Assembly (NCBI GenBank): GCA_029856045.1
Contig: JAHQWG010000028.1
Location: 192,001 to 256,000, forward strand
DNA: 64,000 bases
Direction of reading: 5' to 3'
Source of the DNA: Promethearchaeia archaeon
GTDB lineage: Archaea > Asgardarchaeota > Lokiarchaeia > Sigyniarchaeales > SOKP01
Part shown: in pieces, positions 1 to 64,000 of the stretch
How positions within the stretch are numbered: position 1 is the first letter of the stretch
Layout of the letters: every line of letters begins with the position of its first letter
The notes under the pieces: model-generated
Seen by the model: only the letters and a program-made list of their open reading frames with translations
What the model was told of the DNA's origin: nothing
The model's database searches: none
Translations under genes and position numbers: made by a program

Positions 1-114
1 GATATTTTAATCCATCAGTATTTTGGGATTGATCTTGAATTAACTTGGGAAGTTGTTAAAAGGGATATTCTTGATTTAAAGAAGAAAATTCAAAAAATAA
101 TAAATAATTTGTAA
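1..114 (+). CDS. 3' end of a HepT-like (DUF86) HEPN ribonuclease, cut by the window edge
   Basis: Frame 1 reads DILIHQYFGIDLELTWEVVKRDILDLKKKIQKIINNL*, the (R)xxxxHxY-xxD-xxxxW tail typical of DUF86/HepT. Confidence 0.75.
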   Translation, partial: DILIHQYFGIDLELTWEVVKRDILDLKKKIQKIINNL

Positions 115-167
115 AAATAATACAAATCCAAGAAGATATAAGAAAGAATAGATGTGATTTTTAAAAA

Positions 168-1088
168 ATGCCAATTGGACTTTTTTTGTATGAAATAGAC
201 GAATCGTTTGGTCCTAATCTATTAGCAGAATATTATATTAAGGAGATTGGAATAACGAAAGAGATATTAAAAAACTTAGGCGATAATCATTTAAAAAAAA
301 CAGACTTAAATTATATCACTCATACAAGGGATGATTTAAAGTATTATTCAAAAGAAATTAAATTAGATGAAAAATTATCAATATATTTAGGTTTTATAAC
401 AACATCAGGAGAGTTTATTGATTCTTTTATAGCAGTTTTTGATGATATTGAAGCAAAAATCGTGGAAAATTTTTCTAAAGATAAAGAAAAATTAAAATCC
501 CTTTTAAAAGAAATTCTTCATTCAAGAATTGAATTAGATGAGAAATTAAAAGAACCTAAATTAATTCGAGAAAAACTTAATGAACGAATAAAAGATCTTC
601 TAGATGAGGAAAGGATCCAAGAAGCAAGAAATTTAATTGATTTGGGTGAGATTATTCCTGATGAGATTGCTCAATCAGTAAAAATTGCGGAAGAATTATT
701 TAAATCTCAGGATTACAAAAATGCTAAAAAACATTATGTAAAAGCAGCAGAACTGGCAGAAAAAATAGAAGAACTTGAAATTCATAAAGTATTAGAGGAA
801 AAGGCAAAAACTGCTGAAAATTATCCAACTTATTTAAGGGAACGAGATGAAGCTTATAAAAATTTAAAATATATCTTAAGTGAAATTGATTTTAAAAAAG
901 ATGGATACTATTTACAAGCGATAGAACACATCAATAAGGCTGTGGAACTCTCCGAAAAACTCGATGATGATCTAATAATTACTGATCTAAATGAATTAAT
1001 TAATTTATGTAAAAATTGTTCTAATCTTTCTGAAAATATAAGACAAAATGATGAGATAATTAAGAATTTGCTAAAAAAGTTCATCTAA
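168..1088 (+). CDS. Longin/uDENN-like N-terminal domain plus helical (TPR-like) repeats
   Basis: N-terminus GLFLYEIDESFGPNLLAEYY resembles the longin/uDENN 'hhhxFDxxxGP' motif; C-terminal half has amphipathic helices such as AEELFKSQDYKNAKKHYVKAAEL. Confidence 0.55.
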   Translation: MPIGLFLYEIDESFGPNLLAEYYIKEIGITKEILKNLGDNHLKKTDLNYITHTRDDLKYYSKEIKLDEKLSIYLGFITTSGEFIDSFIAVFDDIEAKIVENFSKDKEKLKSLLKEILHSRIELDEKLKEPKLIREKLNERIKDLLDEERIQEARNLIDLGEIIPDEIAQSVKIAEELFKSQDYKNAKKHYVKAAELAEKIEELEIHKVLEEKAKTAENYPTYLRERDEAYKNLKYILSEIDFKKDGYYLQAIEHINKAVELSEKLDDDLIITDLNELINLCKNCSNLSENIRQNDEIIKNLLKKFI

Positions 1089-3017
1089 ATCTTTATTATC
1101 TTCAATTTTTTCTATAGATTCTCCACTTTCTTCTTCCGTTTCTTCTTCAAGACTATCTTCTGGAGTTTCTTTGATTACATCCTCCTTGATTTCGGTTGGA
1201 GTATCCTTAATTTCGATGAAATCTTCTTCCATTTTAGTTCTATCTTCCATTTTATCGGTTAGACTCTCATCTTCTGGAGGAGAATAATCTTCAATTTGCT
1301 CGAATGTTGTTTTTGCCATTTCCCAACCAATTCTTGATGGATATCGCATAGCAGAACGAATTAATTCCTCCCCTTCTTCATCATTTATCTCAAACTTAAC
1401 AATTTCAGGTGCCCTTTCAAGAATTAAAGAAAATTTCTTCCCTGCAGTTCCCCTAGGGACAATTAAAATTCCATTCGTTATTGCTCTATTAATAATAGCA
1501 TCATTTAATCTTTTTGCAGCATAATATGCTGCCACTCCTCCACTTCGATCAAATGCTTTTATAGATGGAATTTCCAAACCCCACCTTTTCATACCGAATT
1601 CAATCATTGCAGCAATAGTGTATTCTCGTTTCCCGATTTTAAATTTATATTCCATTTCATAATTAAAATCCTTTTTATTCACTTCTCCTAAGTCTATAAT
1701 ACTTTTTAACGCAGCTCCTGCAATTGAAGCTGGATTAACTTTAATGAGATATTCGGTGTCAAATATTTCTTCAATCTTTTTACGAGCTGCTGATAATTTA
1801 GATGAAATTATTGTTGTCTCTGCAGATATTGAAGGAGGTTGAGCTGTAGCCACAATATCTACCTCCAGTGAAGATAATTCTTCAAGAGACATCTCCCTAT
1901 TAATTATTTTATTAATAAATCTATTGCACAATTTAATTGCATCCCTTGGATTTCCCCCTGATTTTTCATAAATTACCTTTATTACTTCTTCATTTAACGG
2001 AAAAAGCGGATATAAGGGTGGATTTAAGTTATTCTGGTCCCAAAAATGCTCCATAGTATTCGCAAAGAAAAGTTTTAAATCATTCAAACTAAATGGTTTG
2101 AGTTCTTGTTCGGCTTCCATTCGAGAACGTAATGGTTGGTCAGCAATCTCCAAAATACGTGGCCATATCTCTTTCAGAACTGCAATCACTATAACTAATT
2201 TTTGAACTTCATTATATTGCTTTTTTAATACTTCTAAGAATTTTTGTTCTGCAATCTCTCCATGCATTCTATAAGGAGATTCGATCTCATCAAAATACAA
2301 TACAATTACTTTATCCAAATTTTCTGTAATAATTTTAATCATTGCAAGACAAGTATCATCATCCTCGATTACACTATTTATTCCTAATTCATCTAATTCA
2401 TTATCTTCAAGATCCTCCCCAAGTAACCAGCGCTCAGCTAGCGCTTTTTTATCTTTTTCTAAACGGAAATAGACTAATGCTTTGACAATATCAGCACCCA
2501 CACCAGGAAATTCTCTAATTCCACGTTGAATAACATCATCAGCTTTAGGCCTACTGAAAAATCCTCTTTTTTTTCCACCCCACTTAGTTACTAATTTTTC
2601 TGAAACAATTTTTATAACATCTGCTCCTAATTCTTCTATAATACATGTATAAATATGAAATAATACTCTAACGCTTGCTGGAGGCGAAGGAACGTATACA
2701 ATTGTCCAATTTATAGGTTCTAAACCTTCTACTTCAAATTCTTCTACTTGCCCAATTTTATCTTTATAAGCCCAAAATGCGTGAGTTTTTCCACTTCCAG
2801 CGCTACCTAGAATTGGAATTAACCTAGTTGACTTATCCCTATTTGTTTGTTTTATTACTCGGAAAATATTTCGGTCAATCTCTTTTCTTGGATTTGCAAT
2901 GTCAATTATATCAGGCAAATCTCCACGAGATACAAATTTATCAAAAAGTGTAAAAGTTCCTTCTCTTAAAACATCCAAATATAATTCCTTTTCATCTTCA
3001 CTAATATCTTTAAACAT
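1071..3017 (-). CDS. AAA+ P-loop ATPase (BrxD/DUF2791-like or ORC/Cdc6-like) with acidic tail
   Basis: Walker A GSAGSGKT, Walker B VLYFDEIE, WLLGE motif, sensor-like SGGNPR, E/D-rich C-terminus. Confidence 0.7.
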   Translation of the reverse strand: MFKDISEDEKELYLDVLREGTFTLFDKFVSRGDLPDIIDIANPRKEIDRNIFRVIKQTNRDKSTRLIPILGSAGSGKTHAFWAYKDKIGQVEEFEVEGLEPINWTIVYVPSPPASVRVLFHIYTCIIEELGADVIKIVSEKLVTKWGGKKRGFFSRPKADDVIQRGIREFPGVGADIVKALVYFRLEKDKKALAERWLLGEDLEDNELDELGINSVIEDDDTCLAMIKIITENLDKVIVLYFDEIESPYRMHGEIAEQKFLEVLKKQYNEVQKLVIVIAVLKEIWPRILEIADQPLRSRMEAEQELKPFSLNDLKLFFANTMEHFWDQNNLNPPLYPLFPLNEEVIKVIYEKSGGNPRDAIKLCNRFINKIINREMSLEELSSLEVDIVATAQPPSISAETTIISSKLSAARKKIEEIFDTEYLIKVNPASIAGAALKSIIDLGEVNKKDFNYEMEYKFKIGKREYTIAAMIEFGMKRWGLEIPSIKAFDRSGGVAAYYAAKRLNDAIINRAITNGILIVPRGTAGKKFSLILERAPEIVKFEINDEEGEELIRSAMRYPSRIGWEMAKTTFEQIEDYSPPEDESLTDKMEDRTKMEEDFIEIKDTPTEIKEDVIKETPEDSLEEETEEESGESIEKIEDNKDLDELF

Positions 3018-3156
3018 GAGAATTTCGCTATTATTTTTTAATTTAAAATTTTAATTTTGAAGATATAATTGATTAAATATATATTTATTAGCCATTCCTT
3101 TCTTATATATAATTGTTTAATTTAAATAATCGTTATTAAATTTATATCAATAGAAT

Positions 3157-3807
3157 TTGGATAAAAAAGGTGGAAATTTTTTGAATAAAAAAAATAATGA
3201 TGATGAACATGAAGATGATTTTGACAAAAATGATGAATGGGGCGACCTTTGGGGAAACTTTAAATTTTTAGGGGATTCAAATTTTTTTAAGAACATTATC
3301 AATAGAATTATGAAGGACTTTTTAAAGCAAACTAAAGATTTTCCAAATTTCGGCAAATTTACACCTGAAGAATTAATGAAAAGCTTTGGAAAACATCACG
3401 ATAAATTTAATTTGCAGGGACCTTTTTTATATGGCATTAATTTATCTGTTGGACCTGATGGAAAGCCAAAAATTTCAAAATTTGGTAATATTCAACCTAA
3501 AATGGGTAAAAGAGAAATTGTAAATAACTTTCGTGAACCTCTCACTGAGGTTATGGAAGAGGAAGATTATATTATTATAGTTGCAGAAATGCCAGGAATA
3601 AAGAAAACCGATATAGAATTAAAGGCAACTGAATATTCTTTAACAATAAGTGCAGAATCGGATATTAATAAACGAAAATATAAAAAAAATGTTAATTTAC
3701 TTACTGCTATTGATCCTGATCACGCTAAAGCCCGTTATCAAAATGGGATTTTAGAGATTAAGCTAAATAAAATTACAGGAAAAGCGAAAAATATTAGCAT
3801 TGATTAA
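3157..3807 (+). CDS. hsp20: Archaeal small heat-shock protein (Hsp20/alpha-crystallin)
   Basis: GPDGKPKISKFGNI, REPLTEV, IVAEMPGIKKTDIEL, AKARYQNGILEIKL and C-terminal I-x-I motif. Confidence 0.92.
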   Translation: MDKKGGNFLNKKNNDDEHEDDFDKNDEWGDLWGNFKFLGDSNFFKNIINRIMKDFLKQTKDFPNFGKFTPEELMKSFGKHHDKFNLQGPFLYGINLSVGPDGKPKISKFGNIQPKMGKREIVNNFREPLTEVMEEEDYIIIVAEMPGIKKTDIELKATEYSLTISAESDINKRKYKKNVNLLTAIDPDHAKARYQNGILEIKLNKITGKAKNISID

Positions 3808-3817
3808 CCTGGCTGAA

Positions 3818-4759
3818 TTAAAACTTTAATTTTTTAATAAAATCTCTAGTGAACTCTTCGTTTATTATTAATTGATCCTTGTTTGTTTCTTCATTTTTAA
3901 TTAGTATTATATTTGAAGAAAATCCTGCTCGCCCATTATGACCTCCACCACCATAACTAATGGCTATATCTCGGCAATTATAATGTTTGCTCCTAATTAC
4001 TACTTCATTTGTACGTTCATCAAACCCCATATAAAGATAATTATTGGGATATTTCGTCTCAAGTGTTCTACTAATTTTGCTTGCACTAAATCTCGCGAAT
4101 GAAATTACTAAGTTTTTACCGTTTTCAATGGGATAGATTTTATAATTTTTTTCAATCTCAATAATTTGCTCCTCTTTCCATTTTTGAGCCTTTTTTATTT
4201 CATTCTTGATAAAATAATCATTGAATTTCCCCTTTGAAAGTAAATCAACTATTCTTTCTAAATTTTTAATGTTCTCTCTATTATATGCAATAATCATCTG
4301 TAAATTTTGAGAAATTGGAAACTTTTTCTCGTTAAAATCAGCATCATATGCATAATTAGCGATTTCTTTTGCAATTGGGTTATTTGGTAAAAAATAATCG
4401 TATACAATTTGAGAAGCACATCGTTGAGGATCATTTAGATAAATGAATAAAATTTGTTTTAGTTGTTCTTGTATCTGAGAATCTACAAGATGATGATCAA
4501 ACCAAGAAATTTGAATACCTTTATTCACTGCCTTTTTAAAAATCGAAAAGATTTCCTTAAATGACTCATTAAATCCAATATCTGCTATAATAATTTTCTT
4601 TGGTTTTAGCTTTATAGCTTGGCGAACTATTTCAATAAAATTGGGATAAATTGCATAAAATAAATTTAATTCCTCGTCTTTCTTTTCAAAATATTTTTTC
4701 AAAATTGCTTGACTTCCTAATCCATCTAAATCAAGTGCATGATTTATTAAAATAATCAT
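3818..4759 (-). CDS. DHH/DHHA1 family phosphoesterase
   Basis: DLDG, IADIG, WFDHH and GGGHNGRAG motifs. Confidence 0.88.
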   Translation of the reverse strand: MIILINHALDLDGLGSQAILKKYFEKKDEELNLFYAIYPNFIEIVRQAIKLKPKKIIIADIGFNESFKEIFSIFKKAVNKGIQISWFDHHLVDSQIQEQLKQILFIYLNDPQRCASQIVYDYFLPNNPIAKEIANYAYDADFNEKKFPISQNLQMIIAYNRENIKNLERIVDLLSKGKFNDYFIKNEIKKAQKWKEEQIIEIEKNYKIYPIENGKNLVISFARFSASKISRTLETKYPNNYLYMGFDERTNEVVIRSKHYNCRDIAISYGGGGHNGRAGFSSNIILIKNEETNKDQLIINEEFTRDFIKKLKF

Positions 4760-5217
4760 AGTTCAACAATTTGACATTCTTTCTTTATTGTATTTATAAT
4801 TTTTTGGGCAGAAGGATTAGTAATATGTTTTAATATAATTTCTGCAAGTTCTTTTTTCTTCTTGAAATAAGTTTCCATTACTTTATTCCAAGTCGTCCTT
4901 GGATATCTCTGAGAGAGTGCAAGATCTCTGCGTTCACATCCACCTGCTCGCATGCAACAATAACTAATCGATCCAAAACAAACAGTTTCCGAATCCCAGT
5001 TATTTTCTTTAGAAAATTCTTCTTTAATTTTCACAAATTCTTCGGGAGTAAGTCCTACTTCTTTTAATGTATGATCTCTCAAACATTTTAATCCAAAAGT
5101 TAATGAATATCCTGGCTTACAACAAAACGTTAAAGCTCTATAATCTCCTCCCATACAAATTGGGACAGGAGCATTTTTCCAACCAATAACATTTCTTAAT
5201 TTTTCTTTATCTAACAA
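4756..5217 (-). CDS. Methanogenesis marker 9-like Cys-rich domain protein
   Basis: GWKNAPVPICMGGDYRALTFCCKP ... CFGSISYCC ... C..RDLAL; 4-nt overlap with the DHH gene. Confidence 0.75.
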   Translation of the reverse strand: MLDKEKLRNVIGWKNAPVPICMGGDYRALTFCCKPGYSLTFGLKCLRDHTLKEVGLTPEEFVKIKEEFSKENNWDSETVCFGSISYCCMRAGGCERRDLALSQRYPRTTWNKVMETYFKKKKELAEIILKHITNPSAQKIINTIKKECQIVEL

Positions 5218-5345
5218 CCTTAATCAATAACTTAAGTTGTCAATTTTATTTATAATTAATAATTTTTAAAAATAAAGATAAAATTTGGGGAAAGATTGTT
5301 TCGCTGGAAGAATTAAAGGCGTGAATAAAAGAAAATAAGGTTTAA

Positions 5346-6851
5346 TTAAACAGTTTCGGGAATTAAAATCACAAAATTGCTTCCTTTTGTATAATCTCCT
5401 GGAACTCTGTCCTCAACCCAAATCTCTCCATTATAATTTTCTAATATTTTTTTCACAAGTGATAATCCTAAACCCATACCTCTAAATTTTTTATCTCTTT
5501 TATACCCTCCTTTAAAAATTATATCTTTTGCAACATCCGTTACCCCTATTCCATTATCTTTAAACTCAAGTTTCAAATATTTAATACCTTCTTTTTGAAT
5601 TTTTGAAATAATAATGATAATTTCAACTTGTGTATTATCATTATACTTCACTGAATTTAATAAAATATTTTCAAAAATATCGACCAGGAGTTCATTTGCT
5701 TGAATAAAGACCTTTTCAAAATTTGTATCAACTTTAATTAATATCTCTCTATCTTGGACACTCTTTTTAACAAATTCTATTGTTTTCCTTAAAAGATTAA
5801 TTGCTTCAGTTGATTTGATACCAATTTGAGTTTCTTCCAGTTTTGTTAGTTTTCGTACATTTAAGATTAAATTTGCACTTCTCTTAACTTGGCTTCTTAA
5901 AATTTGCAATATTTCCTTATTTTCTTCCGATTTTTCAGGGTTGTCCAAAAATAAGGACAATAATTCCACGGAAGTTAAAATATTTTGAAGGATGTTATTC
6001 ATATCGTGAGTAAATACGTCTTTATAAAAACTTACAAGGTTATAAGCATCTCGATATTTTGCCTCAGATTCTTTTATTTTTTCTTCTGCCTTCTTGCGCT
6101 TGGTAACATCACTAATCACACATCTTAATCCCGTAATTCTTCCTTCTTTATAAATTGGTCGGGAATTTATTCTACCATAAAATTTGGTACCATCCTTTTT
6201 TAATAGTAGATAATCGATAGGTCCGATAATTTCTCCATTAAAAACTTTTTTCATATTTTTACTTGCCTTTACTAAATCTTCGGGAGCAATCATTTGGATA
6301 ACTTTCAAACCTTTATTAAAATCTTCTTGGGAATACCCAAATAGTTCAAATGCAATTGAATTAGCATATGTTAGCTCTAATTTAGTATTAACCTCGGCAA
6401 CTAGATCAGGTAATAATTCGACCAATTCTCTATATCTTTCTTCAGATTCTTTTAATTTTTGCTCAGCATTCTTTTGCTTGGTGATGTCTATAACGACTTC
6501 AACAGCTTTATCAATGGTTCCATCTAGATTTGGGAATGGAGCTGAAATCAATTTATAACTTTTTCCATCAGGTTTTGTTATTTCCTCACTCTCTACAATA
6601 TTGTTTTTTATTGCTTTTACCATAGGACAGAAATCGCATGGTTTTTCAAGGTTCATATATTTTTCATAACATTTTTCTCCTGTAAAATCACCATATCTTT
6701 CTATTAAAAATTGATTTTGAAACAGAATTTTATAATCAATACTAACAATATCAATACCAATCCCTACATAAGTTAATCCTTCTACTAAAGAACGATATTT
6801 TTCTTCAGATTCTTCTAATTTTTTCTCTCTAGTATTCATTTTTAAATACAA
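5346..6851 (-). CDS. Cytoplasmic PAS-PAS sensor histidine kinase
   Basis: Two PAS/PAC blocks ending DIT/DVT, H-box FTHDMNNILQ, N-box ENILLNSVKY, G1 DNGIG, G2 GMGLGL. Confidence 0.93.
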   Translation of the reverse strand: MYLKMNTREKKLEESEEKYRSLVEGLTYVGIGIDIVSIDYKILFQNQFLIERYGDFTGEKCYEKYMNLEKPCDFCPMVKAIKNNIVESEEITKPDGKSYKLISAPFPNLDGTIDKAVEVVIDITKQKNAEQKLKESEERYRELVELLPDLVAEVNTKLELTYANSIAFELFGYSQEDFNKGLKVIQMIAPEDLVKASKNMKKVFNGEIIGPIDYLLLKKDGTKFYGRINSRPIYKEGRITGLRCVISDVTKRKKAEEKIKESEAKYRDAYNLVSFYKDVFTHDMNNILQNILTSVELLSLFLDNPEKSEENKEILQILRSQVKRSANLILNVRKLTKLEETQIGIKSTEAINLLRKTIEFVKKSVQDREILIKVDTNFEKVFIQANELLVDIFENILLNSVKYNDNTQVEIIIIISKIQKEGIKYLKLEFKDNGIGVTDVAKDIIFKGGYKRDKKFRGMGLGLSLVKKILENYNGEIWVEDRVPGDYTKGSNFVILIPETV

Positions 6852-7072
6852 TTTCTGCTACTAATAGGATTTATGGAATTCTTGCTTCCCTTAAAATAAA
6901 TTAATATTAGACTATTATAAAGATTCATAAATTTATTTTTAAATATCGTCTTAAGATTTTAAATACAAAAATATAATACTAATTTATACTTAAATAGATA
7001 TTTAGAATAAGTTGAATAAATGGCTAAAACACCTTATATCATATGTTCTTAAAAAAATTAGTTTCAAATTAC

Positions 7073-7528
7073 TTATAGATTATGTATTTCTTTTTCAATG
7101 TTTTTTTGCCAATGTGGATCAATACAGTCCAATGCTTCTAGAGTCAAATCTTTAATCTCCGTATCGCTTGAATTAAATAAAATATTTAAATATGCTAAAG
7201 CCCTTTCATCACCAATTTTCATTAAGCTTTCAATAATATAAAATAAGCGCATTTTATCAATAAATTCTCTATCAAATTCCCTTTTTAAAACTTCTATAAT
7301 ACTCATCGTTGCCTTGGGGTGCCCAATTCTGCCCAATGCTTCAATAATTCTATTTATTACCGAAGGATTCTTTTCGGATTTAAATGCTTTTACTAGTAAA
7401 TTGACTGCTCGTCCATCTCTCATATAACCTAGGTTTCTTGCAGCATATGCTCTATCTTCCCATTTTTCTTCATTGAAAAGTCTCCTTAGATTTTCATTGA
7501 AATCATGATCTCGCGATTTTTTATTCAA
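7073..7528 (-). CDS. HEAT/PBS-lyase repeat protein
   Basis: Repeats RAYAARNLG..DGRAV, IIEALGRIGHPKA, SLMKIGDERAL. Confidence 0.85.
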   Translation of the reverse strand: MNKKSRDHDFNENLRRLFNEEKWEDRAYAARNLGYMRDGRAVNLLVKAFKSEKNPSVINRIIEALGRIGHPKATMSIIEVLKREFDREFIDKMRLFYIIESLMKIGDERALAYLNILFNSSDTEIKDLTLEALDCIDPHWQKNIEKEIHNL

Positions 7529-7911
7529 CTCAGATCAACTATATCTTTAAAACAATTAGAGTTTTGTATTTATAATTTATAAATTATATAAAATTGGGTA
7601 ATAACAGATAAATATTTTACGGGATTTTTGGATTATTTTAATTATTAGAACATAATAGGGCAAGAGTATTTATATTTTTCATATTATCATGGAATATTTG
7701 GATTATCTCAATTTTTTATTATGATTAAAAAATGTTATTTCTTTGGAATTTTCTTTAAATTAAATTAAGATTTTTGATGAAATTGAAAAATGCTCTATTT
7801 TTTTTCTAATATTCTTTTCCAAAATAATTAATTGCATTATCCAAATTAAAAAAATATTTTATTGATTCTTGATTATTACACATAAATTAAAATATTTATA
7901 CAGTAGGGAGT

Positions 7912-9399
7912 TTGGATAATTTGAGTGAAATTTTTGATATTATTGTTATTGGCGCTGGTCCAGGAGGTTATCATACTGCAATTAGATCTTCTCAATATGG
8001 TGCAAAAGTAGCTATTATCGAGAAAAATAAAGTTGGAGGCACATGTCTTAATGTTGGATGCATACCTACAAAAGCACTTTATGCTTCTGCAAAACTTATT
8101 GAAGATATTGAGGAAAAAGCTGCGAATTTTGGAGTAAAAATCGATAATATCTCATTAAATTTTGGACAAGCGGTAGAACGAAAGAATAAAGTTGTAGTGG
8201 AATTAGTTCAGGGTATAGAAGGACTTTTAAAAATGTGGAAAGTCAAAATCTATTACGGATTTGGTTCTTTAAGCGGAGGAAATCCAGAAAGTGGTTATGA
8301 AGTTTCAGTTAAGAGTGATGATTCAACTATAACAATTAAAGGAAAGAGAATTATTCTTGCTACAGGAGCAGAACCTGCAATGATACCTGCATTTAATATT
8401 GATCATGACCGAATATTAACAAGTGATGATATTCTCGCTCCAAATTTTAAGATTGTACCCAAAAGTCTTTTAGTAATTGGCGGTGGAGTTATTGGTTGTG
8501 AATTTTCAAATATATTTAATCGATTTGGCTCAAAAGTAACTATTCTCGAATATTTACCCACAATTCTTGCAACAGAAGAACCGATGATTGTGAAAGAATT
8601 AAAATCAAAATTTAATGAAATAGGTATTAAAATTTTTGAGAATCAAAATGTTATTAATATAGAAAATACAGGTTCTGGAGTAAAAGCTACGACTTGTTCC
8701 GCTTCTGTTCCTAGAGATCAAATTGAATCTGCAGAAAAATCATATTATGATGCAGAATATTGTCTCGTTTCTATAGGCAGAGCTAAAATGTCTGCTAATT
8801 TGGGTTTAGAAAAATTCAATATCGAACTCCAACGAGGTGCAATTAAAGTAGATCCCAACACTTTAGAAACAAGCGTAAAAGGAATTTATGCTATTGGTGA
8901 TGTTATTCCTGGGATCATGCTTGCACATGTAGCAAGTTATGAGGGAGATATCGCCGTAGCAAACGCATTATCAAGCCTTGGAGGTTTTAATATACATCCA
9001 AGAGAAGCAGATTATTCTATAGTACCTGCTACCATCTTTACAAGCCCGGAAATTGGATCAGTTGGAATGAGGAGAAAGTCGTTGAAAGATAGAGGATTAG
9101 ACACTTTTACTGGAAAATTTAGTTATGCGGCTTTAGGAAAGGCAAAATGCATGGGAGAGGATAAAGGTTTCATTATGGTGCTTGCAGATAAAGAAACCGA
9201 TGAAATTATTGGGGCATCGTGCATTGGAGCTGAAGCACCAGAACTGATTGCTGAAATCACACTCGCTATGAAAAATAATTTAACTTCCCATCAAATAGCT
9301 GAGACCATTCACAGTCATCCAACAATTTCTGAAATGGTTCTTGAAGGTGTCGAGGACGTTCATGGAATGTCAATCCATAGGAAAGGCAGAAGAAGATAA
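7912..9399 (+). CDS. lpdA: Dihydrolipoamide dehydrogenase (E3)
   Basis: GAGPGG FAD motif, GGTCLNVGCIPTK redox disulfide, GGGVIG NAD motif, HSHPTISE. Confidence 0.95.
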   Translation: MDNLSEIFDIIVIGAGPGGYHTAIRSSQYGAKVAIIEKNKVGGTCLNVGCIPTKALYASAKLIEDIEEKAANFGVKIDNISLNFGQAVERKNKVVVELVQGIEGLLKMWKVKIYYGFGSLSGGNPESGYEVSVKSDDSTITIKGKRIILATGAEPAMIPAFNIDHDRILTSDDILAPNFKIVPKSLLVIGGGVIGCEFSNIFNRFGSKVTILEYLPTILATEEPMIVKELKSKFNEIGIKIFENQNVINIENTGSGVKATTCSASVPRDQIESAEKSYYDAEYCLVSIGRAKMSANLGLEKFNIELQRGAIKVDPNTLETSVKGIYAIGDVIPGIMLAHVASYEGDIAVANALSSLGGFNIHPREADYSIVPATIFTSPEIGSVGMRRKSLKDRGLDTFTGKFSYAALGKAKCMGEDKGFIMVLADKETDEIIGASCIGAEAPELIAEITLAMKNNLTSHQIAETIHSHPTISEMVLEGVEDVHGMSIHRKGRRR

Positions 9400-9900
9400 A
9401 GAAATGGAAAAAAACCGCATTGCAGTTATTACTTTAAAAATACTCTTTTTTTTAATTTTTATTTTAGATTTCTTTATTATTGTAAGTTCGTTTTTATTAG
9501 GAAAGCGACAGACTCAATTAGAAAAAATTAAATAATTTCTTGAATCTATTCTGGTGCAGTCATTTTCTTTCTAATATAATTTTTCAGGATTAGCTCCCAT
9601 TTTTGAGCCAAATCATTTAATCCTGTTTTTCTAAAAAGTATAACAGAATCAGCAAGTATTTTCTTAATCGAGTTATTAAAATAAAACTCTTCTTGATTAA
9701 TCATATAGAAAAAATTAAGACAATCTTAAAAAAAATAAGATATTATTTAGGTAATACTATTAATTTAACACTATAATTACTATAATAAATAATAAATAAA
9801 TGGTCAAAGAAAGATTTAGGTATTTCCTAGTATATTCCAGTTAAATTTGTAGGAATGATTTTTATATTAAGGTGCAATATTAAAGAAAAATAAAGATTTT

Positions 9901-11034
9901 CTAAAGAGGAAGATGTTTTAAAGCGTCTTCCGCCCTTTTAGTTTTCATTCGGCTAAAACTAATTATTTTTGCAAGCATTTTTGATTTTTCTACGGATGTA
10001 TTGAGTTCTGGTGGCTCTTCAATATATCCTTTATCTATTGCAAGTTTATATATTTTTTCACCTAGATCTGTGCGAATTATCGAAGTAGTAAAACCATCTT
10101 TGGAACCTAAGCCACCGAATGATATATCTGAATAGAAATTAGAAAAATTCTCACACACTGAACACGCGTGGCGCATAATATCATGAAGTTCAGAAAATTC
10201 AATGTATAATGGCTGGTCTTTCCCTTTAAGATAAATGATCAAATAGTCTTTTATATTCATTTTTTCAATATCATTAAAGGAAAAATCAAACCGTTCTTCC
10301 ATTTTTTTTCTTGCTGTCTCATCAAATTTAAAATTTTCATAGCAAAATAAACCAAGAGTGTATTTTATAATATGAGCGGGTAAGATGCTTAACTCTTGCA
10401 TCTTTCTGATTGAGTGGATCTGGCATGGTACTCCTACTACAGCAATATTCATAAGATCTCTATCAAGAACATATCTTAATTTAGATATTGTAGGAACAAA
10501 AGTATTATATTGTCCTAACCCGGAAATATGTCCCGATATATCAAATTTCGTTCCTGCAGCTTCTATTAATTCTTCTTTTGTTGTTGCAAGGAATGGTTCT
10601 CTCTGAAATGGATTTATCCTTTTTGAAACAAGAGCACCGTCAATTAAATTATTTTCCAACATCGCAATAAGAATGGATGTCACAACTCCTCCATCGGTTC
10701 CTGCTTTTTGGATTTCTAGATTCGTAGCCTTACCCGAAACAATTTTAAGCCAATTTCCTATTGGGAGTTTAAACTTGTATCTCTCGTTTAATTCCTTATT
10801 TAACTCATGAATCTCCGGACAAATCAGATAACAAATACCACAATGTAGGCAATTATCTTTGTCGATATATTGTGGAGGACCATCCTCACTCATTTTAATT
10901 GCACCTAAATCAGCAGCAGAACAAAAACTGACGCAACCTCCACACTCCCCGCAAATACCTTTATCATGAACCTCTTTTATAAGGTCTTCAAAAGATTTTG
11001 GAACAACTTCCTTTGAATTTTGATTTTCATTCAT
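9901..11034 (-). CDS. F420-binding FrhB/FdhB-family subunit with N-terminal 2x[4Fe-4S]
   Basis: CGECGGCVSFC and CLHCGICYLICP; DGGVVTSIL; VVGVPCQI; GLFCYENF; C..C..F....SDISFG. Confidence 0.88.
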   Translation of the reverse strand: MNENQNSKEVVPKSFEDLIKEVHDKGICGECGGCVSFCSAADLGAIKMSEDGPPQYIDKDNCLHCGICYLICPEIHELNKELNERYKFKLPIGNWLKIVSGKATNLEIQKAGTDGGVVTSILIAMLENNLIDGALVSKRINPFQREPFLATTKEELIEAAGTKFDISGHISGLGQYNTFVPTISKLRYVLDRDLMNIAVVGVPCQIHSIRKMQELSILPAHIIKYTLGLFCYENFKFDETARKKMEERFDFSFNDIEKMNIKDYLIIYLKGKDQPLYIEFSELHDIMRHACSVCENFSNFYSDISFGGLGSKDGFTTSIIRTDLGEKIYKLAIDKGYIEEPPELNTSVEKSKMLAKIISFSRMKTKRAEDALKHLPL

Positions 11035-11055
11035 AATTCATTTCATCTTTTTTTT

Positions 11056-11901
11056 TTAATATTCTTTTGGTAATTTATTTAATTCTGCTTGGGAAAATAC
11101 AGGTCCATCTAAACAAACAAATTTATTCCCCACGTTACATCTTCCGCATTTACCTATCCCGCACTTCATTCTCATCTCTAAAGATAATAATATTTGCTCA
11201 TCAGAGAATTTTAACTCTTTTAAAACATCTTGTGTAGTTTTTATCATAATAGGTGGACCACAAACAATTGCAACGGCATTTTCTGGGGATGGTGATACTT
11301 CTTTAACGATAGGCGCAACAAAACCAACTTTTCTCGTCCAACCTTCTTGTTCCCTATCTATAGTTAAAACGACATTTACATCATCCCTTTTTTCCCATTC
11401 TTCTAAAACATCTCTGTATAAAACCTCGCCAGACTCTCGATTTCCATAAATAACGGTTATATCACCATAATTTTTCCTGTTATCTTCGTGTGATGCAAAT
11501 ATAGTTAGGGATCTTAATGTGGAAAATGCAAACCCACCTCCAATAATTACTAAATTTTTTCCCTTCATTTCTTCAACGGGCCAGCCATTTCCTAGGGGAC
11601 CTCTTATTCCGACGATATCTCCTACTTCTAAATTATGAAGTGCTGTTGTAACCTCGCCTGCTTTTTTTACTGTAAATTTTATCGAACCTTTTTCTGTGGG
11701 AGATGAAGCTATTCCTACAGGGCATTCTCCTACTCCAATGACACTTACTTCTGCAAACTGACCAGCAACATAATCGAATTTTTTATAGTCCTCTTCGTTA
11801 TTGAAAACAAATTCAAATGTCTTTATATCATTAACTTCGTTTTCTCTAACGATTGACTTTATTGTGGTCAATACTGGTATATACGGACTTTCTAATTGCA
11901 T
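11056..11901 (-). CDS. FAD/NAD-binding [2Fe-2S] subunit (FlxA/AsrB/HydG-like)
   Basis: GQFAEV, IRGPLGNGW, IIGGG, VCGPPIM, MKCGIGKCGRC...CLDGPVF. Confidence 0.9.
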   Translation of the reverse strand: MQLESPYIPVLTTIKSIVRENEVNDIKTFEFVFNNEEDYKKFDYVAGQFAEVSVIGVGECPVGIASSPTEKGSIKFTVKKAGEVTTALHNLEVGDIVGIRGPLGNGWPVEEMKGKNLVIIGGGFAFSTLRSLTIFASHEDNRKNYGDITVIYGNRESGEVLYRDVLEEWEKRDDVNVVLTIDREQEGWTRKVGFVAPIVKEVSPSPENAVAIVCGPPIMIKTTQDVLKELKFSDEQILLSLEMRMKCGIGKCGRCNVGNKFVCLDGPVFSQAELNKLPKEY

Positions 11902-11950
11902 TTTTAAACCATCTTTTTCTCTATCTTGTAACTTGAATTAAGTTTTTTAT

Positions 11951-12991
11951 TTATCCCTCCGTTTTAGAGGAACTATTTTCAACAGACATGAATATATTTC
12001 TAATATCACTACCCACAGGACAGTTAATGATACATCTCCCACATCCAACACACCCAATTATATTGTAGTTTTTCGGATAATAGTTAAATTTATGATAAAT
12101 TCTCTGTCTTACTCTTGGTAGTTTAGTTGTTCTCGGATTATGTCCAGAAGTCTCGAGTGTGAATAAAGGAAATTGGCAAGTATCCCATATTCTGATCCTT
12201 CTTCCGGATCCATCTTGCTTATTTTCATCGAGTACATCAAAACAGTGACATGTAGGACATAGGTAGGTACAAGCTCCGCAACCTAGACATCCTTGAGCAT
12301 CCAATTGCCACATTGGGTTGTCAAATAAACCATCTAATTTGGTATGAATACTATCTAAACCTTTAATAACGGGAATTGCACTTTCGATATCCTTTTGTAA
12401 TTTTTCTATTTTTGCTAAATCTCCCTTGTCCGCATCTGTTAGCGATTTAATTTTTTTAATTAATGCCTCTCCTTTATCGGTACTTGACTCAAGATAATAA
12501 TTATCTTTAAATTCTGTAATTAGGACATCTACGGATTCTTTATTGAAAGGACCTCCATTAACTGAAGTGCAGAAGCATGTAGTTCTTGGTTCCAAGCAAC
12601 CCATTCCGATTAAAGTTATATTTTCTAATCGATTCAAGATAAGTGGGTCTTTATATTTCCCAAATGAGAAAAAAATTTTAAATAATGAAAAACCCATGGA
12701 ATCACACGGTCTTATTCCAAGTATTACTGTCTTCTCGTATGGTGGGTTTTCTATAATCTTTACTCCTTTTTCCTCCTTTTTATAGGAAAAAAGAGTGTCA
12801 ATCATGGGAAAAAGCACGCTTTTTGCAGGAATTTTCGAATTTGAATAATCTAAACAAATTTCTTTTGCATCAGTAATCTCCTTAAACAATACTACACCTT
12901 CTTCTTTAACTGGACCAAATACTTTGAACTCTTTCTGTAATTCTTTTATTAGATCAGATATTTTTTCTTTTGATATCATTTTTTGCACCAT
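11951..12991 (-). CDS. 4Fe-4S dicluster subunit (FlxB/AsrA/HydB-like)
   Basis: GIRPCD, CFCTS, CLGCGACTYLCPTCHCFD, RQRIYHKF, CVGCGRCIINCP. Confidence 0.88.
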   Translation of the reverse strand: MVQKMISKEKISDLIKELQKEFKVFGPVKEEGVVLFKEITDAKEICLDYSNSKIPAKSVLFPMIDTLFSYKKEEKGVKIIENPPYEKTVILGIRPCDSMGFSLFKIFFSFGKYKDPLILNRLENITLIGMGCLEPRTTCFCTSVNGGPFNKESVDVLITEFKDNYYLESSTDKGEALIKKIKSLTDADKGDLAKIEKLQKDIESAIPVIKGLDSIHTKLDGLFDNPMWQLDAQGCLGCGACTYLCPTCHCFDVLDENKQDGSGRRIRIWDTCQFPLFTLETSGHNPRTTKLPRVRQRIYHKFNYYPKNYNIIGCVGCGRCIINCPVGSDIRNIFMSVENSSSKTEG

Positions 12992-13005
12992 TTCTTTACC
13001 TCCAT

Positions 13006-13983
13006 TTAATCCTCTTCTATCATAAATTCCTGTTTATCGTCAAATTTATGAGTACCCATAGGTGGAAGGACTTCTAAACTTATTCCACTTTCGAAATCAA
13101 ACCTCTCCTTAACAATTTTTTCTAACTTTCTCGTAATAAAATTCAAGTCTATACCCATGGGGCAGACGCTACTACACGCTCCACAAGAAACGCATCTTCC
13201 AGCAACATGAAAGGCGCGAATCATATGGAAAATGAAATTATCGGAAATATCTGCGGTTTTTCCAAACCAAACTGGTTTGTTCTGATCAATAAAACATAAG
13301 GTACAATAACACATAGGGCATGCTTCTCTGCACGCATAACATCTAATGCATCTGTTTAATTCTTTTTTAAAGTATTCTATTTTATCTTTGGAACTCTTCG
13401 ACTCGATCTCATTTAAATCCTTGAAATCATCTTTTAGTGGTTTTTCGGGTTTTTTATTCCCAAGAATTATGTCAGAAATTGGTGGGATTTTATAGTGGCA
13501 AGTTATACATAGTTGATTAATATAATCTTGTAACGGAAGTGTTTTATTGAAGTCTTTTCCCTTAATAATAATCTTATCATCTTCAATATCGGCTTCAATT
13601 ATTTCTTTATCTCCTATTTCAACCATGATTTTTGCTCTATTTAAAACACCTTCGCATGGAATTCCAATAATTGTGATATTTTCTCTATTTAGCTGTTTTT
13701 CTACTATTAAATGAACAATAGCGCGTCCTACGCACCCTTTTGAAATTATCCCAATCTTTCTATCATCGTTCTTCGCTAGATACTTTGCGAGATTTAAATC
13801 ACAACTTTGGTTCCAAACTAGCATATCTGTTTTGCTTGCATCAGTAATAAAACATGGTCCAGAGCGAAGTGGAATAGATCCTTTCGTGTATCCAATAATC
13901 AGATCAACTTTTCCTTCTTCTAATAATTTCTTTGCAGTTTCTCTAATGGATTTTTCTATGTCGTCTATTATTTTTCTCACCAT
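13006..13983 (-). CDS. 4Fe-4S subunit (FlxC/FdhB-like)
   Basis: CIRCYACREACPMCYC, FHMIRAFHVAGRCVSCGACSSVCP. Confidence 0.85.
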   Translation of the reverse strand: MVRKIIDDIEKSIRETAKKLLEEGKVDLIIGYTKGSIPLRSGPCFITDASKTDMLVWNQSCDLNLAKYLAKNDDRKIGIISKGCVGRAIVHLIVEKQLNRENITIIGIPCEGVLNRAKIMVEIGDKEIIEADIEDDKIIIKGKDFNKTLPLQDYINQLCITCHYKIPPISDIILGNKKPEKPLKDDFKDLNEIESKSSKDKIEYFKKELNRCIRCYACREACPMCYCTLCFIDQNKPVWFGKTADISDNFIFHMIRAFHVAGRCVSCGACSSVCPMGIDLNFITRKLEKIVKERFDFESGISLEVLPPMGTHKFDDKQEFMIEED

Positions 13984-14423
13984 TCTTTATTAAATATTTT
14001 ATTTGGACCTACTGATTTTACATTTTCAACAGTTTTTCGTACAACCTTTGCAAATCTTTCTCCTTCAGCAGCAGAGACCCAAGTAAAATTGAGTCTTTCA
14101 GGTTCAATTCCCAAAAATATCATCAAATCTCTTAAAATCGCAAACCTTCTTCTTGCAACATAATTGCCAGAGATATAGTGACAATCACCAGGATGACATC
14201 CTGAGACAAGAATACCGTCCCAACCATAAGCTAGGCTTTTTACTATGAAGAATGGGTTAATTCGACCTGTACAAGGCACGCGAACAACTCGAATGTTTGG
14301 GGGATATTGAATTCGACTAACTCCCGCTAAATCAGCACCTGCATACGAGCACCAATTACATAAAAACGCAATTATTTTAGGTTTCCACTCCTCTGTTAAA
14401 TTTTCTTTACTTTCATCAGTCAT
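13977..14423 (-). CDS. mvhD: Hydrogenase delta / [2Fe-2S] subunit (MvhD/FlxD)
   Basis: FLCNWCSYAGADLAG, VPCTGR, GCHPGDCHY, WVSAAEG. Confidence 0.93.
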   Translation of the reverse strand: MTDESKENLTEEWKPKIIAFLCNWCSYAGADLAGVSRIQYPPNIRVVRVPCTGRINPFFIVKSLAYGWDGILVSGCHPGDCHYISGNYVARRRFAILRDLMIFLGIEPERLNFTWVSAAEGERFAKVVRKTVENVKSVGPNKIFNKEW

Positions 14424-14426
14424 TTT

Positions 14427-17400
14427 TTATTCCCTCCCCATTATCATAGCAAATATTTGTTCACCTGTAAATCCTAATATATCGATTGCGGAGCATCTGC
14501 AATTCCCAGAACACGCTCCACAACCTTTACATAAAGCTTCATTAATAACTGCAATTGTACCAAATCGACGATCTTCTTGAAGCTCAATTGCGTTATAAGC
14601 ACAATTAAGAACACACAAACCACAACCAGAGCACCTAGTTGGGTCAATTCGAGCAATTTTTCCTTCGGCTTCAATTTTATCTTTTGATAATATTGTACAT
14701 GCTCTTGAAACAGTTGCTTTAGCTTGAGAAATACAATCTTCTATCGGTTTTGGTGCGTGAGCTAAACCTGCTACAAAAACTCCTTCGGTAGCAAAATCAA
14801 CAGGTCTTAACTTAACATGAGCCTCTAAAAAGAAATTATCATCATTCAATGGTACCTTTAATTGCATTGCTAACTCTTCATTTTCATCTCTTGAAGAGAC
14901 AATACCTACACTTAATGCCAATAAGTCTGCTTTAATCGAAATATCGCCAATATCTGGTTTTTTAACAATAATATCCAAATTTCCATTCGCTATCTTTACT
15001 TCAGGTTCTTGATTCTCATTGAATTGAATAAATAAAACTCCCATTTGACGGGCTTTTTGATAATACTTCTCTTTAAAACCATAAGTTCTAATATCTCTAA
15101 ATAAAATGGTAATGTTAATTTCTGGGTTCAATTCTTTTATTTTTAATGCATTCTTAATTGCTTCAGCACAACACATTTTACTACAATAAGGATGTTCTTC
15201 ATTTCTTGAACCTACACATTGAATCATTACAATTGATTTAACATCTTTAAGTTCATTTGGACTTTTATAGATTTTTTCCTCTAATTCTGATTGTCTTATT
15301 ATTCTTGGATCTTTACCATATTGATATTCAGTTGGTATATATTCATTCGAACCTGTGGCAACAATAACCACGCCATGATCAAATTCCGCTGGAATTTTTG
15401 ATTCACCATGTGTTATTGTGGTATGAAAGTTGCCAACATATCCATCAATTGCTTCAATATGGGTATTTGTATATAAATTAAGATTCTTTTGGCTCTTTAT
15501 TTTCGTGATTAAATCATCTAGATATTCTTGCACATTCCCTCCTTCAAGTGTACTATAGATTTTCCGAGAAATACCTCCTAATTCGTTTTTCTTTTCGATT
15601 AGATAAGTTTCATAACCTTGTTTAGCAAAATCTAATGCAGCAACCATACCTGTGATTCCGCCTCCAATTACTAAGGCTTTTTTTATAACATCTAAGGTCA
15701 TTCTTTCCAACGGAAAAATTTTTCTTGCTTTATTAACTGCCATTCTAACTAAATCTTTTGCTTTTTCAGTTGCATTTTCTGGCTCGTGCATATGAACCCA
15801 AGAGCACTGATCTCTAATATTTGTCATTTGAAAAAGGTATCTGTTTAATCCAGCTTCTCTAATTGTTTCTTGAAATAATGATTCATGGGTTCTAGGAGTA
15901 CAGGATGCAACAATAACGCGATTAAGATTATGCTCCTTTATCTTTTCTTTAATAATTGTCTGAGTATCAGCTGAGCAAGTATATAAATTTCTATCTGCCA
16001 TAACTACATTAGGAAGTTTACCTGCATATTCTGTAACAGCAGGAACATCCACATACCCACCAATATTAATACCACAATGGCAAACAAATACACCTATTCT
16101 TGGAGGCTGTCCTCTTACGTCAATTTCATCTGGGAGTTCCTTTTTTGTAATTAAGGTATTTTTTACATCAGATAATAATACATTAACTGCTCCTGCAGCA
16201 GCACTTGCCTGAGTAACAGTTTCAGGAATGTCCTTTGGTCCTTGAAAAGCTCCACATACATATATTCCTGGTCTTGATGATTCTATTGGGTTAAATGAAT
16301 TAGTTTCACAAAAATTATATTCATTTAATTTAATATTAAATGCCTCAGCAATCTTTTTCGCATCTTTAGGGGGATTTAATCCTACAGATAAAACTAACAT
16401 ATTAAAGATTTCTTCAACAACTTCGCCATTCTCAGTCTCATATCTAATTTTTAGATCTTTGGATTCTGGAATCTCTGAAATTGAAGATATTCTACTTCTT
16501 ATATATCTAACGCCATATTCATGTTTCGCCCTTTCTATATATTTATCAAAATCTTTACCATATGCCCGAATATCCATATAAAAAATTGTTGGGTTGATTA
16601 CATCAAAATGTTCCTTAGCAATTACTGCTTCTTTTGCAGTATACATACAACAAACTGAAGAACAATATGGTTGCCCTCTTTTTAGATCTCTCGAACCAAC
16701 ACATTGAAGAAATGCAATTTTTTCTGGAATATCTCCGTCAGATAAACGTAAAACTTTTCCTGCAAATGGTCCACTTGCACTTAAAATACGTTCAAATTCG
16801 ATACTGGTTATTACATTTTTATATTTTCCATAACCATATTCCTTTATTGATTCTGGTTCAAATTCATCAAAACCTGGTGCTAAAATGATGGCTCCTATAT
16901 TAATCTCCATTTCTTTATCTTCTTGATCATATTCTACTGCTCCTGCTTTACAGACACCTTCACAAACTCCACAACCAATACATTTTGCAAGATCTATTGA
17001 AAAAACCAGGGGAACTGCTTGGGGATATTTAACAGAAGTTGCTTTGCATTTAGCTAATCCTTCATTAAACACATCTATAGCTTCTATAGGGCATTTTAAT
17101 GCACATACTCCACATCCAGTACATTTTTCTTCATTGATATATAATGCCCTTTTTAATAATTTTACAATAAAATTACCAGCTTCTCCACTAACTTCTTTAA
17201 TATCTGCATTAATAATCAATTCAATATTATGATGTCTTCCAGTTTCAACCAATTTGGGTGAAACAATACACATAGCACAGTCATTTGTTGGAAATGTTTT
17301 ATCCAATTGAGCCATTACGCCACCAATACTTGTGGTAGATTCTACTAAATAAACTTTATAACCAGATTCACCTAAATCTAAAGATGCTTGACTTCCACCT

Positions 17401-17441
17401 ATACCTGCTCCAATAACTAACACAGATCCAATTTTATCCAT
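14427..17441 (-). CDS. hdrA: Heterodisulfide reductase subunit A, long form with two FAD modules
   Basis: GGVMAQLDKTFPTNDCAMC, QCVGSRD..CSSVCC, second module GVFVCHCG/ASCTPRTHE/QCVGSRN, EAHVKLRPVDF, terminal ferredoxin domain. Confidence 0.93.
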   Translation of the reverse strand: MDKIGSVLVIGAGIGGSQASLDLGESGYKVYLVESTTSIGGVMAQLDKTFPTNDCAMCIVSPKLVETGRHHNIELIINADIKEVSGEAGNFIVKLLKRALYINEEKCTGCGVCALKCPIEAIDVFNEGLAKCKATSVKYPQAVPLVFSIDLAKCIGCGVCEGVCKAGAVEYDQEDKEMEINIGAIILAPGFDEFEPESIKEYGYGKYKNVITSIEFERILSASGPFAGKVLRLSDGDIPEKIAFLQCVGSRDLKRGQPYCSSVCCMYTAKEAVIAKEHFDVINPTIFYMDIRAYGKDFDKYIERAKHEYGVRYIRSRISSISEIPESKDLKIRYETENGEVVEEIFNMLVLSVGLNPPKDAKKIAEAFNIKLNEYNFCETNSFNPIESSRPGIYVCGAFQGPKDIPETVTQASAAAGAVNVLLSDVKNTLITKKELPDEIDVRGQPPRIGVFVCHCGINIGGYVDVPAVTEYAGKLPNVVMADRNLYTCSADTQTIIKEKIKEHNLNRVIVASCTPRTHESLFQETIREAGLNRYLFQMTNIRDQCSWVHMHEPENATEKAKDLVRMAVNKARKIFPLERMTLDVIKKALVIGGGITGMVAALDFAKQGYETYLIEKKNELGGISRKIYSTLEGGNVQEYLDDLITKIKSQKNLNLYTNTHIEAIDGYVGNFHTTITHGESKIPAEFDHGVVIVATGSNEYIPTEYQYGKDPRIIRQSELEEKIYKSPNELKDVKSIVMIQCVGSRNEEHPYCSKMCCAEAIKNALKIKELNPEINITILFRDIRTYGFKEKYYQKARQMGVLFIQFNENQEPEVKIANGNLDIIVKKPDIGDISIKADLLALSVGIVSSRDENEELAMQLKVPLNDDNFFLEAHVKLRPVDFATEGVFVAGLAHAPKPIEDCISQAKATVSRACTILSKDKIEAEGKIARIDPTRCSGCGLCVLNCAYNAIELQEDRRFGTIAVINEALCKGCGACSGNCRCSAIDILGFTGEQIFAMIMGRE

Positions 17442-18214
17442 TATAAAGCCTCCTTTAATGCATGATAGTAAGGGGTAATCCCATCTATTCTATTAAAATC
17501 GATAAGATTTTTTGCCTTTAATGAAACAACATGTTCTAAAATTAAACTTGATTCGATATTCAATGATTTTGATAAATCTTTTACTGAAAGTGGTTCTTTT
17601 TCAAGTTTTATTAATATTTTATTACGTAAAAATTCTGAATTGAGAGCATCATCTATTTTTTTTTCATATTCTTCAAATTCAATGATTTCTTCATAAACAT
17701 TTCCAAATTCTGTAATAGTTCGTTCCCTTCCAACTAAAGTACGTAATCTATTATCAGATAAAGTTCTTTTTATTGCTTCTAAATCTTCTTTTAATTTTTG
17801 ATTAGGTTTTGAACCACTAAATGGAGAAGCTCCTTCATTTTTAATTTGTTCTGTAAAGTTCGTTACCACTTGACCAAATCTTACACCTTCAGAAGCTGAA
17901 ACCCACTCAAGACGAAATCTACCAGAAAGACCAATTAGTTGCAATGCTTTAGAAAGCAAGTCTAATTTCATTTTTTCTTCATAATTTCCATCTATATAAT
18001 GGCAGTCTCCAGGATGACACCCCATTACAATAACTCCATCTAGCCCAGTGGCCAATGCTTCAACCACAAATACAGGATCAACTCTTCCACTACACATTAC
18101 CCTAATAACCCTAATATTAGTTGGATATTGGACTCTACTTACGCCTGCAAGATCTGCCCCAGCGTATGAGCACCAATTGCATAAAAACCCTAATATTTTA
18201 GGTTCAAAACTCAT
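17441..18214 (-). CDS. mvhD: MvhD-like [2Fe-2S] subunit with C-terminal winged-HTH-like extension
   Basis: FLCNWCSYAGAD, VMCSGR, GCHPGDCHY; tail PLSVKDLSKSLNIESSLILEHVVSLKAKNLI is HTH-like. Confidence 0.85.
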   Translation of the reverse strand: MSFEPKILGFLCNWCSYAGADLAGVSRVQYPTNIRVIRVMCSGRVDPVFVVEALATGLDGVIVMGCHPGDCHYIDGNYEEKMKLDLLSKALQLIGLSGRFRLEWVSASEGVRFGQVVTNFTEQIKNEGASPFSGSKPNQKLKEDLEAIKRTLSDNRLRTLVGRERTITEFGNVYEEIIEFEEYEKKIDDALNSEFLRNKILIKLEKEPLSVKDLSKSLNIESSLILEHVVSLKAKNLIDFNRIDGITPYYHALKEAL

Positions 18215-18217
18215 TTT

Positions 18218-19873
18218 TCATTTACCTCCTGAAGCTAAAATTTGAGCTAAAATTTGTTTTGTAGTGAAATGGTGATTAGTAATTGCCTTTTCAGGACAAG
18301 TAGCCCCACAAAGACCACACCCTTTACAACTTGCTTCTGTAACATGAGCTATTCCATTTTCATCCTTAGAGATTGCATTATATGGACAAATTTTGATACA
18401 AATTCCACAACCTATACATAAATCCTCATCTACCTCAGCGATAGCACCTTCGACCTCTAAAACATTCTTTGATATAATAGTACTTGCTCTAGATGCTGCT
18501 GCATAAGCTTGAGAAATAGTATCGGGAATATCTTTTGGCCAATGAGCAGAGCCACAAACATATATTCCATCTGTAGCAAAATCTACGGGACGTAACTTTA
18601 CATGAGCTTCTAAAAAAAAGTGATTTTCTTCTAATGGGACCTTTAACATTTTTGCTAAATTTTCTGAGTCTGGGTTTGCAATTAAAGGAGTGGATAATAC
18701 AACCATATCATATGGTATGCTAATATCCTGATTCAAATAATCATTATATACTTCAATATTGCTTTCTTTAACAATTGGAAGTTTTTCCGGTATATATTTA
18801 ATAAAAGTAATCCCTTTTTCTCTTGCTTTTCTATAATATTCTTCATAAGTAGTTCCTTGAGTTTGAATATCTCGAAATAAAATGGTTATATTGGCATCTG
18901 GTTTAAGTTCTTTAATTAACATAGCATTTTTTAATGCGGTCATACAACAAATATTCGAGCAATATCGTCTTTCCTCATTTCTTGCCCCAACACATTGAAT
19001 CATTGCAATATTTTTAACATTTATTTTATTTTCTTTTAATAATTGTTCTAATTCTAATTGAGTAATAATATTTGAACCATTATATCCAAAGAGTCCTTCT
19101 GGTTTAAGAACTTGGGCTCCAGTAGCCACAATAATAATACCTGTATTTATATCATAAATTTCGTCTCTTCTTTTTACTGAAACTTTATAATTTCCAATAA
19201 ATCCTTCAATTTTTACTGGTTCAGTAGAAGTTAATACCTTAATTTTTTGATGATTTTCAACCAAATTCCTTATTTCTAATACCTTTGATGCATTATCATG
19301 GGTTGGATACAATTTGTAGAGGTATCTTAGCAAACCGCCTAATTCTTGCTCTTTTTCAATTAAAATTACCCTAAATTCTTGATTTGCTAAATTAAGGGCT
19401 GCAGTCATTCCAGCAATACCACCTCCAATAATTAAAGCAGTTGGATTTATATCTATCGTAAATTTTTCTAATGGCTGCAATAATGATGCTTTAGCTACTC
19501 CCATACTAAGCAAAATCTTTGCTTTTTCAGTTGCTGCTTCCGTCTCTTTCATGTGAACCCAACTGCATTGATCTCGGATATTAACCATTTCAAATAGGTA
19601 AGGATTTAAACCAGCTTCTTGACAAGTACTTCTAAATAATGGTTCATGAGTGCGAGGAGTACAAGAGGCAACTATTACGCGATTTAAATCATGTTCTTTT
19701 ATTTTTTCTTTAATTACAGATAAACCAACTTCTGAACAAGTATAAAGATTATCTGTGGCAAAAGTTACATTTGGTAAGGTTTTTGTATATTCCACTAAAC
19801 TTAGAACGTCCAAAAACCCTCCTATATTTGTTCCACAATGACAAATAAAAACACCAATTCTTATATCTTCCAT
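18218..19873 (-). CDS. hdrA: HdrA-family protein, equivalent to the C-terminal module of the long HdrA
   Basis: GVFICHCG, ASCTPRTHEPLF, NIRDQCSWVH, GGGIAG, QCVGARN..CSNICC, EAHVKLRPVDF, terminal 2x[4Fe-4S]. Confidence 0.9.
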   Translation of the reverse strand: MEDIRIGVFICHCGTNIGGFLDVLSLVEYTKTLPNVTFATDNLYTCSEVGLSVIKEKIKEHDLNRVIVASCTPRTHEPLFRSTCQEAGLNPYLFEMVNIRDQCSWVHMKETEAATEKAKILLSMGVAKASLLQPLEKFTIDINPTALIIGGGIAGMTAALNLANQEFRVILIEKEQELGGLLRYLYKLYPTHDNASKVLEIRNLVENHQKIKVLTSTEPVKIEGFIGNYKVSVKRRDEIYDINTGIIIVATGAQVLKPEGLFGYNGSNIITQLELEQLLKENKINVKNIAMIQCVGARNEERRYCSNICCMTALKNAMLIKELKPDANITILFRDIQTQGTTYEEYYRKAREKGITFIKYIPEKLPIVKESNIEVYNDYLNQDISIPYDMVVLSTPLIANPDSENLAKMLKVPLEENHFFLEAHVKLRPVDFATDGIYVCGSAHWPKDIPDTISQAYAAASRASTIISKNVLEVEGAIAEVDEDLCIGCGICIKICPYNAISKDENGIAHVTEASCKGCGLCGATCPEKAITNHHFTTKQILAQILASGGK

Positions 19874-19875
19874 TT

Positions 19876-21174
19876 TTATCCCTCTCTTATAGCATTTTCA
19901 GCTGCTTTAGCTGCAGCTCCACTTGCATCTATAACTGAATTTGGAATGTCCATAGGCGCTCTACAGCAACCACATAAATAAATTCCCTTTTTGGAGGAAT
20001 CTAATGGTAAATATGCATTTCCTTTAAAGAAATTGTTTTTATCTAGATCAATTCCCAAAATGTTAGCCAATTCAGGAGTATCTTTATTAGGAATCATGCT
20101 AGTTGCTAATATTACTAAATCAACGGGAAATTTTTTCACTTTGGAAGTGTTCATATCTTCATAAATAATAATAGGATTCTTCTCATCATCCTCAACAATT
20201 TTTGCTACTTTTCCTTTAAAGTAATTTATTCCATATTCTTTTTGCCCTCTTTCAATATATTCACGAAAACCTTTGCCCCCTGCCCTTAAATCTATATAAA
20301 AGATAAAAGATTGAATTGAATTATCATGCTCGTAAGCAATCATGGCTTCCTTTGTTGTATACATACAACAAACAGAGGAACAATAAGGATTATATTTAAT
20401 GTCTCTTGAACCTACACAATTTATAAAGGCGAGTTTCTTCGGTTCTTTTCTGTCTGAAGGCCTTATCAAATGTCCTTTTAATGGGCCTGATGCACAAATC
20501 ATTCTTTCAAATTCTAAACCAGTTACTACATTTGGTAAATGTTTATAACCTAGATTTACCAATGGAGAAGGGTCAAAAGGTTCATAACCAGTCGCAACAA
20601 TAATTGATTTTATATTAAGATTAATTTCAGAATCCTTTTGCTCAAAATCGATTGCTTCTCTCTCACATACTTTCTCACAAATTCTGCATGCATCCTTAGT
20701 TAAATATAGACAATTTTCTGGATCAATAGCCATTATTGAAGGGACACCTTGAAGAAAATAAATATAAATTGCCCTTCTTTTTCTTAAAAATACATCAAAT
20801 TCATCATCAACTCTCATTGGGCATTTTTCAATACACATTCCACAATTAATACATTCTTCCGCCTTGATATAACGTGCATGTTGAATTAATTTTGCTTTAA
20901 AATTTCCAGCCTTTCCTGTAATTTCTTTTACCTCAGCTAATGTATGTAATGTTATATTTGGGTGACGATAACATTCTGCGAGTTTTGGAGCCAAAATACA
21001 AATCGAACAGTCGTTTGTTGGGAATGTTTTATCAAGTTGAGCCATTCTGCCGCCAATACATGGTTTTTTTTCAACTAATTCAACTTTCATTCCTCTTTCA
21101 GCGAGATCAAGAGAAGCTTGAATCCCAGCTATCCCTCCACCAATCACTAAGACACTATTTGAATTTTCTCCCAC
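19876..21174 (-). CDS. hdrA: HdrA-family protein, equivalent to the N-terminal module of the long HdrA
   Basis: GGGIAG, GGRMAQLDKTFPTNDCSIC, inserted ferredoxin, CVGSRD..CSSVCC. Confidence 0.9.
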   Translation of the reverse strand: MGENSNSVLVIGGGIAGIQASLDLAERGMKVELVEKKPCIGGRMAQLDKTFPTNDCSICILAPKLAECYRHPNITLHTLAEVKEITGKAGNFKAKLIQHARYIKAEECINCGMCIEKCPMRVDDEFDVFLRKRRAIYIYFLQGVPSIMAIDPENCLYLTKDACRICEKVCEREAIDFEQKDSEINLNIKSIIVATGYEPFDPSPLVNLGYKHLPNVVTGLEFERMICASGPLKGHLIRPSDRKEPKKLAFINCVGSRDIKYNPYCSSVCCMYTTKEAMIAYEHDNSIQSFIFYIDLRAGGKGFREYIERGQKEYGINYFKGKVAKIVEDDEKNPIIIYEDMNTSKVKKFPVDLVILATSMIPNKDTPELANILGIDLDKNNFFKGNAYLPLDSSKKGIYLCGCCRAPMDIPNSVIDASGAAAKAAENAIREG

Positions 21175-21196
21175 TATAATACACCATAATAAGAAT

Positions 21197-22087
21197 TTAT
21201 TTATTTGGGGCGTCTAAAATTTTAATTTTTTGTAATAAATTATTAACCCTTACACGGTGAAATTTGAGACCGATTTCTTCACCTTTAATTCCTAAGGCAA
21301 GAGCTATTAACTCAGTTAAATAAAAAACTGGGAAATTGAAATCTGTATTAAGATTTTTGTTAAGTTCCCTTTGATTAAAATCAAATTGTTGATAACATGC
21401 AGGACAAACACAAACTATACAATCAGCACCAGCCTTTTTTATGCTCTCAAGTTTATTTAATAATAATTTTTGTGAAAGTTCTTTATTACTTTTTTCAAGC
21501 GGATTTCCACAACAATCTTTCTTCAATTCATAATCTACCGGTTCGGCTCCAAGAGCTTCAACTATTACATCCAACGTTATTGGTTCAAATGGATCATCCC
21601 ATTGTATGATTTCAGATGGGCGTAGATAATGACAACCAGGGTGACATGCAACTTTTAAATCCTTTAGTGGTTTAATTATATTCTCTTTAATTAAATCAAG
21701 ATTTTCAAATAATACTTGGGCAAAATGCTTAATATTAATATTACCTTGATATTTTTTACCAATCTTATTTAAGATTGAATTAATTTCTTTCTTTTCTTCA
21801 GGGTCATTATTTAAAATATGTTGCACAGCTTTAAGAGTTTCTGTACAACCAGAGCATAGACTTAAAACATCACTATTATCATTCTCATAAAGACTTAAAT
21901 TTCTGGCTCCTAGAGCTAACCAACTCTTATGATCTAGTGCAGCAACTCCTGTTGGATCAGGACAACAAGAATATTGAGTCTGATCAGAAACATTAATACC
22001 AAGTTTTTCAAAGATTTTTCGAGCTGAGGCTTCTAAATAAGGTAATCTTCCTGGAATAACACAACCAAAAAAATATTTATAAGTCAT
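21197..22087 (-). CDS. hdrB: Heterodisulfide reductase subunit B
   Basis: FFGC, SCCPDP, CSGC, HPGCHYLRP, DCCG, CPACYQQFD (two CCG domains). Confidence 0.93.
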   Translation of the reverse strand: MTYKYFFGCVIPGRLPYLEASARKIFEKLGINVSDQTQYSCCPDPTGVAALDHKSWLALGARNLSLYENDNSDVLSLCSGCTETLKAVQHILNNDPEEKKEINSILNKIGKKYQGNINIKHFAQVLFENLDLIKENIIKPLKDLKVACHPGCHYLRPSEIIQWDDPFEPITLDVIVEALGAEPVDYELKKDCCGNPLEKSNKELSQKLLLNKLESIKKAGADCIVCVCPACYQQFDFNQRELNKNLNTDFNFPVFYLTELIALALGIKGEEIGLKFHRVRVNNLLQKIKILDAPNK

Positions 22088-22093
22088 TTTTTA

Positions 22094-22624
22094 CTACTTC
22101 TCTCCTTTTTCTGTTTTTAAATATCCATTTGTATTAATTTTTTTTTCAAAATTTGTAGCTTCTAATAATTTTCCAATTTCTTCTATGTTTGCTGATTCAA
22201 CACTTGGAAGCCCCAATTGCTGCCTTCGTCTAATTATGGGTGCGGTTAAAGGAATTGCTAACCCATATTCTAAAATAGCATTTCCTTGAACATTATAAGC
22301 TTCGGGATAATTTCCTGTTTGAACAATTTTGTTTTTTAAATTATCAAATATTTCTGTTAAAAATACGTTTTGAGGACATTCCTCTACACACATCTGGCAT
22401 GTACTGCATAACCATATATTTGGCTTTTGATCTTTTATTAATAATTCTTTCAAGCCTAATAATGATTCTTCAATAATTTTTCGAGGATTATATTCACCTT
22501 CAGTAGCTAAAGCAACAGGACACGCACTTGAGCATGCTCCACATTGATAACAATAATTTAAGGAGAAATCTTCTTTTACTATCTCTTTACGAAATTCAAA
22601 ATCTACCTTTAACATACCCATCAA
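22094..22624 (-). CDS. hdrC: Heterodisulfide reductase subunit C
   Basis: CYQCGACSSACP and IWLCSTCQMCVEECPQ; lies directly upstream of hdrB. Confidence 0.92.
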   Translation of the reverse strand: MMGMLKVDFEFRKEIVKEDFSLNYCYQCGACSSACPVALATEGEYNPRKIIEESLLGLKELLIKDQKPNIWLCSTCQMCVEECPQNVFLTEIFDNLKNKIVQTGNYPEAYNVQGNAILEYGLAIPLTAPIIRRRQQLGLPSVESANIEEIGKLLEATNFEKKINTNGYLKTEKGEK

Positions 22625-23284
22625 ACTTAATTCTATTAATTTTTAATTAAATAATATTGGAAATTCACAAGTACAATTATTGCATATTTTTTTAAAATCT
22701 CTTTTGGTATTAAAGAGTTTTATTATTTTTGATAAAATATCTTTTACATTTTCTTAATTTTTATATTTTCATTATTTTAGATGCTTCTATTTAATAGTCT
22801 TGTCTAATTATATATATACTTTTCTTAATTATTAAGGAACTCCTTATACAAATTTATGGAAATTACTGAAATCATACATTCTTTTTAACAAATAGTTTCT
22901 AATTTTTACTTTTTTAATTATTTTGATGGAAATTTTAAATTATTATAAAAAACAAATATATTATAAAAATTAATGATAGAAATCAAAAAATCTATTATAG
23001 AATATACTTATTTTTTAAAAAAAGAGAAATAAAATGTTCTAATTCGATAATCTAAATCTATTAATCATTATATAATATAAACATTTTAATAAACGTAATT
23101 TAAACATAAAATTCTATAAAAACATAACTTATTTGAAATTTTTAGCATTATAATTGCGTTATTATTGATAAGATAATAAAAAAAATAGAAAAAAATTATT
23201 AAAAAAAAAATACAAATAAATAAAATGGCTAAAATTATTATTTTCTTGATTTTAAAAAAAAAACTTTAAATAAAGAAATTTAGC

Positions 23285-24247
23285 ATGGATATTAATAAAT
23301 TACAGACAATACTTAAAAATTACCGAGCGGATCTTAATCTCATTGCCGTTGCAGTGGTTGACCAAAATGGGTTCATCATTGCTTCTGAGATGAAGAATAT
23401 AGAGGAAGATGATACTGTAATTGGTGCAACGACAGGTTTAATTGATTCTTATTTTGAAAGAATCAAAAAGGAGTTTGGATCTAAAGCAGGATTTTTTAAT
23501 ATTACATCAACAGAAGATAAAAAATTCGCATATTGTGGTGCTGGAACCGATGCAATCCTAACCAGTATTTCATTTAAAGATATTCCTGACATTAAATTGA
23601 AAGTATATTCGCTCCATATTGCTGAAAAAGTTAAAAGGATACTTGAGGGTGAAGAAAATATTTCACCAGAAATTCCAGAAATTGTAAAAGTAATGGGGAA
23701 CATGAAAGAAGGGACTTTACCAAAAGGAGAATTTACATCGAAACTTATTGTTACTGGTGATTTTCAAGTTGGAAAAACTAGTTTGATCAGGCGATATGTT
23801 GAAAATAAGTTTTCCGAAAGTTATATCTCTACTATTGGTGTTGATATATCGAAGAAATCAGTAAATTTAAGTGGAAATTGTACGATAAATTTTATTATTT
23901 GGGATATTGGAGGTCAAATTAGTCAGATGGCGCCCTATAGAAGTAGATTCTATCATGGGACTAACACAGTTTTTATTGTTCTTGACCGTACAAGAAGGTC
24001 AACCTTGGATGGTATAAATAAATGGTATAAAGATATGAAAAACTCATTTCCTGACATTAAAAACATTCCTATAGTTCTCCTTGGTAATAAATCAGATCTA
24101 ATCGAAAATATTGAAGTTACGAGTGAAGACATGAAAAGAAAAGCTGAAGAGTGTGGCTTTCATTTTATTGAAACAAGTGCAAGAACTGGAGAAAATGTTT
24201 CTGATGCTTTCAATTATATTGCTTATCGCATTCTGGAGCGTTTTTAA
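23285..24247 (+). CDS. Roadblock/LC7 domain fused to a Rab-like small GTPase
   Basis: N-terminal AVAVVDQNGFIIAS; G1 GDFQVGKTS, G2 STIGVD, G3 WDIGGQ, G4 NKSD, G5 ETSAR; no C-terminal prenylation Cys motif. Confidence 0.9.
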   Translation: MDINKLQTILKNYRADLNLIAVAVVDQNGFIIASEMKNIEEDDTVIGATTGLIDSYFERIKKEFGSKAGFFNITSTEDKKFAYCGAGTDAILTSISFKDIPDIKLKVYSLHIAEKVKRILEGEENISPEIPEIVKVMGNMKEGTLPKGEFTSKLIVTGDFQVGKTSLIRRYVENKFSESYISTIGVDISKKSVNLSGNCTINFIIWDIGGQISQMAPYRSRFYHGTNTVFIVLDRTRRSTLDGINKWYKDMKNSFPDIKNIPIVLLGNKSDLIENIEVTSEDMKRKAEECGFHFIETSARTGENVSDAFNYIAYRILERF

Positions 24248-24321
24248 TTTTTTTATAATAAATGAACATTTTTAATATTTTCAATATTAATTACTTATGT
24301 AAACATCATTTAAAAAAAAAT

Positions 24322-24328
24322 GGAGGTG
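24322..24328 (+). promoter_or_regulatory. Shine-Dalgarno site for the GTG start at 24340
   Basis: GGAGGTG, 11 nt upstream of the in-frame GTG. Confidence 0.65.
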
Positions 24329-24339
24329 GATTAAAGAGA

Positions 24340-25257
24340 GTGCTGAAAGTTCTTTTTAATAACATTTGCATAACTTGAGATAACCGTGGATATTTATTCG
24401 GATTTTCTATTAGAGAAATTTCATATAAGGGAAGACATCTGTTTTATCTTGGGAAGGAAGAATTTTCAGGTCCTTGGTTCAGATTTAGAAGATCTGATCT
24501 TAAAGGAACTGAGGCCTCAGTACTTTTGAAAAACGTCGAACCAACTCCAATTTATAAGTTACTAAACACAAAAACAGGAGGGTCAATTGATCGAGTTACA
24601 ATAGATCTAGATCTCAATGAATACTTGAAAAAGAATATACATGATATAAATGGAGCAAAGAATAATTTAGATCTTTCTAAATCCATCTATATTAGAAAAT
24701 ATATTGATGTATTTCAATTTAAACAACCTTATAATATCGCTTTTTTCACGTTTAAAAATATTGCTCCATTCAAATTGGAAGATGTGTCTTTCTATATGTT
24801 TCTTGATTTTGATATCAATGGATTAGATGGATTTGATAATGATTTAGGCGTATTCGATGAAGAAGATGGAATCATTTACCAATATGATGATACCAATACT
24901 TATGCTGGTTTCTGTTCTGTTATACAACCTAGTAGTTTTGAAATTTCAAATTCTAATAAAATGTTATCGCGAGTAAAATCAATTCCATTAAATAATATCA
25001 TTGAAGGTAAACCCGGTGAAATAACTTCTGCACTTGCATGGAACTTTGGAACATTAAATGAGGGAGAATTGCTACAAATACCTATTATTATCTCTGGTGG
25101 ATTAAGCAAGGAAGAACTATTGTCAAATCTAAAAGAAGGCAAAGAAAGAGCTAATTCATTAATTCCGCAGGTATTAAAATCGATAAATTCGGGAGCAAGA
25201 CAAATTCAAGATGAAAAATTTTTAAAAATGAATGAGACCACTACAGAAGAGTGCTAA
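24340..25257 (+). CDS. Candidate selenoprotein, 305 aa, Sec at residue 13 in a CxxU motif; function unknown (extends the listed 24526 ORF)
   Basis: GTG 24340 gives MLKVLFNNICIT-[TGA 24376-24378]-DNRGYLFGFSIREISYKGRHLFYLGKEEFSGPWFRFRRSDLKGTEASVLLKNVE..., same frame as the listed ORF with only that one stop; SECIS-like hairpin just after the TAA. Confidence 0.75.
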
Positions 25258-25274
25258 GGTTCTCAAGTTTATAA

Positions 25275-25349
25275 AAAATCCAATTAATGATTCAATTAAC
25301 TAAAAAGTTTATAAGTAATTGATGAAAGGCTGGCCTAGCTTTGGATTTT
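25275..25349 (+). promoter_or_regulatory. Eukaryote-type SECIS-like element in the 3' UTR
   Basis: Helix I AAAATCCAA (25275-83)/TTGGATTTT (25341-49); core ATGAT (25287-91)/TGAA (25323-26); helix II TCAATTA-a-CT/AG-TAATTGA; apical loop begins AAAAA (25302-06). Confidence 0.75.
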
Positions 25350-25433
25350 ATTAAATAATTCTTTTTTTAAAACTTAATTAACAATCCCAACATTATCTTT
25401 AATATAGAATATAATCGATTTACGGATTTTTTT

Positions 25434-28211
25434 ATGAATGCTAATAAGATTGTAATTACACCAGAAACTCATTGGGATAGGGAATGGTACTTACCCTTTC
25501 AAGAGTATAGAGCAAGACTTGTCCAGCTTATGGATAGATTATTAGAAATTTTAAGGAAGGATAAAAATTATTCTAATTTTACATTAGATGGACAAACGAT
25601 CCCAGTATTAGATTATTTAGAAGTAAAACCCCAAAAGAGAGAAGAAATAGAAAAATATGTAAAAGAAGGTCGCCTTTCGATTGGACCTTTTTTCATTTTG
25701 CCGGATGAGTTTCTTATCAGTGGTGAATCAATGATAAGAAATTTAATGTTAGGGCATAAAATTGCCAGATCTTTCGGAAGAATAATGAAAGCAGGATATA
25801 TTCCAGACCCATTTGGACACATTGCACAGCTTCCACAAATTTTAAGCGGTTTTGAATTGCCATCCTTTTTATTTATGAGAGGATTTGGTAATGAATTTGA
25901 AGAAAACAACCTTAATATGGAATTTAATTGGCAAGCTCCGGGTAATGCAGCCTCAATTTTAGCGATACATTTAATAATGGGGTATGGTTCAATTGCAAAT
26001 ATTAATACAAATATACATAAAGGAAAGTACAAAAGCGCTTTAAGACAAATAAGAAGGCGAGTTAAGAATTTGGAAAAATATATTACATCTGACGTAGTTT
26101 TATTGAATAATGGTTCAGATCATTTGAATGCTCAACCTGAAATCTCTATAATTGTGAAACAGTGGAATGAAGAATATGGTAAAGATAAGATTTTAGTCCA
26201 GCAAGATTTTGAGTATTATATTAAAGAAGTATTAAAATCTAATCCTATATTAAAGAATTATCAAGGAGAATTAAGATGGGGTAAATATTTTCATTTATTA
26301 TCTGGTGTATTTTCAGCCAGAATGTGGATAAAGCAACAAAATACTAAAATTGAACATTTTTATGAAAAATACGCAGAACCATTCTCTACAATGGCTTGGG
26401 CGTTAGATAATATCTGTTCTTTTGAATATCCAAAGGATTATTTATGGACAGGATGGAAATGGTTGATAAAAAATCATCCACATGATAGTATTTGTGGGTG
26501 TAGTATTGATGAAGTCCATCAAGAAATGAAAACAAGATTTCAATGGGCGGATCAAATTGGAAATGAAATTTTAAAGGATTCGTTTTTAGAAATTGTTAAA
26601 CAAGTAAATTTGGACAAAACTGGGGATAAAAAAATTGCTCTATTTGTTCTTAATCCTCTCCCATGGGATCGAAAGGATATTACATTTTTTGATTTAATAA
26701 TTCCTATAAAGGAAAAGTCAGAACAATATCCAAATCCCATTAGATTGGTTGATAATAACGGAAAGGAAATTCCGACACAGAACTTTTTGATTGAAGAACA
26801 ACCAAGATACACAGAAGAACATAATAGCACTTATCGCTTCACATTTTTAGCAGATGTCCCGGCATTAGGTTATAGAGTCTATTATTTTATTATGGGAGAA
26901 AGTCAAAAAGATCTCAGCAATCAAAAAAATTTAATCTTAAAAGCAGAAAAGAACACATTAGAAAACACATATTTTAAAATCATAATTAACGAAGATGGAG
27001 CATTAAATGTATTAGATAAACAAAATGGCAAAAATTATAAAAATTTATGTGTATTCGAAGATGTTGGAGATTGGGGCGATGAGTATGATTATTCATGGCC
27101 CAAAAGTGGTACAGGAGATAGACGAATATTATCAACTAGTTTTAAAGATTGGAAATATAATCTTGTTGTGAAAGGACCTACCCAAATAACTGGTAAAATT
27201 GAATACACTTTCAATCTTCCAGTATCATTATCTAAAGATCGTTCTGAACGAGCCAAGGAATTAATTAACAATCAATTGTCTCTATATATTAGTCTATATG
27301 AAGATATAAAGAGAATTGATTTCAAGGTAGAATATAATAATGATAGCAAAGATCATCGATTACGAGTTCTCTTTCCCACAGGCATTAAGAGTAAGGTAGT
27401 TCATGCAGATGGACATTTTTATGTAGTTCCAAGAAATGTGGAGTTACCTAATGATGAAAGATGGGCCCAAAAAGCACTTGGAACCAATCATGAAAAAGAT
27501 TTTGTTGCGGTTAATGATAATAGGACATGTATAGCTGTTTTAAACAAGGGTTTACCTGAATATGAGGCAATACAGAATGAAGATGGAACAATAACTTTTG
27601 CAATAACATTACTAAGGTGTGTTGAGTGGTTATCAAGGGCAGATTTAGCTACTAGAAGATCAAATGCAGGTCCCGATTTAAAAACACCTGAAGCACAGTG
27701 TTTAGGAGACCATACTTTTGAATTTTCACTGGTAATCCAAGAAGGTTTAGGTGATTGGTTAAATTCAAGAATACACATTTATGGTAAAGAATTCAATTGT
27801 CCCTTAATTTCATTTCTTCCTTCAAGTGTAAATTCAATGTATCATGCATTAAATAAAATCCTTTTCTTAGGAATGACTTTTTTAAAATTGGAATTACAAC
27901 ATAAACCAAAAAATCTTCCATTAAGCTTTAGCTTTCTAAAAATTGACAACCCCAATGTGCAGTTATCTGCCTTAAAAAAGGCTGAAAGTGGAGATTATTT
28001 AATAATTCGACTTATAAATATATCAAACAATACTGAAAAGGCAAAACTTAGTTTTTATAATAATATTAAAAATATTGAAATTCTAAATCTTTTAGAAGAG
28101 AAACCAACTAATAGAATAAAAGCAAAACTTTTTCAAATCGACACAAATCAATTGGAAATTATATTAGAACCCCATGTATTAGCTAATATTAAGGTAATAA
28201 TTTCAAAATGA
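25434..28211 (+). CDS. Glycoside hydrolase family 38 (alpha-mannosidase / MngB-like)
   Basis: THWDREWY, FTLDGQT, PDEFLISGES, YIPDPFGH (nucleophile), NGSDH, HPHDSICGCSIDEVH. Confidence 0.93.
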   Translation: MNANKIVITPETHWDREWYLPFQEYRARLVQLMDRLLEILRKDKNYSNFTLDGQTIPVLDYLEVKPQKREEIEKYVKEGRLSIGPFFILPDEFLISGESMIRNLMLGHKIARSFGRIMKAGYIPDPFGHIAQLPQILSGFELPSFLFMRGFGNEFEENNLNMEFNWQAPGNAASILAIHLIMGYGSIANINTNIHKGKYKSALRQIRRRVKNLEKYITSDVVLLNNGSDHLNAQPEISIIVKQWNEEYGKDKILVQQDFEYYIKEVLKSNPILKNYQGELRWGKYFHLLSGVFSARMWIKQQNTKIEHFYEKYAEPFSTMAWALDNICSFEYPKDYLWTGWKWLIKNHPHDSICGCSIDEVHQEMKTRFQWADQIGNEILKDSFLEIVKQVNLDKTGDKKIALFVLNPLPWDRKDITFFDLIIPIKEKSEQYPNPIRLVDNNGKEIPTQNFLIEEQPRYTEEHNSTYRFTFLADVPALGYRVYYFIMGESQKDLSNQKNLILKAEKNTLENTYFKIIINEDGALNVLDKQNGKNYKNLCVFEDVGDWGDEYDYSWPKSGTGDRRILSTSFKDWKYNLVVKGPTQITGKIEYTFNLPVSLSKDRSERAKELINNQLSLYISLYEDIKRIDFKVEYNNDSKDHRLRVLFPTGIKSKVVHADGHFYVVPRNVELPNDERWAQKALGTNHEKDFVAVNDNRTCIAVLNKGLPEYEAIQNEDGTITFAITLLRCVEWLSRADLATRRSNAGPDLKTPEAQCLGDHTFEFSLVIQEGLGDWLNSRIHIYGKEFNCPLISFLPSSVNSMYHALNKILFLGMTFLKLELQHKPKNLPLSFSFLKIDNPNVQLSALKKAESGDYLIIRLINISNNTEKAKLSFYNNIKNIEILNLLEEKPTNRIKAKLFQIDTNQLEIILEPHVLANIKVIISK

Positions 28212-28256
28212 ATTTCTTATAATTCTCTTTTTATAATATACAACTAGGGGAGGAAT

Positions 28257-29801
28257 ATGTCAAAAAAGAAATCTATATCTAACGTCAATCAGTTTATTTC
28301 TTTTGTTGAAACTCCTTCTGAAATATCTCAATTAATGGTAACATTAATCAATCAACCCAAAAATTGCCATATTTTGGATAGTGGTTGTGGTAAAGGCATT
28401 TTTTTAAAGAGTTTAATATCATCTGGTTTTACTAACATTGATGGAATTGAAATAGATCCGGGTTTATGTGATTATCTTAAGTCATCTTTTAAGGAGATTG
28501 AGTTATATAATGATGATTTTTTAATTTGGAAAAGTCCTAAAAAGTATAATGTGATTATTGGAAATCCCCCTTATTCACATTATAATTCATTACCAAAGAA
28601 AATTCAAAAAGAAGTTTTTTCTTTAACGAAAACTGGAGAATCTGATATATATTATGCTTTTATTATTAAATCAATTGAATTACTCAGAGAAAATGGAGAA
28701 TTAATCTATATAGTTCCTTATCAATTCTTTTATAATACTCATGCAGAAATTGTAAGGAAAAAAATTTTAGAAAATGGCTATTTTGAAATTTTAATTGATC
28801 TTGACGAAGTTAGACTATTTGAGGGGGAACACCCCGAAACTATTATTTTTAAATTTGTTAAAACAGAAAATACAAGTTATAAAAACATTGAAGTATTTCG
28901 AATAAAACATAGGAGAGCAAGACCAGAAAATATTTTTAAGAAATTTGTTGAATCTCTTAAAGAAAAAAAGGAGAATGAACTTTTTTTCTACTACACTAAA
29001 CAAAATTTTAGTAATTATAGAGAAATTTGGTCTTCCTATCCTTCAATTGATATTCCAGAGTATAAGAAATTAAAAGACATTGCCTTTGTTGGAGTTGGAT
29101 TAGTTTCTGGTTTTGATAAGGCGTTTAGGATTAAAATAAATGAAGATAAACATTATAATGAAAGAGAAAAGAACTTAATCTTTAATTTTATTAAAGCTAT
29201 GAATTGTAAAGGTTTTAGGGTCGAAGGTTTTGAGAAATATATTCTGATGGATGAAAAAATAAAAGATGAAATATATCTAAGCAAAAATTATCCAAATATA
29301 TATAAAAAGATGGTTGAATTTAAACAACCAATGTCCTCTAGATATATGCCGAATCATAAAAAATGGTTTCATTGGCAAGCCTTGAGAAATAAAAAGATTT
29401 TAGATAAATATATGGAATTACCAAAAATTTTTGTCCCAACTTTGGATCGAAGTAAAGTAAATAGATTTAGTTTTAGTGATATGAAAGTTTATCCTTCAGG
29501 TGATGTGTTAGTGATTATTCCTTTTAATATAGATCCATACTTTTTATTAGGATATTTAAATAGTGCCTTTTTTCGGGAGTATTATTTATCTCATGGTGCG
29601 AAAAGAGGTTATAGAATTGCTTTTACCCAGAGAATTATGTCAAACATAAAAATTCCTGTATTTGGGAATGAAGAATTAAAAAATATAGCGAATATCTCTA
29701 AAGAAATACTTAATACCAATGATTTTATTAAACGAAAATCTATTGATGATATTATTAGTAATGCCTTGAAAAAAATAAAGCAATTACACAAAAGTAAATA
29801 A
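28257..29801 (+). CDS. N6-adenine DNA methyltransferase (gamma class, TaqI/Eco57I-like), apparently orphan
   Basis: Motif I ILDSGCGKGIF, motif IV IIGNPPY, C-terminal FLLGYLNS TaqI_C-like region. Confidence 0.88.
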   Translation: MSKKKSISNVNQFISFVETPSEISQLMVTLINQPKNCHILDSGCGKGIFLKSLISSGFTNIDGIEIDPGLCDYLKSSFKEIELYNDDFLIWKSPKKYNVIIGNPPYSHYNSLPKKIQKEVFSLTKTGESDIYYAFIIKSIELLRENGELIYIVPYQFFYNTHAEIVRKKILENGYFEILIDLDEVRLFEGEHPETIIFKFVKTENTSYKNIEVFRIKHRRARPENIFKKFVESLKEKKENELFFYYTKQNFSNYREIWSSYPSIDIPEYKKLKDIAFVGVGLVSGFDKAFRIKINEDKHYNEREKNLIFNFIKAMNCKGFRVEGFEKYILMDEKIKDEIYLSKNYPNIYKKMVEFKQPMSSRYMPNHKKWFHWQALRNKKILDKYMELPKIFVPTLDRSKVNRFSFSDMKVYPSGDVLVIIPFNIDPYFLLGYLNSAFFREYYLSHGAKRGYRIAFTQRIMSNIKIPVFGNEELKNIANISKEILNTNDFIKRKSIDDIISNALKKIKQLHKSK

Positions 29802-29830
29802 TTATTTATAAACATATTGATACTATTGTA

Positions 29831-29977
29831 CATGCATCAAAAAAGGATATTAGTTTAGTAATAGAAACAATTAATCCATATATTATAATTCCTGTCCATA
29901 TAGATAATCCTAGTTGATTTATTGACAATTTTGATAAAGTAGTTCCTGTAAAAGAAGGTTACACTTTTAAATTTTAA
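29831..29977 (+). pseudogene. Degenerate C-terminal fragment of an RNase J / beta-CASP-type metallo-beta-lactamase (copy 1)
   Basis: HASKKDISLVIETINPYIIIPVHIDNPS*FIDNFDKVVPVKEGYTFKF*; TGA at 29915 aligns with TGG in copy 2. Confidence 0.7.
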
Positions 29978-30267
29978 AATAAATGCTTGTTTACCATAAA
30001 AAAGCAATCTCTTGAAAAATAAAAGATAAACAGCTTTAATCCTACTTAAATTCGCTGATTAAAGTGTTTATTTTATCTTTTCCCTTAACCTATCCTAAAC
30101 TAAAATGAGGGGTATATCCTTTCTTAAATCGATTACTATCGTTTGGATTATATAAGTGACCATTTTTGGTTAAATTCAAAAATAAAGGAATCTACTAAGA
30201 ATTCAATAAAATAATATAACAAAATATTTATTTATATGATTCTATATAGTTTTTTAGTGAAGTAGAA

Positions 30268-30510
30268 ATGACGACAATTCCCGTGAAAAAAGAACTCTTA
30301 GAAGAACTCGTCGATTTAAAAATGAAATATTTACACGATGAGGTTGAGAAAATTTTGCAGAAATGGAATTATGATTTACCAACCAAATTTTTCAATCATG
30401 CGAAGGATGGTACTTTAGAGGAAGCAGAAGATGACGCAATAACTTTAAAACATTTGCTGGATCAAAGGGAAGAATTATTATTATTAAAAAAAAACTGGAA
30501 TACCAATTAA
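30268..30510 (+). CDS. Small acidic helical protein, probable antitoxin
   Basis: 80 aa, directly upstream of a DUF6516-like gene. Confidence 0.55.
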   Translation: MTTIPVKKELLEELVDLKMKYLHDEVEKILQKWNYDLPTKFFNHAKDGTLEEAEDDAITLKHLLDQREELLLLKKNWNTN

Positions 30511-30539
30511 TCCAATAAAACCACATCTCATTCTATTCT

Positions 30540-30923
30540 ATGTTAAGTATTGAAAAATTAATTAGATCTAGATTAATTTTAGAAGAAGAATTATCTATTT
30601 ATATAAAAATTTTGACTTTTGAACCTAAATTAGCGAGAATTCATGTAATTTTAAGAGATAAAGTTCAACTCTTTATAAGATATAATAATCATGATGAATA
30701 TAGTTATAGTATCATCTTTTCCCAAATGGAATTAGATCGATGCAGATTTGATAACTATGACGATAGATGGGATGTTTTAACAAGACCAAATCATTATCAT
30801 CCACGATATAATAAATTGGGTTTTGAAAGTCCTATGAATGGTAATCCAGATCATGATATTCCAAAATTATGTAAATTAATAAAATCAGGTAAAATACTTT
30901 TTAAAAATTTCAAGTTTATTTAA
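30540..30923 (+). CDS. DUF6516-like putative toxin
   Basis: YSYSII...RFDNYDDRWDVLTRPNHYHP resembles the RxDN...PxHxH signature of DUF6516. Confidence 0.6.
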   Translation: MLSIEKLIRSRLILEEELSIYIKILTFEPKLARIHVILRDKVQLFIRYNNHDEYSYSIIFSQMELDRCRFDNYDDRWDVLTRPNHYHPRYNKLGFESPMNGNPDHDIPKLCKLIKSGKILFKNFKFI

Positions 30924-30944
30924 TAAATAAATGGAATTCATTCT

Positions 30945-31150
30945 ATCGACATATTCTCCTACTAAGATCATTTTAGTAGAATAGTCAATATTGACAAGAG
31001 GTCGAATTCTTTTATGACCAAAGGAATGAACGTAACTAAAAAACTTTAGATATCGATCTTGTTTTCCCATCGAATAATAAAGCTCTTGAAGCATTATTTC
31101 GTCAGTCGGTTTCACGGGCTGGATTTTTATCGTTTTTCCATCTAATAATT
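30945..31150 (-). pseudogene. Truncated GNAT acetyltransferase fragment (Pat / acetyl-CoA hydrolase-GNAT type)
   Basis: LLDGKTIKIQPVKPTDEIMLQELYYSMGKQDRYLKFFS...LVNIDYSTKMILVGEY, then similarity is lost before the acetyl-CoA-binding motif A. Confidence 0.65.
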
Positions 31151-31152
31151 TT

Positions 31153-31323
31153 ATGAAAGAATATCATATATCGGGACATGCATCAAAAAAGAATATTAAA
31201 TGGGCAATAGAAACGATTAATCCCGATGTTATAATTCCAGTTCATACAGATAATCATTGCTGGTTTAATAACAATTTCGATAACGCAGTTCCTATAAAAG
31301 AAAGTTATACCTTAAAATTTTAA
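31153..31323 (+). pseudogene. C-terminal fragment of an RNase J / beta-CASP-type metallo-beta-lactamase (copy 2)
   Basis: MKEYHISGHASKKNIKWAIETINPDVIIPVHTDNHCWF...: HxSGHA and PVH motifs with no N-terminal MBL domain. Confidence 0.72.
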
Positions 31324-31494
31324 AATAATTGCTGATTCCCAAAAAATAAAATTTAATCTTGAATATTATTATTATAATCTTAAAAATGTTTCAAAATTGA
31401 AATCCAAAAAAAAATTATTTATTAAAAATAAAAGTTAAAAACTTAAATGAAAAGGATTTTATTATTATAAAGCGTTAAGGATTAAAAAGTTAAT

Positions 31495-33357
31495 ATGTCT
31501 CAATCTCAAAATATAGCAAGATTGGATTTTATAAATTTTCCTCAGAAAATTTTAATTCCTAATCAAGATTTTCAGTTGAATTTTCAAATTACAAATAATT
31601 CTGCAAATTCAGAACTTTATAAATTAATTATTAGTGGAGAGAATTTAGAAATTATACAGTCCGAAGAATTAATTAAAGGTATACAATTCAAAGAGAATGA
31701 AACTAAGCAGTTTAAAATAAATTTACGCCCTAAGATTGATGGACAAGGAAAAATTACTTTTAATATAACTCATGTGAAAACTGTTCAATACACAGTTAAA
31801 GTTAAAAAAATAAGAGAGATTGTGTCAATAAGTAAAATTAATGAGATTTTTGGTAAAGAATACATTACTTCATCAGACATGGAGGATCTTTTTTTTAAAG
31901 ATGAGTTCGTAGAAAATATGAGCAATTTTGAAATTCAAGAAGCTCTTAATAAATTGGATTTACCCGATGAAAACCCTGTTGCATCAGAATATGGTGAAGA
32001 ACGACAAACTCCATTTTGTCCTCCTGAACAAAAAAAAATCCTAATAAAAAAAATAGCAAAAGCCTACTTTACGAAAAAGGAACTTGTAAAATCATTTAAA
32101 ATAATTGAAAGATTATCAGATGTTAATGAGCGATGGGGATTATACTCTGATTTGGTTAGAGCATATGCATTTATTAATGTTAAAGAAGCCGTTGATTATG
32201 CTGGTGTGATTCCTGATAAGAAAAAAAAAGATAATTTGCTTAAAAATATTGCATTAGATATAATTTTAACTGATGCTGAACAAGCAAGTCAAATTGCATT
32301 ACTAATTGATGACTCTAAATTAAAAGAAACAGTCTTATCAGAAATATTATTCAAATGCGTAAAGGGAGAACCTTTATTAGCTATAAAAATATCAAATCTT
32401 ATTGAAGATTTAACTTTAAGGATATTAGTTTTATTTGAAATTTGTTCTTCATTATTGGCTCAAAATAACAAATTAAAAGTATTAGAACTTATACAAACCG
32501 TTTTAAAAATACTTCTTTCCGAAAAATCCGTTAATTTAGCAGAAAATAATTTTAATAATTTTAATTTTCATCTATTTATAAATTCTATTCATGCTCTTGC
32601 TGAATTGGATTCTCCAAAAGCTGCTGATGCTTACATAAAATCACTTAAAGAAAAAAAATTGAGAAAAAAAATCAAAGAGGACCTATTTGATATAATCTAT
32701 AAAATGGTTGATGAAACACGCACAAGAATTGATTCCTTCATTGTAATTAATCAATATTTCTTGATAAATACATATTTTTCAACTATTTTTGAAGAATTAT
32801 CAAATTTTGCAAATATGGATGGTAATATAAGTGAAAATATATTATCTAAAAATTTTAATTTTAAAATATTAGTATTTTGTCTATTTGGGTATTCATTTCA
32901 TACATTTCCCTTTTTTGATAGGATTTATAATGAATTAAAGAAAGAAAACAGTGATTCATTTGCATATTACACATTACCCGTAAAAGGAAAGCATAATGAA
33001 AGTGATTCTATCATAATAAAAAAAACAATTAAACATTTTTTCAAATCAAATTTTTCACAAATGAATAATGACATTTATGTTTTCAATTTGGATTTCATTC
33101 CGTATTTAAATGCACCTACAATTATTATGGAGTCTGATCCCGCTATAAATATTTCGATTCAATCAAAAATAATCAGTAAATTGGGAAATAAAATAAGTTT
33201 TATTCTCGATAATGGAGTTTTTAAAGGTGGGGATATCCCAGAAATTTTAAAATCCATATTTACTAACAGCAATTTTAAAATTATCAATTTAGTATTATCT
33301 TATGAAATATTAAACAATTATATTTTATTTAAGCACTTTCTTAAGGCATTGCTATAA
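31495..33357 (+). CDS. Hypothetical protein: Ig-like N-terminal domain, alpha-solenoid middle, alpha/beta C-terminus
   Basis: 620-aa ORF; beta-rich start (FQLNFQITNNS), helical repeats (AxxIAxxIxD..K..VL.EI). Confidence 0.6.
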   Translation: MSQSQNIARLDFINFPQKILIPNQDFQLNFQITNNSANSELYKLIISGENLEIIQSEELIKGIQFKENETKQFKINLRPKIDGQGKITFNITHVKTVQYTVKVKKIREIVSISKINEIFGKEYITSSDMEDLFFKDEFVENMSNFEIQEALNKLDLPDENPVASEYGEERQTPFCPPEQKKILIKKIAKAYFTKKELVKSFKIIERLSDVNERWGLYSDLVRAYAFINVKEAVDYAGVIPDKKKKDNLLKNIALDIILTDAEQASQIALLIDDSKLKETVLSEILFKCVKGEPLLAIKISNLIEDLTLRILVLFEICSSLLAQNNKLKVLELIQTVLKILLSEKSVNLAENNFNNFNFHLFINSIHALAELDSPKAADAYIKSLKEKKLRKKIKEDLFDIIYKMVDETRTRIDSFIVINQYFLINTYFSTIFEELSNFANMDGNISENILSKNFNFKILVFCLFGYSFHTFPFFDRIYNELKKENSDSFAYYTLPVKGKHNESDSIIIKKTIKHFFKSNFSQMNNDIYVFNLDFIPYLNAPTIIMESDPAINISIQSKIISKLGNKISFILDNGVFKGGDIPEILKSIFTNSNFKIINLVLSYEILNNYILFKHFLKALL

Positions 33358-33372
33358 AAGTGTAATAAAAAA

Positions 33373-35121
33373 ATGACAAAAGGGAAAAAAGAGAAAAAGA
33401 AAAAGAAAGAAGATGAAGAACCCTCAAGTGCTGGATTATTTTCAGCTCTTAGTGGAGGGGCAGAAAAAAGAGATGTTTCTGACTTAAATCCGCTATTTCA
33501 AGCCAATGTGGCATCTTTCTCAGATTTTAAAAAAGGAAAAAAGTCTGTTGAACCCAGAACTATTTCTGAAGTTAGACACGCAACATTGGGCTCTAAAGTT
33601 GAAAAAAAAGATAAATTATCTGTTGGAACGGATTATCAAGAAATTATTCTTCCAGAGATCTCATGGGGTGAAATGCTTGCAGATATAACTAATTGGACGC
33701 CACTCCCTTTTACGCATGGAATAGAGATGGAGCTTATAATCTGTGATGATGATGGGAATTATCCTCCTGGTGATGAAATGGTTTTTAGAATGAAAGAAAT
33801 TGTTAAAGAATCTATAAAAATAATAAATGAGATTATCTATGAGGGGCGAGAGGATTTTTTACCAATGCCTGATTATATTCGAGGGAAAATCATGCAAGCT
33901 CCCTTTGGAAAGGAGGATATCGAAAAAGGGTATGTAATGAATATTTCATATAATCTTCAAGGAACCGAATTAAATATTGATAGTTTTGGAAGAGATGGAA
34001 ATGTCACTGCCATTACTTATATTTTAGAATTAGTCACTCCCCCCTGTGAATACGTCGAAGAATTAGCTTACTGGTCCTCAACATTATTTTTATTAGCAAA
34101 AAAAACACTTCCTAGAGATTTGCATATAGTAGCTTCTGCTATAAATCCTACATCAAAAGAGTATCAAAGAGGTTTATCGCAAGCAGATCATCATCATTTA
34201 GGTGATTTTAATTCCGAATTAGAAAAAATGCAAGCTTATTGTATGATAAGAAATTTCATACCTCATATTATTGCATTATCAACTAATTCCCCTATTATTA
34301 ATAATAGGCCTACAGATGTTATCAAAATAATCAATAATAGAATAACTGCTCCTAACTGTGTTCGTTCTTTAAGATTAAAATATAATTTAACTATGTTGTC
34401 CAATAACGATCCCAAATTTTTTATGCCTTATCTTAGTGAAGGTGGTGAAAATGGGCTTAATTATTTTTTGCAAGTAGTTAATAAAGCCAGTAGAGAAGAT
34501 GGACGATTTCAAGATATTTTTCCATTTACAGATTGGGGAACTATTGAAATAAGAGCAATGGATGCACAAATTTCAATTTGTCGAAGAATTGGATTAGGAT
34601 TACTTGTTCAAACACTATGCTATAAAGCTAGAAAATTGTATCAAAACAAACAATGGGTTCCAGATGCAGGTTCTGAAACAATTGCCTTTAATCGTGCGAG
34701 CGTAATTAACAGAGGGTTAATTGCCCTATTTAAACCAATAAATCTAACAAAAGAAACACTAGTAGAATATGACCCTGAATTTGCTGAAGCATATCTTGGA
34801 CCTGATAATAATCCTAATCGCTATATGTTTCAAGCAGTTCAAAGGATGTTCATATATCTTAAACCGGAATTGGAAGAATTGGGTTTTTTATATTCTCCTT
34901 TTTTAAAGCCACTTTTACAATCAGTTTTTGGAAATGTTTCATATGCTGAACCCCCAATAACCGAAGCAGAATATCAATTAAGTCTTTTTCAGTATAAAAT
35001 AGATAATGATCAATTTCCAGATGTTCTTGAAGATTTAATTTATTTTACAATTGAATATTGTCAAGACCCACTAAATCAACCTCTAACTGGTACTTTACTT
35101 CTTCCGAAAGAAATGAGATGA
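33373..35121 (+). CDS. Glutamate-cysteine ligase (GCS2/YbdK)-like carboxylate-amine ligase
   Basis: THGIEMEL (ExE), ILELVTPPC, HHHLG, ALSTNSP, WGTIEIRAMD. Confidence 0.8.
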   Translation: MTKGKKEKKKKKEDEEPSSAGLFSALSGGAEKRDVSDLNPLFQANVASFSDFKKGKKSVEPRTISEVRHATLGSKVEKKDKLSVGTDYQEIILPEISWGEMLADITNWTPLPFTHGIEMELIICDDDGNYPPGDEMVFRMKEIVKESIKIINEIIYEGREDFLPMPDYIRGKIMQAPFGKEDIEKGYVMNISYNLQGTELNIDSFGRDGNVTAITYILELVTPPCEYVEELAYWSSTLFLLAKKTLPRDLHIVASAINPTSKEYQRGLSQADHHHLGDFNSELEKMQAYCMIRNFIPHIIALSTNSPIINNRPTDVIKIINNRITAPNCVRSLRLKYNLTMLSNNDPKFFMPYLSEGGENGLNYFLQVVNKASREDGRFQDIFPFTDWGTIEIRAMDAQISICRRIGLGLLVQTLCYKARKLYQNKQWVPDAGSETIAFNRASVINRGLIALFKPINLTKETLVEYDPEFAEAYLGPDNNPNRYMFQAVQRMFIYLKPELEELGFLYSPFLKPLLQSVFGNVSYAEPPITEAEYQLSLFQYKIDNDQFPDVLEDLIYFTIEYCQDPLNQPLTGTLLLPKEMR

Positions 35122-35143
35122 AAATTAATAGGTATCTTTAAAA

Positions 35144-36703
35144 ATGTTAACTGTTAAAATTGAAAGCACAAAAAGAACATACATAAAAAATTTATTTGTT
35201 ATAGATGCACATTCCCATCTTGGCGAAGATGTAGATGGAGCTACAATGATGAATCCTCTTGCTCCTGGTTCCGGAACTTTTGATTTCTGGACAAAAGTAC
35301 AAGCCAAATTAATTGAAGAATGGAATAAAACAGGAGAAAAATCTTTCCAAACTACAATGGACGGTGAATTAATAAAATTAACTTTTGATTTTACACCTAT
35401 ACCTTTTATTAAAAAGATTTTTGAAAATTTGCAAACATTAAATGGAAATTTTTCAGATGTAAATGAAAAAACAAGCCATACTTCATTTATTGACCAAGCT
35501 GTGGTTTTTCCCTTTCAAGATACTTTTAGAAATAAACGACCAGAAGCCTTGTATCGTGCAAGTAATATTAATATATCAAGATTCACAACGCGCTTTCCAT
35601 TTTCATTTAAATTGATTGGATATTGTCGCGTTGATCCTATGGAAGGAGAAAAAGCAGTAAATGAAGTTAAATATGGTAATGAAGTTTTAGGTCTTAGAGG
35701 TTTAAAATTGCATCCTCGTTCTGAAGGCTGGATTGATCATGTAAATACACAAAAACCGATTAATGTTTTAATCGAAGCTGCAAAGCATTCAATGCCTACT
35801 CTTTTTGATACTAGAGGAAGGCAGACAATCCTAGATATTCGAGATCTTATTACTAACACACGAAATTTAATTCAAAAATCATATCCGGAATTATTGCCCC
35901 ATTTTAAAGTCATTATTGGTCATTGTGCGCAAGGAAATGTTGAAGATTATGAAGTTTATGAGGCAATAATACAACCAAATACAATTGGAGAATTATCAAT
36001 GCTTCATGGTTCAGGAGCGGGAAATTTCTTTGCAAGTTTTAGAAATTGGTATATTAAAAACAATAAAGAAAAAAGCACAGGAAAAAAATGGTCTGAATTT
36101 TTACTTTATGGCTCTGATTATCCATATTTCGGTGATGTTCACGCTGAAAAATTAATAATTTATATTATTAATAAACAATTTTTTGATTCTGGTGGAACCT
36201 TAAATGATGCTGAAAATATTCTGGGATTAAACCTTATTAAACTTCTACCAGAATATAATTTACCTCAAATAGAGAAAAATAATGTAATGGTTAGATCTAC
36301 TCTTATACCAAATATCCAATTAGGTCAAGGTCCCCCTCAAGATAACATACCATTAAACATTGGCACAAAAATAATCGCCAAACTATTATCTGATAACACA
36401 ATTGACATCTCTAAGCTATGTTTCCAATTTAAAGAATCTTTTGAAAATTATAATAATGAAGCACTGTTGAAAACGGTATCTAAAACATCACCAAATAAAA
36501 TTGCAAATTTATTGTTCATGAATTTACTTCAAAATCAACTTGCAATCATCACTCCTCTTAAAAATGATGCAATATGGAATAAATTTGGATATAAATATTT
36601 CAGTATTGAAGATCATGAGCTTTTTAATTCAGTCCTTAGCAATAGCTATCCCACTAACAACATTAATCAAGCAACACAAATAATTTCTCAAATATTTCAA
36701 TAA
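35144..36703 (+). CDS. Metal-dependent amidohydrolase (amidohydro_2-like) with C-terminal extension
   Basis: IDAHSHLG, GLKLHP, IIGH, YGSDYP. Confidence 0.85.
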   Translation: MLTVKIESTKRTYIKNLFVIDAHSHLGEDVDGATMMNPLAPGSGTFDFWTKVQAKLIEEWNKTGEKSFQTTMDGELIKLTFDFTPIPFIKKIFENLQTLNGNFSDVNEKTSHTSFIDQAVVFPFQDTFRNKRPEALYRASNINISRFTTRFPFSFKLIGYCRVDPMEGEKAVNEVKYGNEVLGLRGLKLHPRSEGWIDHVNTQKPINVLIEAAKHSMPTLFDTRGRQTILDIRDLITNTRNLIQKSYPELLPHFKVIIGHCAQGNVEDYEVYEAIIQPNTIGELSMLHGSGAGNFFASFRNWYIKNNKEKSTGKKWSEFLLYGSDYPYFGDVHAEKLIIYIINKQFFDSGGTLNDAENILGLNLIKLLPEYNLPQIEKNNVMVRSTLIPNIQLGQGPPQDNIPLNIGTKIIAKLLSDNTIDISKLCFQFKESFENYNNEALLKTVSKTSPNKIANLLFMNLLQNQLAIITPLKNDAIWNKFGYKYFSIEDHELFNSVLSNSYPTNNINQATQIISQIFQ

Positions 36704-36856
36704 TGCATTTAGAATCCATAAACAGTTAAAGATTTTTAATTTATGAATTGGCAAATTTAAAATTAATGTATGTTTTTAAAAAACTCATTTTGTTATAGAT
36801 TATTCAAAAAAAAAAGAAATTTAATATTAACGCTTTAAACAGTTCTAGTAGATGCT

Positions 36857-37246
36857 TTATCCTAAAAGTTCAAAAACTTTTCCCAATGCCATCATTTTTC
36901 CTAATCCACGTAATTTTATTTTCCGAGTAATCCAATTTTTCATCAATGTTCCTGTAGATAACCCTTCACCAAAAACACCTAGAAAAATTTCCATAGGTGC
37001 TTCAAATATACCATCTGGTTTCAAACTTTTCAATGTTTCCTTGTCATTTTTAACGGCTTCTGCATCTATTTTACCCTTATCTATCTTTAATAAAGCGGCA
37101 TACCTTTGATCTTTAGGATTAAGCAAAATATTTACAGTTGTATCACTAAACTCTTTTTTAAACTCGTCTATATAATTTAACGCTTCAATTTGCATCCACA
37201 ATAATCCTGCAAGCCCTCTTCTTACTTTTTTTTTTGGAAACGACAT
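36857..37246 (-). CDS. SCP2 sterol/lipid-carrier-like protein (copy 1)
   Basis: LKIDKGKIDAE...PDGIFEAP...WITRKIKLRG resembles the SCP2 C-terminal 'xxxGKLKIxG' motif. Confidence 0.6.
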   Translation of the reverse strand: MSFPKKKVRRGLAGLLWMQIEALNYIDEFKKEFSDTTVNILLNPKDQRYAALLKIDKGKIDAEAVKNDKETLKSLKPDGIFEAPMEIFLGVFGEGLSTGTLMKNWITRKIKLRGLGKMMALGKVFELLG

Positions 37247-37301
37247 TTTAAATCACATTTAATATAAATTTAATTAGTTTTTTTCAATTTTATTTGATTT
37301 T

Positions 37302-38510
37302 TCATTGATTTTTAGATATTTTTTGCTTCCACTCTTTGAATGATTCCCGTTTTGGTATCTTCAATTCAATATCATCAAGATTATCAGCTATGGGATACCG
37401 ACCATATGTATGTACGGCTGCAATGCCAGCATGAATATGATCAGAAGGAGCATCAGCTGGGAGATTACCAAAGAGAAATTGTACACTATGTTCTCGGGCA
37501 AAAGCATCGATGATACGTTTAACCGCACTGATGATTTTCTCCACTGGACCATCTCGGATCAACCGAGCATTTAACGTTGCAATAATAGACGCATTTATGC
37601 CTTGTTCCCGATATTTAGCTAAATAATCTAGGACCGGTTCCAAAGGATAATCTTGCCAGCGTCCCATGCCCAGAAATAGAGAGGGAGCACCTTGACTTGC
37701 TATTTCAACATCAAAACAGCCATGAAGCACGTTAGCATCAAATTTTTCTAGGCGTTCCTCGCAATAATCACCACTTACGTTCATAGCCATCACACCAATT
37801 TTCTTGGCCTTTTCCAATAATCTTTCGTTGTAAGGTACAACCCACTCCTTCATGTCCTTAACCGAGAGATTTGGAACACATGCCCATGCATCAGCACCAA
37901 CAGCTATGAGTATATCACAAACCTCATTTTGCACCTTAAGATAGGGTAGCAACACATCATCTGTGATAAAAGTAAATAATTCATGAGCAAATTGCGGTCG
38001 TTTCCTCATGTCTTTAATCAATGCAGGGAAACTACGCATTCCCACTGCCATGCTGAAAGGACTGCAAAACATCCCCAAATTTGACCCATACTCTAGGCTT
38101 AGTTCGATACATCCCAATACATAGGGTAACCGTCCATCATTACGCCAATCCACCTCTTTAGCTTTAAGTTTAGTTAAATCCTCAGGATTCTTGATAAGAG
38201 GCTCACGAAAATCAATTGTGGGCATTGAATTCTCACCATAAATCATTTTCGCCCCCATTGCCTCTATCTCATAGTTATAAAGATCGGCAAAAGGATTAAA
38301 CATATCGAAATCGTAATAACCAGTAACATCAGCCATAGCATCAACAATCGCATTGGCATCATAATAGAATTTCTTGGCTGGTACTTCAGCTAATATCATT
38401 GTATGGTCATGCATTTGAGCCAAAACTTGAATCCAAGGTCTTTCACCCCCAGATATGGCACCCGCTAATCCCTTACTTCCTGAACCCTTTTTGGTTTTTT
38501 CTTTCCCCAT
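37302..38510 (-). CDS. Uroporphyrinogen decarboxylase-fold methyltransferase (MtaA/CmuA/MtsA family), copy 1
   Basis: YNYEIEAMGAK, DGRLPYV, CSPFSMAVGMR, DGPVEKI, PADAPSDHIHA; follows a corrinoid protein gene. Confidence 0.85.
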   Translation of the reverse strand: MGKEKTKKGSGSKGLAGAISGGERPWIQVLAQMHDHTMILAEVPAKKFYYDANAIVDAMADVTGYYDFDMFNPFADLYNYEIEAMGAKMIYGENSMPTIDFREPLIKNPEDLTKLKAKEVDWRNDGRLPYVLGCIELSLEYGSNLGMFCSPFSMAVGMRSFPALIKDMRKRPQFAHELFTFITDDVLLPYLKVQNEVCDILIAVGADAWACVPNLSVKDMKEWVVPYNERLLEKAKKIGVMAMNVSGDYCEERLEKFDANVLHGCFDVEIASQGAPSLFLGMGRWQDYPLEPVLDYLAKYREQGINASIIATLNARLIRDGPVEKIISAVKRIIDAFAREHSVQFLFGNLPADAPSDHIHAGIAAVHTYGRYPIADNLDDIELKIPKRESFKEWKQKISKNQ

Positions 38511-38511
38511 T

Positions 38512-39159
38512 TTAACTAACCTCCATCAATTTCTTAGCCTTTTCTGCAGCGTCAACTGCATCCTTGCCCCAAGCATCAGCTCCAATCTCATCTGAAAATT
38601 CCTGGGATGTAGGAACTCCACCAACCATCACCTTAACGCTGTTGCGCAGACCATTTTCTTGAAGTTTTTTGATAATATCCTTCATATCCAACATCGTGGT
38701 TGTCATATAACAACCTAACCCTAAAATGTTAGGTTTGAGCTCCTTAACTTTTTCTATGAAGGTTGCGATTGATACGTCCTCTCCCACGTCGATAACCTCA
38801 AATCCAGCACTTCGTAACATAACTATCACTATTATTTTGCCCAGGGTGTGCATATCACCAGCCACTGTTCCAATTACTACTTTCCCCGTTGCTCCGAATT
38901 CTCCAGCAGTTAAATGAGGTTCAATGATTTCCATTGCCATCTTGAAAGCTTCGGCACTCATCACAACATCTGGCAGAAAATATTCGTTTTTCTTCCATAA
39001 TTCTCCTGCCTCTTCAATTCCCGGTATAATACCTTCATTCACTATGTTCAAGGGTTGAATATTCTCTTCGAGAGCCTTTTGAGCCAAGCTTTGGGCTAAA
39101 TCATCCTCACCTTCAAGAATTGCATTTTCTAATTCTTTTAAAGTATTTGTAACAGCCAT
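38512..39159 (-). CDS. Corrinoid (B12-binding) methyl-acceptor protein, MtaC/MtbC family, copy 1
   Basis: EYFLPDVVMSA, GTVAGDMHTLGK (DxHxxG), VMVGG, IGADAW. Confidence 0.93.
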   Translation of the reverse strand: MAVTNTLKELENAILEGEDDLAQSLAQKALEENIQPLNIVNEGIIPGIEEAGELWKKNEYFLPDVVMSAEAFKMAMEIIEPHLTAGEFGATGKVVIGTVAGDMHTLGKIIVIVMLRSAGFEVIDVGEDVSIATFIEKVKELKPNILGLGCYMTTTMLDMKDIIKKLQENGLRNSVKVMVGGVPTSQEFSDEIGADAWGKDAVDAAEKAKKLMEVS

Positions 39160-39403
39160 ATTAATTTTATCTCTTTTTTTAATTTATATATTAATTTTAT
39201 TTTTGCTTTTGATTAAACTAATAGTATTTATAATATTATACGATCAAAAAAACTTTATTTGAGTTGAAAAATGAAATATATAAAAATTAAAGATTTTGAA
39301 TGATTATTTATTATATTTGAAATAAAAAAAGATATATTAAAGTTGGAAAACAATTATTTGATTAAACAACTTTTTAAAAGTTAAATATATTAGACCGTTT
39401 TAA

Positions 39404-40288
39404 ATGTCTCAACTTATTATTGACGAACTAAAAGTGTTCTTAAAAAGTGCAAATCTTTCTAATTATGAGATAAATGCATATATAACATTATCAATATCGA
39501 ATCCTTTAAAAGCACGAGAAATAAGTGAAAGATCAGATATACCTATTGGAAGAATTTATGATATATTAGAAAAATTAAAAGAAAAAGGATTAATAGAAAA
39601 TCAAGAAGTACGACCAAAAATGTATAAATCTTTGCCTTTTAGTTTTGCCTTTCAAACTCTAATTGACCAAGTAAGTAATGAAAATCAACAAAAAATATCC
39701 GTATTATATGAAAAGGCAAGAAAAATTGAATCAAAAATTTTTAATTCAAATTTATCAATGAATAAACAAATATCAAAGACATTTTGTTCAATAGAATATG
39801 ATAGAAATTCGATTTTATCATTATATATTAGCAATGTGAAAGAATTAAAAGAAGAGTTGCTTACAATGAGTTTTTTAAATGAAGAAATTCTGAATTTTAT
39901 TTCTATTGGAGAAAATTATTTCTTAGAAATCCTCGAAGCTATGAATCGAGGTGTCCAAGTGAAATATCTTTGGACCCTTAAACCTGGTATAAACCCTTTT
40001 ACGAGTAATCTAACTAATAAAAATCAAAAAATTTATCATAAAATAGAAAAAATAATTAATGATAAATATAATCTTTCCATTGATATTAAAGGATTTGATA
40101 TGAAATATGTCCCCAAAATAATTCCAACTCAATTTAGTATTTTTGATAAAAAAAGAGTTATATTTAAAATACATAATCCTTTTAGAACATCAGAAATTTT
40201 ATTTGCTTTGAATTTATTAGATCCAAACTTAGCGATGAAATTGAGAGAAATATATCTCAATATTTGGTTTTTTGATGTAACTGACTAA
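39404..40288 (+). CDS. TrmB-family transcriptional regulator
   Basis: LSNYEINAYITL..AREISERSDIPIGRIYDILEKLKEKGLI..RPKMY; C-terminal FSIFDKKRV. Confidence 0.88.
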   Translation: MSQLIIDELKVFLKSANLSNYEINAYITLSISNPLKAREISERSDIPIGRIYDILEKLKEKGLIENQEVRPKMYKSLPFSFAFQTLIDQVSNENQQKISVLYEKARKIESKIFNSNLSMNKQISKTFCSIEYDRNSILSLYISNVKELKEELLTMSFLNEEILNFISIGENYFLEILEAMNRGVQVKYLWTLKPGINPFTSNLTNKNQKIYHKIEKIINDKYNLSIDIKGFDMKYVPKIIPTQFSIFDKKRVIFKIHNPFRTSEILFALNLLDPNLAMKLREIYLNIWFFDVTD

Positions 40289-40321
40289 AAAAAATAAATA
40301 AAATTCGAATATTGTTGCAAC

Positions 40322-40452
40322 TAATAAGTTAAAAATTAATTTTAAATTTTTTAATTATTTTAAACGTTTAATAAATTATGTTAAATTTTAAGAGAGAACA
40401 ACAAATATTAGATATTGGTGGAATAAAGCTTGGAATTAATGTATATTTTTAA
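40322..40452 (+). pseudogene. Remnant of the mtrH upstream region and first ~19 codons at the duplication junction
   Basis: ATG 40378 gives MLNFKREQQILDIGGIKLG(INVYF*) versus MtrH MLNFKKEQQTIDIGRIKIG; the upstream ~55 nt also match 44331-44386. Confidence 0.85.
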
Positions 40453-40542
40453 AAAACTCATTTTGCTATAGATTAATCAAAAAAAAAAAGAGAAAAAAAA
40501 GAAACCTAATGTTAACGCCCTTTAAAAGTTCTAATGTAAGCC

Positions 40543-40932
40543 TTATCCTAAAAGTTCAAAAACCTTTCCTAATGCCATCATTTTTGTTAATCCACGTAAT
40601 TTTATTTTCCGAGTAATCCATTTTTTCATCAATGTTCCTGTAGATAACCCCTCACCAAAAACACCTAAAAAAATTTCCATAGGTGCTTCAAATATACCAT
40701 CTGGTTTCAAGCTTTTCAATGTTTCTTTGTCATTTTTAACGGCTTCCACGTCTATTGTACCTTTATCAATTTTTAATAAAGCGGCATATCTTTGGTCTTT
40801 AGGATTAAGTAAAATATTTAGACTTGTATCACTAAACTCTTTTTTAAACTCGTCTATATAATTTAAAGGTTTGATTTGCATCCACATTAATCCTGCAAGC
40901 CCTTTTTTTACTTTTGTTTTTGGAAACGACAT
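40543..40932 (-). CDS. SCP2 sterol/lipid-carrier-like protein (copy 2)
   Basis: Paralog of 36857..37246, about 12 of 129 aa differ by manual count. Confidence 0.6.
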   Translation of the reverse strand: MSFPKTKVKKGLAGLMWMQIKPLNYIDEFKKEFSDTSLNILLNPKDQRYAALLKIDKGTIDVEAVKNDKETLKSLKPDGIFEAPMEIFLGVFGEGLSTGTLMKKWITRKIKLRGLTKMMALGKVFELLG

Positions 40933-41033
40933 ATTAAATCATATTTAATATAAATTTAATTAATTCTTTTCATTTCAATTTGATTTTTTTTTTAATTTTT
41001 TATTTTTATTTAATTAAATCACATTGTTTTTTA

Positions 41034-42245
41034 CTAGATTGTTCCATCAGTTAATTTTTTCTTCCATTCTTTAAATGATTCACGTTTTGGTATCTTAAAT
41101 TCAATATCATCAAGATTATCAGCTATGGGTAACCGACCATAGGTATGTATAGCCGCAACTGCAGCATGAATATGGTCAGAAGGAGCGTCAGCTGGAATAT
41201 TATCTAAGAAAAAAGATAAACTATGATCTCGGCCAAGAATATCGATATAATGTTTGATAGTATCAACGATTTTTTCTACTGGACCATCTCGGAGTAACCG
41301 AGCATTAACACCAGCAGTAATAGTCACATTAATACTTTCTTCCCGAAGCTTGGCTGTATAATCTCGGACTGGTTCTAAAGGGTAGTCTTGCCAGGGACCA
41401 TAAAGTAGGAATAACATTGGCGCGCCTGTACATGCAATTCCAACATCAAAACATCCATGCAAAATTTCAGCATCAAACTTATCTAGTTGTTCTTCGCTGT
41501 AGGTACCACTGCTGCACATTATCATAACTCCCAATTTTTTGCATTTCTCCCTCAACCGCTCTGTATAAGGTACTACCCATTCTTTCATATCCTTAACTGA
41601 TAGGTTTGGAACAGACGCCCAAGCATCAGGAGCAAAAGCCATGAGGATATCAGTATAATCATTTTGTACCTTAATGTATGGTACTAATACATCATCTATA
41701 ATAAATGTAAATAGCTCATGGGCAAAATCTGGGCGCTTTTTCATATCCTTGATTAATGCTGGATAACTTCGCATTCCTACTGCCATGCTAAAGGGAGCAC
41801 AGAACGATCCTGCTACCCCTTCATAGTCTAGGCTAAGATTAATACACTCTAAAGCATAAGGTAACCGCCCATCATTATACCAGTCCACTTCCTTTTTCTT
41901 GAGTTTATGTAAGTCCTCAAGATTTTTAATTAGAGGGTCTCGAAAATCTATGGTTGGCATTGAATTTTCACCATAGATCATTTTACCCCCCATTGCCTCT
42001 ATTTCAAGATTGTAAACATCAGTGATAGGCGTACAAGAATCTAGCTGGTAATAACCTGATACATCAGCTGTGGATTCAACAAACACCTTAGCATCATGAT
42101 AGAATTTCTTGGCTGGTTCTTCAGTCAATGTCATTATGTGGTCGGGCATTTGAGCAATAACTTGAATCCAAGGCTTTTCTGGATCTATAATAAGACCAGA
42201 TAATCCCTTACTTCCTGCACCCTTTTTGGATTTTTCTTTCCCCAT
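41034..42245 (-). CDS. Uroporphyrinogen decarboxylase-fold methyltransferase (MtaA/CmuA/MtsA family), copy 2
   Basis: Diverged paralog of 37302..38510 with the same motifs. Confidence 0.85.
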   Translation of the reverse strand: MGKEKSKKGAGSKGLSGLIIDPEKPWIQVIAQMPDHIMTLTEEPAKKFYHDAKVFVESTADVSGYYQLDSCTPITDVYNLEIEAMGGKMIYGENSMPTIDFRDPLIKNLEDLHKLKKKEVDWYNDGRLPYALECINLSLDYEGVAGSFCAPFSMAVGMRSYPALIKDMKKRPDFAHELFTFIIDDVLVPYIKVQNDYTDILMAFAPDAWASVPNLSVKDMKEWVVPYTERLREKCKKLGVMIMCSSGTYSEEQLDKFDAEILHGCFDVGIACTGAPMLFLLYGPWQDYPLEPVRDYTAKLREESINVTITAGVNARLLRDGPVEKIVDTIKHYIDILGRDHSLSFFLDNIPADAPSDHIHAAVAAIHTYGRLPIADNLDDIEFKIPKRESFKEWKKKLTDGTI

Positions 42246-42246
42246 T

Positions 42247-42894
42247 TTAACTACCCTCCATCAATTTCTTAGCCTTTTCTGCAGCGTCAATGGCATTCTT
42301 GCCCCAAGCATCAGCCCCAATCTCATCTGCAAATTCCTGGGATGTAGGAACTCCACCAACCATCACCTTAACGCTGTTGCGCAGACCATTTTCTTGAAGT
42401 TTTTTGATAATGTCCTTCATATCCAACATCGTGGTTGTCATATAACAACCTAACCCTAAAATGTTAGGTTTGAGCTCCTTAACTTTTTCTATGAAGGTTG
42501 CGATTGATACGTCCTCTCCTACGTCGATAACCTCAAATCCAGCACTTCGTAACATAACTATCACTATTATCTTACCCAGGGTGTGCATATCACCAGCCAC
42601 TGTTCCAATTACTACTTTCCCCGTTGCTCCGAATTCTCCAGCAGTTAAATGAGGTTCAATGATTTCCATTGCCATCTTGAAAGCTTCGGCACTCATCACA
42701 ACATCTGGCAGAAAATATTCGTTTTTCTTCCATAATTCTCCTGCCTCTTCAATTCCCGGTATAATACCTTCATTCACTATGTTCAAAGGTTGAATATTCT
42801 GTTCGATGGCCTTTTGAGCCAAGCTTTGGGCTAAATCATCCTCACCTTCAAGAATTGCATTTTCTAATTCTTTTAAAGTATTTGTAACAGCCAT
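42247..42894 (-). CDS. Corrinoid methyl-acceptor protein, copy 2
   Basis: DMHTLGK motif; 6 of 215 aa differ from copy 1 by manual count. Confidence 0.93.
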   Translation of the reverse strand: MAVTNTLKELENAILEGEDDLAQSLAQKAIEQNIQPLNIVNEGIIPGIEEAGELWKKNEYFLPDVVMSAEAFKMAMEIIEPHLTAGEFGATGKVVIGTVAGDMHTLGKIIVIVMLRSAGFEVIDVGEDVSIATFIEKVKELKPNILGLGCYMTTTMLDMKDIIKKLQENGLRNSVKVMVGGVPTSQEFADEIGADAWGKNAIDAAEKAKKLMEGS

Positions 42895-43157
42895 ATAAAA
42901 TTCTTCCCTTTTTAGATCTACATTCTAATTTTCAATTATATGAATAAAAGAACGGATGGTTTGCTCCCATCATTTTAATTGGTCTATTATTTCTTTCAAT
43001 TTATCAGGATTTTTGGAAAATATCATAAATTCTGATAACCTAATTTCAACTTACTTTATTTATATTTTAAATTCAAATATCTTTTAGAAATAGATTAAAG
43101 TTATATTTAAATTTTTTTATGTTTATAACATTTCAACACTCTTTTATATTTTAAAAA

Positions 43158-44138
43158 ATGAATTTAAAATTGATGCCTAGAAAAAATAAAGAAAGGGAAT
43201 TGATCGAAGTATTTCAAAATTCAGGTTTAAATTACAAAGAGGCTCTAATTTATTTTACTTTAATGAAATTGGGACAAAAAGGATGTATGGTTAGGGATTT
43301 AATACACAGATTATCTATTGAAAGAACGACGATATATTCTATTCTGCGAAAGTTGATTAAATATGGATATATAAAAAAGGGTGAGAAATCTGAAACAATA
43401 AAAAAGGCAACTATTTTTATTGCAATAGAACCAGAGTCATATTTCTCTAATCTTATATTAAAAAAAGAAAGCGAAATTAACGAATTAAAAAAGATTAAAC
43501 ACAAATATTTTAGACTCTTTCAAAATATATATCAAAATGGATTAGAATATTCATACGATGAGCTTGATTCTTTTATTCAGCCCTATTTTAAGCCTTTATT
43601 AGAGAAAGGTTGGAAAGTTAGATCTTACTATGTTAAAAAAAAAGTACCAATATTTAATTACACGGTTTATGATTGTTCACTTCAATCTCCTAAAGTGAAA
43701 TATATAAAGATCAGTGCCTTTCATGTATTTATTTTTGATTATAACATTGAAAAAGACGAAAATACCTTAAAATATTTTATTAACAGACTTAAAAGACACT
43801 TTAGAGAAGAGACATTATATCATACCGATTTAAAAAAATTTGTGGTTGAAGAAGACGAAATTAAGATATTTGGAAATATTTATCCTTCATTTAATTTGAA
43901 AATAAATATTGAAGAAATAAAAAACTCAAGATTTTTTTCCACTTATTTCGAAGATATTGTTGATTTTAATAATGATAAACATAAAAACCCAAATAATTTT
44001 AGAATTGAAATAATTTCTGTATTATTTCCAATTAAAAATAAATTATTCTTTCTATTTTCGGAATCTCGAGAAACTTTAAAGGAAATGGTGGAGCCTATTT
44101 TAAAAATCGAAAGAAATGCTATTAAAAATATAGGCTAA
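43158..44138 (+). CDS. TrmB-like HTH transcriptional regulator
   Basis: GLNYKEALIYFTL...LSIERTTIYSILRKLIKYGYI...FIAIEPE. Confidence 0.75.
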   Translation: MNLKLMPRKNKERELIEVFQNSGLNYKEALIYFTLMKLGQKGCMVRDLIHRLSIERTTIYSILRKLIKYGYIKKGEKSETIKKATIFIAIEPESYFSNLILKKESEINELKKIKHKYFRLFQNIYQNGLEYSYDELDSFIQPYFKPLLEKGWKVRSYYVKKKVPIFNYTVYDCSLQSPKVKYIKISAFHVFIFDYNIEKDENTLKYFINRLKRHFREETLYHTDLKKFVVEEDEIKIFGNIYPSFNLKINIEEIKNSRFFSTYFEDIVDFNNDKHKNPNNFRIEIISVLFPIKNKLFFLFSESRETLKEMVEPILKIERNAIKNIG

Positions 44139-44386
44139 TATAATGCATATTTATATATATTTTTTTTTAAAATTAAATGCCTTCTATTTATTCTAAATTA
44201 AATTATTGAATAAAAATTATATATTTTTTTTTTGCCTTTTTTCCAAATTACCAAAATTTGATTTTTATTCTCCTTTATTTGTTATTATTACATTATAATT
44301 AAATTAAATTTAATTCGCATATTATATAGATAATAAGTTAAAAAGTAATTTTCAATTTTTCAATTATTTTAAACGTTTAAGAAATT

Positions 44387-45322
44387 ATGTTAAATTTTAA
44401 GAAAGAACAACAAACAATAGATATTGGCAGAATAAAAATTGGCGGACAAATTGGTAAATATCCCACGGTTTTAATCGGTAGTATATTTTATGAAGGAGAT
44501 AAAATAGTATCAGATGAAAATAAGGGGATTTTTGATAAAAAAAAAGCAGAAGAATTAATTTTTTTACAAAAAGAGCTTTCCGATAAGAGCGGCAATCCAT
44601 GCATGTTAGATGTAGTTGGTACTTCTGAGGCTGCTTTTCGAAAATATATTGATTTTGTTGCAAATTTAACTTCCGATCCATTTTTATTAAATGCTACATC
44701 TGCTGAGCTTAGAATAAAACTAATAAAATATATAAAAGAAATAGGTTTAACTGATAGAATAATATACAATTCAATTAACTATACGTTTTTAGAAGAAGAA
44801 GTTAACGCTATTAAAAAATATAATATTAAATCTGCACTAATACAATCATTAAATCCGACAAATTCAAGAATTATTGGTATGTTAAAATTATTGAAGGGAA
44901 AAGATGATAAGGAAGGATTGGTAGAAAAATCTTTAAGAGCTGGCCTAAAAAATATACTACTTTTTACAAATGTATTTGAAATACCAACTATAGGACTTGC
45001 CTCTAGAGGAATTTATAGGTTAAAAGAAGAATTTGGACTTCCTACTGGAACCGCACCTGTAGGTGTAATTGGTAAGTGGTGTATAAAAAATAATGTATTT
45101 AAAGGAAATTTCAAAAGTGCATGTGAATCTGCTGGAGTTGCCTTGGCACAAGCTATGGGTGCAGATTATATAATTTATGGTGCTCTAAAAAAAGCAGAAC
45201 ATATTTTTCCATCTGCAGCAATTATTGATGCAATGATTTCTTTGAACTCAAGAATTACTTTTGGACTAAGAACAATTGAGAAAAATCATCCAATTAACAA
45301 ACTATATTTCCCATTAACATAA
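44387..45322 (+). CDS. mtrH: Pterin-dependent methyltransferase, MtrH/MtgA family (stand-alone)
   Basis: FKKEQ...IGGQIGKYPTVLIGSIFY, GNPCMLDVVG, IIYNSIN, KEEFGLPTG, GADYIIYG, HPINKL; no mtrA-G nearby. Confidence 0.88.
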   Translation: MLNFKKEQQTIDIGRIKIGGQIGKYPTVLIGSIFYEGDKIVSDENKGIFDKKKAEELIFLQKELSDKSGNPCMLDVVGTSEAAFRKYIDFVANLTSDPFLLNATSAELRIKLIKYIKEIGLTDRIIYNSINYTFLEEEVNAIKKYNIKSALIQSLNPTNSRIIGMLKLLKGKDDKEGLVEKSLRAGLKNILLFTNVFEIPTIGLASRGIYRLKEEFGLPTGTAPVGVIGKWCIKNNVFKGNFKSACESAGVALAQAMGADYIIYGALKKAEHIFPSAAIIDAMISLNSRITFGLRTIEKNHPINKLYFPLT

Positions 45323-45517
45323 TAAAGTTTTAAATGATTTAAATCCCAAATTAGAAAAAAGATTAATTCTTTTTAATACTTACCTATTCTTTTTTTAATT
45401 CTTTTAATTTTTTTTCCTTATCCTTATCAATAAAGGTTTTTTGAAGAAATTCTTCTTTAATTAGTTCAATTTTTTTATATCTATTTTAAGATAAAAATTG
45501 AAAAAATAGAAAAAGAC

Positions 45518-45970
45518 TTATTCTGGAGTAATTTCATCCAAATCTGATAAATCCAACCCGGAATCCATCTCAGAGGGCATCTCTGCTAAAAATTCATCTA
45601 GTACTTCTTTTAACTCTTCCCCACTACGTTTTAAAATTAGCCTAATTAGACCAAGATTTACTTCTGGATCCGATATTAAAGTTAGAACCCCGCGCCCACA
45701 GGAGCTCGCAAATATTTTACCATTAGCGAATTCGGAAGTGACAATTTCTAAAAGCCCTAATTCAAGGTTCTTACCCTGTTCCTCAGAAGCACAAAATACT
45801 GCACTTGCAATAGCACCAATACCGTCAACATCGGTGGGGAAATACGAGAATTTTGATACACTGGCAATTGTTAAGCCCGTTCTATCGACTAGAATTACTT
45901 TTTTAATCCCACTTTCAGATTTAATTATTTTACTAAGGATTTTGTCAAAACTTTTTGTATCAAGAGAAAT
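45518..45970 (-). CDS. Roadblock/LC7 protein missed by the ORF track, probable ATT start
   Basis: Open frame (M)SLDTKSFDKILSKIIKSESGIKKVILVDRTGLTIASVSKFSYFPTDVDGIGAIASAVFCASEEQGKNLELG...VNLGLIRL...EITPE*; GGAGATG SD-like site upstream. Confidence 0.85.
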   Translation of the reverse strand: MSLDTKSFDKILSKIIKSESGIKKVILVDRTGLTIASVSKFSYFPTDVDGIGAIASAVFCASEEQGKNLELGLLEIVTSEFANGKIFASSCGRGVLTLISDPEVNLGLIRLILKRSGEELKEVLDEFLAEMPSEMDSGLDLSDLDEITPE

Positions 45971-46568
45971 TTGAATACATCTCCGAGATTTATTTCATTA
46001 ATCAAAACTAAAGGAAATTTTCTTAATAATATAAAGACAATTTATTATATAAAAATTTATTCTTATAAATGATTGAGATTTTCGCCATATTACTCATTAT
46101 AGTATAATTAGGATTTGAAAAATATTTTATTGATTCATGGAATGATATTATTTTTTGAAAACTTCACTTTTTTCCATTTTAATTTTTATTTTAATAGATA
46201 TTGGAGTTATTTACACTTATACATTTATTCTTTTTAATAATTAAATAAATTCAAATATATTTAGTGGAATTTTTAATATTCTATTTTCGCATCTTAATAA
46301 AGCCGCTAATTTTTATAATATTTGCAATAAATCCTAGGCTCTTTTTTTCCAAGTTGAGCAATCATTCTTTTCCCATAAAAGATACTATATAGAAAAATAG
46401 GTACTATCAAAAAGAATAGGTTTTCCCCCTATTCAGTTAGTCTTTATCTCGTATATATAACTATTATCAAAATTTTTCAATAAGATTGAGATTTTCTAGT
46501 GAATTAAAAAAGTTTAAATATAAATCACATTTCTTATATACTCAATTAATCATCTCAGTTGATTAGAT

Positions 46569-47216
46569 TTGAAATTACCAAGAAAATATGCTGGTTTATT
46601 AGGAATAATTGCGGGAATACAGTTTATCATTCTAACAATAATAGCAATGCTTATTTATCCTGGAGGCTACACATTCTGGGAACACTTTTTCAGCAATTTA
46701 GGTTGTGTTGAAGCGTATGAACCAGGAGGTTTAGCCAGAGGTCTGTCAAATATCCCATGCTATATAATCTTTGTAATTACATGTACAACTGCAGCAATTC
46801 TTGTAATACCCTTTGGCCTTGGATTAAATGATCTCTTTAAAGAAAGCAAAATAGAAAAATATCTAAGTACTATTGGAACTATTTTTATTATAGTAGCTGC
46901 TCCTAATCTCTCCTTATTAGCAATATTCCCAAGTGATGTTCTTAATACTCCCCACATCTTAACTACGCAATTTTTCTTCTTGTTTTATGGTATAGCTATA
47001 ATAATCTTTTCTGTAGCAATCTTATTCAATAAAAATTATGCAAATTATTACAGCTATATTGGATTTATTATAGCGACATTTCTTATATTATATACATTTG
47101 TTTTTCTCTTTAATGCTATGTTTCAAAAATTAACTGTCTATTTAACAATTTTATGGAGCGTGGTTCAGGGAATTAAGCTATGGAAAAGCGATATTAGATT
47201 AAAACAACCTTCATAA
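46569..47216 (+). CDS. DUF998-like integral membrane protein
   Basis: YPGGYTFWEHFFSNLG, AIFP.D...H, FQKL; about 6 hydrophobic segments. Confidence 0.7.
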   Translation: MKLPRKYAGLLGIIAGIQFIILTIIAMLIYPGGYTFWEHFFSNLGCVEAYEPGGLARGLSNIPCYIIFVITCTTAAILVIPFGLGLNDLFKESKIEKYLSTIGTIFIIVAAPNLSLLAIFPSDVLNTPHILTTQFFFLFYGIAIIIFSVAILFNKNYANYYSYIGFIIATFLILYTFVFLFNAMFQKLTVYLTILWSVVQGIKLWKSDIRLKQPS

Positions 47217-47222
47217 TTCCTT

Positions 47223-49187
47223 CTATGAAACCTTTGGAATTAATACAATAAAGTTACTTCCTTTTGAATAATCTCCCTGAATTCTATCCTCTACCCAAAT
47301 TTCTCCGTTATAACTTGTTATGATTTTTTTAACTAAGGACAATCCTAATCCCATACCTCTTCCCGTTATTCCTTCCTCAGTGGTTCTTCGAAAAATAACT
47401 TCTTTTCTATTATTTGGTATTCCTCTCCCGTTATCTATAAACTCAAGTTTAAGAAAATTATTTCTTTCTTTCTGTATTTCTGTAACTCTAATTAAAATTT
47501 CCACTATAGAATTATCATTATGTCTTATACAATTAATTAAGATATTTTCAAAAATATCTATCAATAATTCATTTGCTTGGACGTAGATCTGTTTAATGGT
47601 CGAATCCATTACCATATTAATTTTTCTTTCTTTGAAACCATTCTTTACATTCTCTAGGGCATTTTTTAAAACATTAAAAATTTCCGTTAATTGGGTTTTT
47701 ATATGTGTTTCTTCCAGTTTTGATAATTTTTGTACATTTAAAATTAATTTTGCACCTCTTTTAACTTGATTTTTCATAATTCTCAATATTTCATCCATTT
47801 CTTTGAATTTTTCAGGATTTTTTATGTATAAGGAAAGTAATTCTCCAGAAGATGATATATTTTGAAGAATGTTATTCATGTCGTGAGTAAATAAATCTTT
47901 GTAAAAATTAACACGATTATAGGCTTCACGATATTTTTCTTCAGATTTTTTTAAATTAAGCTCGATTTTTATACGTTCGGTAATATCCCTTGAGATTATT
48001 AACAATTTCCGATTTCCATCATCATCTCTAAACGTTATACCTTTAATATCAAACCAAATCCATTGTCCATTTTTATGTCTTATCCTTCCTTCACGCCTAA
48101 ATTCCCCAGTTATAAGTGCTTTCTTTATTAATCGGATTACTTGCCCGAGCTCATCTGGATGAATAAGCTTTCTTCCAAATTTTCCAATTAAATCTTCTTT
48201 TGAATAACCTATTAATTTTAAATGAGCAAATTCATTAATATATTCAACTTCAATTTTATCATTAAAAACCCGAATTAAATCATTCGCATTTTCCGAAATA
48301 AGACGATATTTTTCTTCAGATTCTTTTAATTTTTGTTCTGCCTTCTTGCGCTCGGTAATGTCTCTTACAACAGATATTACTGTGGGTTCTCCACCAAATT
48401 CAAATAAATGGGAATTTATCTCAACAGGTAGCTTTTTACCAGTTTTGGTTACATTTACTAATTCAAAAAGAATATATTTTTCAGAAATAAGGTTCTTCAT
48501 AAAATTAGGAGCAATTCCAAATTTTTTAGGTGTATCAATATCCCCAGGTGCTAAATTTAGAAATTCTTCTCTTGTATAGCCATATCTCTGACAAGCTATA
48601 TCATTAACTTCGAAAAATCTACTAGGACGTCCATCTTTTGTTACTCTCCAAACAAAAACGGCATCACCACCACTGTTAAATAAAATTTTATATTTTTCTT
48701 CGGATTCTTTTAATTCCTTAGTCCTTTTTTTTACCTTTTGTTCTAATATTTTTAGGTTTTCTTTGGATTCTCTTAATTTTAGTTCTTGTTCCTTTTTATC
48801 TGTAATGTTTTGAATTACACATTGTATATATGTTCCAGTATTTAACTTAAGTAAAGAAGAATTTACTTTTACCCAAATCAAATTACCATTCTTTTTAAGA
48901 AGTTGAATTTCTAATGGTTTTAGAGAATTTCCTTTATCTATTTTTTCTTTTCTTTTCTTTAATAAAGGTATTGATTCTTGAAAGTATGCATTCATCGCTA
49001 GGTAATTTATACCAATCAAATCGCTTTTTTTATATCCAAACATCTCTGTTGTCGCGGAATTGCAATCCATAATCACTCCTTGTGAGTTTAAAAGAACTAT
49101 GGAATCTGGAGAACTCTCAAATAAATGATTGTATTTTGCTTTTAAATCGAGGAAATTCTCTCTAATTATATTTTTTTCTGTTTTAAT
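47223..49187 (-). CDS. Triple-PAS sensor histidine kinase; probably starts at ATT 49187 rather than 49076
   Basis: Frame is open upstream of 49076 and supplies the PAS start YNHLFESSPDSIVLLNSQGV; H-box FTHDMNNILQ, DNGRG, GMGLGL. Confidence 0.88.
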   Translation of the reverse strand: MKTEKNIIRENFLDLKAKYNHLFESSPDSIVLLNSQGVIMDCNSATTEMFGYKKSDLIGINYLAMNAYFQESIPLLKKRKEKIDKGNSLKPLEIQLLKKNGNLIWVKVNSSLLKLNTGTYIQCVIQNITDKKEQELKLRESKENLKILEQKVKKRTKELKESEEKYKILFNSGGDAVFVWRVTKDGRPSRFFEVNDIACQRYGYTREEFLNLAPGDIDTPKKFGIAPNFMKNLISEKYILFELVNVTKTGKKLPVEINSHLFEFGGEPTVISVVRDITERKKAEQKLKESEEKYRLISENANDLIRVFNDKIEVEYINEFAHLKLIGYSKEDLIGKFGRKLIHPDELGQVIRLIKKALITGEFRREGRIRHKNGQWIWFDIKGITFRDDDGNRKLLIISRDITERIKIELNLKKSEEKYREAYNRVNFYKDLFTHDMNNILQNISSSGELLSLYIKNPEKFKEMDEILRIMKNQVKRGAKLILNVQKLSKLEETHIKTQLTEIFNVLKNALENVKNGFKERKINMVMDSTIKQIYVQANELLIDIFENILINCIRHNDNSIVEILIRVTEIQKERNNFLKLEFIDNGRGIPNNRKEVIFRRTTEEGITGRGMGLGLSLVKKIITSYNGEIWVEDRIQGDYSKGSNFIVLIPKVS

Positions 49188-49497
49188 AAAATATCACTCT
49201 CATTTAAAAAAAGTTAAAATAAATATTAAATGGATATAATTTAGACATAATTGTATTTTTATCTATTTTAATAATATTCTCATAATTAAAAATACTATGC
49301 AAAATAATTCTTGTTCTGATATATGGGAAAAGTTTCTTTATTTTCGGGAAATATTTTTTTACATTTGGATTACATAATTTGAGGGATCTAATACTATTTT
49401 TCGTTAATCAAAAATAAATAGCTGATTAAATACATCGAATTAAATAAAAATTATATAATATTTTTCATAATTTTCAATAGAGATGTTTTTTTTCTCG

Positions 49498-49833
49498 TTA
49501 AGGCCATTCAACGTGCACAATAAATCGTTTAGCCGTCGCATGATAATATTTTTCCTTGATTCCATATTTGTTGATTACAATACGGGGCTCAGCTACCAAT
49601 TCTTTAACCCGCAAATCATCCAAATGACGTTTTATAGTACCCGGGTTCATTTTCAGTTCTTTCTTCAAGTCCATAATATTTTTTTCCCCACGCATTAAAA
49701 GTTTCAAGATAGCTTGCTTTTTCTTGTGAAAGAGCACTGAAACCACTTCCGGATCTGAAATTTTGATTTCCGGGAGCAAAATTGCATTGAATTTCTCTGG
49801 AGAGAGTGAATTACTTTTTCTCATCAACCTCAC
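49498..49833 (-). CDS. ArsR-like winged-HTH regulator
   Basis: KQAILKLL..GEKNIMDLKKELKMNPGTIKRHLDDL...EKYYHATA. Confidence 0.8.
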   Translation of the reverse strand: MRLMRKSNSLSPEKFNAILLPEIKISDPEVVSVLFHKKKQAILKLLMRGEKNIMDLKKELKMNPGTIKRHLDDLRVKELVAEPRIVINKYGIKEKYYHATAKRFIVHVEWP

Positions 49834-50704
49834 TAGCTACATAAGTCAAAGAGTTATAAATACGAGTAGTAATTAAAGTTAATATTGGAAGCTCTAAGAA
49901 AAAGGTGATTATTGTCTCCGCAAAATAGAGTGTATAAGACCAATATTTCCAAAGGACTGAATAATGGGGAATTATTAATAATAAGATATAGTAATTAATA
50001 ATATCTATAAAGACCCAAGGCACAGTGAATATTAAGAAGAAGAATAAGAGAGAGATAAAAATACGTTTCCAATTGAGACTTAACAAACGCCAATTCTCAG
50101 AGAAAGCTTGTTTTATTCCGCCTTGTGCGGTTAAACTTGGATATATTTGGATAAATAAAGTCATCCAAAAAAGATTGAAAATACATAGAGTAATATTTAT
50201 TGTCGCATAGGAAAAAACATGGTAAGGTAAGGTTTCTGGTTCTATAATTGGATGCCATAATATTGAACTTATGATTCCTCCATAAACTAAGGGTCCAAAA
50301 TTAAGGAGGAAGAACAAAAGAATATATTGCCACCAATATCGACGAAAGTAGTGGAAAAGACTTTTAAATTTGGTGAATAGGTTACCACTCGACATAATAT
50401 CATAAGATAAGCCAAAAGAGCATCCAAAAAATACAGAATATACTATAATTCCGATTAAAGATCGGATACTCGCTATTATTGATAACCAAACTGGATTATA
50501 GGGAAGAGAATCGCCACCATTAAAAACTATCACAACATTCCATAAATCCCATGGTTGCGGCTGAAATAAGAGAAAAATTATAACACTGATTATTTGAGCA
50601 CTCAAAAACGGTTTGAAATTGGACTTATACAACTTCCAACTTAATTTAAGATCAACCAGCGCCTCGTGTGTATGACTCTGAACTTGTAACCTTTTCTTAT
50701 TCAC
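49811..50704 (-). CDS. Hypothetical integral membrane protein
   Basis: About 6 hydrophobic segments; IKQAFSENWRL motif; overlaps the HTH gene. Confidence 0.7.
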   Translation of the reverse strand: MNKKRLQVQSHTHEALVDLKLSWKLYKSNFKPFLSAQIISVIIFLLFQPQPWDLWNVVIVFNGGDSLPYNPVWLSIIASIRSLIGIIVYSVFFGCSFGLSYDIMSSGNLFTKFKSLFHYFRRYWWQYILLFFLLNFGPLVYGGIISSILWHPIIEPETLPYHVFSYATINITLCIFNLFWMTLFIQIYPSLTAQGGIKQAFSENWRLLSLNWKRIFISLLFFFLIFTVPWVFIDIINYYILLLIIPHYSVLWKYWSYTLYFAETIITFFLELPILTLITTRIYNSLTYVASEVDEKK

Positions 50705-51014
50705 CGGATTACATATCTCCTTCTTTATATTTATTTAATTCTTGGGAAATTACTTGTAGAATCTCTACTGGACAGAAATTTTTTATTTTGCTTTTTTTAC
50801 AAAATGAAAACAGTAAGCGGAATATATAAATTTTAGCATTTGCAAAATATGCAAAATGGAATTTTATTAAAAAAACTGTTTTCTAAAAATAATAAAAATG
50901 AAAAATTGAAAGAGTTTAAGGTAATACATCCTCTTTCTCTTCTAGAATAGAACTAAATTTTCTAAACCCTAAGAATAACAAGAAATATGTAGTATTTTAA
51001 AAAAGATATTAAAT

Positions 51015-52205
51015 CTAAAGATAATCATTTTTGACTCGCGTAAATATTGTGAGTATAATTATTAGAATTCCTATTATTATAAAAAACGCAAAAATGTTCC
51101 ACATTACTATGATTCCAATAAAAGGATAAATAATTGCTTGGATAAGACTTCCAAACATATTAATAGTGCTAAGAACAGTTGCCCGATTTTCAGATTCAAC
51201 CTGACTATTAATTCCATTTATAAATAGTAAATATCTTGGATACCCAAATGCTACAATAATCAATATAACCACAATACCCAAAAATATATTGGTGGTTAAA
51301 CCTAAAAAGATATACGAGAAACCAGTTATTAAATTAAACAAAATTAAAAGTTTGATTTTACTTTTAATCCGTTTTGAAAATTTTGGTATTAAATTAATAA
51401 AAATAGCATCAATAATATTCATCATAGAATTAATAAGACCAAAAAATAAGATATGAACATTAATTTCTTGGAGATAAGGCTGATAAGTCCAAAATAAAAA
51501 AAATATTAACACATTTATGAATAATCTATCAAAACATAGAATTCTTAATATTTTATTTCTTTTAAGTTCTCTAAAACCATCCTTAATTATACTCAAATAT
51601 CTTTCTGATTTATTATGATTTTTATATTTAGGTTCTTTGAATGTCAATGACGCAATAAACGCTCCCATATAAACAAATGCTAAACACGTCATAGAAAATT
51701 GGTATGAAATAAACACTGCAATAATTGACCCAATTGGAGCAGAAAGGGTTAATGCAATCAAATTCATTGTTCGATTTCTTGCTAAAATTTTTGGTAGTTC
51801 ATCTTCTTTTCCTAACTTTCTCAATGTATTATATAAAAAAGCTTCTTCGGTGCCTGACATTAATGCTAAACCTAGAGCCCAAAAAGTCTCTGCAAATATA
51901 AATAATAGAAAACTCGGAAAAATACTATATAAAATCGCTGCAAATGCTACCGAAAGTGCAGATAACGATAACGCAGGTTTTCTCCCAATATAATCCGCAA
52001 TGGCTCCTGATGGAATTTCAAGAAGAAATACCATAAATGTAAAATAACTTTGTAATAACATTATCTCAAAAAATGTAAGCTGCCCCCAAATAGTGAAATA
52101 CGGAATAAATATACCCCTAACCGTATGTATACCTAAAATGAAATGGAAGATATACGATTTATAGATGTTTGATTTAAATTTTCTGTTATTTGCTTCTAAT
52201 TGCAT
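51015..52205 (-). CDS. MFS transporter
   Basis: LEIPSGAIADYIGRK (motif A), SGTEEAFLY, SENRATVLS; about 12 TM segments. Confidence 0.9.
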   Translation of the reverse strand: MQLEANNRKFKSNIYKSYIFHFILGIHTVRGIFIPYFTIWGQLTFFEIMLLQSYFTFMVFLLEIPSGAIADYIGRKPALSLSALSVAFAAILYSIFPSFLLFIFAETFWALGLALMSGTEEAFLYNTLRKLGKEDELPKILARNRTMNLIALTLSAPIGSIIAVFISYQFSMTCLAFVYMGAFIASLTFKEPKYKNHNKSERYLSIIKDGFRELKRNKILRILCFDRLFINVLIFFLFWTYQPYLQEINVHILFFGLINSMMNIIDAIFINLIPKFSKRIKSKIKLLILFNLITGFSYIFLGLTTNIFLGIVVILIIVAFGYPRYLLFINGINSQVESENRATVLSTINMFGSLIQAIIYPFIGIIVMWNIFAFFIIIGILIIILTIFTRVKNDYL

Positions 52206-52285
52206 GTTATTATGCTTTAATCATACTTAAAAAATTAATAAAATTTTTGATTTTTTTTTATAAGAAATCGTTGTTATGGATGCTT

Positions 52286-52372
52286 TTATGCAATCCACCC
52301 TATATCTAGTTCTTCAAGCTTTATTCTTGTTAGAATTCCATTCTCATCAAAAAATTTCCTTCCAATTTTTCG
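52286..52372 (-). pseudogene. Possible C-terminal remnant of an aldehyde:ferredoxin oxidoreductase
   Basis: Reads RKIGRKFFDENGILTRIKLEELDIGWIA*, like the AOR tail 'GWDENGIPTxEKLEELGL'; no start codon. Confidence 0.45.
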
Positions 52373-52376
52373 TTAT

Positions 52377-52865
52377 TTACCATTCGATTTCATCTCCAAT
52401 TTGTTTCAATGGCCAAATCCAGTAAGATTTTCGCTTTTTGACACCTTTTTCTTTTAATTCTTTAAACAATTTGATTTTTTGCTCTTCTATTAATCCATCA
52501 GGGTCAAATAAAATTTTTCCATCATTCATACAATCCAAAATTAGGTCAACTTTATTCTGAATTAGGTTTTTAAACTCAGTTTCCTTAACCCATATTGAAT
52601 CTATACCAGAAAGAGACAATCCCATCAAATCTAATTTTACTTCAGTTAATTTTTTATGATCTTCAGGAATTTCATTATCAGAAAAAATTACGATTAAATC
52701 AATATCACTTAATTTTTCTTCTGAATGAATAGCTTTATTTCTTGCTAAAGAACCAAATAAAATTATTCCCTTTATTCTTTTTCCTGTTTGGAATAATTTA
52801 TTAAAATATTCATTTAGTATTTTTAAAAAATATTCATCTTTAATAAACGAAAGATTTATACCCAT
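52377..52865 (-). CDS. Minimal nucleotidyltransferase (MNT) antitoxin
   Basis: GIILFGSLAR...SDIDLIVI...GKILFD. Confidence 0.88.
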   Translation of the reverse strand: MGINLSFIKDEYFLKILNEYFNKLFQTGKRIKGIILFGSLARNKAIHSEEKLSDIDLIVIFSDNEIPEDHKKLTEVKLDLMGLSLSGIDSIWVKETEFKNLIQNKVDLILDCMNDGKILFDPDGLIEEQKIKLFKELKEKGVKKRKSYWIWPLKQIGDEIEW

Positions 52866-53377
52866 TTTTTTAACTCATCCATTAATTTTTCAAATTGCAT
52901 TAATTCATCAATTTGTTTATCCGTTAATTTAAAAGATTCCTTTAGCAAAACCAAAAAAAAATTTATAATTATTCCAAGATATTTAAGAAATTTTTCAATG
53001 TCTTTGATAGTAGAATATATTTCCTCAGAGATTATTAATTCTCCATTTTTAAATATTCCATATCTAGTCTTTGTGCCCTCTTCTTCAAAAAATTTAGAAT
53101 AATTACAGATTTGTTTGAGTATTTCCCTTGTTTTTTCATCTATATTAATAGATTCTTCATTTTTGAGAACATCTTTTAATATAATAGATGGTGTATGCGT
53201 TTTAATACTTTTTATTCCCATTAAATTCAAAATTGATTTGTTTAATTTCTCTACGGCAAATTGACACCTAAAAGCAATATCTGCAAAATCCTCCGTTTTA
53301 AGATCCTTTAAAACTCTATCTATATCATGTATAGCTGAAATAATCCACTTTCTAGCTTGGGAAAAATTAGTTTCCAT
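52856..53377 (-). CDS. HEPN-domain protein
   Basis: WIISAIHDI, AFRCQFAVEKLNKS, KTH, TRYG; overlaps the MNT gene. Confidence 0.82.
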   Translation of the reverse strand: METNFSQARKWIISAIHDIDRVLKDLKTEDFADIAFRCQFAVEKLNKSILNLMGIKSIKTHTPSIILKDVLKNEESINIDEKTREILKQICNYSKFFEEEGTKTRYGIFKNGELIISEEIYSTIKDIEKFLKYLGIIINFFLVLLKESFKLTDKQIDELMQFEKLMDELKKWV

Positions 53378-53548
53378 TCCTTAATCATTATAAAAAAGAT
53401 TAATTTCCTTATTAAATATTTGATATTACTAATTAAATTATTTAATAAAAAAAATCGTTATTTCTTGTAATTAAATTAATTTTTCATGCAATACTAGACA
53501 TAATTAACATAAAAAATATTCTTAAAATAAAATTAATCGAGAATTATT

Positions 53549-53749
53549 ATGAAAGATCAAAAAGAAAAATTAAAAAAGTATTTACAATATTGGAACGACC
53601 ATAATTCTTCACATTTGGAAAAATTAAATGTTCGAATTGAAATGGCAACTGAAATGGGTTTAAAAGAAGTGGCTGAAAAAATCAAAGAAGCGGTTGAATT
53701 TATGAATAAAGCAAATAAATCATTATTAGAAGCATTTAAAATGGTATAA
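53549..53749 (+). CDS. Small helical protein with WxxHNxxH motif, possibly metal-binding
   Basis: KLKKYLQYWNDHNSSHLEKL. Confidence 0.6.
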   Translation: MKDQKEKLKKYLQYWNDHNSSHLEKLNVRIEMATEMGLKEVAEKIKEAVEFMNKANKSLLEAFKMV

Positions 53750-53882
53750 TATTGTAAAAATATTTAGCATTAATGTCTATAGTATAAATAGTTTAAGATT
53801 CTTTAAGATAGAGATAAAATATTTATTAAGATTAAACAATTTATAATAATTGCATTGGAATAGAAAAATATTAATAAAAACT

Positions 53883-53980
53883 GCCTCAGTTGCTTAGCCT
53901 GGTAGAGCGTTGCCTTGGTATCAAATCCGTAGGTTTAAACAGAAAGGCAAAGGTCGCGGGTCCGACTCCCGCCTGAGGCT
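53883..53980 (+). tRNA. tRNA-Thr(GGT) with a 37/38 intron (about 53921-53944)
   Basis: Acceptor GCCTCAG/CTGAGGC, D-arm GCTTAGCCTGGTAGAGC, anticodon arm TTGCC-TTGGTA^A-GGCAA, T-arm GCGGG-TCCGACT-CCCGC. Confidence 0.88.
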
Positions 53981-53994
53981 CAATATTCGAAAAA

Positions 53995-54162
53995 GTCGGT
54001 GTGGCTAAGCTTGGTTACTAAAGCGCTAAAAAGCGTTAGCGCCAACAAGCGCCAGACTCATAATCTCTTATGAAGAATTGGGTCAGAAAATAAGACATCT
54101 GGAGATCGGGGGCTCAAAAAAAAAAGCACTTCGCTTTTATTGAGTAGATCCCCCCACCGACA
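53995..54162 (+). tRNA. tRNA-Met(CAT), elongator-like, with three introns (about 54018-54046, 54063-54096, 54118-54147)
   Basis: Acceptor GTCGGTG/CACCGAC; anticodon arm CCAGA-CTCATA^A-TCTGG; T-stem GGGGG/CCCCC; removing three BHB-like inserts gives a normal cloverleaf. Confidence 0.82.
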
Positions 54163-54240
54163 CTCTTTCTTTCTTTTAAATTAATTAATATTTTCGCCAA
54201 CATAGATATCTTTTAATAATGTGGTATCAATTTTTTTGTT

Positions 54241-55803
54241 ATGTATAAATTGAATAAATTAAACTTCTCTAAAACAATTTCCAGTTCCCAAATGGCTTCA
54301 GAGGATAATAATTCTGAATGGTTGGGTATTCCCAAGAATTTATTAATGGAATGTGCAGGTTATTCATTCACTCAAAATATTATTGAATATTATAATTTGA
54401 AGCCATATCAACGAGTTATTATATTTTCTGGGCTTGGTAATAATGGTGGTGATAGTTTTGTAATTGCTCGTCATTTATCGAGTATGAAAATATATGTGGA
54501 TTTAATTTTAATAGGATTACCTGAGAAAATAAGAACGGAGGAGTCGCGATTAAATTGGAATATAATTCAAAATCTAAAGTTAGCGATTCAAATCAGAATT
54601 ATAAAGGATTCTTCAGAATTTAAAAATCTTCAAGAAGAGTTAAATAAAATCAAGTTTGAATTAATTATTGATGGACTGCTGGGAACTGGCATTAAAGGAA
54701 AAATAAGAGAACCAATATCATCTGCTATTGATTTAATTAATGAATTTCAATCTAAAGGCATTAAAATCACCTCTATTGATGTACCCTCTGGAATGAATCC
54801 TGATACTGGAACTATATTGGATAAAGTAATTAAAGCTGATTATGTGATAACTTTCCATAAATTAAAAAATGGTTTAAAGGAAAATACTGAATATGCAAAA
54901 AAGGTGGAAGTATGTCCAATTGGAATACCACTTGAGGCAAACCTATTCGTTGGTAGGGGTGACTTAATACCAACAATTAAAATTCACCCCGAATCTTCGC
55001 ATAAAGGTGAAAATGGCAAAATATTAGTAATTGGAGGAAGTAAAGATTATTCTGGGGCACCCGCATTAGCATCCCTGGCAGCAATTAAAATAGGGGTAGA
55101 TTTAGTTAGAACATTTGTACCTGAATCAATCTCAGAAATTATAAAAAAATATTCACCTAATCTAATTGTAAACCATGGGAGTGGAGATTATATTTCTGTT
55201 GAACATTTGGCTTCTCTAAAAGAATTGATTGAATGGGCTGATGCAATTTTAATCGGTCCAGGAATGGGAATTAATAATATTACTCAAGAAGCAACCTTAA
55301 AAATATTAGATATTTTATCTGAATTAAACAAACCTTGTGTTATTGATGCTGATGCCTTGAAATTAATTAAAAATAATCTTAAATTAATACAACGTTCCAA
55401 TATCATATTAACACCACATGAAGGAGAATTTAAGATAATGACTGGAGAATCTCTACCTCCAATGGAAAATTTTATTGAAAGATTAGAGAATGTCTCAAGA
55501 GTCGCAAAAAGATATGGAGCGACATTTTTAGTTAAAGGGAAATATGATCTAATATCTAACGGTTTAGAGAGAAAAATTAATCAAACAGGATGTTCCCAAA
55601 TGACCGTAGGTGGAACCGGTGATATCCTTGCAGGATTGTGTACCGCATTTATGTCTGTGAAAAATAGCGCTTTCAACTCAGCATGTTCAGCGGCTTTTTT
55701 AAATGGATTAGCTGGAGAATTATGTTTAGAGGAAGTTGGAGATTTTTTCACAGCCTCCAACATGATAGATAAAATTCCAGCGACTCTAAAAAAAATATTA
55801 TAA
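54241..55803 (+). CDS. nnr: Bifunctional NAD(P)H-hydrate epimerase/dehydratase
   Basis: LMECAG, GLGNNGGD, IIDGLLGTG, DVPSG, SHKGENG, IGPGMG, VIDADAL, TPHEGEF, GGTGDILAG. Confidence 0.95.
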   Translation: MYKLNKLNFSKTISSSQMASEDNNSEWLGIPKNLLMECAGYSFTQNIIEYYNLKPYQRVIIFSGLGNNGGDSFVIARHLSSMKIYVDLILIGLPEKIRTEESRLNWNIIQNLKLAIQIRIIKDSSEFKNLQEELNKIKFELIIDGLLGTGIKGKIREPISSAIDLINEFQSKGIKITSIDVPSGMNPDTGTILDKVIKADYVITFHKLKNGLKENTEYAKKVEVCPIGIPLEANLFVGRGDLIPTIKIHPESSHKGENGKILVIGGSKDYSGAPALASLAAIKIGVDLVRTFVPESISEIIKKYSPNLIVNHGSGDYISVEHLASLKELIEWADAILIGPGMGINNITQEATLKILDILSELNKPCVIDADALKLIKNNLKLIQRSNIILTPHEGEFKIMTGESLPPMENFIERLENVSRVAKRYGATFLVKGKYDLISNGLERKINQTGCSQMTVGGTGDILAGLCTAFMSVKNSAFNSACSAAFLNGLAGELCLEEVGDFFTASNMIDKIPATLKKIL

Positions 55804-55922
55804 AAATCATTAAATCTCCAATCTATTTTACACATAAAATTTTATATATTTTTAAATTATTATAATAAATAGTAAAGAATAAAAAAATAATCACTATAAG
55901 TATAATAAGGGTTAGGGTTATA

Positions 55923-56744
55923 ATGGTTCAAGTCTTCAAAATTTTAGATACCGGGGAAACTGAAGAAATTAAAGATACTGGCAATCCAATTAAGGATATC
56001 CTAGACATTTCTGAAGTATATATTATAATCAGCGAACATCGGGATAAAACAATTTGGTTATGGAAAGGTGCAAAATCATCGGTTAGAAGAAAATTCATTG
56101 GAGCCCAGAAGTCGCAGGACGTTCGAGGGCAGGTAGGAATGCAATATTCAGTGTTTCCTGTAGATCAAGGCGAGGAAAAACCAGATTTTATAAAAATTAT
56201 TGGGGGTAATCCCAGTGAAGGATTTGCGAGAGAAATTAAAGATGATAGTGCTGGACTAGAGACTCATCCTTTAAGGCAAAAGCAAATTTTTGAACCACCA
56301 GAACCAGCAGAAGGGATGAAAATCGGACCATCACCTCAGGCTCAAGCTGGAATAGGGCCTTTATATACTGGAGAGGAATCAATATCTAAATATTTAGAAC
56401 CGAATACTGTTGATTTTAAATCGGTGATGCAAAAATTAGAAGAAATTGCTACTCCGGAAGGTTTCGAAAGAGAAATGATTATTATTGGCTCCCAAACCTT
56501 TGCGGTTGTCGAAAAAGTTCAAACATTTTTGGGTAAAAAACAGATTGAGAAAGTTATTGAGCGTATTAGTTCAATCCCTGAAGGTGTTTTTTTTGCTGAA
56601 GGCTATACGCCTCGAATTTTATCAGAAAATGGAAAAGTCTTAGCTGTAGAATTTTTAAAAAAATCAAATAGTAATAAAAATAATAATCCTAATAAAAAGA
56701 ATATCTTAAAAAATCAAATAAACCAACAATTAGGTTCTTCCTAA
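55923..56744 (+). CDS. Single-domain gelsolin-like protein with extra C-terminal domain (1DGelX-like)
   Basis: ILDISEVYIII...IWLWKGAKSSVRRKFIGA...VDQGEEKPDF fits a gelsolin repeat; then a Pro-rich linker and a second domain. Confidence 0.75.
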   Translation: MVQVFKILDTGETEEIKDTGNPIKDILDISEVYIIISEHRDKTIWLWKGAKSSVRRKFIGAQKSQDVRGQVGMQYSVFPVDQGEEKPDFIKIIGGNPSEGFAREIKDDSAGLETHPLRQKQIFEPPEPAEGMKIGPSPQAQAGIGPLYTGEESISKYLEPNTVDFKSVMQKLEEIATPEGFEREMIIIGSQTFAVVEKVQTFLGKKQIEKVIERISSIPEGVFFAEGYTPRILSENGKVLAVEFLKKSNSNKNNNPNKKNILKNQINQQLGSS

Positions 56745-56841
56745 TAACAAGAATTTAAAATAAATGATATTAACAAAAAAATATTAAGTCACTTTAATTG
56801 TATTCTATAAAATTAAATAATTTTTAAAATAAAATCTAATA

Positions 56842-57234
56842 ATGAGCGATTTAACACCACAAGAAGCTCAGAATTTATCCGAGTTCTTAGGAAATATCAC
56901 TGAACATACTGATTTAGAAGCATTGGCGTTAGTTACTCGAGAAGGTTTAAGACTTGCTTTTTCATGCGTTCCGGGTTATAACATCAATCCTGATTTATTT
57001 TCGTCTATGAGCGCTGTTGTATTAAAAAGCGGGGACGATGCTATTCAAGCACTTGAATATAATGATCTTCTTGAAGTTATTCTTCGAGGAGATAACGCAT
57101 TCATAATTTTAAGCAACGCTGGACGATTCTTCCTAATGGGAGCAAGTAGAGAGATTAAAGATTTAGGAAAAATAGTCTCAGTCTTTAGATACTATTCAAA
57201 AGAAATCTCTAATAGATATCCAAAATTATCTTAA
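56842..57234 (+). CDS. Roadblock/LC7 protein
   Basis: EALALVTREGLRLA...DLFSSMSA...EVILRGDNAFIIL...DLGKI. Confidence 0.85.
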   Translation: MSDLTPQEAQNLSEFLGNITEHTDLEALALVTREGLRLAFSCVPGYNINPDLFSSMSAVVLKSGDDAIQALEYNDLLEVILRGDNAFIILSNAGRFFLMGASREIKDLGKIVSVFRYYSKEISNRYPKLS

Positions 57235-57478
57235 AATTACCTAATTCTTTAATATTTAAGGAAAATATTGTTATTACAAAGCGTACAAATCTTCTAAGTT
57301 TCATAATTTTTTTAAAATACACAAGACATATATTTCAAAATTTTATTAATATTGAGTAGAAGTCCGTTTAAAATTTTTTAATGATTAAAAATAAATTATA
57401 AATAAGAATTCTAACATTTTATACTAATGAATATTTATTATGTTCTCAAAGGAATATTAATATTATAAAGGGTTAATC

Positions 57479-59644
57479 ATGTCTAAAGAGCCAATAATGT
57501 TGTTTGTTGAGGTTTTTGATTCAGATTCTGCAAAAGTAATAATCTCTAATGAGAATCTTGAAAAATTAGGTGTTAAGAATGGAGATATTGTTGAAGTTAT
57601 AGATAAAGATACAAATAAAACTACATCAGCATTTATTGAGGGCTCTACGAATGTTCTTGAATTTGCTGGTAAATTTTCTAAATTGATATGTGATAAATTA
57701 GGTTTTAAAGGAGTGGAATTAGGTGTTCAAGTAAGATCTGATATTTCCATAACTCCTGAGCTTACTCCCTCTGAAAAAATTTCAATTCCAGTAACCCCAC
57801 CTACTGAAATAAAACCCCCTAAAATTGAATTCGATATTGAACAACCGCAACCAATGAAACCTCAAACTCCCACTTATGCACCTCCAGAACCACAACTACC
57901 AATTCCTGGAATTACTCCCCCACCGTCCCCACCTGGATTGACTCCAACGCCACCACCCCCTCCACAACCATCACCAACATATGCACCTCCAAAACCGCAA
58001 ATGCCAACACCTGGATTAACACCCCCACCACAACCACCACAAATAGACCAATTAGGAGTTCAACCAAGTGGATTACCCGAAACTGAGATAGCTCCTGCTT
58101 ACACCAATCAAATTGATATATATACTTTGCAGACTCAAAAAAGTGGCTTAATTTTAACACCAAAAGTAGTCGATGATATGGAAGGAAGGATTCATTTAAG
58201 TGAGAATAATCTCCGAAAATTAGGATTGGGTGTAGGAATGTTAATTGCATGGGAAGATCCCTTGACACGCTCTGTAGGTTCAGCGAGAATTTCTATGGGT
58301 CTTAACGTTCCAGATAATCAAATCATAATGGATCAAAATACAAAGGAAGATACTAATCTCCTTTCTGATCAAGTTGTAGTTTTTTCTACTGAACCACCCA
58401 TTCAGAAAATGGAGGAAATTTCCCTGGAAGTTAATTCAAAACCAGAACTTAGTGGTTTTTGTCATGTTAGCCCTAGGATAATGCATTCACTCTCTGTACA
58501 ACCTGGTAATATCTTAGCTTTTGAAGACGAATTAACTGGCGCTATTGGAGCTGCAAAAGTTCAAATTAATGAAAGAATGCCCTCCAATCAAATTGTTATT
58601 GATAATGAGATATTAGAAGCTTCCGGAATCGGTAGTTATGAAGTTATTGTAAGAAAAAACCCAAGACAAATTATTTCTTTACAATCAATAACTTTAGGTT
58701 TAAGTCCAATTAAAGGAGAAAATATGTGGGAGCTTGTAAGTACAATACGTCAAAACGTTGACGCCTTAAAAAATTGGCTTATGAATTATATAATATTTAA
58801 AGGAATTAAATTAAGATGGAATGTAGCCAATGTTGCATGTTCTGTCATAGATTGCATACCTGATTTAACAGGAGATATTTTTGCACAAGTATCTCCAAAT
58901 ACTACATTAAGCTTGAGTCCAACGGGTCTTATTCCGTTTAATGCAATATTAATTATTGACATTAGTAGGAGTATGATGGCGCGCGATGTAGAAATTAGAA
59001 ATATTGCTCCTGCAATCGAGGGAATTAAGGCAGCCATGTATTCCCCAGAAATTCAAGAATTTTTAAAAAAATTTAAGGAAGGTATTTCAGTTCCACGTCG
59101 AATAGCAGCCGCTTTTGCAGCAGTTCTATTCTTAAGTGAGAAAGTGGGAAGAGGATTCGGAGAAAAAGTGAGTGTTATACGTTTTGCTGATGAAGCGCAA
59201 GTATTACCCTTCCAAGGAGGGTTGTATATGGATTCTGCCAGCGGTGAAAAAGGAATTCTTGAGGATTGTGCTCGAATGATTGTTGATAGGATTGGGAACG
59301 CTTATGGTCAAGCAACAAATATGGGTGCCGCAATGCTTGCAGGAAGGGAAGTTCTATACACTTTTGAACAAATAAATCCCGATCAGCCAACAATGTTAGT
59401 AATATTAACTGATGGTGTTCCTACCGATGTAGATAATTTTCTTGAAGCTATTAAGCAATTCAGTGAAAACCCAAATGTTGTAATATATATTGTAGGTCTG
59501 GGAAATCCTGATGATCAATTAATGAATAGAGCTGCTAATTTATGTGGTGGAGAATACTTTAAACCAAATGATGCAGGGGAATTATTGATCTGGTACTCAA
59601 AAAGGGCAAGAGATCTAACGGTAAAACTTAAAGCTCATAAATAG
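57479..59644 (+). CDS. Protein with CDC48-N-like barrels, a proline-rich region and a C-terminal VWA domain
   Basis: MIDAS DISRS, TNMGAAM, VILTDG, IYIVGLG, GGEYF; three 'hSxxxhxxLGhxxGDhh'-type blocks. Confidence 0.8.
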   Translation: MSKEPIMLFVEVFDSDSAKVIISNENLEKLGVKNGDIVEVIDKDTNKTTSAFIEGSTNVLEFAGKFSKLICDKLGFKGVELGVQVRSDISITPELTPSEKISIPVTPPTEIKPPKIEFDIEQPQPMKPQTPTYAPPEPQLPIPGITPPPSPPGLTPTPPPPPQPSPTYAPPKPQMPTPGLTPPPQPPQIDQLGVQPSGLPETEIAPAYTNQIDIYTLQTQKSGLILTPKVVDDMEGRIHLSENNLRKLGLGVGMLIAWEDPLTRSVGSARISMGLNVPDNQIIMDQNTKEDTNLLSDQVVVFSTEPPIQKMEEISLEVNSKPELSGFCHVSPRIMHSLSVQPGNILAFEDELTGAIGAAKVQINERMPSNQIVIDNEILEASGIGSYEVIVRKNPRQIISLQSITLGLSPIKGENMWELVSTIRQNVDALKNWLMNYIIFKGIKLRWNVANVACSVIDCIPDLTGDIFAQVSPNTTLSLSPTGLIPFNAILIIDISRSMMARDVEIRNIAPAIEGIKAAMYSPEIQEFLKKFKEGISVPRRIAAAFAAVLFLSEKVGRGFGEKVSVIRFADEAQVLPFQGGLYMDSASGEKGILEDCARMIVDRIGNAYGQATNMGAAMLAGREVLYTFEQINPDQPTMLVILTDGVPTDVDNFLEAIKQFSENPNVVIYIVGLGNPDDQLMNRAANLCGGEYFKPNDAGELLIWYSKRARDLTVKLKAHK
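57869..58030 (+). repeat. Intragenic proline-rich duplication
   Basis: PTYAPPEPQLPIPGITPPP (57869) and PTYAPPKPQMPTPGLTPPP (57974), 105 nt apart. Confidence 0.8.
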
Positions 59645-59673
59645 TAGATATAAATAAAATTTTCCAAAAATTT

Positions 59674-61212
59674 TTAGGTTTTTACTTTTATTTCTTGTTC
59701 AATTACTTTCGCTGGTGATTGCCGTATTTTTAAATCTTTATACATATTATTTTCTTTTAATTGAAGACTAATTATATCTTCAGAGATCCCCATAGAACGA
59801 AGCATTTGGTAACCATTTCTTATTACTGCTTTAATGAATCTAGGGACTTGGGGAAGCATCCAATTGAATTTGGAAAAGGGGTTAATATAACGTTTTGCTA
59901 CCATTTTGAGCCAATCTCTGCCCATATAATAATCAGCATAAGCTTCTCCCACTAACCCATACATCTCGTGATTACTTAATTGTTCTGTTCTCATCATAGA
60001 ATGGAAGAGATCGTAGTACTTATAGTTATTAGTTGTAATCATATTTTTACTCTTCATCTCATCGTAAAAGGGAGTGCCAGGAAAGGCGGTAATTGGTGTA
60101 AATTGTACAATAGTCAAATTAAGTGATTTTGTGAATGAAATATTTTGCCGGACCATTTCTTTGGTTTCACCTGGATAACCAATTATTACACCACCAAAAA
60201 TAGAAATACCGTGATCTTGCAGCATTTTAACAACTTTTGTTATCTTAGCAGGTGTAGTATTTATTTTACCCATAGCATCAAGACTTTGTTGATGAACAGA
60301 TTCAATGCCAAGAAATACTTGTCTCATACCTGCCTTTTGCATAAGATCAACTAACCATGGATTTTGGTAAAGTGTATCAACTCTTGATTGGCAGCTAAAA
60401 TAGAATTTATTTGGAAGCCCCGTCTGGATAATAGTATCTAAAATTTTTTTGGTACGTTTAGCATTAATAGTAAAATTATCTTCACAGAAAAAAATAAAAT
60501 TATGACCCAAATTCACATCATATATTTCTTGCATGATTCTTTTTAGGCTTTTAGTTCGATACGAGATATGGTGGATGGGATCTTTCCACATTTTAATGAT
60601 ACAACAAAATTTGCACGAGTGGGGACACCCTCTTGATGTTTCAAGTGGAGCCACTCTTGTACCTAAATAAATATACTTTTTCCATTTTAATAAATCTCTT
60701 CTGGGCATAGGAAAATTATCTAAGTTCGTTTCTAATCTGCGATCCTTATTATGAGTAACTTTTCCATTATTATTGCAATATGAAACACCATCTATTTCTT
60801 TTAATGTTACATGATTTTGGTTTCCATCAATATAATCAATTATTTCTTTAAAAGTATGCTCACCTTCACCCCGAATTGCATAGTCAACTGATTGATCTCT
60901 AGCTACATAATCCGGATCAAGTGTTGGATGATATCCGCCAATAATTGTTGTACAACCCTGTTCTTTAGCCAATTGTGCCACTTCAAGCGCATGATCGATT
61001 TGAGGTGTCATACTTGTAATCGCAACAACATCATAACGGTTTAATTCGCGTTGAAATCGTTTTTCGTAATATTTTTCAATTTTAAAATCAAATAATTTTG
61101 CATCATGATCGGGAACCATAGCTGCGATTGAAATAAGACTCAATGGTGCGCCTTTAATAATTGCATCAAGCCCAGACTCGAGTCGAGCCGGATTAACATA
61201 AAGAATTTTCAT
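59674..61212 (-). CDS. B12-binding radical SAM enzyme
   Basis: N-terminal B12-like domain (IIGGYHPT, RGEGE), ETSRGCPHSCKFC, FLGIES, IIGYPGET, FPGTPFY. Confidence 0.92.
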   Translation of the reverse strand: MKILYVNPARLESGLDAIIKGAPLSLISIAAMVPDHDAKLFDFKIEKYYEKRFQRELNRYDVVAITSMTPQIDHALEVAQLAKEQGCTTIIGGYHPTLDPDYVARDQSVDYAIRGEGEHTFKEIIDYIDGNQNHVTLKEIDGVSYCNNNGKVTHNKDRRLETNLDNFPMPRRDLLKWKKYIYLGTRVAPLETSRGCPHSCKFCCIIKMWKDPIHHISYRTKSLKRIMQEIYDVNLGHNFIFFCEDNFTINAKRTKKILDTIIQTGLPNKFYFSCQSRVDTLYQNPWLVDLMQKAGMRQVFLGIESVHQQSLDAMGKINTTPAKITKVVKMLQDHGISIFGGVIIGYPGETKEMVRQNISFTKSLNLTIVQFTPITAFPGTPFYDEMKSKNMITTNNYKYYDLFHSMMRTEQLSNHEMYGLVGEAYADYYMGRDWLKMVAKRYINPFSKFNWMLPQVPRFIKAVIRNGYQMLRSMGISEDIISLQLKENNMYKDLKIRQSPAKVIEQEIKVKT

Positions 61213-61390
61213 TAGTTTAATCGAATCGTTTCTTATTAAATTTTTTAATTTTTTAAAATTATTGTTGAAAATACATAGAGGATAATAATATTTAAACTTT
61301 TTGTTGGTTCTACATAGTTTTTGTTTAGCCTACATATAAAAATTAGTACAAAAAAATTAAAAAAATAAGAGGATTTGAAAAGTTCTATTC

Positions 61391-62569
61391 TCAAAATTTC
61401 AACGTCCACTCTAATTGATCGATGATTTCTATTAGATCTAAGATTTCAAATCCCATTTTAAATTTTTCATTTGCATCGCTTAAATTTGTTCTACAAAATG
61501 GGCATGTTGAAGATACAATTGATGCCCCAGTTTCTTTTGCTTCTTCTAATCTTTCCTGTGATATTTCAACAGACCAATCTGGATATCCAATTTTAACACC
61601 TCCTCCAGCACCACAACACCATGCATGATTCCGATTTCGTCTCATTTCTACAAAATCTATTCCAGGAATCTGTTTATAAACATCTCTTGGGATTTCATAT
61701 ATACCAGAATGTCTGCCTAAATGACATGGATCGTGATAGGTTACAGTTTTATTGTAATTTGATTTGAATTTTAATCTACCTTTTTCTATTAATTCCTTAA
61801 GCAGTTCACAAGTATGATATAGTTTAAAATCATAATCAACACCAAATTTTTTAAAATCATTCTTTAATGTTCGGTAACACCCAGCACAGGAAGTAATTAC
61901 CTTAACTGCACCTGTTTCTTTTATCTTTTCTATATTATAATTCATAAATTCTTTTGAAATAGAAATTTGACCCGTTCTTATCATAGGAGATGTACAACAA
62001 TGTTCATCGATTAGTGTAAAATTAATATTTGCCCTTTTTAGAAAGTTTAATGTCGCATCTCTTAAGGATTGTTGGCGATAATTTGAAGTACAACCTATAA
62101 AATAGACCCATTCTGCTTTATCGGGTAAGTTATACTTTTTCTTTAGCTCCTCATTATCAGAATTGGGCTCATCATAAGGATTGAATTTTTTGATCGCTCG
62201 CTCAATTAGTTTTTCTTGGTTTTGGGCTGGACCAATATGTTTCACCGCTAACTCTCTCAAGGCTTCTATCATATCAACAATATAATCTGCATGTGGTGCT
62301 TGACATGCATCCATGCAAGCTCCACAAGTAGGGCATGCAAAAATGGCATCCTTTAAATCATCGCTCCATTCTAAATCTCCATTTAATACTCCACGTATAG
62401 TTCTTATCTTTCCAGATGCCCAAAACGATTCAAACAGGAATTTTTCGCCTGAAGGACAAGAGGGCTCAAAAGTCTTATATCCATATTTACAAGTGCTACA
62501 CTTGATACAGCGTTCAAAAGCCATTTCTAAATATTCTTTACCCATTAAGGTTTTATCTACTTCTACCAT
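61391..62569 (-). CDS. Fe-S/CCG-domain oxidoreductase subunit (GlcF/HdrD-like); likely start ATG 62569
   Basis: CIKCSTC...CP, CPTCGACMDAC, YFIGC, HCC, YHDPCHLGR, WCCGAGGG, CPFC; GGAGGTGG SD and TAATG overlap with the upstream gene. Confidence 0.88.
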   Translation of the reverse strand: MVEVDKTLMGKEYLEMAFERCIKCSTCKYGYKTFEPSCPSGEKFLFESFWASGKIRTIRGVLNGDLEWSDDLKDAIFACPTCGACMDACQAPHADYIVDMIEALRELAVKHIGPAQNQEKLIERAIKKFNPYDEPNSDNEELKKKYNLPDKAEWVYFIGCTSNYRQQSLRDATLNFLKRANINFTLIDEHCCTSPMIRTGQISISKEFMNYNIEKIKETGAVKVITSCAGCYRTLKNDFKKFGVDYDFKLYHTCELLKELIEKGRLKFKSNYNKTVTYHDPCHLGRHSGIYEIPRDVYKQIPGIDFVEMRRNRNHAWCCGAGGGVKIGYPDWSVEISQERLEEAKETGASIVSSTCPFCRTNLSDANEKFKMGFEILDLIEIIDQLEWTLKF

Positions 62570-64000
62570 TACGTGTTCCACCTCCCTGGATTGAAGATTC
62601 CATTGGGATCCATACATTTTTTTATTTTTTCAAATAAGTTTAGCCAGCCAGGGTTAATTTGGTTGCGCATCTTTTCCGTCATCCAGGCAGGCGTTTTATA
62701 AGGAATACATCCTAATTCTAAACAAGTATCAGTGATTTCTTCTAATAACTTATGAATTCTTTCCTCATCCTTAAATTTATCAAAGCGTATTATTGGTCTA
62801 AATATGGAATAATGTGAATATTTCATACTTTTCATGTAAAGGTACAATGGAATATTATATTTTTTAAAAAGTTTATCTACTTTTTTTGATAATTCTTCTA
62901 TTTTATGAGAGGGAGCATAACTACCAAACCATGTTAAACCAGAATATTCAAATAAAGATAAAACCATAGATGGTAAATCAACTAAACTACGAAGTCTTAA
63001 GTTAAATAATTTTACAAATTCATCAAAATCTATTGAATATACTCTAATACCCTCTTGTTTAATTTTCTCAATTATATTTAAATATATCTCCTTTTTTGCT
63101 TTATATTGATTCTCTGTATGAGCTGTTATTGTGGAAATCGACATCATTCTTGGTTCTTCTGGAAATCTTTTAGGTTCCGGAATTCCACAGCACATTTTGA
63201 CTATTTCAATGCTTCCAAGGGCAATATCATCAATAACCTCCGTCCTTCCAATTTCTCTACAAATTTCTCCTACATCCTCCAAATTAAAAATTACTAATGC
63301 TTCAAATTTTCGAATTGATTTCTTTGGCCATAATTGAACTGCGCATTTTGTTATTAACCCGGTCATACCTTGCCAATTAACAAATAATCCCATTAAATCG
63401 GGCATTGGATAACGACTCCACCAACTATCGGGGTCAGCTTCATCCTTTCCATAAAAACATGAACCTATCCGTGTGATATTTCCATCAACTGTAATAACTT
63501 CTAAACCGTTAATAGAATCCCCCATCGATCCTATTTTACAAGATAAATTATTCATTCCGCTTAATATAGCATTTCCTACTACACCTGCATAGGGTGGTGC
63601 AAAAGGATAATTATATCTAAGGTGCGGGTAATTTTCATCTAAATGCTTTTTTAATTGTCCAAATGTCACTCCAGGTTCTAATAGAGCATACATCATATTT
63701 TCATTTATATATAAAATTTTATTCATTTTTTTTCCGAAATCTACGATAATTCCCCCCCGTTCTGGAATTGTAAGCCCCCCAACATTATTTCCAGAGATAT
63801 AGGGAACGATAGGGATTATATTTTCATTACAATATTTAACTAATTCTACTAATTGTTCTTTATTTTCTGGGATTACAATAAAATCCGGCATATTCGGAGC
63901 GCATTCGGTCATATCGTAAGAATAAGGATATAAATCAACACTTTTACTTGATACATTCTCCTTTCCAAAAATTTCAACTAATTTTTTATAAACTTCTTCT
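62569..64000 (-). CDS. FAD-linked oxidase (GlcD/D-lactate dehydrogenase-like), 5' end beyond the window
   Basis: Frame is open to the window edge (EEVYKKLVEIFGKENVS...YSYD), PDFIVIP, EPGVTF, GMTGLIT, KCMDPNGIFNPG. Confidence 0.88.
   Translation of the reverse strand, partial: EEVYKKLVEIFGKENVSSKSVDLYPYSYDMTECAPNMPDFIVIPENKEQLVELVKYCNENIIPIVPYISGNNVGGLTIPERGGIIVDFGKKMNKILYINENMMYALLEPGVTFGQLKKHLDENYPHLRYNYPFAPPYAGVVGNAILSGMNNLSCKIGSMGDSINGLEVITVDGNITRIGSCFYGKDEADPDSWWSRYPMPDLMGLFVNWQGMTGLITKCAVQLWPKKSIRKFEALVIFNLEDVGEICREIGRTEVIDDIALGSIEIVKMCCGIPEPKRFPEEPRMMSISTITAHTENQYKAKKEIYLNIIEKIKQEGIRVYSIDFDEFVKLFNLRLRSLVDLPSMVLSLFEYSGLTWFGSYAPSHKIEELSKKVDKLFKKYNIPLYLYMKSMKYSHYSIFRPIIRFDKFKDEERIHKLLEEITDTCLELGCIPYKTPAWMTEKMRNQINPGWLNLFEKIKKCMDPNGIFNPGRWNT

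Follow-up and report, generated by a model that had tools for sequence, protein, structure and literature searches.

A reading frame of 305 codons at positions 24340 to 25257 (forward strand) of the archaeal DNA analysed here, a stretch of 64,000 nucleotides that we refer to as the window, is interrupted by a TGA at codon 13. This raises the question whether the TGA ends a short leader, results from a mutation or assembly error, or is decoded as selenocysteine (Sec). An initial annotation had proposed the last of these, describing a hidden selenoprotein with an N-terminal CxxU motif and a eukaryote-type SECIS element. The features of the frame are the following:

24322-24328, + strand: Shine-Dalgarno sequence GGAGGTG, read directly, with the position of GGAGG preserved across homologous loci
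24340-25257, + strand: full coding sequence of 305 codons, from GTG (24340-24342) through UGA as predicted Sec codon 13 to TAA (25255-25257)
24367-24369, + strand: TGC encoding Cys10, the first position of CxxU
24376-24378, + strand: TGA, predicted Sec codon 13, invariant in the homologues and with Cys at the same column in sister family f3
25252-25254, + strand: TGC encoding Cys305, the C-terminal residue

The frame reads VLKVLFNNICIT-TGA-DNRGYLFGF, ends with ...TEEC TAA, and contains the TGA as its sole stop within the 305 codons from GTG 24340. We therefore recovered the whole layout described in the initial annotation, from Shine-Dalgarno sequence, GTG and single in-frame TGA to the TAA and the hairpin behind it. 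The spacer of 11 nt between Shine-Dalgarno sequence and GTG is rather long and counts against the selenoprotein reading. An in-frame ATG at 24262 was considered as an alternative start and rejected because stops intervene in two homologous loci (L016 and L021), so that this ATG is not conserved, and because such a start would place the Shine-Dalgarno sequence within the coding region. Standard calling with translation table 11 lists only an ORF of 243 aa starting at a TTG (24526-25257), and products in public records are annotated with 243-289 aa, the 243-residue form being labelled "hypothetical protein" by the gene callers. The suspicion that gene callers truncate this gene was thereby borne out. 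Between the TGA and TTG 24526 the window sequence holds no ATG, GTG or TTG.

Among the homologues, codon 13 was TGA in all 77 distinct N-terminal segments, and the terminal stops of the same genes varied (66 TAA, 11 TGA and 9 TAG). A whole-genome search found the gene in 123 of the 134 genomes of the window's GTDB family, almost always with exactly one in-frame TGA, and the protein family was also found in other classes besides Lokiarchaeia. Read-through homologues covered residues 1-305 in 76 of 80 loci. Entropy per codon position was 0.83/0.38/1.50 upstream of the TGA and 0.87/0.38/1.21 downstream of it, that is, in the same phase, and differing codons were synonymous in 42% of cases in frame versus 12% and 4% in the shifted frames. 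In the sister family f3 (nine genomes, among whose CxxC forms are three from single-contig genomes) Cys occupies the Sec column in the MAFFT alignment, giving CxxC where the window has CxxU, and these homologues start with ATG and have an uninterrupted frame of 309-323 codons. Position 13 was accordingly TGA or Cys and never Trp or another residue, and the N-terminal extension was conserved, which is the pattern by which the initial annotation had proposed to tell a selenoprotein from a plain nonsense mutation. The clades f2, f4 and f31 have CxxU. At position -3 (the Cys10 column), Cys is shared by the window's genus and the f2, f3, f4 and f31 clades; elsewhere in the window's GTDB family the residue is mostly Leu, Phe or Trp. 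The CxxU motif proposed earlier thus holds for the window's genus and, as CxxU or CxxC, for every sampled outgroup clade, but does not extend to the GTDB family of the window as a whole. Because of this distribution CxxU is probably ancestral.

The first 12 codons might instead form an independent upstream ORF or leader that ends at the UGA, the protein being made by re-initiation downstream and containing no Sec. Most members of the window's GTDB family do have an ATG (MGFSIKE...) seven codons after the TGA, which is the start picked by gene callers, and the N-terminal arm is predicted to be disordered. In addition, five genomes of one genus carry a hairpin insertion of 28-32 nt immediately 3' of the TGA, which shifts the 12-codon leader relative to the reading frame of the main ORF, and yet both leader and SECIS are retained. 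Simple read-through therefore does not fit in these five genomes, and an in-frame product would need removal of the insertion from the mRNA or ribosomal bypass. A bulge-helix-bulge intron was considered for the insertion, in which only one 3-nt bulge is apparent. Against a leader, the window and its close relatives have TTC or TAT where other homologues have Met. In the window and in loci L015, L016 and L020-22 no possible start codon (ATG, GTG or TTG) follows the TGA ahead of the residues kept invariant across the family, nor does any such codon separate the TGA from the conserved domain in the window's clade, so that the invariant G17, Y18, G21, F22, S23 and GPW are reachable only from upstream of the TGA. 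Where the downstream ATG does exist, the six codons between it and the TGA vary at the third position like coding sequence, and the f3 Cys homologues have the same segment within one uninterrupted ORF. A plain upstream-ORF stop would not be TGA in every one of the 77 segments, nor would it come with a SECIS that is absent in the Cys forms. A leader would leave stop and frame free, and the leader was in frame in all but the five insertion genomes. We thus regard this explanation as quite improbable.

Decoding of the UGA as Sec would call for a SECIS element, and the following features were found 3' of the stop codon:

25274-25349, + strand: whole predicted SECIS element in the 3' UTR, from the MFE fold, the family alignment and covariation
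25287-25325, + strand: SECIS core and upper stem (AUGA at 25287-25290, one unpaired U, stem, apical loop, and U-GA at 25323-25325), matched by the pattern scanner
25328-25340, + strand: additional small hairpin GGCU/AGCU (5-nt loop), located past the SECIS hairpin and before the 3' strand of helix I

Helix I, in which 25276-25281 pairs with 25343-25348, encloses the SECIS hairpin and the small GC hairpin. The element begins 17 nt, helix I 19 nt and the core 30 nt past the TAA. The upper stem has 7 bp (9 bp if one bulged A is allowed), and the apical loop of 12-17 nt has AAAAA at its start and AG at its end. A hairpin within 20 nt of the TAA with the hallmarks of a eukaryotic SECIS, as noted initially, is thus present, including AUGA, A-run and GA. 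The element shows the traits of lokiSECIS and type I eSECIS-like elements (tandem G.A core, stem, adenine-opened loop and nearness to the stop). Taken as a single sequence the hairpin is only suggestive, because it is no more stable than shuffled sequences (z = -0.06) and because 574 matches to a loose SECIS pattern were counted over both strands of the genome (6.7 Mb in all), equivalent to a chance of about 1-3% in a given stretch of 100-300 nt. Its significance, as judged from sequence comparison, lies in the fact that about 80 homologous loci have preserved it. The pattern scanner detected a SECIS-like hairpin (AUGA...A-run...GA) 8-29 nt past the stop in 80 of 85 TGA-carrying loci; variants were visible by eye in four of the five misses and also in the one locus that was too short to scan. 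Across the family the upper stem was 99% paired, with compensatory changes in five of eight pairs. The AUGA and GA columns were invariant or nearly so among 49 sequences, in which all four pairs of the extra hairpin also showed compensatory changes. For the whole structure double changes were seen in 13 of 20 pairs, and the observed values were reached by none of 500 shuffles.

A covariance model built from the 3' UTRs of the family (R1) scored 65.4 bits at 25274-25349, and in the genome it found only the element itself plus three weak matches inside coding sequence. Since R1 is family-specific it gives no link to the elements of other selenoprotein genes; that link was made by the pattern scanner, which also detects the SECIS elements of SelD and VhuD in the same genome. 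Among the nine f3 Cys homologues the scanner found no match in eight and one weak match, 222 nt from the stop, in the ninth. The expectation that a SECIS accompanies only the TGA-carrying forms thus held for most of the family. The exception are three sampled genes of clade f4, in which the TGA is present, the canonical eSECIS-like hairpin is absent, and a different conserved GC hairpin is found instead.

It might be argued that the 3' hairpin is another kink-turn RNA (e.g. a C/D-box-like sRNA), a terminator or a stability element, and that any read-through has another cause. Such a reading would draw on the T-run 3' of the element, on the lack of thermodynamic excess over shuffles, and on a sub-threshold Rfam match to the C/D-box RNA snoR21 (25277-25347, 25.5 bits versus a gathering threshold of 45, E = 0.11). 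Rfam returned no SECIS family at the gathering threshold or at E <= 10, and its only hits were weak C/D-box and other chance-level matches. Set against this, all described lokiSECIS features (AUGA, 7-9-bp stem, A-run, AG and GA) are present at a position typical of Lokiarchaeial selenoprotein genes, the element accompanies the TGA and is lacking in the Cys homologues, and this genome's SelD and VhuD genes carry the same pattern, all of which makes a non-SECIS function very improbable. That the TGA is a nonsense mutation or assembly error, leaving a pseudogene or the 243-aa TTG ORF as the true gene, is effectively refuted by conservation, even though the table-11 ORF and the public products give only the shorter forms: the identical TGA stands at the identical codon in more than 120 independently assembled genomes, the 49 codons from TGA to TTG, which had been noted as plausible protein, are indeed conserved as protein and include invariant residues, and the AF2 model needs the strands predicted in this segment (E19-21, E24-29, E32-36 and E44-51).

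The genome also encodes components for the insertion of Sec. Genes for tRNA-SeC(tca), SepSecS and EFSec/SelB are clustered on one contig (C1), and together with SelD they are among the components whose presence the initial annotation had named as a check. SepSecS was found in 148 of 154 genomes of the window's order. The SelD gene has one in-frame TGA, and four VhuD genes also have in-frame TGAs.

Based on the invariant TGA, the Cys sister family, the SECIS covariation and the machinery, window positions 24340-25257 (+ strand) very probably represent a selenoprotein gene with UGA codon 13 encoding Sec, as first suspected. Translation would start at GTG 24340 behind the Shine-Dalgarno sequence at 24322, and UGA codon 13 would be decoded as Sec by tRNA-Sec and EFSec, directed by the eukaryote-like (lokiSECIS-type, type I) element beginning 17 nt past the TAA. 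The predicted product of 305 residues would consist of a flexible N-terminal arm with Cys10-x-x-Sec13, a stand-alone beta-supersandwich like the N-terminal domain of GH94 phosphorylases and GH15 glucoamylases, and, as its last part, a C-terminal helical hairpin with the terminal Cys305.

The AF2 model of the protein (pLDDT 82.8, pTM 0.85) showed a GH94/GH15-type beta-supersandwich plus the C-terminal helical hairpin. VIA-align superposed it on the N-terminal supersandwich domains of GH94, GH15 and GH116 with Z scores of 17-19.5 and an rmsd of 2.6-3.0 A over 215-236 residues, and Foldseek found the same families (E = 1.6e-9). The earlier description as beta-rich and not thioredoxin-like is in line with this model, in which no thioredoxin fold with CxxU at the start of a helix was found. 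A Pfam search gave no family match at E <= 0.1, GH94_b-supersand included, and protein-atlas feature scores of the post-UGA part against GH94_b-supersand clusters (0.77-0.80) lie below the 0.9 level and serve as leads only. The model placed residues 7-19 (the Sec arm) and the C-terminal Cys at pLDDT below 50. Cys305 had been named as a possible resolving Cys. It is invariant within the window's order (alignment A3) and lies near the C-terminus in the Cys clade too, but the distant CxxU clade f31 lacks it, and for this reason a resolving role is only a guess. Part of the sandwich is the following loop:

24805-24843, + strand: acidic loop of the beta-sandwich with the invariant motif DFDxNG..G...D (residues 156-168), from an alignment of 61 sequences

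D156, F157, D158, N160, G161, G164 and D168 were invariant in the 61 sequences, and the loop could be a metal- or ligand-binding site. Other invariant residues on the conserved acidic face are Asp, Glu, Arg and Tyr.

Directly upstream of the selenoprotein gene candidate lies a gene for a small GTPase:

23285-24247, + strand: 320-aa small GTPase gene (Pfam Ras, 1.6e-38; Ras/Roc/Arf domain at residues 153-317)

The N-terminal half of this GTPase has a Roadblock/LC7 match in relatives (the orthologous neighbours in the Cys clade). A Roadblock-Ras GTPase gene was found directly upstream of the family gene, at a distance of 86-204 nt, in 74 of 78 loci, and also in two f3 genomes. Complex prediction with the window's GTPase (single sequence) and the post-UGA part (alignment A5) gave a score of 0.00, which speaks neither for nor against binding. 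Genes for GH38 or GH2 were seen nearby in two distant clades.

What the protein does can be proposed only tentatively. It is possible that the CxxU arm forms a reversible selenenylsulfide and that the protein is a thiol/selenol oxidoreductase or a redox switch acting on a ligand, perhaps a glycan, maybe as a unit with the Roadblock-Ras GTPase. The conserved acidic face of the sandwich, with DFDxNG..D and the other invariant residues, would serve as the site that holds the ligand. Action on glycans is conceivable because of the glycoside-hydrolase-type supersandwich fold and the GH38 and GH2 genes mentioned above. A more specific proposal, which we consider unlikely, is that the selenoprotein senses redox state as the partner of the eukaryote-like GTPase and couples an Asgard GTPase switch to selenium/thiol redox, possibly on glycans.

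If the assignment is right, the family would add one member to the small archaeal and Asgard selenoprotein set, as widespread in Lokiarchaeia as SelD and without a thioredoxin fold. Archaeal selenoproteomes are regarded as very small; a 2026 review counts 11 families, and our family is missing from the published selenoprotein lists examined, including dedicated surveys and this review. With a Sec just 13 residues into the protein and gene callers placing the start behind it, the family escapes pipelines that rely on homology or on Cys pairs; the gene is truncated in public annotations of several hundred genomes. With the window-type CxxU and the f3 CxxC forms, the family offers a clean Sec/Cys pair, and its constant pairing with the Roadblock-Ras GTPase is a lead to the function of one Asgard small GTPase. 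SBP2 was not detected in Lokiarchaeota (PMC4989117), and no Asgard SECIS-binding factor is known. The roughly 80 further natural examples of eukaryote-like SECIS, with their unusual outer helix and extra hairpin, might help to define what such a factor recognises.

Compared with known systems, the predicted protein shares with the GH94, GH15 and GH116 N-terminal supersandwich domains (PF06165 GH94_b-supersand and relatives) the fold over about 220 residues. It differs from them in that the domain stands alone without the catalytic (alpha/alpha)6 domain, has no Pfam sequence match, and carries the CxxU arm and the C-terminal helical hairpin. The modelled fold in common does not show a common function. 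With thioredoxin-fold CxxU/CxxC selenoproteins (SelW-like, DsbA-like and AhpF-N-like) it has in common the Cys-Sec spacing of two residues and the existence of CxxC homologues. In contrast to these, its motif is located in an N-terminal arm that appears to be unstructured, not at the start of a helix, and most of the window's own family has lost the motif Cys.

The Asgard selenoproteome described by Huang, Xiao and Zhang (2024, PMC11227280), in which known families only were searched, comprises seven families (SelD, FrhA, HdrA, FrhD, Prx-like, AhpF-N-like and DsbA-like). The present family is not among them despite its occurrence throughout most of the window's GTDB family. The window's element fits the type I eSECIS-like model of the same study (GA_GA core, upper stem of 7-15 bp and loop of 8-20 nt), and the elements of the majority clade fit type II. 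The closest comparison is with the Lokiarchaeial selenoprotein genes with lokiSECIS, i.e. SPS/SelD, VhuU, VhuD, HdrA and PrxL (Mariotti et al. 2016, PMC4989117). The initial annotation had described the protein as unlike the usual archaeal selenoproteins, and it is indeed unrelated to all five of these families, with its Sec at residue 13 of a flexible arm. Its SECIS differs in being enclosed, along with a small additional hairpin, by a conserved outer helix; a type II-like ministem is found in most family members and a type I loop in the window's clade. What the family has in common with the lokiSECIS genes is the in-frame UGA, a hairpin near the stop with AUGA, short stem, loop adenines, AG and GA, the tolerance of terminal UGA stops beside a SECIS, and the same Sec machinery.

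Among the open reading frames of the window we found a predicted selenoprotein gene (24340-25257, +) of 305 codons, interrupted by a single UGA at codon 13. Its signals and flanking genes are listed below.

Features in the window (the four signals of the selenoprotein gene were read from the sequence)
23285-24247, +, Roadblock/LC7-Ras-type small GTPase gene
24322-28, +, Shine-Dalgarno GGAGGTG
24340, +, start codon GTG
24376-78, +, in-frame TGA after twelve sense codons VLKVLFNNICIT
25255-57, +, stop TAA, closing the 305-codon frame left open after the TGA
25434-28211, +, GH38 alpha-mannosidase gene, 3' of the selenoprotein gene

These signals lie where the initial annotation had described them. 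Its suggestion that gene callers truncate the gene was also borne out for the window: a table-11 ORF finder saw only a 243-aa TTG-started ORF here (24526-25257), and public records hold this 243-aa version for the window's protein and its 90%-identical relatives. The window sequence has no ATG, GTG or TTG between the TGA and this TTG.

The 187 relatives returned by a protein search all came from Asgard MAGs, and none of them had a Pfam domain. For most, the annotated product has 286-289 aa and starts with MGFSIKE, which aligns with window residues 20-26. For 80 genome loci and 5 metagenome loci we inspected the DNA upstream of the called start, and in all but two the frame ran on upstream through a TGA in the same column, within the conserved peptide (I)VLKV.F/W-N/H-D/E-I/V-L/F-A-T-TGA-N/D-x-x-G-Y-L/V-M-GFS. 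The codon at the Sec column was TGA in 77/77 distinct 60-nt segments; the terminal stops of the family genes were TAA (66), TGA (11) and TAG (9). In these segments entropy by codon position was 0.83/0.38/1.50 over the 12 codons preceding the TGA and 0.87/0.38/1.21 over the 7 codons following it, and the synonymous share of differing codons was 42% in the gene's frame vs 12% and 4% in the two shifted frames. The shared phase of codon entropy and the synonymous excess on both sides indicate that the ribosome reads both sides of the TGA in one frame, and the N-terminal extension proposed initially is thus conserved. When the family profile was searched against 400 Asgard genomes in six frames, 212 matched, including 123 of the 134 genomes of the window's GTDB family, nearly all with one TGA.

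A hairpin beginning less than 20 nt after the TAA had been proposed as a eukaryote-type SECIS, and the minimum free energy fold confirmed its AUGA, stem and AAAAA loop: an outer helix (25276-81 with 25343-48) encloses the AUGA hairpin, with a 7-9-bp stem, and a second small GC hairpin. By itself this single-sequence hairpin is weak evidence for a SECIS, because shuffled sequences fold with the same energy (z = -0.06) and a loose SECIS pattern matched 574 times on both strands of this genome (29.4% GC). We therefore give the comparative evidence. A scanner built on published type I criteria ([A/G]UGA-N, a 7-15-bp stem with <=1 mismatch, a loop of 8-20 nt that has AAA close to its beginning, followed by N-[G/A]A) matched 8-29 nt past the stop in 80/85 loci. 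Variants were visible by eye in 4/5 scanner-negative loci and in the single locus of insufficient length for the scanner (a UGA stop overlapping the element, longer loop, AGGA core, extra mismatches). The majority consensus was AUGA-N-UCAAAUAA-AAAAA-(CC...GG ministem)-AAG-UUAUUUGA-N-GA; the window's clade has the stem UCAAUUA/UAAUUGA and no ministem. In a 49-sequence alignment the upper stem was 99% paired, with compensatory changes in 5/8 of its pairs, in 4/4 pairs of the extra hairpin and in 4/6 of the outer helix. None of the observed measures was reached in shuffles (0/500), and pairing dropped by half when the partners were offset by 1-3 columns. The scanner also recovered elements directly 3' of this genome's SelD and Sec-containing VhuD genes.

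The element is largely confined to TGA carriers: the scanner found none after the stop in 8/9 Cys homologues and a single weak match, 222 nt from the stop, in the ninth. A kink-turn RNA other than a SECIS is an unlikely identity for an element that co-occurs with the TGA and is missing from Cys forms.

Some loci elsewhere showed deviating elements. All three sampled loci of the CxxU-type clade f4 (L109, L112, L113) carried the TGA and lacked a canonical AUGA...GA hairpin, with a conserved GC-rich hairpin (CCCAAG-UNGCC-CUUGGG) after the stop instead, possibly a diverged signal for Sec insertion. In the distant class f31 (L117, L132-L137) the SECIS core begins with the terminal UGA stop itself, and an ATG-started N-terminal extension of ~26 residues precedes the CxxU. 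Outside the window, a strict SECIS-pattern match resembling the family's element (AUGAUUCAGUUG...CAGUUGAUGA) was found in the same genome (G000:C40:7418, -); no obvious long ORF ends just upstream, and the match may point to a further small selenoprotein gene that lacks annotation, or be due to chance.

Nine genomes of the sister family f3, three of them single-contig, gave full-length profile matches without a stop in the six-frame search, with N-termini reading M..IDYETIC(V/I)(N/E)C(K/Q)(E/A)(K/R)GY(S/F)FGY. In a MAFFT alignment the second Cys fell in the Sec column and the first in that of the window's Cys10; position 13 is therefore TGA or Cys, as anticipated. The proposed CxxU motif is real in the window's genus, and CxxU (f2, f4 and 7/7 sampled f31) or CxxC (f3) is the state of every sampled outgroup clade. 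It is not universal, the -3 position being W, L or F in members of the window's family outside this genus. From this distribution, CxxU is probably ancestral.

The first twelve codons could alternatively be a uORF, with the main protein made by re-initiation. This is contradicted by the fusion of leader and main ORF in Cys forms, by the invariant TGA and the SECIS, and by the window's clade having no start codon for it. The window and its closest relatives (57-92% identity) have Phe or Tyr (TTC, TAT, TTT) where the other clade has Met, preceded by TTA, CTA, ATG or TTG, and in the window and loci L015, L016 and L020-22 there is no possible start codon between the TGA and the invariant G17, Y18, G21, F22, S23, G44 and P45. 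A nonsense mutation or assembly error, named initially as a possible refutation, is excluded by conservation of the TGA in >120 assemblies.

The gene is thus best read as encoding a selenoprotein. Five genomes of one genus (L059, L077, L111, L115, L116) carry a hairpin-forming insertion of 28-32 nt directly 3' of the TGA; its ends (AUCUUC...GAAGCAAGA) are conserved and its stem covaries. Its size differs from genome to genome and is not divisible by three, so that the 12-codon leader and the main ORF lie in different frames; leader, ATG-started main ORF and 3' SECIS are all retained. It occurred once per genome in two genomes tested. It may be a mini-intron or be bypassed by ribosomes, or these genomes may have switched to a protein without Sec.

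The genome also encodes selenocysteine machinery, on contig C1:
C1:885-2039, SepSecS
C1:2268-2356, tRNA-SeC, anticodon tca
C1:5689-6582, EFSec/SelB homologue
The genome's SelD has one in-frame TGA, and four FlpD/VhuD genes outside the window have two each. SepSecS was present in 148/154 genomes of the order, Cys-form genomes included; the small number of TGA carriers that lack it have genomes 79-85% complete. The window itself holds two FlpD/VhuD-like Cys forms without in-frame TGA (14007-14375 and 17837-18196, -; G000:C36:206007-206375 and 209837-210196).

An AlphaFold2 model from 61 read-through sequences (pLDDT 82.8, pTM 0.85) fell below pLDDT 50 only in the Sec arm (residues 7-19) and at residues 302-305. 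In an exhaustive structural comparison, with which Foldseek agreed, the best matches (Z 17-19.5, rmsd 2.6-3.0 A, 215-236 residues) were the N-terminal beta-supersandwich of GH94 phosphorylases, of GH15 glucoamylase/glucodextranase and of GH116, and the glycoside-phosphorylase domain of cyclic glucan synthase; galactose mutarotases scored Z about 11-12. The predicted fold resembles that of these domains; the family protein has no attached catalytic domain. The DFDxNG..G...D loop is invariant, as are many residues of Asp, Glu, Arg, Tyr, Asn and Gln. Cys305 does not vary within the order and is missing in the distant CxxU clade. In agreement with the beta-rich, non-thioredoxin protein first described, the modelled beta-supersandwich indicates that this is not a thioredoxin-type selenoprotein; function does not follow from the fold.

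The GTPase gene ends 86-204 nt before the true start of the selenoprotein gene in 74/78 loci and also adjoins the Cys form in two complete f3 genomes. These GTPases have 318-331 aa and a Ras/Roc domain, with a Roadblock/LC7 N-terminal domain detectable in relatives. A GH38 gene lies a few genes away in two other, distant loci (GH loci noted: L119 and L120; L121 and L122), and in f3 a GH2 gene precedes the GTPase gene. Glycoside hydrolase genes thus recur around a protein of glycoside-hydrolase-type supersandwich fold. An HdrB/HdrC-like pair of adjacent genes, encoding a 296-aa CCG cysteine-rich domain protein and a 176-aa 4Fe-4S dicluster protein, lies at 21197-22624 (-) and also beside the GTPase gene in L015. 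At 53883-53980 (+), a 98-nt Rfam tRNA match (49 bits) without an ARAGORN call is probably an intron-containing archaeal tRNA.

Published lists comprise five Lokiarchaeial selenoprotein families (Mariotti et al. 2016, PMC4989117), three (Sun 2021), four (Valentin-Alvarado 2024), seven from a homology-based search (Huang et al. 2024, PMC11227280) and 11 archaeal families (a May 2026 review). The family described here is in none of them, as the initial annotation had surmised, and matters for work on selenoproteins and on Asgard archaea. What is new is the protein family; the recoding mechanism is already known. The element matches the features described for the lokiSECIS (Mariotti et al.), namely AUGA, a run of A, a loop closed by AG, a GA following the stem and a position near the stop, as well as the type I/II eSECIS-like models (Huang et al.).
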